Shown: positions 1 through 64,000 of the stretch, one piece after another
How the letters are laid out: the number at the start of each line of letters is the position of its first letter
How positions within the stretch are numbered: the stretch's first letter is position 1
Assembly: GCA_003427395.1 (NCBI GenBank)
Contig: BFEA01000007.1
Location: forward strand, 2,264,850 to 2,328,849
DNA length: 64,000 nt
Reading direction: 5' to 3'
Origin: Chara braunii
Lineage: Eukaryota; Plantae; Charophyceae
The notes under the pieces: generated by a model
Told to the model about the DNA's origin: nothing
The model's input: the letters and a program-made list of their open reading frames with translations, nothing else
Database searches by the model: none
Position numbers and translations under genes: made by a program

Positions 1-197
1 ATGGACGGCCCCGAAGGCCGTGGGAAACTAGAGAACAAGGACCCCACATAGGGCCGCCTACGGGAGCCTCGGGTTGGAGGCCCCACGACAAAAGAGACGG
101 GCGCGTGCAAGGCGCAAGAAAGACAAGGGAGAAGGGTCACCGTGGGGCGGCAAAGCGCCCAAGGGACGTGGGACACCTTGGGGAAAGACACCCGGGG

Positions 198-318
198 CCA
201 CGAGGGACTAAGTGCCGAGGACCACCGACGGAACTAAATGTCGAGTACCACCGACGAGACTAAATGTCGGAAACCACCGATGGGACTAAGTGTCGGGGAC
301 CATCGTCGGGACGAATGG
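198..318. repeat. 26-bp degenerate tandem repeat (about 4.5 copies)
   Basis: CCACCGA..GACTAA(A/G)TGTCG units start at about 222, 248, 274 and 300. Confidence 0.8.
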
Positions 319-384
319 CGGGGATAAGTGAAAGTCCCAATAAGAAACGGCGGCACCGCATGAGGGAAAATAATAAAGGCAAGA

Positions 385-2175
385 TGCACCGTCAAGATCA
401 AGATCTAGACGGCCAAGAATATTAGCACCACTAGTGCAAGCACTAGCGGTAGCAAACGGGAAGGCCAAAAGGAAAAGAAAAAGTAAAGAAACTTGAAGTG
501 GGAGGCATAAGAGCAATCCGAAAAATCTCGGATCAGCCTCCCTCAAGAAAATGGAGTCAAAAGAGACCCCATGTGAAAAATGGGCCTCCGGGAGAAAATC
601 GGAGTACGAGGGACCACTATGGGAGAAAAACAGCACTAAAAGGAAGCTCCCATGGGCATGAGAGGGCCATTATTGCAGTCCGAGATATAACGAACTGCAC
701 CTTGGGCATAGAAAGGGCCAAGACTAAGAGGAAGGGGCTAGAAAAGGGCCTTAACGGCCACTTGACACTTAGCATGCTAGAAAAAAGAGAGAAAAGAAAA
801 GAAAATGTGGGAGAATAAGACAAAAAGAGTGAGAGGGAGTGAGTGAGTTGGCCGTTAGTAGGGACTGCCACAAGTAGGGACTGCTGCCAGTCCCTACTGA
901 CCAAGAAAGGAGGAAAAAAAAAAAAAAAAAAAAGAGAATATGAGAAAAGAAAAAAAGGCCTTAACGATAAAAAATGGTCACTTGGGAAGATACATCCATG
1001 ACCAGATTCATTCTAGAATATGGCGGTTGNAGAATATGGCGGTTGCAATGGACTTCGATTTTCTTTGATTTTTGCGGAGAAACTCAAAGAAAATCAAAGC
1101 CCCATGCAACCGAAAAATAACGGATTGCATAGGGGAGGAGAAACACATGTTTTTTGTGCATCCGGAACTAATATTGAGCCCGGATGCACTTAGAAATTTA
1201 ACGCTTCATTTTCTTTTAGCATGGGGCAAGTTGTGGGGCTGAGGGACTAGAAAAATGGTCAGGATTGCAGTCCGAGAAATAACGGACTGCATGGGGATGC
1301 CTAGGCTAAGGGAAAATGAGCCACGACAAGCCCAAAAGGCTAGAAAGGAGCAATTTTGGCATGGGAGACGGTAAACGGCGACCACGGCCTAAAAAAATCG
1401 GCACGCATGTAAAAATGATGGGACACACCCAGGGCAAGGGGCCCCAAAAATAAAAATGGGACACCGACCGAAATGTTGTCGGGGACCAAGTGGGTCCAAA
1501 TAATAAAAGTCGAAAAACGGAACGCGCCGGTGGGACCGCCGACGGAACAAGAAAATGAAACTAGTATGGAGAAAAGTGGCGGGGACTTGGGATGTCCCAA
1601 GGGAACCATGAGCAAGCACAAGGAATAATTGTGCAAGCAAACGGCACCGTCAAGATCAAGGATCTAGACAGTGGGAAATATTAGCACCACTAATGCAAAC
1701 ACTAGTGGGGGCAAGTGGGAGAGTTATGGGAGAAAAGAAAGTAAAAATAATGGTGTTGGGAGGGTTGCCCAGCATTCCGAAATATCTCGGACTAGCTAGG
1801 CATGAGAAAATAGAGCCTCAAGAGGCTCAACATGAGAAAAAGGTTGTCCTTAGAAAATCGGAGCAAAGGGGGCTCAACATTGAACAAACGGAGGCAAAGT
1901 GGAACCCTCTAGGAGCATGGGGGTGCCATTGTTGGAATCCGAGATATAACGGCCAAGTACCAGCCATGAACCTATGAACCTGGCCCTGGATGAGGCCCTA
2001 AGACCTAGAAAGAGGGTGCACAACAGTTTGACACTTGTCACAATTGAAATAAAAGAAAAAGAAAGAAAAATGAGAGAAAAAGGAGGGAGAATGAGACAAA
2101 GAGAAAAGAGTGGAGGAGAGTATGTCGGCCTATTGGGACCTGCACAGTAGGGACTGGCAGGTCCCAACTGTAACC
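385..2175. repeat. Diverged direct repeat with about 1.26 kb offset in a non-coding A/G-rich element
   Basis: GCACCGTCAAGATCAAG(G)ATCTAGAC...ATATTAGCACCACTA at 387 and 1644; TCCGAGATATAACG at about 680 and 1938; GTAGGGACTG at about 874 and 2147. Confidence 0.65.
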
Positions 2176-3424
2176 TCATCCTCCTAGAATGAGGGAGGGC
2201 AATCCGGATTACAGAGATATGGCCATATCTCAATAAAACCTGAATTAAAAAGAAGAAAATCAAAGAAAATGCAAAAGAGAAATGGTCGGTTTTCTTTTGG
2301 ACCATGGATCTGAGATCAGATCTCATGGTGGAGAGGAACTAGCCGTTTTTTGTGGGCCAGCTCAAAACGGCTAGCTCCGGAATGAGGTGGAAGCCCAAAA
2401 TGGAAAGAAACAAAAAAGGGAAAGGGACAAAGGCCCNGCTAGCTCCGGAATGAGGTGGAAGCCCAAAATGGAAAGAAACAAAAAAGGGAAAGGGACAAAG
2501 GCCCAAAAAGAGAACCAGATGCACCAAAAATTGAAAAAGTGGACTTAGGGGCTCAAAATTGAAGCAAGGGCTACTTGGGGGTGGCACAAAATATTTGTTG
2601 GCCTTGGATCTCAGCCAGATCCAAGGCTGAAAATGTGTCGCTGCATGGAAAAATATCTCGGCCTACCAAAAATAGGGTACAAACTGGAAAAATCGAAGAA
2701 AAGGCCCACTAGGCCTTTTTCTCTCAAGTAAAGTTGCCCCTTGGGCATTCGGACCCAAGGGGGCAGCATTTGTGAGGTGAAAAGGAGGCCGAAGTAGGCC
2801 AAGAGGCATTCCGAGTTGGTACCAACAACTCAGACTGCATGTACTTGGCCAAAAAGAGGCCCGGTTACCTCTGGAAGGGCCTAGTGGTAGAATTTTGCCT
2901 TGGGGGTACCTCGGTTCACCCCAAGGCACATGGGGAGACCCATGGGTTGGCCGGACTACTGGTTTCAGCCTACATAAGCTGGGAATTCAGTCCGCCACTT
3001 TCACAATTGCACGAGTGCCCATGCTGCCCAAGTGAGCTCATAGGAGCACTCTTTCACTTTAGGAGAGGAGCGGGGAACCCATGCCAGATTAGGAGCTCGG
3101 TGGAGACCATGAGCTAGCGAGAGGAGCTCTAGAGACTAGTGGTAGTGAGGCTGGCCCTAGGGAGGTGATCCGCCATAGCCCCCTGGGTAGGAGGAAGAGA
3201 GAGAGGCTAGAGGGAGTACAATTAGCCCTCCTAGAGGGGAGAACTCCATAGCTATGGTGATTGGAGCCTGTGGTAACTTGGGAGAGAGTGAGAAGGGGAG
3301 GAGAGAGGCTTGAAGAAGAAGGAGGCCATAGCCAAGAAGGTGTTTTGTGCAAGGAGGAAGAAGCCTCATCAAGATTGAGACTCCATCTCCAAGACATTAA
3401 CAAGGTGAGTGGAAGGAAGAGAAG

Positions 3425-3572
3425 GTTTTTTCTTCTTCTTCTTCCTTTTCTTCTTCTTCCTCCTCTTCTCCTTCTTCTCCCTCTTCTTCTTCTTCTTCTT
3501 CCTTTTCTCCTTTTTCCTCTCTTCTTCTTCTTCTTCTTCCTCTTCCTCTTCCTCTTCTTCATCCTCTTCTTC
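3425..3572. repeat. (CTT/CCT)n low-complexity tract
   Basis: Read directly from the sequence. Confidence 0.9.
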
Positions 3573-3574
3573 CT

Positions 3575-4500
3575 ATTAGGCTACTCAAGCTCTTGTTTTT
3601 CACTCATATGCTAGTAGGTAGTGCTCCGATTCTTCTATGAATGATCTCATGCTCATTACTTGTGATTTGGACTAGTGTAGATCTTGCTTTTCACTCACAT
3701 GCTAGTAGGAGATCCTCCAATTCTTCCATGGATGATCTCTTGCTCAAATCTTGTGATATAGCATAGTGTAACTCTTGCATTTCACTCACTCACTTGTAGG
3801 AGATGTTCCGATTCTTCTATGGATGATCTCATGTTCAATCTTTGTGATTTGGGTTACTTCAACTCTTGCATTTCACTCACATGCTAGTAGGAGATGCTCC
3901 GCTTCTTCTATGAATGATCTCATGCTCAACACTTGTGATTGGGGCTATTCAAACTCTTGTTTTTCACTCATACACTAGTAGGAGATATTCTGATTCTTCT
4001 ATGGATGATCTCTTGCTAAAATCTTGTGATATAGCCTAGTGTAGCTCTTGCATTTCACTCACACACTAGTAGAGATGTTACGATACTTTCATGGATGATC
4101 TCATGCGCATTACTTGTGATTTCGACTAGTGTACATCTTGCTTTTCACTCACATGCTAGTAGGAGGTCCTCTGATTCTTCCATGGATGATCTCTTGCTCA
4201 AATCTTGTGATATAGCCTAGTGTAACTCTTGCATTTCACTCACACACTAATAGGAGATGTTCCGATTCTTCTATGGATGATCTCATGTTCAATCTTTGTG
4301 ATTTTGGCTACTCCAACTCTTGCTTTTCACTCAGATGCTAGTAGGAGATGCTCTGATTCTTCAAGGGATGATCTCATGCTCAATACTTGTGATTTGGCCT
4401 AATGTAAGTCTTGATTTTTACCCATATGCTAGTAGAAAATACCCCGAATTTTCCATAAGTGATTTCGTGCTCAAGACTTGTGTTTTGGGACTAGTCTAGC
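3575..4500. repeat. About 91-bp satellite, about 10 copies, with a 5-monomer higher-order repeat
   Basis: TTCACTCA recurs at about 3600, 3691, 3782, 3873, 3965, 4054, 4145, 4236 and 4327. Variant monomers recur at a 455-bp offset. Confidence 0.9.
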
Positions 4501-4519
4501 TTGTGCCCTCCACTCGCAT

Positions 4520-4710
4520 GATAAACGATGACATTCTGTTTCAAACTTGGTTGCATGCATGAGCCATGGGCATGTGTTTGAGCAAGTCTCGTTCACATAC
4601 ATGGCTCAACTCTCGCGTAATGGCATTTTATTTCAAACCTTGGTTGCATACGTGAGCCATGAGCGTGTGTTTGAGCAAGTCTCACTCACATACATGGCTC
4701 AACTCTCACA
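4520..4710. repeat. About 94-bp tandem dimer
   Basis: TTTCAAAC..TGGTTGCAT...TGTTTGAGCAAGTCTC..TCACATACATGGCTCAACTCTC occurs twice. Confidence 0.85.
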
Positions 4711-4719
4711 TAGAGTGTT

Positions 4720-5730
4720 CCAGTCCCTCCATGTGCATGTGTCCTTCACTAAACTAAAGTATCTCATTGTCAAGTTCATGTATGTTGTGATGTTCCGATT
4801 CCTACTTAGTTGATCTCTCCTCCATGTGCATGTGTCCTTCACTAGTTCAAGTATCTCATTGTCAAGTTCATGAATGATTGTCATGTTCCGGTTCCTACTT
4901 AGTTGATCTTTCCTTCATGTGCATGCTTCACTAGTTCAAGTATCTCATTGTCAAGTTTATGTATGTAGTGATGTTCCCGTTCCTACTTAGTTGTTCTTTC
5001 CTCCATGTGCATGTGTCCTTCACTAGTTCAAGTATCTCATTGTCAAGTTCATGTATGTTGTGATGTTCCGGTTCCTACTTAGTTGATCTATCCTCCATAT
5101 GCATGTGTCCTTCACTAGTTCAAGTATCTCATTGTCAAATTCATGTATGTTGTGATGTTCCGGTTCCTACTTAGTTGATCTCTCCTCCATGTGCATGTGT
5201 CCTTCACTAGTTCAAGTTATCTCATTGTCAAGTTCATGTATGTTGTGATGTTCCGGTTCCTACTTAGTTGATATTTCCTCCATGTGAATGTGTCCTTCAC
5301 TAGTTCAAGTATCTCATTGTCAAGTTCATGTATGTTGTGATGTGCCGGTTCATACTTAGTTGATCTCTCCCCCATGTGCATGTGCCTTTCACTAGTTCAA
5401 GTATCCCATTGTCAAGTTCATGTATGTTGTGATGTTCAAAGTCCAACTTAGTTGATCTTCTTTTCATGGGCATGTGCCGTTCACTAGTTCAAATCTCCTC
5501 ATTATCAAGTTCGTGTGTGTTGTGATGTTCCGACTCATACTTAGTGGGTCCCTCCCCTATGTGCAAGTGCTTTTCACTAGCTCTAGCTTTTCATTGTTGA
5601 GTTCATATGTGTTGTAGTGTTCCGGTCGTACTTAGTTGCTCCTTCTTACATGTGCATGCGCTCCTCAATCTCTCATTGTCAAAATCATGGGTATTGTAGT
5701 ATTCCGGTTCATACTTAGTTGATCTTTCAC
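4720..5730. repeat. About 92-bp satellite, about 11 copies
   Basis: Consensus CTCCATGTGCATGTGTCCTTCACTAGTTCAAGTATCTCATTGTCAAGTTCATGTATGTTGTGATGTTCCGGTTCCTACTTAGTTGATCTCTC; copies diverge toward the right edge. Confidence 0.95.
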
Positions 5731-5828
5731 TATGGGATGGGTGGCCGACATTTGGTTGCTACTACTATGGAATGGGTGACCGACATCTGGCTGCTACTAC
5801 GGGGTGATGATTTGATTAGGATTAGAAA

Positions 5829-5882
<54 letters not shown>

Positions 5883-6864
5883 CCTCTCTCCCACTCTTTC
5901 TCTCTATCTCTCCCTCTTCACCTTGCCCCCTCTCTCTCCCCTCCCTCATTTGGCATATGACTAACCCCTCTCCCCTCACTTGTTACATTGCCAGGGTGCG
6001 AACAGTAAAAAGAGATCAGACCTCCCTTGGTGGAGAGAGAGGGCAAGGGAAGGATAGTCGGTCCCTTGTGCCACCAAGAAGGCAAAGGAAAGGACGTTTG
6101 GAAAAGTGGGAAAGGACGGAATCCGAAGAAAGTATAAATTGAAGCGAGGTCAGTTTGACTCAACCATTTCCCCGACTACATGACTATGAGAAGAGGATGC
6201 GCTGATTGAGCAAAGAAAGGGAACAAAGAGCAGCCAAAGAGCATGGAAAGATAGGCATGTGGGAAGGGCTATGTATTGACCCCCAACGGGGGATTGTATG
6301 GATCTTTGCTTTGTGTGGAATTGTGCAGGTAAGTGAAGGCTAAGGGTGCCTTGAGCAGGATAGGGCCCGGAGGAACCGGGCATGAAAAGGAAAAGGGAAG
6401 AGGGGCAAAGGGGCTACAGGACCCTTAGCATAAAGCCAACCCATGGAAATGACCTTTGCGTTTGAGACTTGGAGTGTAAATGAGAAAATGGAGTGCAATC
6501 TTGCCAAGGGAAATGTGAAGTTGTGTGTGCATGCATGTAAAGGCCCCGAAAGGACTAAGGGGCCTGCGTTAATAGGGTTGAATGAGAAGTCCGAGACTCG
6601 ATGGGTGCGTTGAGGGGGAGGATGACTTCGCCGCACCTCGATGACGCCGGAGGATCACGATACTTAGGGAAATGGTGCACGGCCTAAGGATGACGCTTAG
6701 CCTGCGCACAAGAGAAGAGAAACACTCAAAGAGCCCTTGGACTGCCTGTGTATTGGAAGGAGCAATTGCCTGAGAACATAACTAAGAATCAAAAAAAAAT
6801 CAGCGTTGACCCCCAATGTCAAAGCTCTCTCGCGCGATGCCCCACCCTCATCCATCTCAAAGAA

Positions 6865-7290
6865 TTAGGTGGGGGTGACCTTGGGACGAAGGGCCCGCGC
6901 CCTGAGCATGAGCGTGGGCGGGCCGAGCCAAATGGGACTCGGAGTGGGGTCGACTAAGGCTCGAAACTCGTCGTCCAACTCGATGGTAGAACCATCGTTG
7001 TCGACGAACATAATAAGGCCCTTCGCCTTCCAGTTGGGAAGCAACGACTTCTTCCTACCATCCGTCATGGGATTATGTCCATGCCCTATCTTTGCCTCAA
7101 AGTCTAGGGCCTTCTTACTGAAAGAGGTAAAGTTGTGCATATTGATGTTGGCCTCACCTGCCAACTGATTCCTGAAAGGCATGGGAAAGCATCTCAGGTA
7201 GGAGGTGAGTAAGACCTGCGGGTCATAGCGCACCCCAGGGACACAGATCAGAAGCTCTACAGCATCAGTGACCTCTCTTACTGACTTAAA
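6865..7290 (-). mobile_element. Retrotransposon gag-like fragment
   Basis: Frame VTDAVELLICVPGVRYDPQVLLTSYLRCFP...FSKKALDFEAK..NWKAKGLIMF parallels the gag C-terminal region at 18200-18480. It is truncated by an LTR piece. Confidence 0.55.
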
Positions 7291-7299
7291 CTGCCTCAA

Positions 7300-7718
7300 C
7301 GCTTCCGCAAGTCTCACAGTCTGAATGAATGAATAACTGAACGTTGCCTCTTGATTTATACTTCGGTTGGTCGCTGGTCTGCACCTTTCCACCAAGCCCA
7401 GGGTGCACACAGTCCCACATAGTACTTGCTGACTGGACAAAGTGCGACTGATACTGAATACCGCTGACTAGGTGAGGTTTGAGTGTCCACTTGCCCGCTT
7501 GCCTTTGGCCCGACTCTAGTAATTCTCGAAAGGCCATTTTCGGGCCTGAATACAGCTGACTAGGTGAGGTTTGACTGTCCACTTGCCCGCTTGCCTTTCG
7601 CCCGACTCTAGTAATTCTCGAAAGGCCATTTCCGGGCCTTCCGAAGCCTGTAGACTTGGCCTTTCCGGACTATAGCAGCTACAACCTTGACCTTTCAGGA
7701 TTGTAGCAGCTACGACCC
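7300..7718 (-). mobile_element. Inverted LTR fragment (same family as 9669-10669 and 12359-13288)
   Basis: Its reverse complement contains GTCGTAGCTGCTACAATCCTGAAAGGTCAAGG, GGCAAGTGG, CAGCAAGTAC and TATAAATCAAGAGGCA, all shared with those LTRs. Confidence 0.8.
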
Positions 7719-9630
7719 TTAAGGTAGCTGATTCGTCCCTGCCTTTCGTTGTTACCACTGACAGGAGTCAGTATGGCATAGGTGCGGTTTTGCAGCAAGA
7801 CGATGGCAATGGATATAGGCCATTAGAGTTCATGTTCGCCAGGATGCCTTCAGAGAAGGTGGCGACATCAACCTATGAGAGAGAACTCTACGCTCTCAGA
7901 CAAGCACTAGATCATTGGAAGCACTACTTGCTTGAGAGGCACTTCAAAGTCTATTTAGACCACGAGACTCTAAGGTGGCTGAAGACTCAGGCCAAGATGA
8001 CACCTAAGCTTACTAGGTGGGTCGCAGAGTTAGACCAGTACTTTGAACTGAAGCCAATTAAAGGGAAGTACAATGTAGTAGCGGACGCTTTGAAGAGCTG
8101 ATTACTTTGGGCCAATAGTTCACTATCTAGATATAGCGAGAGACCTGCAGCAGAAAGTTAGAGAGGCATATACACAGAACCCTATCTATAGTGATCTCCT
8201 CAAGAGAGTTAGGGAGGCCCCAGAGTCTGAGCCAAACTACCGCACTATTGATGGCTTATTATTCGAGAAGACTAATGTAGTTGACCGCCTGTGCGTTCCC
8301 AACAGCGAAGAGATTCGTAGATTGATCTTAGGGGAATGCCATGATACAGAGGGACACTTTGGTTGGCAAAAGAAACTAGCCAACCTCATGTGCTTGTACA
8401 TCTGGCCTGGTATGAAGACCGACTGCATAGAGTATGTCCACAGTTGTAAAGTATGTCAGCAAAACAAGACTATTACGCGAGCCCCTCTTGGTCTTCTCAT
8501 ACCCTTGCCTATTCTTGACAGACCTGGAGATTATGTGTCCATCGACTTTATGGATACTCAGGTCAAGAGTAGGCATGGCAAAAGTCAAGTCATGGTCATA
8601 GCATATAGATGTAGCAAGTATGCAGTTTTTGTTCCTTTGCCTACAGAGGCACGCACAGACCTAGTAGTTCAAAGGTTTTTGACCATTGGGTCAGTGAGGA
8701 TGGTATACCGCTATCGATAGTTAGTGACAGGGATACCAGATTCACTAGTCAGAACTGGCAGGAGCTGATGAAAGTTTATGGCTCAAAGTTGCTGATGTCA
8801 TCTGGTCGTCATCCTGAGACTAACGGCTAGACAGAACAAATAAACAAGCTCCTGCAGCAAATTCTTAAAATGTACATTAGGTCCGATCAGGTCAATTGGG
8901 ATGAGATGCTCCCAAAGGTAGCCAATGCCTACAATAATAGCGCGCACTTATCTATGTGTCGCACTCCCAAAGAATTGCACAAGTCCGTTAAACCGCGCAG
9001 ACCATTTGAAGGACTTAACCGGGACCAGATTCAAAGGTTACCACCCGGTACACAGAGTTTGCAATACAGTACGAGAAACAGATAGCTACCGTTGTTGACA
9101 ACCTCAGGAAAGCCCAACACAGAATGATAGAACAAGCTAGAAAGCACCGTCGCCCCTCACAGTTTCAAGTATGCGACTTAGTCTGGGTCAAGTCAAAAGA
9201 GATTGCCCCTGAGGAAAACATCTCACAAAATTTGTTGTCTGCGTATAAAGGACCGTGGCCAGTCCTAGAAGTCAAAGGCGGAGAGGATGGACAGTCCTAT
9301 ACTATTGAGATCCCAGCACACCTCCACACCTACCCAGTGTTCGATATGTCAAAGTTGTTACCTTGCATTACAAATCAACAGTTCCCATAACGCAGATCTA
9401 TGATTCCTCCAAATATGGATGGAAGATATGACATTGAAGGGATAGTAGGTGAGGATATCTTTAGGACAGGAGGTAGAGGTCGTCCCCAGAAGCAATACAA
9501 AGTCAGTTTTCCCTATCAAGAGCCAGAAGACGACCTCTGGTTCACGCGAGCAAAACTTCTGGAGATAGCTCCCCATATAGTTCGAGCCTACGAAAGAGAG
9601 AAGAAGGGCAAAGGTCCTGCCTTAGACTGA
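7714..9630 (+). mobile_element. Ty3/Gypsy (chromovirus-type) pol remnant: RNase H, integrase and chromodomain, with stops and frameshifts
   Basis: LPFVVTTD..GIGAVLQQ, STYERELYAL, integrase zinc finger H..GHFG..CKVCQ, VSIDF, SDRDTRF, GPW motif, chromodomain YDIEGIV..QYKV..DDLW. Confidence 0.93.
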
Positions 9631-9668
9631 AATATCCTCGGAGGACCACGAATTTAGGACGGTGGGAG

Positions 9669-10669
9669 TGAATCCGTTTTCACCTTTCTGCAGTCACAGA
9701 TGCGGGCCCTAGAGTTCGATCCCCAAACCTCACTTTGCCCATGTACAATATTGAGTCGACCCCGAGAGTTTGAACCCGTGATCTGTGTTTTGGTAGTTGT
9801 TTGTCATATGTCGTAGGTATGTGTAGCGGTAGGGGTTTGATCTGTAGGTCTGTAGATTAGGAGTCACAACTTCGTAGAGGTCCTCGTTGTAGATGTTCTA
9901 AAAGGTCAAGGCCGTAGCTGCTACAGTCCTGAAAGGTCAAGGTCGTAGCTGTTACAGTACCCGAAAGGCCAAGCCCACAGCCTTCCGGAAGGTCCGGAAG
10001 TGGCCTTTCGAAGTGTCTCACGTTTAGTCAGAGGCAAGTGGGCAAGTGGTGGGCCTTTAGTCAGAGGCAAGTGGGCAAGTGGTGAGCCAACTGCGTTACG
10101 TGGACAGTGCGACTACATCGAGTTGGCAGTGCAAACCCATGCAGTCAGCGGCACCGGTCCCACTCAGTCAGAGTCCAGTCAAGCAAGTACTGTGTGCACC
10201 AAGGGCCTAGGAAAAGGGCAGACCAACGAGTTACAGAAATATAAATCAAGAGGAAGCGCCCAACCATTCATTCATTCGCTGCATAAGCCATGCGGAAGCA
10301 CTGCTACAGTGTCTTATGCAAAGGTGGTCTGCAGGTTCCCCGAAGACGAAGGGGCTGAAGGGAGATCGTAGCCATAGTCAGTAGTGGTAGCGCGGCCATA
10401 GCCGCTGTAGGGGGAAGTTAGACATACTGTATGTGTGTGGTGGTATTCAGGGTGATCCAAAGTGAGCGTGTGTGAACAGTGGGGTTGGACACAGTGATGA
10501 AGGTTGTGATGTTCAGGCAATGATGCGCCATAGCCTGTTGAAGAGAACTCGCATCTGAATTGTGTTCTTGATTTCCATATCTTTAAGCTTTGAGTGGGCT
10601 CCTTGGGCCAGTGTGAATCTCCATCTGTTTGCAGGTGTGCGAAGTGGAAAGAAAGCGAGTCTGATTGCA
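9669..10669 (+). mobile_element. 3' LTR (TG...CA, about 1.0 kb)
   Basis: Follows a purine tract (GGACGGTGGGAG) after the pol stop. It ends GTCTGATTGCA, the same terminus that precedes the PBS at 13290. TATAAA occurs at about 10240. Confidence 0.85.
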
Positions 10670-11072
10670 CGGTCCTTTGAAGGTCCTAGACATAGTGGGG
10701 GATCACATAGATGGACCTTCTTATGTCATTCGCATCCCTGCTCACCTGCGTACATACCCAGTATTTCACGACTCAAAGCTTGCACCTTTTGCAGAAACTC
10801 CACAGTTCCATTCCAGACAATCAATGTTGCCCCCAACCATGGATGGCCACGTCGACATAGACGAAGTCGTGGAACACTGGATGATGTTAGTGCCTAAACA
10901 TCCCAGCAGAGGCCGACCTCCAAAGCCAAGGATGCAGTATTGTGTTGGATTTAGACACCACTCTAATCCCAATGAAGATCGGTGGTTTACCAGGGAAGAA
11001 CTCCAGCAAGCAGTTCCCCAAGTGATTGCAGCCTACGAAAGAGGACTCGAGGGAAAGATGCCTGCAGATTAG
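10670..11072 (+). mobile_element. Integrase C-terminus and chromodomain of a second chromovirus family, truncated by the preceding LTR
   Basis: GPLKVL..SYVIRIP..YPVFH.SKL..VDIDEVVEH..QYCVGF..EDRWFT. Confidence 0.85.
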
Positions 11073-11110
11073 AGAATTCTCAGGGACTATGGAAGTAAAG
11101 GAGGAGGGAA

Positions 11111-11984
11111 TGCAAGGATGTGGCTCCTCGACAGGCATCAGGGCCCCCTTATGCAAGTGTGCCCCGCCGTAAGTGAAGGCGGGCCTAACAAATCATGAGA
11201 GGCCGAATGATGTCAATTTTGTATTAGGGGTTCAAGCAGTTCCGTCGCGTCCGCTTGGTTGAGGGAACCCAGGACCCGAGCAGCAAATACTTTCCACGAC
11301 CTTCTATGCCTTTTCTGAAATGCAGGTCCTGGGCCACATTCGCAGCAACATACACAGACAGTTGGAAGGCATAATTGAACGAGGCCCAATAGCAGCAGCA
11401 GAGGGCCCAGCTACTTGGGGTCTACCGGAAGCTTCTAGGCGCCGGCCCAGCCCAGCCAGGCCACAAGCCAGGCCAGACTCTTTCCATATAGGAAAGAGTT
11501 TGCTGCCTGGCATCGCATTCTGGCACTTGCAAGTTTGCGGCAGCGCTGCTGGAGCGATTGCTCGTGTGCTGCTGCTAGCGTTGGGGCAAGGTGCTTCGCA
11601 TGTGCGATCGTGTAAGAAGAAGGGTGCTGCTGTAGGCAGCGCCATAGCCCAACTTCCATAGCTGGTTGGGATTGGCTAAACCGCAAGGTGCAATGGTGGT
11701 CTTCGGGTGTATAGAGTGAAGACAAGGGAGACAGACGAGAGAGAGAGAGAGAGCGAGAGAGAGAGAGATGAGGATGATGATGTGAGGGCTCATCCCTGGT
11801 ATCGGCGATGGTCTGCATTGGGCAACATCTTCCCGTACTTCGGTGGCTGCTGACGTCGAGAGTTGCATTGTCAATTCTTAGTCAGACAGTAGTTGTGTGG
11901 GAGTAGTCTGGGCGCCAAGCGCCAAGTATGGGAAAGGGCCTGGACTCTTATGATGGTGAAGACGAGAGTAAGCTCAGTGTTACA
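11111..11984 (+). mobile_element. Putative 3' LTR of the second family
   Basis: PPT AAAGGAGGAGGGAA immediately precedes TG at 11111. The right end at TGTTACA is tentative. Confidence 0.5.
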
Positions 11985-12104
11985 ATTCTCCATTGGTGTA
12001 TTATTCGTGCAATGCTACTTTCTGGACACTGTGGAACTTTCTTGCTTTCAACGTGATTGTGCAATCTGGATTCTGGTCATCTCGCTATTGCTCGTTTTCC
12101 TTGC

Positions 12105-12358
12105 ACTAGGACCTTCTAGAAGTTGTAGGACTGACTCTTCGTATGTCGTAGGGGTCGGTCGGCGGCTGAGTCAGCAGAGGTCAGTCCTAGCAAAGTCAGC
12201 AAAGGGCAGTCCTACCTAGCCTTGTCAGCGGTACCCAGTCCCAAGGTGCACTTTGTCTAGTCAGCAAGTACCATGCCGGACTGTGCAACCCCAGGGCCCA
12301 ACATCCAAGTGCAGACCTACGACGATCCGAAGTATAAATAAAGAGGCAGAGACAAGTC
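12105..12358 (+). mobile_element. Internal LTR fragment similar to 22898-23150
   Basis: Shares GTCAGCAAAGGGCAGTCCTA, CCCAAGGT.CACTTTGTCTAGTCAGCAAG and GCAGACCTACGACGATCCGAAGTATAAA. Confidence 0.8.
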
Positions 12359-13288
12359 TGAAACGGTATTCACCTGTTCGCAATAGCGGATGCAAGTCCC
12401 AAGGCTCGATCCCTAGACCATCACCTTACCTGTGTACAGTATCTGTGTCTACCCCAAGAGTTGAACCCACGACCTGTGCCTTTCCCCACAGTGGTAGGTT
12501 GTCGTAGGTCTATAGGGTATAGGGGTTCCATCTGTAGACCTGTTGGATAGGAGTCGTAGCAAGTTCTAGAAGTCGTAGCTATAGCTCCTCCAAAGGGTCA
12601 AGGTCGTAGCTGCTACAGTCCTGAAGGGTCAAGGTCGTAGCTGCTACAGTATCCGAAAGGCCAGGACTGAAACTTCCGGAAGATCCTGGTACTGGCCTTT
12701 CGAGACTGCTCACGTTAAGGCTGAGGCAAGTGGGCAAGTGGTGGAGTTCACCCGTGGTGAGTCAGCAGTCCCAGTCCCAATCAGTCCTAGTCCAGTCAAG
12801 CAAGTACCGCATGGGACTATGTGCACCACGGGCATGGGAAAGGGGCAGACCAACGAGATACAAAAGTACAAATCAAGAGGCAGCGCCCAACCATTCATTC
12901 ATTCCTGCGTAAGCCATGCGGAAGCGCTGCCACAGGGACTTGTGCGAGGTGGTCTGCAGTGAGCCCGAAGACGAAGTGGGCGAGAAGGAGCTTAGCCATA
13001 ACGATAGGGATAGCAGCGCCCATAGCCGCCATAGCTATTAGAAGGGTGTAGCATGTGTGTGTGCGCGTGTGTACAGTGGGATGCGTGTGGGATATCCGGG
13101 ATGATCCTGTGCGTGTGAACAGAGAGTTGTACAGGCGTTATGCCGCCATAGCCATTTGAAGTGAACTTGTACCTGAACTGCGTTCTTGGTTTCCATATCT
13201 CTGAGTTCTGAGTGGTCGCTTGTCGCCAGTTTGTTGCGCAACCTGTTTACATGCATGTGAAGTGTGAAAGATAGCGAGTCTGATTGCA
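12359..13288 (+). mobile_element. 5' LTR (TGAAACG...GATTGCA)
   Basis: Has the same start motif as the LTR at 22513 and the same end as 10669 and 23597, and is followed by a PBS. Confidence 0.87.
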
Positions 13289-13289
13289 T

Positions 13290-13301
13290 TGGTATCTGAG
13301 C
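13290..13301 (+). promoter_or_regulatory. Primer-binding site, initiator tRNA-Met type
   Basis: TGGTATCTGAGC, one mismatch from the canonical TGGTATCAGAGC, 1 nt after the LTR end. Confidence 0.85.
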
Positions 13302-13449
13302 TGGTACCCGCTATTCCACGCGCGGTAGTCATGTGCCGCAGGGAGAGTTGCACGCCATAGCTGAAGACGCCATCGAAGAAGAAGTCCGCCATAGCGGATC
13401 CGCAGGTTGAAGAAGCCGCCGCGCGCACCTGCAGAGAAGACAACGACGA

Positions 13450-13515
<66 letters not shown>

Positions 13516-14049
13516 GTTCACTACGTACCTGCGTTGAAGACATCGCTACAGAGAGAGAGAGAGAGACAAGATTGGTTCACTACGTACCTGCGTTGAAGAC
13601 ATCGCTACANNNNNNNNNNNNNNNNNNNNNNNNNNNNNNNNNNNNNNNNNNNNNNNNNNNNNNNNNNNNNNNNNNNNNNNNNNNNNNNNNNNNNNNNNNN
13701 NNNNNNNNNNNNNNNNNNNNNNNNNNNNNNNNNNNNNNNNNNNNNNNNNNNNNNNNNNNNNNNNNNNNNNNNNNNNNNNNNNNNNNNNNNNNNNNNNNNN
13801 NNNNNNNNNNNNNNNNNNNNNNNNNNNNNNNNNNNNNNNNNNNNNNNNNNNNNNNNNNNNNNNNNNNNNNNNNNNNNNNNNNNNNNNNNNNNNNNNNNNN
13901 NNNNNNNNNNNNNNNNNNNNNNNNNNNNNNNNNNNNNNNNNNNNNNNNNNNNNNNNNNNNNNNNNNNNNNNNNNNNNNNNNNNNNNNNNNNNNNNNNNNN
14001 NNNNNNNNNNNGAGGCAACGAGCAGGAAGTCGGCCGCCATAGCCGAACC

Positions 14050-14172
14050 GGAGTTGATCGGGGGTCGACCAGGCATTGACCGGACGTTGATCGGGCGTTG
14101 ACCAAAGTTGACCGGGGGTTGACTGCAGCGTTGACCAAAGCATTGACAAAGGCGTTGACCACGATTTGACCA
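14050..14172. repeat. About 12-bp period TTGAC(C/T) motif array in the retroelement leader
   Basis: About 10 units, seven of them perfect TTGACY. Confidence 0.75.
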
Positions 14173-14829
14173 AGCTGCAACCGGTATAATCTTGCCAAGC
14201 CTTCAGCATATCCCCTCGCCCTATGGATGTGCACACACCCTGTGGTGCTTGCTGTCAAGTCTGTCTGTCTCTTCTTTCTGCATCGAGTCTCTTTTGTCCA
14301 GGTGATAGGACTCTGTGGATGAAGGATAGGGCCTTGTTGACCAAACCCACACGGGCTGAGTAGGGCTAAAGACAGTGTCTGACGACTCGACTGTCCTGGA
14401 GGACACGAACCCTCCCAAGGACCGGTACTGACCGGCGAGCTGCTCGATGTGGCACGGTAGGCCCAAAATCCAAGCTGTGGGCTGCACAACAGGCCGTCTA
14501 AGTCTTGAGAGGACCTGCTGATCACGTCATCCTGTCTGTGACGTTAAAGAATTCCTGAGGAGTTACTGAGGATCTCCTTAAATGCCTCCTGATCAGCAGC
14601 AGGTCCTGTAGTGACAGCCATAGATTAGGTCCAGGCTAGTGACCCTAGTTGACAGGATCCTGTTCGGATTTTGTAGTCCTTAGATCGAGTCAATAGGTCT
14701 TGTCCGTCAGAGGGGTAGAGTCTAAGTGGTGAGAAGTGGAACCGTTGCCCGGTTGTGCACCTGACACCATGGTTGACACACGTGGTGGGAAGAGTACTAC
14801 CCCTTACACGCAGGCTCAGTAGGAGCAAT

Positions 14830-17340
14830 TCGCCACCATCCTGAGAGAGAGAGAGAGAAGAAGGAGAAGGAGCTCCTCAAACAGGTGAACCTGAAGGCGC
14901 TAGCTAAGGAGCAGGCGGAGAAGAAGAAAACGTTGGAGGAGGAGATGTTAAGACTACAGCAGGAGGAGGAAGAGAAAAGAAGGACTGCCGAAGAAGAAGC
15001 AGCAGCAGAGGAGGAGGAAGAACCCCTCGAAAGGAGGTGTGGGTGAGAGAGAGGAGAAACTAGTGGCACGAAGGCAGAGGACAAGTGGATGGAAAAGAAG
15101 ATCAGTGAGTGGGTGGCTAACTTATCGCTGGGAGAAGATGAGGAAATGTTGTACGTGACTCAGGAGGAGAAAGAAGCATTCACCAGGGAGCTGGAAGCTA
15201 AGGAGGATCCCCTGGAACGCCATACGATGGAAGACAAGAAGAGATTGGAGTGGAAGCTGCGCCTGGCAAGGGAAAAAAAGAGGAGGAGGGAGGAGGCCAA
15301 CCGGATGCCCAAAGAAGTGGAGAAGATTCACGCGTGCAAGCGCAAGAAGAAACTCCTGCCAAATTAGACAAGATTCTGGGCTATCTTGAGATTCAAAGTC
15401 AGGCCTGGTTTGAGGAAAATCAGGCCAATAAGGGTCAGGAAGTGACCCTCCATTCCATCCGGACCGGCTTAAGAGAGTTTGCACGCGACGTGGTGACCCA
15501 CGTCGGGACCGAGGTCAAGAGATTGAAGGAAGGTGCAGAGAAGTTCTGCGCAGGCGCCATTGAAGGCGCCAAAGTAGTGGCCGAAGTTGAAGTGCGTCCC
15601 CACAAAGAGTCTGTCAAGCTCAAACTCCCTGTCTCATATAGCGGGAAAAAGGACGATAATTTTGATAACTGGGAGGCCAGCATTAACACATATGTCTATT
15701 TACAACATATCGCATCAAAGGAACAAGTCCCCGTGGCCTTCCATGCATTAAAGGAACACGCGGCCAGCTTTGCCAGGTCCCTTGCACGCAGCTGATTGTG
15801 AAAACAATATGGTGGCATACTCTAGGCTCACCCCTCTTTCTACTTTCCTTAAACTCCTGCGAGAGAGGTTCGCTAACGTGACAAGGGGTGCCAGGGCCTC
15901 TAACAAGCTTCAGACCATCCCACTCACGACAGTGGAGGAGTGCGCGAGCACTCAAAGCTGTCATGGACGACTTGGTAGCCGTCCCAGAGCACGGGGTCAT
16001 TGAGACCCAGTTGGTCCAATTATTTTATCGTGCCATGCCAGAGCCCCTGCGAGGGCATTTCTTTGATAAGACCCAATAGGCCAACATCACGTATGATGCG
16101 TTAAGTATGGAAAGTCTTGTTTGAGGCGAAGTCCATGTCAGTCTCCACTTTCTAGCATAAGGACTTAGATAAGGGAAAGAAGTGGAAAGGTCGTACCATC
16201 TCAAGCTAGGTCGGGGCCAAGGATCATCTGATCCTTACTTTAGATGAAGGTAGTACTTTAGACACAAGCGGTTAATGGAAGGCGAAAATTTCAGGGTTTT
16301 TCGCTGCATTGCTACAAGCAATGTTGTCGAAACGTTTGCGAACAAACTATGCAGGGTCATAATACAAACATCAAAAAAACAAACAGGCAAAAAAAAACAA
16401 AAAAAAAAAACTCAAGAGCGCTATAAATCCCTATTCCGAGTAGCTTTCATAGTTCGCCAAATCGTTTTTCGAGTCCGACATTTTTGCTAAGTTTTTTGTT
16501 ACAGGTCCAAATACGGTGAAATTGAATACAGATATACCATAAAGCACATACATATCAGCCAAAAAAAAAAAACCTGAAAAAAGTAAGAATTCAGGGAAAT
16601 ATGGCAGTTTCGGTTAAAAATTCGCTAAAATTCGCCGAATTTTTGGTCTTCCATTAACCGCCTCTCACTTTAGATGAAGGTGTTACTGACGAAGTCCCCT
16701 ACAGTCAGATAGAGTGTGGGTTAGAGGAGGAGGACAGTAGTGTAGGTCAGGGGAGGACGTACGCTGCTGTCGCAGTTGGAGGGAGGCCGCAAGGTAGAGG
16801 AGGCCAGGACCAAGGGGGCCGGGCCATAGGTGGTCGACGTCCGGGTGCACAAGGGGTTGGCAGTCAAAGGAACCGCCAAGTGGGAGGTAGGGGTCAAGGT
16901 CCCCCGCCGAATCGCTCAGGACCCAGTCGGTCGCCGCAATGCAGAGGTGGAAGGTCACCTCAAAGGCAAGGAGGTTGGCACCCAGGTTGGCCACAGGGCC
17001 GGCCTTGGGAAGATTTGGGCTTGGACCAGCGTGTATGGCAACAGCGCATGGAGCAGGGGCAGTGCATCTATTGCGGTGACCCTGCCCATATTATTAAATA
17101 TTGTCCAAAGTACAGGGGAGCCCGATTCGCTGCCCAGGGGTCAAAAGGCAGCCGCTAGTAGGGGTCGCAACTGCCCCCACTACAAGGCCATGTGGGGAAG
17201 TGTCCGCGCACCACCAGGAAACTCCCACACCACATGAGCCTTCGGCAGAGGTTGCAAGCCAGTGCCTAGCTAGTTGTCCAGAGACTGCTTGTGTTAGCGT
17301 CTCTCTAGGCACTTCCCTCACAGGCGTGGCAGAAGAGCTA
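14830..17340 (+). mobile_element. Decayed Ty3/Gypsy gag, copy 1
   Basis: Coiled-coil region, VKLKLPVSYSGKKDDNFDNWE capsid motif and zinc knuckle CIYCGDPAHIIKYC; several stops and frameshifts. Confidence 0.85.
16263..16666. mobile_element. Non-autonomous DNA transposon (404 bp) with 8-bp TSD, inserted in gag
   Basis: TSD ACTTTAGA at 16255-16262 and 16667-16674; TIR CACAAGCGGTTAATGGAAG / CTTCCATTAACCGCCTCTC. Confidence 0.88.
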
Positions 17341-19060
17341 GAAGATGGTTATAGAGTGGGTCGCCAACTTAGCCCTGGGAAGAGCACGAAGCTATGTTGT
17401 TTGTCCCTCGGGCAGAAAGAGAAATGGTCGAACAAGAATTGGAAAGGGAGGAGAATCCCTTGCACCAACAGGCCAGAGAAGATGAGAAGAAGCTGGAGTG
17501 GAAGTTGCGCCTCGCGAGGGAAAGAACGAGGAGAGAGTTGGAAGGCTGCTAAGGAGCAACAGGTGCAACTGGGAGTAGGTATATCTTAATAGGAAAATAG
17601 AACTCCTATACCATAACATGGATGTTATGTTGAAAGCCCAGCAAGAGCACTTGCATTATCGTCGGGGCCATAATATCGCCCTACAGTCCATGCGCGTAGG
17701 CTTCAAGGATTTTGCGCGCAATTTGATGCTTCACGTTGCAAGCGAAATGCGTGTCGCCCTGGAAAGCACAAAAAAGTTCAGCACGTGTGTCATAGAGGGC
17801 CCTAAGATAGCAGCTCCCAAGGAAGAGGACGCACGACCTCATCGTGAGCGCGTCAAGGTTAGATTCCCTCAACCCTACGGTGGGAAGAAGGGAGCGGACT
17901 TTGATAATTGGAAGCCAATATCAAGTCCTACTTACACTTACACGACATCGCGCCAGAGGTCCACGTCCTCGTAGCCTTCCCAACACTGAACGAAGAAGCG
18001 GCCAGTTTTGCTAGGTCGTTTGCACACGCGGCTAAGTGTGAAAACGATATGGTCACCGACTCCTCCAATACCAACCTCAGTGAATTTATGTCTGCTCTCC
18101 GCGAACATTTTGCAGACGTCACTAGAGGTATGAGGGCGTCTGACAAACTGCAAACGATCCACACGCAACAGTGGAGTGCATGAGCACTCAAAGCTGCCAT
18201 GGATGAGCTTGTCGTTGTCCCTGGACATGGGGTCACTCAAACCCAACTTGCCCAATTGTTCTACCTCGCCATGCCCGAGAATTTGCACGGGCACTTCTTC
18301 ACCAAAAAGCAGCAGCCTGACATGACCTATGACATGTTAAGTCGAGAGGTTGTTGCTTTTGAGGCCCAATCTGCACCAGTAACCACTTTCTAGCACAAGG
18401 ACCTTGCCAAGGGCAAAAAGTGGAAGGGCAGACAATCTCAGGCCAAATCAAGGCCAAGGATAGCCTTATCCTTACCATGGAGGAGGGTGGTCTGGAAGAG
18501 GTCCCTTACAGTGAGATAGAGTGGGGCCTGGACGAGTCAAACAATAGTGTAGGCCAGGCTGTTGATGCGGCCGGAGTTAGTTCGCAAGGGAGAGGAAGGG
18601 GCCAAGGCCAAGTCGGCCAGGCCTCTGGTGGTCGAGGGCAGGACGGCCAAGGGGTTGGCGGCACAGGAAACCGCCAAGTGGGAGGCAAGGGTCAAGGTCC
18701 CCCGTCTAACCGCCCTCGTTCAAATCGATCACTTCCCAAAGGGGGTGGTTGGCACCCTGGTCGGCCTGCGGGCCGGCCTCGGGAAACGTTGGGCGTTGAG
18801 CAGACAGAATGGCAGAAAAAGGATAGATGGGTTACAATGCATCTTTTGCGGTGACCCTGGGCATATCATCAAACTTTGCCCAAAGTACAGGGGTGCCCAG
18901 CGAGCCGTTGCTGAGGCAGCAAAAGGCAATCACCGATAGGGGTAGCAATTGCCCTTACCTCTAGACCACGTGGAGATGAGTGCGCGCGCCAAGTCGAAAC
19001 TCCCACTCGATGTGTGCCTACGCAGAGGTTGCTGGCCAGCCTCTAGTTAGTTGTCCAGAG
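17340..19060 (+). mobile_element. Decayed Ty3/Gypsy gag, copy 2
   Basis: VKVRFPQPYGGKKGADFDNW and CIFCGDPGHIIKLC; colinear paralogue of copy 1. Confidence 0.85.
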
Positions 19061-19067
19061 ACTGCTT

Positions 19068-22000
19068 GTGTTAGTGTCTCTAGGCGCTTCCCTCACAGGC
19101 CTGGCAGAAGAGTTGAAGGAAAGAATGCCAGTCTGGGCCAAGATGAAGAGAGAAGGTAAAGGACAACTCTTGATAGCAGATGTAGAGATTTTCATAGGTA
19201 GAGTGATGGCCCTTATAGACAGCGGGGCTACCCGTAGCTATATTACCAGTAAAGCGTTGAAGTAGCTAAAGCTTAGCTTGAAAGTCCACAAGCTAGAAGA
19301 ACCCGTAGTCAGCATCCTCGTTGATAATCGCACTATGCGCATCGAGGATTACATCGAGGGAGTCCAGGCATATTTTCGCCCAGAGGCAGATGGGAAGGTA
19401 GAGAGAGTTCTCCATTCCCCGACTCTCCTCGTGGAAGATGATCTCCCATTTGACATGGTGTTAGGAATGGATTGGGGAGAGGCAGGAGCCACGCTGCACT
19501 TGCGAGAGCATGAGTGTAGGCTACCCAGACCGTCAGGTGGTATCAACAAAGCCCGCCTGTTTCATTTGTCAGGAGTAGATAACTCCTTAGCACATTGTTG
19601 TCTCACTGGTCTTTCGTTTGCATGATTAGTTCAGGAGCAACTAGAAGATCAGGTCCTTGTAGCTTATGTTAGGCATGTTACTGAGCCTAAGAAAGTGGAA
19701 ACACTCGACCCCACTATTGCCAAGCCGCTAGAAGAGTACGCAGGCTCCTTCAAGAGTAGTTTTGTGTCCCATCCAGCATTGCATCGAGATAGAGCCCGAC
19801 AGTAAAACTCCAAAAGAGGCAGTTTATAGAATGTCTCCTAAAGGATTTGTGTAAGCAGTTAGAAGAACTCATCGAGAAGGGTTGGTTTAGGCCCACTTCG
19901 TCTCCATTTGGAGCACATGTTCTCTTTGTGAGAGTTGAGAATGTGCATTGACTACAGGGGTCTCAACTTCGTTAAGTCAAGAGTCCCATCAGATTGAGGT
20001 CCACCCTGTACAAAACGGCGTTCAAAACTAAATATGGGCATTACGAGTTTATAGCAATGCCCTTTGGACAAACTAATGCGTCAACCCCTTTTCAATGTTG
20101 TATAAACATATTGTTTAGGTCGTGGCTATATAGAGTTGTAGTAATATATTTAGATGATATTTTGATCTTTAGGAAGACCCTCCAGGAGCATGACGCTCAT
20201 TCAATGCAGATCTTGGAAAATTCTGAGAGGCAAATTTCAAAATCAACGCGAAGAGTGCAAGTGGGCCAAGACCAAAATCCTGTACTTGGGCCACGTCTTA
20301 GATGGTGATGGCATTATACCCTGAGGACAGCAAGATTGCAGCGATTAGGGACTGGCCAACTCCTCGTACACTCACAGAGTTAAGATCGTTCCTAAGACTG
20401 ACCAACTATTACAGAAAATTCGTTAGAAAGTTCTCTGTTGTCGCTGCTCCCCTTTGTGGACTGCTAAAGAAAGAAGCAATCTGGATGTGGGGCCAGGACT
20501 GTACCTCGTCCCTGAGGAAATTTAAACGGGCCTTTGTAGAGTATCCAACCCTCAAGGTAGCTGATCCATCTTTACCTTTCGTCGTCACTACAGACGCAAG
20601 TCGTTATGGCATTGGTGTTGTTCTACAGCAAGATGATTACAATGGGTACAGACTCGTAGAGATCATGTCTGCTAGGTTGCCTTCAGAAAAGGTAGCAGCC
20701 TCCATTTACAAGAGGGAACTCTACGCTCTCAGGCAAGCATTAGATCACTGGAGACACTACTTGCTTGGGAGGCACTTCAAAGTCTATTCAGACCACGAGA
20801 CACTCAGGTGGCTGAAGACGCAAGCCAAGATGACACCTAAGCTTACTAGGTGGGCTGCAGAAACAGATCAGTTCGACTTCGAGCTCAAACCCGTTTAAGG
20901 GAAGTACAACGTGGTTGCAGATGCTCTCGGTAAAAGGGTTGATTACTTTGGAGCAATCGTCCACTATCTAGAGTTAGGATCCGATTTGCAGCAAAAGGTA
21001 AGCAATTTGTATGCTCACGACCCTATCTACAGTGACCTCCTCAAGAAAGTAAGGAAGGCCACAAAGAGTGAACCTAACTACTGCACCACAAACGGGTTAC
21101 TGTTTGAGAAGACAAGTGTCGTAAACAGGCTATGCATTCCCAATACTAAAGAGAGCCGAAGTCTAATCCGAGGGGAATGTCATGATATAGAAGGGCACTT
21201 TGGCTGGCAAAAGACATTAGCCAACTTAACACGTGCCTACACGTGGTCTGGCATGAAAGTCGGTTGTATAGAGTACGTACGCAGTTGCAAAGTATGTCAG
21301 CGCAACAAAACTACGACGTGAACCCCATTGGGTCTTTTCAGACCCTTGCCTATCCCTTCAGGACCCGGAGAGTCTGTGACCATTGACTTTATGGATGTTG
21401 GGGTCAGTAGTAGGCATGGCAAGAGCCAAGTCATGGTTATAGTAGATCGTTTTAGCAAGTACGCATTTTTTTACCGCTTGCCTTATGAGGCACGTACGGA
21501 GTTAGTCATAGAAAAATCTTTTGATTCTTGGGTAAGCGAGCATGGTATTCCGCTATCCATAGGTAGTGATAGAGATACGCGGTTTACTAGTCACCACTGG
21601 CAGAAGCTCATACGAGTTTATGGCTCGAAGGCGTTGATGTCATTCGATCGTCTTCCAAAGACTAACGGCCAAACTGAACAGATGAATAAGATCTTGCAAC
21701 AGATACTTAAGATGTATTTTAGACCAGATCAGATTTAACTGGGATGAGATGCTCCCTAAGGTAGTTAGCCCCTACAACAATAGTGTCCATCTAGCTACAT
21801 GTCGAACTCCTAACGAGTTGCACAAGTCCTTTAGACCACGCAGGCCGTTTGAAGGACTGAATCGTGACCAGATACAAAGACTGCCACCCGAAACTAGACA
21901 ATTTGCCCTACAGCATGAGAAGGAAATCGCAAAAGTGACCGACAATCCAAGAAAGGCTCAACACCAAATGATAAACCAAGCTAACAACATCGTCGGGCAT

Positions 22001-22475
22001 GGCAGTTCCAGATTGGTGATTTAGTCTAGGGTCAAGTCCAAGGAGTTCACCCCATGAGAGAACATCTCACAAAAATTGTTGTCCGTGTATAGGAGACCGT
22101 GGCCTATCCTAGAAGTGAAAGGTGGAGAGAACAGACCTTCCTACGCAGTAGAGATTCCGCCACACCTCCACACATATCCAATCTTCCATGTGTCTAAGTT
22201 GTTACCTCGTGTCACCAGTCATCAATTTTCGTCACGTCGATCAGTGATTCCGTCGGATATGGATGGCACATATGATATAGATCGCATTGTGGAAGAGGAT
22301 GCGTTTAGAACCAAAGGTAGAGGTCGTCCACAAAAGCAATATCAAGTCAAGTTCGCTTATCAAGAACCAGAGGACGACCGATGGTTCACAAGAACCGAAC
22401 TTTAAGAAACCGCTCCCGACATAGTTCATGCCTATGACAGAGAAAGGAAAGGTAATGGTCCTATCTTGCATTAAA
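19068..22475 (+). mobile_element. Decayed Ty3/Gypsy pol: protease, RT, RNase H, integrase, chromodomain
   Basis: ALIDSGAT protease; KTAFKTKYGHYEF..MPFG and VIYLDDIL RT; VTTDAS RNase H; HHCC zinc finger; TIDF, SDRD and TNGQTE integrase core. The domain order is Gypsy, and RT has internal deletions. Confidence 0.95.
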
Positions 22476-22512
22476 GTATTCTCGGAGGACCTCAAATTTA
22501 GGACACCGGGAG

Positions 22513-23597
22513 TGAAACGTTTTTCACCTATGAGGGTGACAGACGCAGTACCCAAAACTTGATCCCTAGACCTCCCCTCCACCCATGTACAATACCGTGA
22601 CCCGTGTGTTTGAACCCGCGATCTGTCCCCTGAAAGTCGTATGTTCGGTTGTTGAATATAGTGTTGTCGCGAGCTCTTGACCCGTAGACCTTAGTACAAA
22701 TAGTGAGATCCCTAGACCTCCCCTCTACCCATGTACAATATTGTGACCCGTGTGTTTGAACCCGCGATTTGTCCCCTGAAAGTCGTATGTTCGGTTGTTT
22801 TATATAGTGCGGTCACGAGGTCTTGACCCGTAGACCTTAGTACAAATAGTGAGAGGGTTGGTATAGGTTGTGGCTGCTACAGTTCTTAAAGGTCAATACT
22901 AGGACTTCCTAGAAGTTGAGGGACAGACTCTTCATAGGCTGTCGGGGTCAATCAGCGGTTGAGTCACCAAAGGGGAGTCCTAGCACAGTCAGCAAAGGGC
23001 AGTCCTAGTCCTACCTAGCCTAGTCAACCGTGCCCAGTCCCAAGGTACACTTTGTCTAGTCAGCAAGTTCCATGTGGGACTGTGCACCCCCCGCGCCCAA
23101 GGTCCAAAGGCAGACCTACGACGATCCGAAGTATAAACAAAGAGGCAGCATCAAGTCGTCCATTCATTCTCCCTGTGAGCCGTGCAAAAGCACTCTCGAA
23201 GCGTCTTGTGCTATGGAGGTCTGCAGGTGCCCGAAGAAGAAGAGGGCTAAGAGGAGGGAGATGTGGCCATAGCCGCGAGGTAGAATAGGAGATAGACGGC
23301 GGCCATAGCCATCACGTAGGATAGGATAGGGAGAGAGCATATTTGTGTGTGTGTGTGGGACATCCAGGGTGATCCTAGTGTCAACGTGTGTGTGCGAATA
23401 AGTTGTTGGAGGACACGGTTGTTCAGGTGGGAATAAGTGTCTAGCGCCCTGCGCCATAGCCATCAAGACAAGTTTGAATCTAAGTTGTTTTTCTGGCCAC
23501 GTTTCATCTCTGAGCTTTGAGTGGACGCGATGCGCCAAGTGTGAACGTCATCTGTTTGCATGCATGTTGAGTGAAGTTGAAGACAAGTCTGATTGCA
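22513..23597 (+). mobile_element. 3' LTR with an internal tandem duplication of about 146 bp
   Basis: TGAAACG...TCTGATTGCA after GGACACCGGGAG; 22561-22706 is repeated at 22707-22853. Confidence 0.85.
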
Positions 23598-24078
23598 AGT
23601 TCGAAATATTTTTCATATATTGTTTCAACTTCAAGACTTTGGGGATCGGGAGACCTACCGAACTTGCGATTTTGAATTTTTCCTTTTTTTTTTTGAAATT
23701 AATGTTATTAAAGCAAAGTTGGATCGATGTTATTAAAGCAAAGTTCGAACTTTTCAAATTTGATTAGTGGCTCCCTACCTGGGCGATCAATGTGACCCCA
23801 TGGGGGTGGGGAACTGCTAGTTCACCACTCCCTCCCCTCCCACCCACCCCCATTTGTGTTGTGTTTCCTCCTTCCTCCATGCGTTCTCTCTACTGTTGCG
23901 GCATTGTTGAGCTGCCACATCAGCACGATACCACTTCAACAGGCCACATCAACAGGCCACATCAGCAGGGACACCTTGGCAGGCCACGTTAGCATGCTAC
24001 GTCAAAAGCCACGACAGCAGGCCCATGCCACCTCAGCACCAACTAATGCTTGTTGTCCTTTGATCGGCGACCACCACA

Positions 24079-26236
24079 ATGGACCACAAGCACAATGAGT
24101 CCGACGAAGACTACAAGGCCAGGCTGGCCAACTTGATGCTTGAGATTAAGTGCACAGCAGACACGCCACTTGCCGCTCGAGAGAAGAGAGAAAGGAAAGC
24201 AGAGGAGAAACGTCGCCTTGTGGAATTACCGCAGCAAGCGCACGACAATGCAACACGAAAGGCTGCAGACGAAGCAAGACAAGCGTGCCAACATTATTCG
24301 AGGACGAGGTCGACGTTTTGAGCTTGGCCGCGGACTGGGACGAGTCGTCCAAGGACGAAGATGCCTCCGCAACCGAACACAATTTATCCACAATCATAAA
24401 GTGAATCATGAACTTAGTAGCTACCAGCATGGCCCAGCACGAGGACATCCTCACATTGCACCAGCACGTGCAGAACTTGCTCGGTCGTGTACACACTTTG
24501 GAATAGCGGCCTGTTGCCGCAACAGCCGCTGGCCCCTCCTACATCCCGAACTGCATCAACAAATTAGAGGTGGACATGGGCGCTCTAAAGGACACAGCGC
24601 GGCAGCAACAAGCGACCAACCACAGTTCGAGCAGCAGAGTTGCGCAGCAGCTGCCAGTTCGGCCCCGTCATCTCACGAGCGCATACCCTAATTCAATGGC
24701 ATTCCGATCTTCTGCGATGCACCGAAGACCGAGCCTATTCCATGGTGGTGCCAATTTGACCTGCGTCACTTCTACAAAGTCAGCGACTCAAACCGGCATA
24801 CCTATTTATATCACCGGTCTAGGGGCGTGTATCAAGCTTGGCTTGACAATATGCTCTTCATATACAAGGTCACTGTCTCCGAGCTGCACACAAAAATTGG
24901 GTGATCTCAAAGCAACATGGCACATGCCGTTCCAAGTGGAACCGCCCGAGCTTCAGGCAATGGAGATGTTGCAGAAGTTCCTTCAGAGCACCTTGCCAAG
25001 CACGAACTGCATCACCGAGTACCAACGCTTGGCATCCACGCTAGACTTGTCGATCACCTTTACGGGCATCAAGCACTACATCACGAGGTCGTGCCCGGCA
25101 CTGCAAAATGCATTAACGCAAGCCATGGAGACGCTCACCACAACTGAGCAACTATTTAACCAGGCCTCGCAGATTATCCTGACGAGTACGGAAGCTCGCA
25201 ATGCTGGCCATTCATCCTTTGCAGGCATGGGCAGAGATAAGCATGGGCCAAAAGTGGTCGTGGTCGCCACAACAACACCGAGCGACTCTTCGAACGAGGC
25301 TGCTTCATCTAACGAGGGAGAAAGGTTAGCAGCTGCCCGGGATGGTGTCTGCCCCACCAAAGGGCGAGGACATGGCAAATCGAAGACACACACCTCTTCA
25401 ATCCCTGGGTACGGAACAACAACTCAAGACCCTTGGCTAATGCATTGGTTCTTCTTCGCACTCTCATTTGTCCGGACCAAAAGGATTGGGTTGAGCGGTT
25501 GCCGGACTTTGAGTTGGCTTACAACTCGTCCATTCATCCGGCTATCGGGATGTCGCCTTTTGAGTTCAAGCATGGCTCGCTAGTCACATCACCGTTGGAC
25601 GCGATCATCCTATGGACGACCATGAGCGACGACCACCTTGTTTTCATTCGATGGATGCAAGAGCTCTTTGTCAAGGCATGCGACCAAATGTTGAAGGCGC
25701 AGCAACGCATGAGCCGTCTGGCCAATCGTCAACGTCTTCCTTGTCCATTCCACGCAGGCGACTTCGTTTGGGTCTCCGCCGTGGAATTCAGCCTCGAACA
25801 AGATATATCTCGCAAGCTCCTTCTGAAATGGATGGGGCCTTGGCGCATTGTAGCCCCCACTGGTGATGCACGCGAAGGACCATCATTTGTCATTCAGGTG
25901 CCCGCCCACTAGCCCATCTACCCGATTTTTCATTATTAAAAGATGGCTCTTTTCTTTTCGGCGGAATGTGACGACTTACCCGGGCGACGATCGCAAGACC
26001 CACCCTCCATGGACGGGTTTCAGGAGGTTAGCACCAAGCCGGCGTAGTACTTAGTGCATTTCTCTTATTTAGCCATAAGACTGACCATTTGTTGACCCGC
26101 GCAGAACTTCAAGCTACAGCCCCAGTAAGGCAAGCCAACACCTTCGGCTCGACGCCGTATTCACGTCCACATTCCACCATCAGATCATCAGCTTCGCCCT
26201 CGACCCGGCTTGAGTTCATAAGGAGGTGGGGGGGGG
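24079..26236 (+). mobile_element. Internally deleted Ty3/Gypsy element (gag fused to integrase C-terminus, then PPT)
   Basis: Gag-like frames at 24079-25430, then LLRTLICPDQKDWVERLPDFELAYNSSIH..MSPFE..WMGPW..PIFH; PPT AAGGAGGTGGGGGGGGG. Confidence 0.8.
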
Positions 26237-26926
26237 TGTTACATGCTGAGGCTGCACACGGGGCCCGTTTCGGGGGCCCGACGGTTGCTGAGGGGCCCCA
26301 GGCCGCACACCCCTCAAACACACACCCTGGCGGCCCACAACCCGCTTTCGGGCCGCGTGTTTCGATTTGAGGCAGCATTCATTTATTTATTTATTCCTTT
26401 ATTTGCTGTCCTATTTTTGTTTGTTCAGGCGGCATTTTGGACTTGCAGTTCATTCGAACAAACTTTCGGTTTATTCAAACAAAGGCCACATTTTTGGCCT
26501 AGTACAGACGCAAGCAGGCCCTTCCGGGCCAGGTCCACCTAGATGTCCGATAGGGACCCAGGCAAGCCGTATTGAGTTCAGGACCAGAGGCACACGGAGG
26601 CACACCCGCAAGGTCCAGTGCTGCTTATGGTTGGGCCAGGCCAAGGCAGACAGTCCGAGTAGCTCACTTCTTGGGCGACACGTTGTTGGAGCAGCGCGAC
26701 ACAGCACTGCATTAGAGATAGAGGTGTAGGTAGAGCGAGGGAGGCAGAGGCCATACCTACAGCGACGGCTCTTCACTTACCTAAGCACCATAGCTGGGCT
26801 CTGCGCCAGCAACCTGCACAGGGACACCACGCGGTCAATACATGGCGGCAGCTACCTGCAGGTGAGACAGCGAGGAGGACGACATCTTTTTCTTCTTCAT
26901 CAAACCCTCCTCTTTTCCCTCCTCCT

Positions 26927-26981
<55 letters not shown>

Positions 26982-27297
26982 TACAGACAAAGGTTACATC
27001 GGGCATGAGTCCTAGGATCTGATTCGACATTTTTTTTGCAGACATTGATTGGACATTCGGCAGGGAGACTATTTTTGGACTTCGCTATCGAAATTTTGGT
27101 CTTCTCCCTCACCTCCATCTTCATCTCGCCTCTCCCCCATCTCTTCATCCGTGGTATCTCACCCATGTGCGTGTGCAAGGAGGGACCTTCCTTCCATGTA
27201 TGCGGTCCCTCCTCTCTCACATGTGTGGCATATGATGGGATGTCGTGTCAGTCTCTAATAGGCCAGGTCATATATTTGAGTCTTCCATTGCGCTACA
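26237..27297 (+). mobile_element. Putative 3' LTR (TGTTACA...CTACA)
   Basis: TG follows the PPT directly. The right boundary is tentative. Confidence 0.6.
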
Positions 27298-27459
27298 TTG
27301 TGCTATTTTCATACGTATCTGGATATACATTGCCTGTTGATGCTTTGATGACACTGCATTGTCCATTTGAGTCCTTTTCATCACTTTGTGGATCCTTGGC
27401 TCCCCATACATCGCTCGAATGAGCATGTATCATAGAAGGACGAGAAGTGGAGCTCAAGG

Positions 27460-29126
27460 CCATAAATCTCATGGAGTCCATGCCAGAAGTGAGAAAGTAA
27501 AGCGAGGATCACAATCGAAAACGATGCTCGTGGGAAGACCGTGGATAATGCGGTTGAAGTAGAGCGAGGTGATGTTTTTAGCTGAGCTAGAATACTTGCA
27601 AGGAAGGAAGTGAGCATGCTTCGTCAATCGACAAACAACGACGAAGATGGCCTCATGCCCGCATGGGGTGGGGGAATGAAGAGGATCCATGAAGTCCATC
27701 CAGACAGTGGTCCAACGCTGAGCGGGAATGGGCAAAGGGTTGAAAGACTGTAAGGGGGGTGGTTGGTGATGTTGTTCTCCTGGCAGATTCTATAGGTGCG
27801 AACGAACTCCTTAGTGAAGGCACAGTTGTGCTCCCAGTGGTAGTGGTGATAGAGGCGGTCAAGGGTCTTGAAGATACCAGGATGACCGGCAGCATGTTGA
27901 TCGTTGCACTCGGCCACGACACAAACGTGGAGCTGGCTAGTAGAGGGCACTCATAAGCGAGTACGAGTACCTTTGCGACCTAGCCAATAAAGTCCAAAGG
28001 GATCAAGTTGGAAGTTAGGGACAGGCCTGCCCGCCTGTACGCCGGCGTAGATAGACTGGAACTCAAGACAACGGGCGTACTCGCGGCGGTACTCATCAAA
28101 AAAAGAAAGGCGAATGGTGGATGGTGGAAGTGGAAATAGCGGAGAGTTGACGATGCTCACACTAAAGGTCAGGGCGGCAAAATAAGGCGTTTGCAACACG
28201 ATTGCTCTAAACAAATATCTACTTGATGTGGAAGTTGAACTCGGAGAGGTCACGCCACCAACGAGCCTAGTGGGATATGAGCCAAGGCTTCATCTGAAAG
28301 GCGACAAAAATAGAGTTGTCCGTCAAAACTGTGAAGGTTTGACCGTGCAGATGACGCCACTTCTGTAGAGCGATGACCAGTGCAATAACCTTACACTCAA
28401 CGACAGTATAGTTACGCTCGGCGGGAAGTAGTTGTCGGGAGAGATAAGCAACTGGACACTCCATTGCGAAATGGTTGTACCGCCAGGAGGTGTAGGCTTG
28501 ATGGGGGCGAGTTGAGCTGCGACCAAGGGAGAGGGGGGAAGGAAGCGAGGAATGCGAGGGAGACGAGATTCTATGGAATCGGGGGAAGTAAAAGGGGCTA
28601 GGTATATCTAAGAGAGAACGGCTCCAATAGGAAAATATGAAGCATCCGTGGTGACGATGAATGGATGCGACTACCGTCTTCCCCTGAACATAACACATGC
28701 GTTATAAACAAATACAATGCATACCGTGCGTTGTATTCGTTTACAATGCATATGCGTTATGTTCGAGTGAACGAGACCAACTTTGCCAGCACAAGGGGGG
28801 TGGGTCCAGGCTGAGTAGGCTCAGGTGGGCATCAGAGCCGGCAAAAAGGTAAAAGTAAAGTAGCGACATACCTTTCCATGTTCTGGGTTGAGTTTCATTC
28901 CTTTCCCCTACTTGGGCCCTTGCTCCACTCCTCAACAAATGTGCAAAATGCAAATGAATCTTCCACTAGAACGTGGACAAATAAAACCCCTTTCTTTTTT
29001 GTCTCGGTGACCACGGTAGTGCAATAAGACCTTGGCGAGTGTCTTTCTTATTTTTCCACTTTCTTGGTCGCGCCACATTCTTGACTGTCAGAAGCGCCAC
29101 TTTCTTGGTTGTCAAAACCGCCTTCG

Positions 29127-29195
<69 letters not shown>

Positions 29196-29243
29196 GCGTC
29201 AATGGCAGAGAGGGCAGTTTCTTGCTGACAGCAAAGGACAAGG

Positions 29244-29322
<79 letters not shown>

Positions 29323-29383
29323 ACAACGCGTGTCAATGACCAGGACGGCAGTTTCTTGCATGAAGAAGAGCATAGGGGGCGCA

Positions 29384-29414
<31 letters not shown>

Positions 29415-32400
29415 CACAGGCAGTGATCTGTGATTACGGGCTTGTCCCGTTCACCAAGGCAAGAATGGAGCAGGCATTGACCTTCGAGGGGAAAAAAAAA
29501 AGGGCTATATTCGAATACAACAATTTTCTCTTTGTGAAAATCAAATATAACATGTATGTGTATTATTCAAATAGAACGCATGTGTTATATTCAAAGTGCC
29601 CTTGTATTCGAAGAAAAGGGTCTAACTTTCCAAAAACCAATTTTTTGGAAAACTCGAATACAAAGCATATGCGTTATGTTCGAGGGAAGACGGTAGTCAG
29701 GCAAGTGTAAAACAGGAGCTGAAGTGACAAGCCGCTTAAGAGAGTGGAAAATGTCCTCATGCGCGGGGGTCCAATGAAAGGGAAGACGTCCACGAGTCAG
29801 AGGGGTAAGCTGGGAATAATACTGCACGTAGTTTTTGAGGAAGGGGCAGTAGTAGTTGGTCAAACCTAAGAAACTACGCAGCACCTGGACAGAGGTAGGG
29901 TTAGGCCAATGGACGATGGCCTAAATCTTTGAGTCGTCCATATGGAGTCCATGCTCAGATACTTGATGCCCGAGGAAGTCAGCGTTGGGTTGACCGAAGC
30001 AGCACTTGGAGAGCTTCGCGTAGAAATCGTAAGCACGTAATCGTTGTAGGACAGTGCGAAGATAGGTCAGGTGCTCCTCTATGTTACGACTGTAGATCAA
30101 GATGTCATCTTTGTTGACTCGAATAGAGTCCTCAGAAAAATCTTGGAACATCGTGTTCATAGCCGTCTGGAGTGTAGCAAGGGCATTGCGGAGACAAAAA
30201 GGCGTGATCGTGAACTCGAAGTGTCCAAACCGAGATCGGAAGGCGGTCTTAGATTGGTCCTCCTCGGCTACGCGGATCTGGTGGTATCCGTTGCAAAGGT
30301 CAATCTTCGAGAATATATGATGGTTGGCAAGGCGATCAAATATCTCATCGGCAAGGGGCATAGGGTAGCAGGTTTTGACCGTGTAGTGGTTGAGACTGCG
30401 ATAATCAATGCAAAGACGAAGAGTATCGTCCTTTTTACACGCGAATAGGACGGGAGTGCCCCATGGAGAAGAACTCAGTTTAATGGAGTCCTAGTGAGGC
30501 AACTCCTCTAGTTGGCACCCGAGTTCCTGGCTTTGGGAACCGAAAGGCGGTAGGGGCCTCGATCTTGGATGTGGTAGTTGGGTCAGGCAGGATGTGATGC
30601 TCGATATCACGTATGGGGGGATTACCGTCGTAGGAGAAGGACTAGGGAAAGACATCCCAAAACTTTCGAAGGAGGGCGCCAACACTAGGCTGCAAGGAAG
30701 TGACGAGTATATCAAACTCCTTGGCCGTGGTGGTATCTGGAGTAGAAGTGGGGGGACTCTGTGTAGAGGTAGGAGTCGAGGGGGTAGAAGTGGTAAGGAA
30801 TGCAAGAAAAGGAAAGGAGCTAGCAAGAGCAGGAGGGGAGAAGGTAGTTGGAGATGTCGGAGCGTCGAAGGGTCTAGAAGTGGGGTATCGAGCTCGACCA
30901 GCTCAGCCTCTTGGTGCATGTAGTTACAGGTGAGAAGGTATGTGATGTCGACAACATAGAGTTGGACATTGGGCTGGCAAAGGAAGTGGTGAAATTCGAT
31001 AGGTGTAGAGATGGCAACAGTAGGAGCGGGATGTGTGAGATCCGACTTGCCCAATAGAGGGATCCTTAGCATACAGGACAAGGTCATTGTGGGCCCAATC
31101 GGGGCCAGAATGTGCAACCTGGTGGGAGTATGCGGTACCGAGAACACGATCGTATAAGGTTTCCATGACGTCAAAGGTCCATTGGTCGTGGACCGTGGGG
31201 CCTTGCGACGGCTGTAAGGCATCCGCAATGGGAAGGAGAACAGAAGATCAGGCACCACACAGTCAACGACGGACTTGGCGTGGTTGTCACCAAGGGTGAC
31301 GGTGACGGTGGAAGGGTATGTTGAGGTGTAAAGAGAGGCCTCTTTAACTACGCAAGGATGGATGAAGCCGTCGGTAGAGCCTGAGTCCCCTAGTGCACAA
31401 TACGCCCTGGTAGAGGTCCTGAGGCACACTGTAATAATGGGTACGGTGAGATCAAGGTTGTGGATGCGCTTGGACATCGCAGACAGGGTGCGCTCTTTTA
31501 GGCGGAAACATTCATGGTGGACCTTAATACACTCAAGGTCTAGGAAGTCAATGACATCCTCTGTGGCTACAAGGGAAGCACTGCAGCGGGCCGTGCGAAG
31601 AGCACCCCTGGAAGGATGTGGAGGGGGGACATGAGAGGCGCTAGGAGAGGAAGGAGGAGCTACACCAGCATCTCCCAATGGAGTCGTCCGGGACAGTCGC
31701 AAGCGGCACAAAGGGAGAGTCTCGAGCGAGTATGCCTGCTACCATTGGGGGCTCAGAGGGACGAGACATCGCAGCTAGGTGGGTGGTGTGGCGAGCCTAT
31801 TGTGCGAATCACGCTGAAAAGGCCCGGACGAGGTGGTCGTCCTTGGAGGTGACATCATCATCTGCAGGGGACCGAGGGTCGAGTCCCTGATCCGGGTCAC
31901 TTGAAGAACCATCTCAGACGGTGCCGTCATTAGCGCTCGACAGGTCACGAAGCAAGTTATGAAAGCGACGAAAGAGGGATCGTCCAGAAAATCTATGAGA
32001 GCTGTGTCGATATGTGGAAGGTTGTCAAGGCTGGGAGGTACGAGGGGCTGCAGTAGCAGCGAGAGGGGTTGTGGCGGGCTAAGTAGTGGAACCGACGAGT
32101 GGTGTGTAGGTGAGATGGATAGCCCGAGCGGTGTTGAAGGCCTCCAGTAATGTTTGGAACGAGTACGCCACCATCTGCCACATAAATGATTGAAGTAAGC
32201 CCACGCAAAATCGCTGAATCATGGTGTCCTGTGGTATAGCGAAGACCGGGATCTGGGCTCGTAAGCGGTGAAATGGCATAATGTAAGAGTCTAAGGCATT
32301 ATTGCCACCGAGCCATCTCATCTCGGCTACACGAGTAATCGGGTCGCGGCCGGGCGTAGGGCGAGAGAAATACTGCTGAAGAAAATTGTGAAACTAGGAT

Positions 32401-33700
32401 AAGACATGCCCTCATATACACCACGTTGTGAGCGAAGGGCGAGGAAGTCACGCCAGGTTGTGGCTGCGCGACCTATGAAGCTGGCGAACATCTCAACTAG
32501 CCAAAGTTCCATGGGCACACCACGATAGTGATGCTGCTCCTTGACAGTAGCGATCCAACCTTGGAGCTCCGAGGCCTTGTCGTCAAACTGTGGGAGTCGG
32601 TCCAGTCGAAACTGTGGGACATAAGTCGGAGGCCGATGTGGGGAGGAAGAGGGAAAGTCGACTGGGATAAAAGGACAGAAGAAGTATTGGCACCAGCGGG
32701 AGTACTAGAAAAAGTGGGCAGTGGAGGCAAAGGTCCCTGACCCGACGTGGTGGCCAGTGGTGGGAGCGCGAAGTGCATCATAACAGCTTGTGTCTGATGC
32801 TGGTGGTAAAGAGCGGGGGCAACAAGCTGAGCCAGCTGGTGTGGGCGAAGAGGCTGGCCACTCTGAAGTTGGCGAATGTGGTCCTCGACCACTGCAAGCT
32901 GGTACTAAAGTTCGGCAATCTGGGTCCAACGGGCAGGAGGGAGGGGGGGGAGAAACAAGGAGGTGGAGGAAGAGGAAGCCTGAGGGCTTGTGAGGAGAAG
33001 TGTTGAGGAGATGGAGCAGAATGTCATAGCTCCTGTAGAGGGGAGTGTGCATGTAAGAACCCTAGGCGTGGGACGTAGGTGCAGAGGAAGTATGGGTCTG
33101 AGGAGAGGAGATGCCACCAATGGTGGAGACGAGGGTATAGATGATGCCAACCGAAGAGGGAGTGAAGGATGGTACCGTTGTCGAGGACAAAGCGAAGGTG
33201 CTGGAGTGGGGGATGCCACACTGGAGAGGAGGAGAACACGATCTCCCAACGGATGATGTCTGGGGAGGGGGAGGGGAAGCGGGAGATGAGGGGCGGGTTG
33301 TAGTACTAGGCTCCAATTGTGAGATGCGGTCGTTTAGCATACCAATGTGGGCTGAAAAAATCGTTTGGAGGGCCATGAATCTGACCTCGAATGTGGCCTA
33401 CATGTTCTCAAGTAGGGCGACGACACGGTCCGAGCGAGTGGCTGGGCCCGAGCTGGAAACCATAGGGGTGGAGGTCTCAGCCGCGAATCAGACGTGTTAT
33501 TGCGGGCTAGAAGTGCAAGGCCGTCACTAGCGGTGTGAGAGGGGAGGCTGGATCGGCCATGTGAATGGGGTATGGAGCGAAGAAGACGAAGTTGATGGGG
33601 AGGGAGCACCAGCAGGGTGGGGACTATTGGTAGGCACAGTGGTAGTCTCGTAGCACGCTAGTCGACGGGTGGCACAAGCATTACGAGAGCGGTTTCGGAG
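27460..33700 (-). mobile_element. Decayed Ty3/Gypsy gag-pol, minus strand
   Basis: Protease ALGDSGST (about 31390); RT IFSKIDL.NGYHQIR..KTAFRSRFGHFEF..PF..DDILIYS; LRSFLGLTNYY; PFIVTTDAS; AERNY; integrase GHPG..CQEN and WTTVWMDF. Confidence 0.93.
28674..29693. mobile_element. Tc1/mariner (pogo-like) MITE, 1020 bp, TA TSD, inserted in RNase H
   Basis: TA|CCGTCTTCCC.TGAACATAAC.CAT ... ATGCGTTATGTTCGAGGGAAGACGG|TA. Removing it rejoins LHLPD..PFIVTTDAS. It contains (GA)n tracts. Confidence 0.9.
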
Positions 33701-33982
33701 TTCACATTGTTGGGGGTCACGGGAAGACAGGTAAATATGAAGTCTAAAGAAATTCCTAAATTAAATTAAGAGAATTAAGAACCAAATTCAAGCAGGGAGG
33801 AGGGTAATATTTCCAATATGGGCGAGAACGCAAGAGGAAATTTGGAGGGAAGTGGGTGAGATATAGAGTAAATCACGCAAAAGAGTATCACGAAGTCAAA
33901 ATAAAATTCCAAAATAATATGGGCATAAATTCAAAATTGAGAAGGAAGATAAAAAAAACATTTCAAGAAATTCAGAATTTCA

Positions 33983-34961
33983 CTATGTTACCTGATCGGA
34001 CGTCCAAGACCCCCTGACCGTTCGGGACTGTCTGATCGGACAACCAGTCCACCGTCCGTTGGGGGCCCTACGTCCGATCGAAAAAAAAATAGGGGGGGTT
34101 TAGGACACAAACTTGGGCGGTGCAGGGGTGGACTGTGGGGACAGGCGAACCCGGGGCGCCGACGGGAAGAATTATTGGAGACAAAAAAAACTAATCTGGG
34201 TCGTCAGATCTGCCAGATCGACTGCCCAGATTGGGCTATTTTCAAATTTGGAATGGGGGCAGTGGCGGTCTCCCCTGCGCGTCTCGGCCCGCGCACTGTC
34301 GCCGGAGTTCGGTGTTGCCATTGCCGAACTCCAAGGTCCACGAGCGCAACCCCGCGCGCCATCGCCCGCCCACATCAGGTGAGCCACCTTCCCTTCGTCC
34401 ACCTCCTCCTCCTCCTTCTCCCCCCTCTCGTCCTCCTCCTTCTTCCCCTTCTCCTATCTTCCTCCTTCCGCTTCTCCTCGCCTCGTCCTCCTCCTTTTCA
34501 TCTTCCTCCTCCTCCTCCTCCTCGTTGTCGTCGTCGTCCTCCTCCACCTCCACCTCCTTCTCCTCCTCCTCCTCCTCCTCCTCCTCCTCCTCCTCCTCTT
34601 CTTCTTCTTCCTCTCCTTCGTCGCCGTGGCCTCCTCCTCCATCATCGGGCCCTCCTCTTCTTCCTCATCATCCTCTTTGTCCTCCTCCTCCGCCTCCTCC
34701 TCCTCCTCCTCGTCCTCCTTCTCCTCCTCCACCTCCTCTTCTTCCTCCTCTTCTTCCTCCTCTTCTTCCTCCTCCTCCTCTTTCTCCTCCTCTTCTTCCT
34801 CCTCTTCCTACTAGTTTTCCTCCTCTTCTACTCCCTCCTCCTCTTCTTCTTCTTCATCCTTTCTCTCCCTCCTCCTCCTCCTCCATCGCCGTGGCCTCCT
34901 CCTCCCCGGCTTTTTTTTTTTTTGTCCGCTCTTTCTTAAATCAATCAATCAATCAATCAAT

Positions 34962-34993
<32 letters not shown>

Positions 34994-36862
34994 CGAACAA
35001 AAAAAAAAAACAAGAACAAAAAACGGGGAAGGAGGAGGCCATTAACAAAAACAAAAGACGAGTAGCACGACAAGGATTAGCTGAACGGGGAGGAAGAAGA
35101 AGAATCTGGGGAGGAGGAGGCCGTGGCGATGGAGAAGTACAAGGAGGAAGACAGAGAGGAGGACGACGAAGGAGGAGGAGGAGGCACCGACGATGGAGGA
35201 CAAGGAGAAGGAGAAGGAGGAGGAGGCGGAGGAGGAGGAGGAAGAAGAGGTAGAGAAGGAGGAGGCCACGGCGACGGAGGAGGAGGAGGGAGAGAACTTA
35301 GAGGAGGAAGAAGAAGGATCATCGTCGGAGGAGGATGACGACGAGGAGGCCGAGGAGTGGGAAGAGGAGGAGGAAGAAGAGGAGGAGGAGGAAGAAGAGG
35401 AGAAGGAAGAAGAGGAGGGCCCGACGATGGAGGAGGAGGAGCAGGAGGAGGAGGAGACCACGGCGGCGGAGGAGGACGAAGAAGAAGAGGCAGAAGAGGA
35501 GGAGGAAGAAGGAGAAGAAGAAGAGGACGAGTAGGAGCCTACTAGGAGGAGGCCCCGACGGGGGTGAAGGACAAAGAGGCGGCGGTGGCGGTGGCAGCGG
35601 TGGCAGCAAGAGGGAGGTGGAGGAGGAGAGATGACGAGGATGGGAAGGAGAATGAGGAGTAGGAGGAGGCCCCGACGATGTTGGAGGAGGAGGAGGAGGA
35701 GGAGGAGTGGGAGGGGGCCGAAGTAATTGGTCACCCGATCACTCTGCCGTCCCTCCCTACTCTTTTTTCAATCAATCAATCAATCAATCAATCGATCAAA
35801 GATCCCATCGAATCGATTGATTTGATAGGATCGATAGGATCTTGACAAGTCAAGATCCTATCGAATCAGTCGATTCGATGGGATCTTCGATCAATTGATT
35901 GATTGATTGATTGATCGGATTAAAAAAAAAAAAAAGCGGGGGAGGAGGAGACGTTATCGATTCGGTGACAATGGGGAGGAGAACGACGAGTAGGGGGACA
36001 GGGATTGGTGGGACGAGGAGGAAGAAGAAGAAGCAGGGGAGGAGGAGGCCGTGGCGATGAAGAACGACGACGAGAAAGATGAAGAGGAGGACGAGGAGGA
36101 GGACGACGAAGGAGGAGGAGGCCCCGACGGGGGTGAAGGAGGGAGAAGTGGCGGCAGCGGCGGTGGCAACGGGGGAGGAGGTGGCCCCGACGATGGTGGA
36201 GGAGGAGATGACGATGGGACAGGGATTGNCAACGGGGGAGGAGGTGGCCCCGACGATGGTGGAGGAGGAGATGACGATGGGACAGGGATTGGCAGGGCGA
36301 GGAGGAAGAAGAGGAAGTGGGGGAGGAGGAGGCCATGGCGATGGAGAAGGATGAGGAGAAAGACGAAGAGGAGGATGACGAAGGAGGAGGAGGAGGAGGC
36401 AGGGGAGGAGGACGAGGAGGCCTCGACAGGGGTGGAGGAAGAGGCGGTGGCAGCGGGGGAGGAGGTGGAGGAGGAGAGACGACGACGATGGGGAGTAGAA
36501 TGAGTAGGAGGCCCCGACCATGGTGGCGGAGGAGGAGGAGGAGTGTGAGGGGGCCAAAGTGATTGGCCACCCGATCACTCCGGCGGCCCTCCCCACTCTT
36601 TTTTCAATCAATCAATCAACCCCACCCCCACACACAACCCAAAGCCTGTTTCTAATTTTTTTTCTGTTTTTACTCGGAATGGCCCCAAATTTTTTTGGGG
36701 GGGTCCCCTGGCAGTGTGCAGACCCCCCCCACTTTTTTTACTTTTTTTTTGCTTTCCACGTGGCAAAAAAGCCGTTGTCCAATTTTCCGGACAACTCCCC
36801 CTCGACCGTCTCCCGAAGACGTCCGGGGGAGACGTCTCCCAATCGGACAGCTGGTAACGTAG
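33983..36862. mobile_element. Non-autonomous element (about 2.9 kb) with 8-bp TSD, short TIRs and a (CCT)n/(GGA)n interior
   Basis: TSD GAATTTCA at 33975-33982 and 36863-36870; TIR CTATGTTACC / GGTAACGTAG; AT-rich flanks of the same character on both sides. Confidence 0.78.
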
Positions 36863-38906
36863 GAATTTCATGAAAATTTCCGGAAATCGAAGAGATGGCA
36901 GAAGAGATAAGGATGAGTTCGTAATACAACATGGAAGATTTCTTGACGTGTTTTCAAAATTAAAAGAAAATCAAAAGGAATTCGAAATCAAAATAGAAAA
37001 CTAATTCTGAAATTCAGACTTTACGATGGAATAAAACCAAGAATTAACTGGAAGCCGAGTAGAAATGAATTGAGAGAAATTTGAAAATTATTGAAGGTCA
37101 AATCAGAAAATTGTGAACGTATTTCAAGATGGAGAAAGATTTCACAGTAATTTCAAAAGAATTTTGAAAGAATGTGCAGAATTGCAAAATTTTATGGGGG
37201 AAATAAAACAGGAGTTACTTTGAATTCAGAAGAATTGAATTTGATGAATTTCTGAAAAATAAATTGAATTCTGAAAATAAATAACGAAAAGAATGGACAC
37301 AATAAAGAATTTTATATAACTTTCAAACAAAGATGCCAGAATTAATTTCAGTTCCCGGCGTTGGTAGAAAAGAGGATGAGAAATAATCCTATTGAGTTAA
37401 GAGGGAAATTTTGCAGGATAGGATTGGCAGAATTGCCAGACGAGCAAAATTGAGAAAACACACATGTCATGCGCATTCGGAATTTTAGATGGTGCGACCG
37501 ATTAGGAAGAATGCTAGAGGAGAGAAGGGGGAATGGGGGGAAGGAAGAAAATGACGAGAAAGATGAGAACTTCGAGAGGTCCTTCCTCCTAGTCGAGGAA
37601 GGTCTTCAGTTAACCCCTGAAGGGTCTTCTCGTTCGTTCCCCCAGTGAAACGACGAGGTCACCAGAAAAAGCATGCAGATGATGTCGCCAATGATGATGA
37701 TGATGATCTTTGTTGATGATGATGACAACGTAGATGATGCTTGGTGATGCTGATGAAGGAGATGAGATCAATCTCAACTGTTGTGGAGAGAGATGGGCAG
37801 GAGAGATCTCGTCAAGTCATTCATGAGCGTCACTGATTGGATGACACAGATTGATGATGATGAGGATGGTGACGCCTATCAGGTTGATCCAACTTGATGG
37901 TGGTGGTGTCCACGCGGGCAAAGCACAATTCACGTTTCGCGTTGGTGGATGAACAGCCCAACACTTCGTGAGTACTACTTCGTAATGAGATGAAGAGCCG
38001 ACATTGAAGAATCAAAAGCAACGTAACTGTGAACGCTTGGCTGGTATACGCCACTTATCGCCGTGTATCCGAAGGAAGGAACACAACACCTCTAGCTTGA
38101 AGTCCTGAAACGCTAGAGGGTCGATAAGACATGTTTTCAAAGTTTGTATTGGTACACGAAACGAAAGTCAGATGAGCGTTTGGCCTTCTGCTGCACGCTC
38201 CAATGCCGTGCGTGTGGGGCACGGGTGAGAACACGCGCTCGGTCTTCTTCGCAGTGGCACTTTCCCCTCCCTCCCAGATCGCCCGCAATTGCGATCGCGT
38301 TGCCCTCCCCCGCTGGCATTCCCCGCCACGCACGCACCCGCCCAGATCCTAGTCCCGCTGCACTCCCGATTGACCTGTCCCCCCATTCCATTCGGACACT
38401 GAACGGGACACCTTCTCCAAGGGTGGTTTTGCTGCCGTGGGAAGGTGAAACAGGTGGGGGCAAGCGGAAGTGGAGGGCACAATTGCGGGGGAAGAAGCAC
38501 CACAGAGCGAGCAGGAATGCGCGTGGGGAGATGCGAGCGGATTGCGTAGTTGAGGGGAGGTCGGAATCAAGCGGGGAATCGGGATCGGGACGTGAGGGCG
38601 CAGTTGGGTGTCGGGGGAAACACAGTTGGGGTGAAAGATGACGGGAGGGGGGAGATCTGGATTGGAAGCGGGAGGGTGCGAAGGTTAGGGGAGGGGGGGA
38701 AATCGAGCTGGGAGAGGCAGATAGGGAGCGGGGACAGAAGTGGGGGAAAAGGGGGAAGGGGAGGGATATGCGATTGCGCGTGGTGGGGGGAAACGCGGCG
38801 AAGTAAGCTGACGTGGCCGCTGCCGCCGTAGGGATTTCGATTGTGAGTGGGGGGGGGGGGGGGGGGGCCGCTGCCGGGGGAGGGGGGGGGGAGGGGGATC
38901 TAAGGA

Positions 38907-38940
38907 CTGTCTCTTATACACATCTAGATGTGTATAAGAG
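38907..38940. other. Nextera mate-pair junction adapter (assembly contamination)
   Basis: CTGTCTCTTATACACATCT followed by AGATGTGTATAAGAG, i.e. back-to-back Tn5 mosaic ends. Confidence 0.98.
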
Positions 38941-39488
38941 TTGGAGGAGGAGGAGGAGGAGGAGGAGTGGGAGGGGGCCGAAGTAATTGGTCACCCGATC
39001 ACTCTGCCGTCCCTCCCTACTCTTTTTTCAATCAATCAATCAATCAATCAATCGATCAAAGATCCCATCGAATCGATTGATTTGATAGGATCGATAGGAT
39101 CTTGACAAGTCAAGATCCTATCGAATCAGTCGATTCGATGGGATCTTCGATCAATTGATTGATTGATTGATTGATCGGATTAAAAAAAAAAAAAAGCGGG
39201 GGAGGAGGAGACGTTATCGATTCGGTGACAATGGGGAGGAGAACGACGAGTAGGGGGACAGGGATTGGTGGGACGAGGAGGAAGAAGAAGAAGCAGGGGA
39301 GGAGGAGGCCGTGGCGATGAAGAACGACGACGAGAAAGATGAAGAGGAGGACGAGGAGGAGGACGACGAAGGAGGAGGAGGCCCCGACGGGGGTGAAGGA
39401 GGGAGAAGTGGCGGCAGCGGCGGTGGCAACGGGGGAGGAGGTGGCCCCGACGATGGTGGAGGAGGAGATGACGATGGGACAGGGATTG
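38941..39488 (+). repeat. Apparently exact copy of 35681-36228 (probable chimeric artefact)
   Basis: Begins immediately after the adapter, and both copies end at GGATTG followed by a single N. Confidence 0.9.
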
Positions 39489-40539
39489 NGGGCCGGCTGA
39501 CGCGGGCTGGCGGTCTGGGCGCCGAGCGGCGCGGAGATCGGCGCCAGCGCCGTCAGCAGCAGGAGCAGCCTCGCGGTGGCGCGGATCGGCGAGAGGGGGG
39601 GGAGGGGGGCAGCGCACGTGCACACGGCGGAAGCGATCAGAATGGGAGGGGGGGGGAGGGGGGGTAAAAAGACAAGTTGGGTGAGGTAAAGGAGTTGATC
39701 AGATTTGAGCAGGAAGGGGAGGAAGTCGGGTGCACAGGGGAAACCGGGATCGGGATAAGGGTCCAGGTCAGGGTGAGGATAATGTGCAGGCAGAACGAGG
39801 CGGCGGAGTGCACCGGAAGAGGGACTCAAGGCGGGGAGTGGGCATGGAGTCGGGAGGAAGAGAGGATCCGGATAGCGAAGTGGGTGGGCAGGTTGGAATG
39901 CAGTGGAAACGATACACCTGGTCGCGGAGTTGCCCAGGTGCATGCACATTGTGGCACCGGTATCCTCACGGAAGACTGCAGGCGCATGAAGACTAATCCG
40001 TCACAGAGCTTGTCGTTGCTGAATCCGAGCTGAAAGAGGGCCAACTTGAAGCTCACACTGAGTGGAGCACGCCGTGGAAATGCCGGAGCCGTCAAGTTGG
40101 CCGCTTGGATGAGGGCCGTTGAAGTCGGTGGGGAAGTAGGAGTGTTTGCTAAACGAATGGCATAATCCTCTGGCCAACGGTGGAGAAGCCACGTGTGAGG
40201 GGTTCGGTGGGAGGGAGCAGGTTTGAGGTAGACCCGCTCCGATCCCAGTGTGACGCAACCAGGTGCACGTGCGGAGACGGAGATGAGAGAGAAGGAGAGA
40301 GGTGGCCACACGTGAAGGCAGCAGCTGAACGGGGGATCGTCCCGACAAGAGAATCGAACCAACGAAAAAGCCCCCGACCTGGGCCTAGGCCGAAGTGATA
40401 TACCGCCCTAGGTCCAGGTACTCGGAAAACCACTGGTACTGGACCAGAATCAGGCCGACGGCCCGCCTAACTGCCGGTCCACAGGGATACCGCTACACTC
40501 GTGAGAACTCGTTAGGCAGCTGATCTTCAACTTCATAGC

Positions 40540-41060
40540 GGGTTTGAAACACAGGCGGCTGTTCAAATACAGAATGGGGCTCGAGTACAAGCAGCTGTTC
40601 AAATACCCAGCGGAATTTCGAATACAGGCAGTTGTTCCAACACAGAGCGGGATCTGAATACAGACAGCTATTCCAATACAGAATCTGAATACAGCCGACT
40701 GCTCAAATACGGCGTGTGTTCAAGTGCGGAGCCGGGTTTGAATACAAGTACACAGGTCTACATAACACCAAGCGTCTGAAGACAGGTACACAGTTCTACA
40801 TAGAAGCAGCAAGCTCTCATAGCAGCATAATACGGGGATCCGAAGTTCTGTGAAGCAACAGGCAGCTCTACATGTGTAGCACGACTCCGCATAGCAACCT
40901 AGCCCCACAGCCATGTCTACATAGCATCTTAGCTCTTCATAGCAGCATGTTTTACATTGAGCGAACTTTACATAGCAGCCAAGTTCGACGAATCGGCCAG
41001 CTCAACGCATCCACATACCTCTACATAGCAGCACAGCAAGTACATAGCAACCAGAGCTAG
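40540..41060. repeat. Degenerate minisatellites (about 36-bp GAATACAG.CAGCTGTTCAAATAC units, then CATAGCAGCA motifs)
   Basis: About 5-6 units at 40545-40750 and multiple CATAGCA motifs at 40800-41050. Confidence 0.65.
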
Positions 41061-41249
41061 GTTTGTCCTTTCATTCTCTGCTGGGTTCTGCAGCCCCTGC
41101 TGTAACCACCCACTCTCTCTACCTGCCACGGGCAGAGCCACATGGGGCAGCTAACTCGTATAATGTATTGATATTACAGTAATTTAACATACATAATCTA
41201 TTGAAATGAAGACCAGGTCTCCTGTGAAGGTAGGTGGTTTAGGGAGAGA

Positions 41250-41490
41250 CCCGCCGAGTTCAAATCCTGAATGGTACGCACATTTAGCTATTGATAAACA
41301 GGTCATGCGCCCAAATCCTGAACAGCACACACACGGAGCCGTTGATAAACAGATCATGAATTGTAGGTGTTGGTAAATACACAGGTCATGAGTTATAGCC
41401 GTTGGTGAACAGGTAACAAGTCCAAATCGTACATGGTTAGACATGCCACTGTTGACAAACAGCTCATGGGTTCAAATCCCGATGACAAAC
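41250..41490. repeat. About 50-bp degenerate tandem repeat
   Basis: GC(C/T)RTTGATAAACAG.TCATG recurs at about 41287, 41338, 41398 and 41447, interleaved with CAAATCC. Confidence 0.6.
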
Positions 41491-41711
41491 GCATTACGTG
41501 CTGTCTGTCATCCCTTTCCACCTCTTTCTTCCCTTTCCCCTGTTTTCCTGCCGCGGCTTGCCTCCGCTTGTCTAAAAGTGACAGGGGAGCAGGAGTTGTG
41601 TACATGGGCGGGTCATGAACATGCGCAGGAATGGTGCGTGAACAGCGGCTATGCAAACTCACTTCTAGACACGATCAGATGGATTGGCTTCCACTTCCAT
41701 GTACGGGGTTA

Positions 41712-41810
<99 letters not shown>

Positions 41811-42161
41811 CCATACACAACTCTCTATCTACCGATTCTATTCCGCACGCTCGCGCGGTCATCGTGATTCATCGGATACAGGTTGTCGATCCGTGACTAC
41901 ATCCTCCTTGTGAGTCACGGTTCAACAATAGAGGGAGAACCTAATGATCACATTCACTAGAACCCCCTCCTTGTTGTATTCATCCTTCTTGTTTGTGAGG
42001 ATGAAGCCACGGTTCGACACAAACTGTATTGTTGCGAAAGATCCATTTCGACAAGCAGTCGCCTTCTCATCGCGATGGTGCTTCCTCTGTATGTTCGTCG
42101 CATAATCCAGTTGAAAAGCTCAACCTCAAACTCCCAAGGAAGATAAGCCAACCCGAGAGAG

Positions 42162-42204
<43 letters not shown>

Positions 42205-42701
42205 CAAGCAAGCGGCACGAGCGCATCACGGAGCGTATCACAGGCCCTCTCGAACGGCCGCGCGGACCACCCACCGCCTTCAGATCTACACGCCTAGGTA
42301 GGCTATCAGATGACCAACACATTTAATTGCGCCCTACAACCGCCCTCGCAGTACATCACAGTCTCTGGATCGGATGCTCAATCAAACCACAGCGAAGGGA
42401 ACTCCCAACGCACCTTAGAACGACACAGAAAGCTCACAATCACGGACCGCACCGAGAGGAAACACAGGACCGCACAGCGATAACCAGAGGCAGACGGACG
42501 TACGGACGGACAGACAGACAATAAACCAGCAGTAGCTCAACAAAGCATGTCTACAGCTAAAGAATAAGCATGTTCCTGGCATAGTGCTAAGAAAGCTACA
42601 TTGAACAAACTGAAGACTAACCAACGAAAATAACAAATGAAGTAGTACAGATCACTGCGCAACGTGACGGGAAAGATGGAACCGTCAAGCTTTTTACTCA
42701 C

Positions 42702-45046
42702 CTGCAGCGCGCCTCCGCCGAGAGGATGAGTCGGTGACACAATGGGCGGGTTATCCGACAGGGGAGAGATAGAAAGCCTAGCCATCGCTTTCGCCTCCAT
42801 CGAAAGAGAGAAATTAGAACCATGTGTCCGTGCAATAGAGGACGGCTCCTTCCCTGTCGTTCGCGGAGTAGACCGACTCGTCAAGGGACCTCCTCCTCCT
42901 CCTTCTACCCCTCCTCCCCCTCCCCCTCCCGCTCGGGGTGCCGCAGTTTCTGTGCCTGGAGATGTCCCCCCTCCCATGCATCCTACACCTTGATTGTCAT
43001 CGAATTCCATCAAGCGCAGTGGAGTCTGTTTCACAGGTGTTGATGCGAATGGGAGAGTAGGACTCACAGACAGCCCCGTCGTCACGGACCCCTCACTCCC
43101 TGATACGGATGTTGACGGCCCTACCCCTCCACCCCCAATCCCCCCAATTCCGATGATGGGGGGATGAACAGGGGTCCCGTTCGCCGATGAAGCCGGGTTG
43201 TCCCAATTATGATGATCTACGGTGGCCGGAGCGGAAGAGGGGCGAAAACTACTGGTAGGGGGGGAGTGGGCGGAGACCCCGCGCGAATAGCGGCGTCCCG
43301 CCGGCCCCCCTCCCCCGGTACCTCCACCTCCTTCCTCCCCCCGCCCACCTCGACCTGATCCAGGACTATCGTTCCCCCCGCTGCTGCTACTCCCCACGGG
43401 CGCCCCCTGGCCCCCCGTCCCGGGAACTGAAAGACGCGGGGAGCCCACCCCCGTTCCCATCGCTGTGGATGATGGGTCTCCCGTACTCAGAGAGCGCCTG
43501 AAAACCACCTCTCCCGCGCGTCGTCCGGAGGAGCGCGGTATACTCATCGGAGCTGTAGATGACCGCGGCCCCCGTCCGAACCCTCCTCCTCCCCTTTCCC
43601 CCCCCCCAACGCTCCCTTCCGCTGGCGATCCCGCTTGCGACGAAGGCGAGGAACCGGGCCAACCTCCGGAACCTCGCGGGGATACAATCTGCCCGTGTCC
43701 CGACGGGGATGTCCCGTCTTGAGACGATGACCTCGATGGCGAAGGAGGCTTTCCCGTGAAGCTGTAATTGCCATGGGAGGGGGAGGACGGCGACCCGACG
43801 TCCCCCGGCGGGCGAAAAGTGGGTAGGCGAGGCTTGGACAAGCGGCGCCCGGACGGTTGCTGTTGCGCTCCAGCGCCTCCACCTTCCCCTCGCGATACAG
43901 ACCCATCAGGTGATGGGTATGGCGACGACAAGACACCGACCCTCCCACCACTCGCAGGTCCATTCGAAGGCGGGGAGCAGTTGGACGCGGAGGGGCTCCC
44001 CACATAGTCCGGGATGATGCACGGCAAGATGGTAGGCGCCACTTCCAGCGCTGTCACCCCAGCTGAGTGTCGGTACGACACCGACAGGCATAGGCGCCCC
44101 ACTGGAGTATCCACAGGACTCAGCTTATGGACCTCCATGTCCGACGCGTCTGCTTCAGGGATAGGCGGCGCAGAAGACCGCACCCGGTAGGTCAATGAGA
44201 GCCCCCCAGGATGGTGGGCGTGTGATCTGGCGAGTCGCACGAGTCTGTGGGCGGGAAGAGTCCGAACGAGACAAAACAAGGACCTCAACATGATGACGGC
44301 TCTTTTATAAACCACCGGAATCTCCATCACGTGTGGCGGAACCACGCCGCTAGATGACGATCCTCCTCCCCCGAGCACACTACCTCCACCGCCACCTCCG
44401 CCGGACGTCCCCACTCTGGTCGCGGCGTTATATGCACTGGCGGTAAGAACACCCCCTCCCCTAGGGGTCAACGTGATGCCCCCCCGCCCACCGCCACCGC
44501 TAACCTCTCCCCCCCTTCCTCCAGAGGCCCCCGGCCCCCCCTCTCTCCTCTTCCGCTCACACTGTACTACCCATCTTTCGAGTAACGTACTACCAATCCG
44601 GCCGCCACCACCTCTACTACCTCTGTGGTCCTCCCTGCCAAAACTTGCTCTTCGATCCCCATAGCCTCCTCCTCCCCAATCAACGCCCGAACCAATAAAC
44701 GAGGACGACACGTCCATCGCCGCCGAGGACCTGTGCTCGAGAAATATGTCGATGATCATGGGTTCCAACTGGCTCCTTCGCCATGGATCGGCCTCCCGGC
44801 GGACGACTTCGGAAGGGTCAAGTTGGATGTTGAACCAGCTGTTTGCTGCATGCTTCGCAGCTGCTGCTGCTGCCCCCAGAGAAGATCCTGCAGCCTCAGC
44901 TACAGCTCCTGCTCGCTGATGAGAGGGCGCATTCGACAACCGTGAGATGGACCCGATCCGAGCGTCAATAATCACGTGTAGAACCCGCGAGAAAAACTCC
45001 GTCACAATCTGGTCCATGGCCCCGCTACCTTCTCCATGCCCCGCCA

Positions 45047-45047
<1 letters not shown>
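42702..45047 (-). CDS. ATG13: Autophagy-related protein 13, first coding exon (HORMA domain plus Gly/Ser/Pro-rich disordered region)
   Basis: Plant ATG13 HORMA motifs DQIVTEFFSRVLHVIIDAR, WFNIQL, PMIIDIFL, LLERWVV, YKRAVIMLRSL..VRTLPAHRL, PVDTPVGRLCLSVSYR and IIPDYVGSP. The frame is intact for 782 codons to a strong phase-0 donor CAG|GTGAGT at 42702/42701; read-through would stop at 42537. Confidence 0.92.
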
Positions 45048-45100
<53 letters not shown>

Positions 45101-47178
45101 NNNNNNNNNNNNNNNNNNNNNNNNNNNNNNNNNNNNNNNNNNNNNNNNNNNNNNNNNNNNNNNNNNNNNNNNNNNNNNNNNNNNNNNNNNNNNNNTGTGT
45201 GTATCACACGCCTGCTTGCTGTTTCACCCAATCTGAGCATATGCTTCTCCCTTTCTCCCAGTTTTTTTCTCTCTTATTCTCCCTCCGACCGAGGTAAACG
45301 ACAGCACAATCAATCCCCACCTATAAAAGGAGGCTATGTTGTTTTAACACAGGCACGGCGCACGTCATTTCCCAGATGGTGGATGGAAAGCACATCCCCC
45401 ATGGGCGGACGAGTAACAGACTCAAGTCCTAAAACTTGGTCTCCCAGAGGATTCTTCACCCGAAAAAATCAGGTCTTTACGACCACACTTCACCATGTCG
45501 TTTCTGTCTCCAGCCCCTTCGTCTTTCCTCCGCCATGGTCTCCCTCTTCAATCTCTTCGTTTTCCTGCGTCTTCTCCGCCTCCAACTGCTCTTCCTCATC
45601 CTCCTATCCACTACTCTCAGCTTCGGACTTATCAACAGACAATTAAAGTGAAGCACACTCGCTCACCATCTCCCCACTCGCCAATCGTCGGCTGATCGAG
45701 TATTGCCGCGATCAGCAACCGCGATTCTCTTCCGGGCAAACCACCAGATTGCAGCGCATGAACCCATTGATAATGATCAGGAATGTAGTGAGCATACCGA
45801 TAGATCCGTTCACGGAAAAAACGAGCGAGAAAGCGTCCTATCAGCAGTCATCACGCCCTGGTTCGGTTCCGAAGGATAGACAGCAAACTAAAGAAATTAA
45901 ATGAACAGACCAAAAATAATCATCAGTTCGACATCCGAATAACCAGTTGATGCATAATTACCCACATAATGACAGTCCTTATACTGCAACAACCGTGAAC
46001 GCAAAGGTAGATTCACAGTCAGCCTCTCTCCCACACAGACCCCCTCCTCACCATCCTCCGCGCCTAAACACCATCTTTTCCCTTTCCAACCATGCTACTC
46101 CGCAGACCCCCTCCCCTCCTCTCTCCTTACCCAGCCCGCCTCCCCACTAAATTTCCACTTCTTCACCACCCCGCCCTCCTCTCTCTCATGCCTCATCCCG
46201 ATTGCCCACGAATAGCACTTATTCACCGCCACGCGTGGACGATGACGTCCGTACATGTCATCGTTGCGCAGGGCCATGCCAATCTTCTCTATATGATGTC
46301 CCGAAGAACCCGCCCATACATGGCAAAACACCATGATGATTTTGGAATCTCGACGCGACAGGAGGCTTCGTTCCAGGTCCAGACCACCAGAGGCTACCAC
46401 TCTCCTACCTCCCAACCGGGTTCCGTGGTGCGAGCGACACAGTGGTAGGTTGTGATCGAGTCCTACAATGGAACGAGTCCCAGGAGCCGAAAAAGCGTCT
46501 GGATGCAGCTCCTGTGACTGAATGGCAGACCGTACACCCAGTAATTGTGCACGAGCAGACCAGAGTTCGATTCGGTAAGCAAAGTACGGCCTGGACCCAC
46601 TGCCCGGCGGCTGGAAACTGATGTTGGCCACAAAAAACGGCCAACAGTGGTTGGAAAGAACTTGCCGCGTTTCGTTGGGACCCCACCGCTGCCCTTGACT
46701 ATAGGCACTGGAAACGGATGGACAAGCCCGAATAGGAAATCCCCCCCGGGGTGTTTCCTGAAAAGGCAAGTCGGCCCGGGGCTGTGGTCCAGGCCCTTCT
46801 ATCGGCCTGCACCAGGACATGTCCGTGTGTGGCCGTACACGACCAGGTGTGGCAGGNGCCGCACAGGTACCGTGCAGCACACAACGGCCTCACAGGGTCC
46901 GCTCGGCCGGTGAGGCGCGACTATGCATGGAAATGACCGTTGGGAGCATCGGCGGATGTCCCCCCCTCCCACACTCCTCCCGTTGGTACCACTTTTCCCC
47001 GACGCGGACATCCATAGTGGGAGTGCAGTTACGAAGCAGTGACGGGAAGCCATAGCCGTCGACAAAGGAGGGGGGTTTGGCGAGGAGCACGGGTCCGCGA
47101 AGGGAGTCCGCTTGTGAAGTGGCAACGACAACTGTTGTGCAAGGGTCGACACAGTTCCCATCACGGTCACAGCGTGGT

Positions 47179-48646
47179 CATGTGTCCATCGGATGTTGGC
47201 AGTTCGGAGGACGAGTGGGAAGACATGATGTTCATGCTCGTTCTCCTCATGACGCAGTGGGTGAACAGGCGCAACGCTGCGTCCATGGCCCTGCTTGAAG
47301 CTATCGCCATCACCCCGTTCATGTTCCGGGATGTGTCGGGGGCGCTTACGATGCTCGCAAGGGGGGTGGTTCACGGCATGGCGTTGAGCTGCTTGGCGGA
47401 GCAGGAGTTGGGAAGACACATGCAACGGAGAAGGCGATTGTGGATGGTGGAGCGTAGCGGAGGTTTGTGGAAGGACCTTCAAAGGGTGGGTGTAGAGCAC
47501 GATAAGGTGTTTTTGCGGTTCTGCAGATTACTGCGACCACAGTTTTTGCAAGTTCTTAGGCGCATCGGGCCCCGTATCTAGCGTTCGCCTACCAATTTTC
47601 GGTTGCCTATACCAGTCGGGCAGAAGTTTGCTTGCGCACTCATCCGGTGGGCAACGAGTGGATACTACTGGCAATCCGCCCACGGTTTGGGTATGGGGCT
47701 TGCGAGGGCATTGAGAAGCAACGAGGACATCGCAGATGCTATCCTCCACGAGTACGTCCACCTCCTCTAATTCCCTACAGGACGTCGTTTGGAAAAAGTG
47801 TTAAATTCTTTCGAGACGAAGGGGTTCCGCGGATGTGTGGGGGCCATCGACTGCACATACATGTACATCGATAAGTCGAGGGGGACGCGGTCAGAGTGCT
47901 ACTATCATCACACTGGAGACTTCTCGATCGTCGCGCAGGTCGTGTGTGACAGCGAGTGCAGAATTGTCAGAGTGTATGTCACCTGCCCCGGGTCGGTGCA
48001 CGACTCGCGTGTATTGCGGATGTCGCCATTGTACCACAACACCATGGCAGGCAGAGGTGTGTTATGTGAGGGTGGAGCTATCATGCATGATGGAAGACAT
48101 GTCACTCGTTACGTGCTTGGCGACGCCAACTAACCCCTTCTCCCGTGGATCATGACACCTATGGGTAGATTCGCGAGAACTAATGCAGATCGGACATACG
48201 ACGAGTGTCACGTAGCGGTGAGATCTTGTATAGAGCGGATATTTGGACAATTGAAGAGCGTATGGAGGAATTTCATCCGCACTCAAATTGCGAACTTTGA
48301 AACCCTGCACAAGGAATTCATGGTTGTGTGTATACTACACAACCTCATGATTGAGCACAGGGTGGATATCGAGCCTGCACTGTTGAACCACAGCAGCGAC
48401 AGTGACGGGGAGGGTCCACCACGCAACCCCCGTTCCCGTCGACACCGCCGTCGGCGACTGCCACGTCATATTCCTGACCTCAACATTGAAGTCATGGTGG
48501 AGATTGATCCCAGTTATGGCTCCCACCTCAGAACGAGGGTCAGGGCTAGCTTGATTGATCATGTGATCATGTGGCCCATCATGTTAATGTTCATGGTGCA
48601 CCGGTGCCATGTCCGTGGCGATAGTGCATTGGGATTGCTGGGGTAG
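47179..48646 (+). pseudogene. Harbinger (HARBI1-like) DDE transposase, disrupted
   Basis: FLRFCRL..F, ALIRWATSG, GCVGAIDCTY, QVVCD, PGSVHDSRVL, YVLGD, RSCIERIFGQLK..W and CILHNL; stops at about 47580 and 48131 plus frameshifts. Confidence 0.92.
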
Positions 48647-48659
48647 ACCGCCGTTCACA

Positions 48660-49006
48660 TGTATATGTGTGCGTGTGTGTGTGTGTGTGTGTATGTGCGT
48701 GTGCGTGTGTGTGTTCGTGCGAACCTGTTCTACCGAACAACTGTGGTTTTTATTACGAAGAAGAAGATTCTGCAAAATCTCTTTCTCTCTCTCTATCTAT
48801 CTATCTATATATCTTTCTATATATCTGTCTATCTATCTATCTATCTATATATCTATCTATCTCTATCTCTCACGATTTGTCACCGCATTAACTTCACATA
48901 CCAATCGATGGAGTCATTTTTTTGAAATTGCAATTCATGCAATGATCGATAGAGTATATGGAAGATTGATCGATTGATCAATTGATCGCTTGATGAAATG
49001 TTTGAT

Positions 49007-49067
<61 letters not shown>

Positions 49068-49220
49068 TGTTGATTGATTGATTGATTGGATAATCGGTTA
49101 TATGATTGATTGATTAATTGATTGATTCATTGATTGATTGATTGATTTAGTAATTGAATGATTGATTGAATCATCGATTATATGATCGATTGATTAATTG
49201 CTTGCTTGCTTGCTTGAATG

Positions 49221-49263
<43 letters not shown>

Positions 49264-49435
49264 CAGTGATTCAGTGATTGAATAATTGAATGATTGAATG
49301 ATTGGATGATTTATTATATGATTGATTGATTAACTGATTGATTGATTGATTGATTGATTGGATTGCTGAAGGAGTGATTAAACGATTGGTTGACGAAATG
49401 AGTGGTTGATTGTTTGATGTCTATTGATCGATTGG
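48660..49435. repeat. Compound microsatellite (GT)n, (CTAT)n, (TGAT)n
   Basis: Read directly from the sequence. Confidence 0.92.
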
Positions 49436-49499
49436 TTGATTGTTATTTTTATTTGTGGATGCATTCGCGGCTTGGTATATGTATGAATATGTGTGTATA

Positions 49500-50261
49500 C
49501 AGGGTAACCGGCGTTCAGGACGGGCCGAATGCCCGAACCCGAACGCCCGAACGTCCTAGCCCCCCTATAGACACGTTTGCCCGTTCGGACTGAACGCGGA
49601 CAAAAAAAAAAAAAAAAAAAAAAAAAAGTCGTAAAAAAAATCTGAAACAAATATATGTTATGCAAACAGACAAACCGAATTACATTTGTCTCAGAGTTAC
49701 CTCCAAATTCGATACCAAATTCGAATTAAAAATAAATAACGAAAAATAAAAAATAATAATAGAAACAAAAAATTTGAAGAGAGAATTATAATCAATGTGC
49801 GGGCAGACACGTTTTAAACACCTCCATCTTTGAAGATTTTTTATTTTTTTTTTGATCAGTGAAATTCCCGGAAAATTCATAGGTGTGTATCTCACATGAT
49901 ACAAAACTCATTTAAAAAACATAAAAAAAAAAAAATAAAATTTAGGCCCCGAAACAAAGTGAAAACAAAAAGAGAAAAGAGAAAAAAAACAAAATAGTGA
50001 GTGGGTGAGCACGTTTTGACACCGACATCTTTGGCGATTTTTTATTTTTTTCTGGCTAAACAAAAGTATCTCAAAATTTAGAGGCATGTACGTCACATCA
50101 TAGAGAACTCACAAAAAAACTTTCAAGAAAAACTAATAATTTTTAGGCCCCGAAATAATTTTTGGCGGGGGGCCGAACCTCTTCAGGTTCGGCCCCAAAC
50201 GTGACCCTGAACGTACGGAGGTTGGCCCGGGGGCCTCCGTATGTACGGGCTGGTAACCCTG
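49500..50261 (+). mobile_element. Tc1/mariner-like MITE with CAGGGT ends in a TA context
   Basis: TA|CAGGGTAACCGGC ... GCTGGTAACCCTG; related copies at 61891 and 62558-63283. Confidence 0.85.
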
Positions 50262-50293
50262 TGTATATATGTATATATATATATATATATACA

Positions 50294-50349
50294 TTTGTTG
50301 TCCTCTTCTCCCTCTCTGCCTACGGTTTACCGGGCAGTTCTATTTGACG
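50294..50349 (+). mobile_element. 5'-truncated copy of the hammerhead-bearing short element (3' tail only)
   Basis: Identical to 63359-63414 and flanked by (TA)n on both sides. Confidence 0.85.
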
Positions 50350-51019
50350 ATATATATATACACAAACTTGTCAGATCAGAAAATCCAACTACAACCAAAC
50401 AGGGGGCAACATGCAACAACACAAAAAAAAGATCGTGGATGACAAGTCCCATATGCAAGCACCGCCCCTTCTTCACACGCCAAACGACGGGACAAGACCA
50501 ATCAGGACAAAACTCTTCTCTGCAAATAAAACTATATACACACGTGACCGTATTCGTAATCAAGATGTGGGACAAACCAACGGGGATGCAGACAAAAGTG
50601 CCAAAAAACAAACGTAATAAAACAAATGAACCTCGAGTGTGACACTTCATACCCCGTGAACTCCATACCCGATAAACTCTACGTTCACACGGCGAGACAG
50701 AGAGAGGAAGAAAGCCACGACTGCTAGAGTACACGGTAGACAAAACCTCGTTTGAAAAGCGAGATTATGAACTGGTGTGAAACACACATGTTATCGATCT
50801 ACGACACAACGTTGGTGCTGCATCCAACCCTCCTCACGACAAAAAAACACACCACATCCTCATCGCGGGCCAACCCCCGACCCAACCTAGCAATTCCCGA
50901 ACCAGCCAACATGGCACAAGTACTCTGCCCGCCAAATCGGCGGAATAAAAAAAAAAATGGTCATCATCGTGAAGCTCCACCCGTCCTCCATATTGTACGC
51001 CCCTTCATAGTGCACGTCA

Positions 51020-51503
51020 CTATCTCTCGAAGGCGGTCGACCACCTGTTACGCGCAGCCCTGAGGTCATCCTCCGGACACCACATTTGAACCGCCCCATG
51101 CATGTAGCCTCTCTCCCGAAGTGGAGGCTTCATGTGCGCCACATAGCAGGCGTTGTTGCTATTGGTCTCCACGTGCTCTTCGGCGATGGCGGAGACAGGG
51201 TAGAGGACGGTGTCCCCGACGACATCGGGCCTCGGCCCCAGCCACGCATCCGGGACAACATTGGACAACTTCTTCACAAATAGGACAACCTCCGCAAGGC
51301 TGTCATCCCGGTCGTACCCCAACCCGACCACCATCCTCATCGCGAGGAGGCCATTGACAAACCCATAGTAAACGCGCGTCACTGAAGACGGTCGGGCCCC
51401 AATCCATGTTCCGATAGCGCTCTGTTCCCCGTTCCCACTGTCTTCTGCACGACAACCTCTTTCCCGTCAACCACCTCCCTCATCACCGCGTATACGTCCG
51501 ACA

Positions 51504-51504
<1 letters not shown>
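51020..51504 (-). pseudogene. Third, frameshifted ORF of unknown function inside the Harbinger
   Basis: ATG follows a (GA)n tract: MSDVYAVMREVVDGKEVVV..., continuing TRVYYGFVNGLLAMRMVVGLGY...WSTAFER. The composition is globular-protein-like. Confidence 0.5.
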
Positions 51505-51587
<83 letters not shown>

Positions 51588-51809
51588 CACATGCACACGT
51601 CTCCTCCCACCACTACGGAAAGCGGCACACAACCAACCTCATAAACTGAAGGAGCGCCCACCAACATCAGTGTTGCCAAAGAAAGCCACGACTGCCCACG
51701 TATATATAGACAGAGGTCGACACCGTTTTCCGTCCCGTCGTCCACACCGGGTGTCCCATCCCTTGTTCCGACACCATGAACCGGTGTGTCCCGAAATATA
51801 TATATATAC

Positions 51810-52120
51810 GAGAGAAGGTTAACAACAGTCGTATTTTTCATCACCACTTCAAGACACCCTTCACCACTTCAGGATATAGTCTGCCTAAACAGGTGGTTTT
51901 CAGGGTCTTCGGACCTTTTACCACTTCAGGACCATTCAGGATTTGAGACTGCCCCAAAATCTCACTTCACCACTTCAGGATGCAACTTGCCTAAACAGGT
52001 GGTTTTTAGGGTCTTCGGACCTTTCACCACTTCAGGACCATTCGGGATTTTCAGACTGCCCAAAACTCTCACTTCAAAATTTTCATTCCTGAATTTTCAG
52101 CTACCCGTTAACCAGTTGTG
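51810..52120. mobile_element. Short DNA element with GAGAGAAGGTTAAC / GTTAACCAGTTGTG ends and an internal duplication of about 107 bp
   Basis: Same termini as 59335-59948; CACTTCAGG motif repeats; imperfect TSD ATATATAC/ATATATGT. Confidence 0.72.
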
Positions 52121-52159
52121 ATATATGTATACATATGTATATATATATATATATATTTT

Positions 52160-52252
52160 GGGACACACCGGCTCATGACTTCCATTTCCCCGTCCTAGCA
52201 TCCAATCCGGGTGTCCGGTCCCTTGTTTCGGCACCATGAGCCGGTGTGTCCC
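52160..52252. mobile_element. 93-bp MITE in (TA)n
   Basis: Perfect 18-bp TIR GGGACACACCGGCTCATG / CATGAGCCGGTGTGTCCC; a partial sister copy lies at about 51720-51793. Confidence 0.8.
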
Positions 52253-52280
52253 TATATATATGACCTGTTATCCTCGAGTG

Positions 52281-53300
52281 CTAACGTGACGAGGGGTCTG
52301 TGTCCGCCCTCCACTGTGCACCGCTGTTCCTCCCACCCCCGCGCCTCGCAAGAACCCCCACAAGCATTTCGAGGATGGTGTTCCCCCCACACATGACATC
52401 TGCGATGTCACCAATCTTCACAACGATCGTTGTACCAGCCTCCGACGTTGCCTTCACCAGAGTGGTAGCGGCCTTATCCAAACCTTCGTTGTACGACAGT
52501 GGTGCGTCCTCCATCGCCCTCCCCAATATTGTCCCACCGCTGGTCATGTCGTCCATCCTCGCTTTACTGATATTCGTCCTCCGCGTCTTCGCTGCACTGT
52601 CGGAATCTTCCGTTGCTCTACCGTCGGAACCACTTTTTCCCGACGAGGGTTGTGGTGGACCGGTCTCTGTTGATGACCCTCCCGCGTTACCCGACAGGTG
52701 CTCCAACGCCAACGTGTTGTCACACTTGATGGAGGGCCGATTCAGTTGCCACTCCATCGCATCCCACAACGCTTTCTTAAAGCCTACTGGCACCTGCTCT
52801 GCCTTTCGCTGCTCCATAGTCATGTCCTAGTATGAAGGTTTGCCCGAAGCATTCTCACACTTGTCGAGAATCAACTTTGCTGCAACTCTCATGCCCTGCC
52901 ACTTCTTACGACAATCCTCCGCTGACCTGTGCGGAAACCCGTGATCCGCCATTCGATTGTGCACCCACTCATACCGCTTCTTCTTCTTCTTGAACCGATG
53001 CTAGCCCTCAACGTCGGCCATGAGGGTGTCATCCTCGGCTATCAATCTCAACAGTGCGATCCTCTCCTCCAAGCTCCACGGGATGTTCTGTTTTTTGTTT
53101 TTGGCAGCATCATCTACCTCCCCCCGCTTTTTTACACGCCTGCTGCTTTGGGGCCCGACCACATTCTGCCCCCCATCTGTCTGCCCAACACTGTCCCTGT
53201 CGTTCTACACGTTGTCGGAGTTATGTGCATCACTGTTACCGCCATCACCTTCACCTTCGTCGTCGTCGACATACATATCTTCGTCGCCAGCAGAGGAACG
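52281..53300 (-). pseudogene. Harbinger ORF2, Myb/SANT (trihelix-like) DNA-binding protein, disrupted
   Basis: WSLEERIALLRLI..RYEWVHNRMADHGFPHRSAEDCRKKWQGM..; in-frame stops at about 52829 and 53003. The N-terminus is not resolved. Confidence 0.85.
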
Positions 53301-55424
53301 GCCTTGCAACCCGGCAGGCGACAAAGCAGCACTGTGCAGGGGTCATCCCTCATCCATATCCTCTCCTTGTACATCTACCATTGAAGGTGAAGGCTCGGCA
53401 GCAGACCGCCTGACTGACATGGGCGATGGGGTAAAATTTCCGCCATGCAGTGCCTGTGACGTCTGTCCGCACTGCGGGGACCACTGTCAATCATCCCTCG
53501 TTACTCCGCCCCTTTCCACAGTTTGTTGGGTGGGGTACATGTGCGTGGCAATGCCATACCCACCGCCGACTGGGAACGTGTGTGGACCAGGCATGCCATA
53601 CCCACCTCCAACCTGTGTGCAATATGAGGCTTGGCCCATGTGCACGGGGCCCACGTGCAGAGTGTGTAGAGATGGCCGAACAACGAACCACCGACGTGCA
53701 CCTGCGGCATGGAGCAGTGATAGAGAGGGCAGTGGAGCAGGTGGGACATGAATCGGCCTGGCCCCGACACCCTGGTGCAACTAACCACCGAAGGACTGCG
53801 CCGTTGCCGGTGAAGGGGAGGAGTACGAGACAGATCCTTGCATAGGCATGTCATGGGACTGGAATCCCCCATCAATGCCTGCACAGGGATCTGTCGTCGA
53901 CCGATACGACTCCATTTTGCTACGAAGCACTGACAACGAAGGCAACACCCAACACCGCGTACTGTTTCCTCCAAGAACACCCCTTTCATGCTATCTCCAC
54001 CCACGATAGCAGAAGTATAGGATCACACACCAAAAGACGACCGACAAGAAGGAAGCCGTCAAAGGGATGACGACGACAGCAACCACGCCATCAAAGGGAT
54101 GATGGCGCTGCAGTGGTTGTTAATGACAACATCCACACAACAGCTTTGATGGCACCGGTCACATCCACACAGGCGATGATAGCGTTCGATGACTGACACG
54201 TGGCAAGTGTGTGGATAAGGATTTATAACCACACCCTCATGTGCAGCCCATCCCTGCCCACATGTGCTGGGGTTGCACTCTGGCGAGGACAAACGAGCGC
54301 CTTGGCGATTTAGACGAAGAAGTGAGGATGGCAAGGGAGGTAGACGATGGAGCACGGAATGTGTCACAACCACAACACGGGAGAACAACATCGGTCTGTA
54401 CGTGTGTGCGCGCGCACACACCTGCAGCGTAGGTTCTCGTCTGCGCATTCCACATACGCTGCTCGCCACACAACCCGCAGCTTCCGAATGCAAGCCCCGA
54501 CCAGAGACCGCCTGACAACGCCACCCGAAACGGCCTCCCCGTAGACAGGCCTCGCGCCCTGCACGTGCGAAGGAGATGAGTGATGGCATCATGAACAGGC
54601 TACGCAGGGCAGGAGGGTTCAATGGAGGTGTCGACGACGACCAACTATCGGAATCGCTGCTCATGCTCCTCATGCACGCGCAGGAAATGAATGTCGCGAT
54701 TGCATGGCTGGCCTCCGTCCTTAGCCCGCCAAAAATTTGAATTTTGAATGCTGCAGCATGCCGTTCGTAAAGTGAGGAGATGGCCCAGACCCCTGGGCCC
54801 TTGGGGGACCCGTGCGACGACAAAAAAACAAGAGCATGTCCGTGGCGGCCTCCCGGTCCAAAAAACGGTCCACGACGACGGTGCCTGTTCCACGCCGTAA
54901 AGCGGTTTTCTAGAAACGGATGGACATGCCCCCCCCCCCCCCCCCCCCCCCCCTACTCGTCTGGACACCTCCTTGGAACGGGAATGGAAAGCGGTCGGCG
55001 TTAAATTTCCAGACCGCCGACCGAGTAAAAACGCCCCGTCAACATTTCTACGACCTGCTTCCAAGCACGGTGGGGTCTGGAATCCCTTTTTGGGCCTACT
55101 TTCCACACCGGTTTCCAACACTTGTGGGGTCTGGAAAACATTATATCGCCTAAACTTTTCCAGGCCGCCGGCCAGTGGGGTCCAGACCTAAGTGTCTCAC
55201 TGCATTGCTGTCCACTCTCCAGAAAATCGGAGACTGGGCGGACAACTGTCAGACTTTCCCGAAATCTAGTCGTCGCTGCACTAAGGGTCGAACTCCACTG
55301 CATGGCAGCTACCGTGGGCGGTGGGAGAAAAAAAACGAGATTCCACCACACCAGAAATTTCCAGCAGCAGGTGGGCGATACCGCCCAGGGGTCAACGGGT
55401 AGCATCAGGACCGAGCTTCTTCGA

Positions 55425-55572
55425 TGGGCCAGTCACTGTGCCTCCCCTCTGGTCCCGTCCCGCGATGTACATCAGCAGTCTCTGCTCAATGCCACTCGGG
55501 GGGGCCAATGGGGATTGAACCCAAGACATCCTAAATGCCGTTTGTGTGCCTTACCAACTGATCTAGGCTGCA
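55425..55572 (-). mobile_element. Probable tRNA-derived SINE
   Basis: The minus strand has A box TAGATCAGTTGG (55565-55554) and B box GGTTCAATCC (55521-55512) at tRNA spacing. The acceptor and anticodon stems do not pair. Confidence 0.6.
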
Positions 55573-56055
55573 CCTGCTGCTGGGTGCAGCTCCTGCATGT
55601 TAGCAGCCCGTTATGGTTGTGTTTTTCCCCCCGTAAAACATTTCAACGTCACTCAAATTTCAACGGCGGTGGTCTTTCGAGAGGGAGGGCATTTCGAGGT
55701 TTGGGGCCTTGCAAGCGGCGGGACCTCGTAGGACCGTTGTTGGCGCAGTTGTTGGGTGGCAGCCAGGCGGCAGTGGTCGGAATGGCACCCTTGGATATTG
55801 AAAATTGCGCGCGGGTGGAAATTGATCGAAATGTTTGGCGCAGGTCGTCGGAAATTGATGAAACGACACTTGCGCTTTGCCACCCTCGCGCAAACAGCAC
55901 CCTTGCCCCATTCGTGCAAACGGTTGGCGCAGACGCTGTTGGCTGGTGCGTTGCTCATCTTATCGATGGAAGCCCTCAAGTTAAACAATTAAAAAAAAAA
56001 AAAAAAAACCCTTCAACATTCAAAAACGATATTACCTCTCTCTCTCTCTTTTTTT

Positions 56056-56119
<64 letters not shown>

Positions 56120-56999
56120 TCACCCGTGTCCTCACGGTAAGTCAATTCCCTCGTCAGAGGCTTGGCACGGACGTGGAGCACGGACGTGGCTGCTACGGGG
56201 TTCCCCGTAATACTATAATGACAATAAAAAAGGCCTAAAAAGTTATCATATTCAGATTCGATAGGTAATTGAATTGTTTGGGCTTAAGCCTTCAGTTAAA
56301 AAAATAAAAAAATAAATAAAATTTCAACAGGTTTGTCAGTCCAGGTTACCGAATAGGGAAAACTTTCCCTATTTAGAAAGAAAAAGTTTTCCCTAAAATC
56401 GATTGGGGGGAGAAGGCTTTGCGAAAATCAGGCGAGGGGAAGGACTCAACCTCAGTGTGATTTGACCGGTGGTGTGGCTCGCGCTCCCGGGTTCGCATAT
56501 GCAATGAGCGTCACGGACAGATAAGCATTGGAAGGCACAACACGCAAGTTGTGGTGGCTGGGCAAGCACTTGTGAGTTATGGGTGGACCCCATAGGCTCG
56601 CGAGGAAGCGAAGAAGTTGTCCGCACAGACAAGGTTCGTCCACCGCACATGGAGCTTTTCAGGAACACGGGACCCAACAACACAACAATTTTTTTGCATT
56701 CGCAGACAAGCTACTTGCCTGAATAGAAAAGCACCTGGAGCCTTTCCCGAAATGGGAAGTGGCTGGTGGTTGGCTCCGTTGGAAGAGTTCAAGTTTCCGG
56801 GGAAGGGTGACATCGTGTGGCAGTAATAGCAGGTGCGGGCGGCATAACGACTGGTCCCAGCAACAAAACCTCACGCGTGCGGAACTCACGGTCGCAGGAC
56901 TGTGTGGTCGATTCGTGCGTTGTTGACGCTGTCGAGCGCATCGACCCCCGCCTTTTCTTGCTAAAGAGGAGGGAGCTCTCACGGCTATGTCACGCAGGA

Positions 57000-59900
57000 G
57001 TTTAAACAAAAACTATAGAGACAACTTGGGGACGACGCATATTTAACATGGCGAACTGTCGAGACGGGCTCGACCACGTCGTCCCTTCGTCGCTTAAGTC
57101 GGGTGCGCCAACTGTATTTCCCGTGGTCCCCTACGACAGGATAGGTTCCCGCAGGGCACAACTTGCTTCCCTAAGGGGTTGTCAGCACCCTTAGGGGTGT
57201 ACCCTGCCACTGACCCACATACGAAGCTTTTAAATGCAATTGTAGAGGTGGGTCGGCCGAGGGCGTTTGCTCGTTCGTAATATAGTTACGCGCGGTTAAA
57301 ACGCCTATTGAACCCGGATGTCGTTCGTCCATTAGGATGTTAATCTCCTACGTACGAAGTGGACGTTGGTCGACTATGACGGTTTCAACCAAACGTGAAA
57401 CCCCTAATATCCTAGTCCCTTTAGACACAAGTCAAAAGAAAGTTATAACACCCACATATATTTACATCATAAGGAATCGTCCGTAGTCGACAGGAACATA
57501 TATCCAATTTGAAATGATAACTGAAAGAATCAAAATCATCATTAGATACATCTAATAACACAAGATCAAAATAAAATCCGACCAGCCCGGGTCGAACTCC
57601 ACAAAAATCATACAACCGCCAACGAGGCGTTGACTTTTGACAATAACATAGATGCAACCGACAAAGTAGTTAGACAACCTTCCTTTTGAGTTGATGAGAT
57701 ACGTTGCCAAAGTTATTCATTCTAACCCACTGCCGACTTAAGACGAGACCCACATATTCGTCTTCATACATTTCTAATTTTATTGGATGATAGGCTGCAT
57801 TGCGAATAATTCTTGATCAGGTGCATTACTTAAAGTGTTGCGTGTCTCACCCTCTAGGAAGTGGTCTGGGATACTCCTCCTTCTCGCCCAAGCACAAAAC
57901 TCGGATCTCAGAAGTTGGGTCGTCTCCACCGAATCGACAAAGTAACCCCTCGTAGAACGGTCCACTCTGGGTTGATAACAGGGTCGGATCCTAAAGCAAC
58001 GAACCACCGCCCCAGATGCTTCCTTGAAAGAAAGAGAGCGTCCACCACAAGTAAATTTTTAGTTGTTCCCATCCTCCCTTGCCCAAGGTAACTTAGTCGA
58101 AAAAAGTAAGAGGTGACAGAGAATGAGAACCATTTAGACAAGTAAGGTAGATCATGTCATTCGGGGTAGAAAGATTCAATCATCGGGAAAAGGCTAAGTT
58201 CATTCGACCCTATCTGATTTATTTCAATCGAATTCATTTTCCTGTGCACAGAATTAACATTTTTCAAAACAACCAAACATTTTTGGCATGCAAGCAAGTG
58301 AGAAGTTAAAAAGAAGACAATCCTTTTCCCTTTCCTCAAATAATTATAATCAATCTCCTTTGCAAGCATCCTTCTACCTACCTGCACAACACGCAAAAAC
58401 AACAGGTTCAAAAGAAAACAGTACAATCCCGTACTCGAGTCAAACCTTTCCATTCACATGCATGACTCTCACAACTTTCTTTCACCTTTTCGTTCGAACA
58501 TTCAAAACAACGGAGTCAAGCAAAGTGTGGGTTCACACAAGTGTGAAAGGATGTCTGAGTCAATCAACTGACCTTGAGTGAAGTGGTGCCGAATGCCTGA
58601 CTCACTCAAGAAAGTCAAAAAGACTATATGTGACGCTGAAGAAAACCGCAGTCCCGAGGTAAGTCTCAGGCCGACCAATGGCCTCGATTCACCCTCCACT
58701 CGCACGTCCCACACGAGGTGGCCCCAAGTGTGAAGACGGCGGGCCTCACACGCTCAAAAAAAAAATCCACAGTCCCACGTCAGTCTCAACTGGTCCCATG
58801 TAGTCCCAGATGGTCCCGCACTATTCCTTCCAACACTTGATGACGACGCCCGCCAAAACCACTTCTACCAAGCCTCACAAAAAATAAAGCTTGCGAATGT
58901 CGATTCTGCCGGCACCGCCCGTCCTACTCACTTGCCTCGCTGGTCCCAAAAGATTCCACTAGGCCAATGCCAATGACCTGGCTACCGCCGGCGCGCACAT
59001 ACAAACAAAACGACATGCCGCTCCACCTGGTTCAAATGACAAACTATCACCGATACCTCTAGTGCCGCTTGTCGTACCGCCGCAATAGTTACGATACAAT
59101 TTCCCCCCCTTCACCGGTGTTGACAGCGAACCCTTCAACGTACCAAAACTATCCAGCAACCTTCCTCCACTTAGTGTTGCTCAATGAACCCCAATTTCAA
59201 TAGCATAACGCTTAAAAAATGGTTGCCTTTGACGCCGAAAATTTTCGACAGCATTTCCCCTCAGAAGTGGGAAAACAGTCTGCCGAGGTCCACCTGCTGG
59301 TACCACCGCCACTGAAGTCATGATGTCCCTCCATGAGAGAAGGTTAACAAATGCCTATATTTTCAGGTCATTTTCAACTGCTTTATACGGGTGTTGGGTA
59401 CTTGGATTTCAAGTTTCATGTCTCCCCACTTAAAACTCCTGAAATAATATGAAGTGGCTGAAGATTCTGAAAGCGGTTTCATGTCCCTCTACCCAAGCAT
59501 TTGGATGGGGGACCTGAAACCATTTTCAGAAGCTTCATCCACTTCAGGTCATTTCAAAGGTTTCAAGTTTTCCCACCCGAAACTCTTGAAATGACTTGAA
59601 TTGGTTGAAAATCTGAAAGCAGTTTTAGATGCCCCAATCCAGAAATTTGGATGGGGGGATCTAAAACCACTTTCAGAAGCTTCAGCCACTTCAGGTCATT
59701 TAAGAGGTTTCAGGTTTCCCCACCCGAAACTCCTGAAATGACCTGAAGTGGCATACAACAATGTTGTACCAAAACAAAAACAAGCAAAAAAAAAAAAAAA
59801 AAAAACCCATAAAACCCAACCTTCTAACCACCGGAAACTTTTGAAATGACATGAAGTATCTTCAGGCCATTTCAACGATTTCATACCTCCGATAACAAAC

Positions 59901-60230
59901 TTCATAATCTTTCATTCTGGAATTTCAGTAGGTCGTTAACCACTTGGGCCCTCCATTGCCGTTGAAAACCATCGTGTCGTACCGCCTTGGTCCCACAGAG
60001 TTCCGAGTGCCGCTCCACCGAACCAACACCAACCAGAGGGAAGTGGAGTAGAGTGTTCCCAACCCCGACTATGGCTGCCCTGCTTCTCTCGTGCTCCACT
60101 GCAGACCTCCAACCTCCTCCCACGTTGCCTCTGACGGCTCCTCCAGCAGCCCAGCAACACTCAAGTGTGCTTGCCACACACTGGCAGCACGAGTGCCTTC
60201 TGTGTGGCAGTTGGGGACAACTGCCTGTTT
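57000..60230 (-). pseudogene. Long decayed reading frame of unknown family
   Basis: Consecutive same-frame minus-strand segments are separated by isolated stops, and the frame is restored when the 59335-59948 insert is removed. Confidence 0.45.
59335..59948. mobile_element. Non-autonomous DNA element (614 bp) with 8-bp TSD and internal tandem repeats
   Basis: TSD CCCTCCAT at 59327-59334 and 59949-59956; ends GAGAGAAGGTTAAC / GTTAACCACTTGGG; CACTTCAGGTCATTT and TGAAATGAC.TGAAGT repeats. Confidence 0.88.
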
Positions 60231-61706
60231 TATAGTGGCTGAGGAGGGTTGGACATCACTCCGGCCCCCAGACAAAATCGCGGGCTCACAATGAGCCCTT
60301 GATTAAAATCAAAGGCCTAACTATGGCCACACGACAGTCACAGCCTTAGTGGGCTTTTTTTTTTTTTTTTTTTTCCCTCCTCTATCTCGAAATTTCATGA
60401 GATAGTTGAGGTCCTGACATTTTCAAAAATGTTTTTCTTTTATTTTTCTGATAAGGGATTGGAGACATACAACCCCTTTTAGTTTGATGTACCTGGACCC
60501 TTTTCCCAGGGAAAAGGTTGTACTTGCCTTTTCCTTTCTGACCCTTCCATTTTCAGGCTCCCTTTAAAAACGGGAGCCTGACAGTTACCTCTGCCAGAGG
60601 TTGTACCTCATGAGGACAAGTGTCCTCACGAGGATAGTGCAAAAATAAAAGAAAACAACAAAAATAAGAAAAACAACCCAACCCTCTAAACTGCAACACC
60701 CCTAGCACTATTTCTAGCCAAGTCCATGATGTTAATTCAAAGAGCACCCCCTTAGTTTCCTTTGTCCTCTCCTGAAAACGGGGAGGGCAGTTGGCTGGTT
60801 GGGAGAGGTAGGCCCTCCCCCTCCCAACTCTTTCCATTTTCCCTCTTTCCCTCTCCAACTCCCCAACTGCCTCATCCTTTCCACACGTACAAAATGAGCT
60901 GCGAGATCTGAGATCTCGCAACCTCAAATATTCGCTTCTAAACGAAGTGGGAGCCGTTATGCTCTCACACAGCCAAAACAACTGTTTTTCCAACCACGAG
61001 GCAACCACTGTCTCGTTTTATTTTTATTTTTAACAGCTTTTTGTCAGCTCGTTTTAACCTCCCTTCCCGTTTTCGTTGCTTCCTATGTCCCAACGGCCAT
61101 GAGGGGAGGAGGGGAAACAATGGGGTAAAAAAAATAATAATAAAAAAAAAAAATTACAAACGAGGAGGGAACCACCTACCTGCAAATGTTGGAAGTAGGG
61201 TGAGCCCAGCCACAGTGCAGTAGTGTACATTTCCATCTCCTGGAGGTAGATTCATTCGATTTTGCTCATCCTCCGATGAAAGTACTGTGAGGCCAGCTGT
61301 GGTTGGAGACTTGCCAGTTGGTCATCGTTGAAGCGGCCAGGTAAGTTTTTTTTTTTTTTTTTCCTCACACACACACACACACAGTCGTGGTAATGTATAG
61401 TTCGTGTTTTTATGGTAGATTCGATCGTTTGAGGGCACTCGAGCGATTGGACACTTCGCCTGTTCGTTCTTGACGAATAGGCAATCCAAGCGACAAGAAG
61501 AGAACGAGGGGGGTGAGAACCTAAGAAAAGGGGCAAAAAAAATCTAGAAGATCTCGAGAAAGAATCTAAAATTGGAAAAAAAAAAAAAAAAACCCTTACC
61601 TCATAAAGAAAAATGGCTGTCCGTTTTTAACGGGCACCTGTTGTTTCCTTTCTGGAAACTGTAAGTTCCCAGCCACTTCGCTCAGCGCCATCTGGCGCTT
61701 TAGTTA

Positions 61707-61792
61707 AACTGCCCGGTAAACCGTAGGCAGAGAGAGAGAAAAGGACAACAAACGAGAGGCTGTGACGAACTGTTTCGTCGGAGTTTCATGGA

Positions 61793-61797
<5 letters not shown>
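61707..61797 (-). mobile_element. Hammerhead-bearing short element, truncated within the core (ATGAG...CGAAAC)
   Basis: Reverse complement ATGAGTCCATGAAACTCCGACGAAACAGTTCGTCACAGCC...; abuts a long (TA)n. Confidence 0.85.
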
Positions 61798-61828
<31 letters not shown>

Positions 61829-61832
61829 NNNN

Positions 61833-61890
<58 letters not shown>

Positions 61891-62452
61891 CAGGGTAACC
61901 GGCTTTCGGGACGGGCCGAACGCCCGAACATATGGGACCCCTTGGGGATGCGTTCGGTCGTTCGGGCCGAACGTGGATAAAGAAAAAAAAAAAAAATCAT
62001 CAAAACAATCTGAAACAAAGATATGTTATGGAGAAAAATAAATTAAACAAGATTTGCCTTAGCATTACATCCGAATTCCTTACCAAATTTAAAATTAAAA
62101 TAAAATACAGAAAACAAATACTAATAATAAAAATAAATAAAAATAAAAGGTGAATTAAATTTAGTGAGTGAGGGAGCATGTTTTCCACACCGCCATCTCT
62201 GGCGTTTTTTCATTTTTTTTTTTGGCATAGCAAAATGCCCTGAAAATTTACAGATGTATTGTTCACATAATACAAAACCCACTAAAAAAGTTTCAAAAAA
62301 TAATAATTTTTTTTAGACCACGAACTAAAGTGAAAACAAAAGTAAAAAGTCAAAAAATGCGTGGGCGAGCACGTTTTGACACCGCCATCTTTGGTGATTT
62401 TTAATTCTTATTTGGCTTAGCCCAATGACTTGAAAATTTACGGGCATGTACC
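61891..62452 (+). mobile_element. CAGGGT MITE, right end missing
   Basis: CAGGGTAACCGGC start; colinear with 49500-50090. Confidence 0.8.
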
Positions 62453-62467
62453 TATATATATATATAT

Positions 62468-62549
62468 AAACAGTTTGTCACAGCCCCTCGTTTGTTGTCC
62501 TATTCTCTCTCTCTGCCTACGGTTTATCAGGCAGTTCTATTTGTGACAA
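62468..62549 (+). mobile_element. Hammerhead-bearing short element, truncated at GAAA
   Basis: AAACAGTTTGTCACAGCCCCTCG...TTCTATTTGTGACAA between (TA)n tracts. Confidence 0.85.
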
Positions 62550-62557
62550 TATATATA

Positions 62558-63283
62558 CAGGGTCACCAGCCCGTACGTACGGAGGTCCCCGGGCAGACCT
62601 CCGTACGTACGGGCGTTCGGGGTCCCGTATGGGGTCCGAACCCGACGGCGTTTGGACCCCGCCAAAAATTATTTCGGGGCCTAAAAATAAATATTTGTTT
62701 TTGAATTTTGTTTCGTGAGTTCTCTATGACGTGAGGTACATGCTTGTAAAGTTTCAAGTCATTTGGATAATCCAAATAAGAATTAAAAATCACCAAAGAT
62801 GGCGGTGTCAAAACGTCCTCGCTTACATATTTTTTCACTTTTTACTTTTTAGTTCGGGGTCTAAACAATTTTATTATTTTTTGAAATATTTTTAGTGCGT
62901 TCTATATTATGTTAAGTACACATCTGTATATTTTCAGGGCATTTAGCTATGCCAAAAAAAAAAAAAAAAATCACCAAAGATGGCGGTGTCAAAAACATGC
63001 TCGCGCACTACTAAATTTAATTCTCTTTTTATTTCTATTTATTTTTATTATCAGTATTTGGTTTTCGTATTTTATTTTTATTTCAAATTTGGTAAGGAAT
63101 TCGGATGAAACACTCTGGCAAATCTTGTTTAATATAGTTTCCTCCATAACATATCTTATTTTCAATTTTTTTTGATGACTTTTTTTTTTTTTTGGGTTCA
63201 CGTTCGGCCCGAGCGGCCGAACGCATCCCCAAGGGGTTCCATACGTTCAGGCGTTCAGCCCGTCCCGAATGCCGGTTACCCTG
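62558..63283 (-). mobile_element. Complete CAGGGT MITE, inverted
   Basis: TA|CAGGGTCACCAGC ... GCCGGTTACCCTG|TA. Confidence 0.88.
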
Positions 63284-63307
63284 TATATATATATATATAT
63301 ATATATA

Positions 63308-63415
63308 CTCCTGATGAGTCGGTGAAACTCCGACGAAACAGTTTGTCACAGCCCCTCGTTTGTTGTCCTCTTCTCCCTCTCTGCCTACGGTTTACCGGGC
63401 AGTTCTATTTGACGA
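63308..63415 (+). ncRNA. Hammerhead ribozyme core within a short repeat element
   Basis: CTGATGA at 63311-63317, stem II GTCGG-tgaaact-CCGAC, GAAAC at 63335-63339, and 3' hairpin CTGCC-TA-CGG-ttta-CCG-GGCAG. Stem I is cut off by (TA)n. Confidence 0.8.
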
Positions 63416-63421
63416 TATATA

Positions 63422-63475
63422 TAGAACGCATGTTTTGCAAGTATGAAGTTATCGGTTCAAGTCCGATCGTCTCCA
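63422..63475 (+). pseudogene. trnA: Mitochondrial-type tRNA-Ala(UGC) 3' fragment (NUMT)
   Basis: Anticodon arm CATGT-TTTGCAA-GTATG and T arm ATCGG-TTCAAGT-CCGAT; the 5' acceptor strand and D arm are missing. A mirror copy lies at 63822-63875. Confidence 0.8.
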
Positions 63476-63487
63476 ATTTCCCCGTGA

Positions 63488-63520
63488 GCCCACGTAGCTC
63501 AGGTGGTAGAGCATTCCTCA
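63488..63520 (+). pseudogene. tRNA 5' half, probably mitochondrial trnT (NUMT)
   Basis: GCCCACGTAGCTCAGGTGGTAGAGCATTCC with D arm GCTC/GAGC. The anticodon is absent, so identity is inferred from the known streptophyte mitochondrial trnA-trnT linkage. Confidence 0.6.
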
Positions 63521-63546
63521 TGTTGCCATGAGAGGGACCCATCTTG

Positions 63547-63587
63547 AGCCCACACAATAAATCCAAGAACTCCAATACTTATCATAG
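63547..63587 (-). pseudogene. cox1: 41-nt mitochondrial cox1 exon with flanking intron ends (NUMT)
   Basis: Encodes (A)MISIGVLGFIVWA. Upstream is a group II domain V/VI end (GCGGTTCGGAGGGCGGG...CCCGACCCCTAT); downstream is a group I-like P1. A mirror copy lies at 63710-63750. Confidence 0.85.
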
Positions 63588-63882
63588 ATAGGGGTCGGGA
63601 GTTGTGTTTTCCCGCCCTCCGAACCGCAAATGGTATTTTNNANNANNNNNNTNNTNNAAAATACCATTTGCGGTTCGGAGGGCGGGAAAACACAACTCCC
63701 GACCCCTATCTATGATAAGTATTGGAGTTCTTGGATTTATTGTGTGGGCTCAAGATGGGTCCCTCTCATGGCAACATGAGGAATGCTCTACCACCTGAGC
63801 TACGTGGGCTCACGGGGAAATTGGAGACGATCGGACTTGAACCGATAACTTCATACTTGCAAAACATGCGTTCTATATATAT

Positions 63883-64000
63883 CGTCAAATAGAACTGCCC
63901 GGTAAACCGTAGGCAGAGAGGGAGAAGAGGACAACAAACGAGGGGCTGTGACAAACTGTTTCGTCGGAGTTTCACCGACTCATCAGGAGGCTGAACCCTC
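63883..64000 (-). ncRNA. Hammerhead ribozyme element, most complete copy (runs off the window end)
   Basis: Reverse complement GAGG-gttcag-CCTC CTGATGA GTCGG-tgaaact-CCGAC GAAAC AGTTTGTC: a stem I hairpin abuts the core. Confidence 0.82.

Follow-up and report, generated by a model that had tools for sequence, protein, structure and literature searches.

Two exact matches to a 29-nt hammerhead core with its stem II lie near the end of the window, the whole 64,000-nt stretch of Chara braunii DNA analysed in this study (contig BFEA01000007.1, positions 2,264,850 to 2,328,849); namely, they are found at 63311-63339 on the plus strand and at 63958-63986 on the minus strand, exactly where a previous reading of the sequence alone (hereafter, the sequence-only reading) had placed an invariant core. 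The 29-mer is composed of CTGATGA, a 5-bp stem II (GTCGG/CCGAC) with the 7-nt loop TGAAACT, and GAAAC. On the minus strand, the conserved core of the Rfam family RF00008 corresponds to CUGAUGA at 63980-63986 and GAAA at 63959-63962, and the stem II hairpin (GUCGG/CCGAC), which is also characteristic of that family, is present between the two core halves. When the whole window was searched for the 29-mer with up to 3 mismatches, no third match was obtained, and dinucleotide-shuffled windows gave zero matches. Also, a generic pattern (core plus a stem II of 4-6 bp) matched precisely the two known sites in the window, and the mean in mononucleotide shuffles was 0.015 matches per window. The hammerhead motif is real and non-random.

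In terms of coding content, the Pfam survey of ORFs of at least 150 aa, from which ORFs overlapping the run of N bases at 13407-14525 were left out, matched ATG13 and two kinds of fragment, gypsy RNase H and DDE_Tnp_4, and nothing else, and the gypsy remnant (RT_RNaseH) is located at 20302-20898. Through the ATG13 gene, for which no exact ORF record was found, positions 31922-55047 of the window were matched without difference to BFEA01000007.1 of GCA_003427395.1, a scaffold that extends past the window end. No gene was called at 45-55 kb of the window, no gene-like ORF was seen at 55.6-64 kb, and a search with ORF translations across the element found nothing. The absence of a visible RT or endonuclease partner was thus borne out among the window's ORFs of this size, as is expected for a copy that is non-autonomous or truncated. 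U6 pseudogenes in the window and in one further sequence have no adjoining hammerhead.

While the two hammerheads had been regarded as separate copies, they are one locus written twice. Positions 63308-63648 and 63649-63989 form a perfect palindrome (341 nt per arm, 0 mismatches) with a symmetric pattern of N bases at its centre (63640-63657), and each arm includes ~220 nt of flank outside the element; therefore, the two cores are not independent. Wherever both are present, the plus arm and the longest copy are 100% identical. The palindrome is most likely an artefact of assembly or gap filling, or else a very recent inverted duplication; given that the inverted pair includes flank, it is not an inverted insertion in the style of Penelope-like elements (PLEs). 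At its 5' junction, the plus arm reads (TA)n-A/CTCCTGATGA (the slash marks the junction) and is missing the 5' strand of stem I, so that this arm cannot self-cleave. At 63308-64000, the second ribozyme is hence a palindromic duplicate, and both of the visible copies are incomplete inside the window. The flank common to the two arms (63424-63873) holds organelle-tRNA-like pieces with weak Rfam tRNA matches (21.6 bits), and ARAGORN found no tRNA in it. The features are collected in Table 1.

Table 1. Features of the hammerhead-bearing element and its surroundings (window coordinates; a slash marks the 5' junction of a copy).
Feature	Position	Strand	Basis or remark
Hammerhead core: CUGAUGA, 5-bp stem II with loop UGAAACU, GAAAC	63958..63986	-	Exact match; same 29-mer in a complete phage type III hammerhead
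Stem I hairpin GAGG(GUUCAG)CCUC, immediately 5' of the core	63987..64000	-	Sequence; Rfam Hammerhead_3 alignment; -5.4 kcal/mol alone
Stem III 3' strand CAGUUUGUCAC	63948..63958	-	Partner strand and NUH cut site expected at 64001 or beyond, past the window end
Longest copy, cut by the window end	63882..64000	-	Starts at base 1 of the stem I hairpin (64000) and finishes in ...TTTGACGA (63882, its 3' end), with TATATATA following
Mirror-image arm of the element	63308..63415	+	Begins CTC-CUGAUGA right after (TA)n; Hammerhead_3 19.9 bits, E 0.44
Non-element flank common to both arms, N-speckled centre 63640-63657	63424..63873	.	0 mismatches between arms
5'-truncated copy, starting AAACAG, without the core	62468..62549	+	92% identical to the longest copy
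5'-truncated copy, starting within the core (AT/GAGTCC)	61707..61797	-	93% identical to the longest copy
5'-truncated copy, 3' 57 nt only, between two TA tracts	50294..50350	+	No differences across 65 nt, TA tail included
(TA)n tract bordering the plus arm on its 5' side	63284..63307	.	Sequence
Further TA tracts	61797-61890, 62453-62467, 50266-50292	.	Sequence

In total, seven copies of the element were found, five in the window (both palindrome arms being counted) and two on a different scaffold (BFEA01000392.1). The alignment of these copies gives one common 3' end, five distinct 5' ends and identities of 92-100%; the maximum reach of any copy is ~131 nt from the 3' end, and every copy junction is situated in a TA tract, revealing a microsatellite insertion bias. 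The copy at 62468 has the 3' end TTTGTGACAA, after which come (TA)4 and the terminus of a MITE, and the copy at 61707 has two mismatches in stem II and, beyond GGGCAGTT, a 3' end replaced by unique sequence. The two truncated copies on BFEA01000392.1 follow one another in tandem, with (TA)13 between them. This pair was the only cluster that turned up when 343 kb of Chara DNA from the surroundings of gypsy-like genes was searched, and the same DNA gave no hammerhead match at the Rfam gathering threshold. Covariation in stem II is absent because too few copies extend to it; namely, only three copies reach stem II, two of which are one locus and the remaining one of which is broken. Of the proposal of a non-coding retroelement family, what holds is that the motif heads a short, non-coding, (TA)n-embedded repeat family, while the supposed two ribozymes are a single mirrored copy.

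With regard to the type of the ribozyme, the stem I hairpin in Table 1 is loop-closed and directly adjoins C3, which is again a feature of RF00008, and it is present only in the minus arm, at 64000-63987, where it had been described as stacked on CUGAUGA. Against the minus copy, the Rfam Hammerhead_3 model gave 32.8 bits (E 1e-4 in a 1.7-kb search) over model positions 9-54 of 54; this match is flagged as 5'-truncated by the window edge, which cuts off 8 model positions, and the stem III pairs are left open because their 5' side falls beyond the window end. The score of this window-cut copy is below the Rfam gathering score for Hammerhead_3 (48.5 bits), and none of the Rfam matches reached the gathering score. 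Nonetheless, Hammerhead_3 stays the best member for the minus copy in the clan competition; the model check proposed with the sequence-only reading thus came out in favour of Hammerhead_3 as to rank and short of the gathering score as to bits. As a positive control, a complete phage hammerhead with the identical 29-mer scored 53.6 bits against the gathering score of 48.5. The global fold of the 117-nt stub was no better than that of shuffles (z = -0.01). Between the two folds that had been proposed, type III appears to be the better and is the topology favoured here, as it was originally, on the basis of the Hammerhead_3 rank, the stable hairpin adjacent to the core and the weakness of the type I alternative examined below. 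Type III would call for (G)UGACAAACUGU-H directly before GAGG on the minus strand, past 64000.

Outside Chara, genome scans of GTDB with the element tail and with the 29-mer gave no matches, and scans of metagenomes and IMG/VR with the 29-mer hit two phage contigs only. The intergenic type III hammerhead of these IMG/VR contigs shares the identical 29-nt core, stem II and loop 2 with the Chara element but differs in its stem I and in a stem III that is complete, GUC site included; it is located between phage ORFs and bears no similarity to the Chara element outside the ribozyme.

The common 3' end, the staggered 5' ends and the (TA)n sites together point to Penelope-like retroposition and not to an LTR retrozyme, and the microsatellite target likewise fits the Penelope-like system that had been suggested. 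As the best explanation, to which we assign a probability of roughly 0.6, the locus would hold a copy of an abundant non-coding element of C. braunii that undergoes PLE-style retroposition in (TA)n tracts, and the first ~55 nt of this copy would be a type III hammerhead. A master transcript would self-cleave right at the 5' side of GAGG..., a step that we infer because the cut site is beyond the window, and the product would be a ~119-nt RNA with a (UA)n tail, in which stem I, the core and stem II are kept. A Penelope-like RT may then extend a 3'-OH within a (TA)n tract, with this RNA as the template from the 3' end onward, and early stops of the RT would produce the common 3' end TTTG(TG)ACGA(TA)n together with staggered 5' ends, leaving most copies without part or all of the ribozyme and hence as dead stubs. 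As the master, one may think of a short non-autonomous element that exists in its own right, or else of the 3' terminal part of the autonomous PLE. The mover is most likely to be found among the Penelope-like retrotransposons known to carry such ribozymes in C. braunii; the hammerhead-bearing Chlamys-2 or the endonuclease-less PLE-X would be the likely enzyme source, the insertion pattern being observed and the enzyme presumed.

According to Craig et al. 2021 (PMC8557442), PLEs are heavily truncated at their 5' ends, occur as partial copies in tandem or inverted arrangement, and are inserted at microsatellites, Naiads at (TA)n and Chlamys at (CA)n/(C)n. In the same paper, Chlamys-2_cBra is reported to have a canonical 3' hammerhead, the endonuclease-less PLE-X type in Chara is likewise hammerhead-bearing, and Chlamys elements reach very high copy number in C. 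braunii. The suggestion that the family is possibly undescribed in this lineage is thus only partly right: PLEs with hammerheads (Chlamys/PLE-X) have been published for C. braunii (PMC8557442). Against the best explanation, published PLE hammerheads are of type I, and the Chlamys insertions described in PMC8557442 are at (CA)n and (C)n, not at (TA)n. The sub-threshold score of the window-cut copy, the lack of covariation, the unremarkable fold of the stub and the lack of an RT or endonuclease ORF in the window also count against it.

The alternative that survives best, although we still consider it unlikely, is that there is no separate short family and that the copies are the 5'-truncated 3' ends of a published autonomous hammerhead PLE (Chlamys-2_cBra or PLE-X); the finding would then be already known. 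The canonical 3' hammerhead of Chlamys-2_cBra, the very high copy number of Chlamys and its frequent 5' truncation, as given in PMC8557442, are all in line with such an origin, and all seven copies would fit as tails. The Chara PLEs and the element in the window have the host in common, and both combine a hammerhead close to the 3' end with frequent loss of 5' sequence, insertion into simple repeats and high copy number; partial copies in tandem or inverted arrangement may be a further shared trait. All seven copies nevertheless end within ~131 nt of the 3' end, and none enters upstream PLE sequence. Furthermore, Chlamys-2_cBra and PLE-X are several kb long and protein-coding, with Chlamys placed at (CA)n and (C)n in PMC8557442, whereas the element in the window is represented only by pieces of 131 nt or less, all of them in (TA)n.

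Another idea, which we regard as quite improbable, is that the element's own 3' end completes the type III ribozyme in a head-to-tail or circular RNA of ~120-125 nt, which would be copied by an endonuclease-less PLE RT primed from a (TA)n DNA end annealed to the (UA)n tail. The 3' terminus of older copies, GUGAC(A/G)A, is complementary to the UUGUCAC that makes up the distal portion of the 3' strand of stem III. In Athena and Coprina, two endonuclease-less PLEs (Gladyshev & Arkhipova 2007; Arkhipova et al. 2017, as cited in PMC8557442), the hammerhead is similarly beside a simple repeat at the terminus, and the insertion site has a matching repeat; this match suggests that an RNA tail may anneal to exposed repeat DNA. 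Athena and Coprina have telomeric repeats at chromosome ends, and the Chara element has internal, self-complementary (TA)n. If the self-completed RNA exists, it would be smaller than any retrozyme-like RNA known to replicate or retropose, and its priming at (TA)n would be an internal-microsatellite analogue of the attachment of Athena to telomeres.

A minimal type I hammerhead, such as those of animal PLEs or of non-LTR retrozymes, is in our view a slighter possibility still. In this layout, ACA(GUU)UGU would serve as stem III and GAGGG/CCCUC as stem I, with cleavage after GUC at 63950. The bases required for this fold (ACA-GUU-UGU followed by C, and the distal GAGGG/CCCUC) do exist as the sequence-only reading described them; PLE hammerheads are normally of type I, and the whole type I drawing has -13.1 kcal/mol as compared with -12.7 kcal/mol for the partial type III drawing. 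By itself, however, the type I stem III hairpin of 3 bp comes to +1.4 kcal/mol, and positions 1.1-1.3 and 2.1-2.3 are unpaired, so that the type I stem I is merely the distal GAGGG/CCCUC helix across a 9/5-nt internal loop. Minimal PLE hammerheads are reportedly rescued by a dimer mechanism, but the stem III region here is not self-complementary (non-palindromic), and this rescue is therefore closed to the type I fold. Within the clan, moreover, Rfam prefers Hammerhead_3. The metazoan non-LTR retrozymes and the hammerheads of PLE pseudo-LTRs resemble the Chara element in being short non-coding hammerhead carriers thought to be mobilised by PLEs (Cervera & de la Pena 2020; Li et al. 2026 preprint, 10.64898/2026.07.22.740005). 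Metazoan non-LTR retrozymes form tandem arrays in animals with a type I hammerhead in each unit, whereas the Chara element is dispersed, embedded in microsatellites and probably of type III, and the window has no head-to-tail array of hammerhead-bearing units.

It is very unlikely that the element is a plant-type LTR retrozyme or a fragment thereof, in which type III hammerheads in LTRs, Ty3/gypsy enzymes and circular RNA would be involved. Plant LTR retrozymes (Cervera et al. 2016, PMC4918200) do share a type III hammerhead, a non-coding nature and the green lineage with the Chara element, and a type III-like hammerhead in a streptophyte as well as the gypsy remnants in the window (RT_RNaseH) might be taken in favour of this kinship. 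Plant LTR retrozymes are, nonetheless, recognised by a pair of LTRs of ~300-400 nt that both carry a type III hammerhead, by a PBS and a PPT, and by target duplications of 4 bp, and the Chara element is without LTRs, PBS, PPT and 4-bp duplications and has instead the signature of target-primed insertion. Nothing in the window is flanked by direct repeats of LTR size, the element has no tRNA-Met PBS-like site within 20 kb, and its staggered 5' ends in (TA)n are devoid of 4-bp target duplications. With both the LTRs and the PBS absent, the LTR-retrozyme version of the system first suggested is not retained.

Equally hard to accept is that the element is the cargo of a DNA transposon, carried along by the adjoining TA-targeting MITE or by a Helitron and not retroposed. 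The TA tract of every copy does abut the terminus of one terminal-inverted-repeat element of ~730 bp, and AT is the insertion site of Helitrons. The repeat, however, may lie at either end of the MITE and point either way; (TA)n always intervenes, and the length of the repeat differs from case to case. A fixed 3' end with variable 5' ends is the reverse of the cut-and-paste pattern, and neither a 5' TC nor a 3' CTRR is present. Least credible of all is a chance motif or a pure assembly artefact without biology: the palindrome around N bases does render the local assembly unreliable, but the same family occurs on a different scaffold (BFEA01000392.1), the motif expectation is 0.015 per window, and a stable stem I hairpin sits exactly at the type III position.

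Turning back to the type III element retroposed in the manner of PLEs, a functional parallel may be drawn with the HDV-like ribozymes that are reportedly located at the 5' ends of R2 and other non-LTR retrotransposons. Those ribozymes similarly cut at their own 5' edge, stay on the downstream RNA and define the 5' end of the template, while they belong to another ribozyme class and to another clade of retroelements.

At present, type III hammerheads are associated with the LTR retrozymes of plants, which depend on gypsy enzymes for their mobility, and those of type I with the PLEs of animals and the non-LTR retrozymes linked to these. If the type III topology and the PLE-style mobilisation are both true, the charophyte family would join a plant ribozyme type with an animal insertion mode, and it would hold an informative position for the origins of retrozymes, C. 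braunii being an alga closely related to land plants. Also, if our reading is true, the family would provide a simple test of the use of a ribozyme to a retroelement, namely the setting of the 5' end of the template; the ribozyme would set that end, and copies would therefore never exceed the length of the cleavage product.

In a string search of the window, the hammerhead core and stem II (CTGATGA-GTCGG-TGAAACT-CCGAC-GAAAC, 29 nt) were found exactly at the two sites proposed in a sequence-only reading; a third site was not found in the window even with up to three mismatches tolerated, nor was any in dinucleotide shuffles. A generic pattern (CTGANGA, a stem of 4-6 bp with a loop of 3-8 nt, then GAAA) hit the same two sites only, and mononucleotide shuffles averaged 0.015 per window. 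The hairpin described as stacked on the minus-strand CUGAUGA, GAGG(GUUCAG)CCUC, is indeed present directly before that core, and the window stops at 64000. At the Rfam gathering thresholds, no hammerhead was reported in the window; at E-value thresholds, nonetheless, Hammerhead_3 aligned with the minus-strand site (63953-64000) at 32.8 bits, below the gathering score of 48.5, with E-values of 1e-4 in a 1.7-kb search and 0.004 in the whole window. This alignment spans positions 9-54 of the 54 in the model, with the 5' end flagged as cut, and the plus-strand site scored 19.9 bits (E 0.44).

The two sites lie in inverted-repeat arms of 341 nt each, which are 100% complementary with zero spacer (0 mismatches on recheck). 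In each arm, the element (~108 nt) is followed by TATATATA and by an unrelated flank of ~220 nt. Because both arms share this flank, independent insertions are excluded, and what had been taken as two hammerhead copies is a single locus counted twice. The palindrome surrounds N bases in a symmetric pattern (63640-63657) and is probably an artefact of assembly or gap filling, possibly joined via the repeat, in a short-read-scaffold assembly of 2018 (GCA_003427395.1); alternatively, the sequence was duplicated in inverted orientation very recently. The arms diverge at 63308/63989, where the left one runs into (TA)n and the right one into GAGGGTTCAGC, which is the proper stem I of the predicted ribozyme. 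Also, organelle-tRNA-like pieces adjoin the element in the flank (Rfam tRNA, 21.6 bits), in which ARAGORN found no tRNA; one piece of 43 nt recurs on another scaffold with 100% identity.

Regarding the topology of the predicted hammerhead, four results point to type III rather than type I. Within the hammerhead clan of Rfam, Hammerhead_3 is the best match, and only the eight positions cut by the window are missing. When metagenome and IMG/VR contigs were scanned with the 29-mer, two phage contigs were found to have a complete type III hammerhead (CUGGUC, a stem I hairpin, the core, and GAAACCAG), which shares its core, stem II and loop 2 exactly with the Chara element; outside the ribozyme there is no similarity. 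As a positive control, this phage hammerhead scored 53.6 bits against the gathering score of 48.5, and the ~21-bit deficit of the Chara copy is about the contribution expected from the missing strand. The stem I hairpin by itself has -5.4 kcal/mol and abuts C3. The minimal type I fold, which had been offered as an alternative, fares poorly: its 3-bp stem III hairpin has +1.4 kcal/mol by itself, and its stem I has only distal pairing, beyond an internal loop of 9/5 nt. Dimer rescue is known for minimal PLE (Penelope-like element) hammerheads but would be unavailable here, since the candidate stem III is not self-complementary. When drawn in whole, however, type I (-13.1 kcal/mol) is not worse than the partial type III (-12.7 kcal/mol), and energy alone thus cannot choose between them. 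The 5' strand of stem III and the NUH site would fall at 64001 or beyond, and the scaffold (BFEA01000007.1, 8.04 Mb) runs well past 64000. Three copies reach stem II, two of which are the one locus; the third (61707-61797) has two mismatches in stem II and lacks CUG.

Besides the five copies in the window, a search of 343 kb of other Chara DNA, gathered via protein look-ups, gave one further cluster, namely a pair of truncated copies on scaffold BFEA01000392.1, in tandem on the two sides of (TA)13. No Chara PLE sequence was present in the DNA gathered. In the alignment of these seven, the copies are 92-100% identical to the longest one, and all but one have a single common 3' end, always followed by (TA)n; the youngest copies have TTTGACGA, with a 2-nt deletion, at this end, and older ones have TTTGTGAC(A/G)A. 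The sole exception is the copy ending at 61707, in which the final ~15 nt are swapped for unique sequence. The terminal GTGAC(A/G)A of older copies (window 62540-62549; L006:53285-53296) is complementary to UUGUCAC of the stem III 3' strand, which bears on the proposal that tandem or circular RNA completes the ribozyme. There are five distinct 5' ends, each abutting a TA tract, and none of the seven copies extends beyond the stem I hairpin. Two independent copies on different scaffolds (window 50294 and L006:53442) have the identical internal 5' start base (TTTGTTGTCC), which may be a favoured stopping point or a join by microhomology. The copies contain no ORF and no direct repeats of LTR size, with no PBS-like site nearby, and the global fold of the stub is unremarkable (z = -0.01) except for a small 3' hairpin (CUGCC...GGCAG). 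Every hammerhead stub seen is in a TA tract abutting a terminus of a TA-flanked MITE-like family (~730-770 bp, termini CAGGGT(A/C)ACC...), and stubs occur on both sides of it and in both orientations; a 1.4-kb foldback (61891-63288) is formed by two MITE-like copies.

Features in the window and in other contigs. Window position p is position p + 2,264,849 of BFEA01000007.1; L005, L006 (the BFEA01000392.1 cluster) and L011 are other Chara DNA.
Feature	Position	Strand	Remark
Element copy	64000-63870	-	self-BLAST; longest copy
Element copy	63308-63427	+	self-BLAST; mirror arm
Element copy	61797-61707	-	self-BLAST
Element copy	62468-62557	+	self-BLAST
Element copy	50294-50358	+	self-BLAST
29-mer	63311-63339	+	exact
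29-mer	63958-63986	-	exact
Stem I hairpin	64000-63987	-	
Palindrome arms	63308-63648 / 63649-63989		
tRNA-like flank	63424-63520		mirrored 63777-63873
43-nt identical piece	L011:17583-17625		
MITE-like	62558-63288		
MITE-like	61891-62453		inverted, partial
MITE-like	49496-50262		
MITE-like	L006:52534-53277		
MITE-like	L006:42589-43351		
Phage hammerhead	L001:8195-8223 (IMG/VR L013)	-	intergenic, complete type III
Phage hammerhead	L002:3461-3489 (IMG/VR L014)	+	intergenic, complete type III
28S rRNA fragment	37908-38059	-	LSU_rRNA_eukarya, model 2825-2984
ATG13	42537-45047	-	PF10033, E 1e-31
Gypsy RT-RNase H fragment	20302-20898	+	RNase H best matches 75-87% identity, Chara braunii proteins
DDE_Tnp_4 transposase fragment	48152-48646	+	
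U6	46252-46326	-	weak partial match
U6 retro-pseudogene	L005:11181-11278	-	A-rich tail

Among the other features, an isolated 150-nt 28S rRNA fragment (Rfam, 77.6 bits) falls within the span annotated as a gene of 414 aa. In spike mosses, 28S is a target of PLE-X elements, and by analogy it is conceivable that this fragment is a transduced rDNA flank. Also, the autophagy gene ATG13 has an 836-aa representative with 100% identity, and its annotated 836-aa product differs from the uninterrupted ORF at the C-terminal end. The gene of this representative is on BFEA01000007.1, where the surrounding 23,126 nt match window 31922-55047 with 0 mismatches.

The signature of target-primed reverse transcription is that the 3' end is fixed and the 5' ends are staggered within a microsatellite, and the element has this signature in its common 3' end, staggered 5' ends and (TA)n junctions. 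The transcript would self-cleave 5' of GAGG, the presumed cut site, and the 3' product (~119 nt plus (UA)n) would be reverse-transcribed by a putative RT of PLE type that is primed by (TA)n DNA, presumably through the tail; early termination would then leave the staggered stubs. For this family, observed directly in its host together with the motif and the junction pattern, we put the probability of such a mechanism at roughly 0.6.

In the description by Craig et al. 2021 (PMC8557442), PLEs have a "high degree of 5'-truncation", form partial tandems, have truncated copies beside them in inverted orientation and insert into microsatellites, with Naiads at (TA)n and Chlamys at (CA)n/(C)n. In Chara braunii, according to the same study, Chlamys copy numbers are very high, Chlamys-2_cBra has a canonical 3' hammerhead, and the endonuclease-less PLE-X type has hammerheads too; the novelty claimed in the sequence-only reading was hence overstated. 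LTR retrozymes of plants have type III hammerheads in their LTRs, a PBS, a PPT and 4-bp duplications, and non-LTR retrozymes of animals derive from PLE pseudo-LTRs and consist of tandem units that carry type I hammerheads (as summarised in a preprint, Li et al. 2026, 10.64898/2026.07.22.740005). With its probable type III ribozyme and PLE-like insertion signature, the Chara element fits neither. The proposal of a self-cleaving, retrozyme- or Penelope-like retroelement was right in kind as to the latter, but an LTR retrozyme is not supported, as LTRs and a PBS-like site are lacking. The locus itself is cut by the window and palindromic, so that its interest had been overstated; the element may be a dedicated non-autonomous family or merely the cleaved or truncated tail of a published autonomous PLE.
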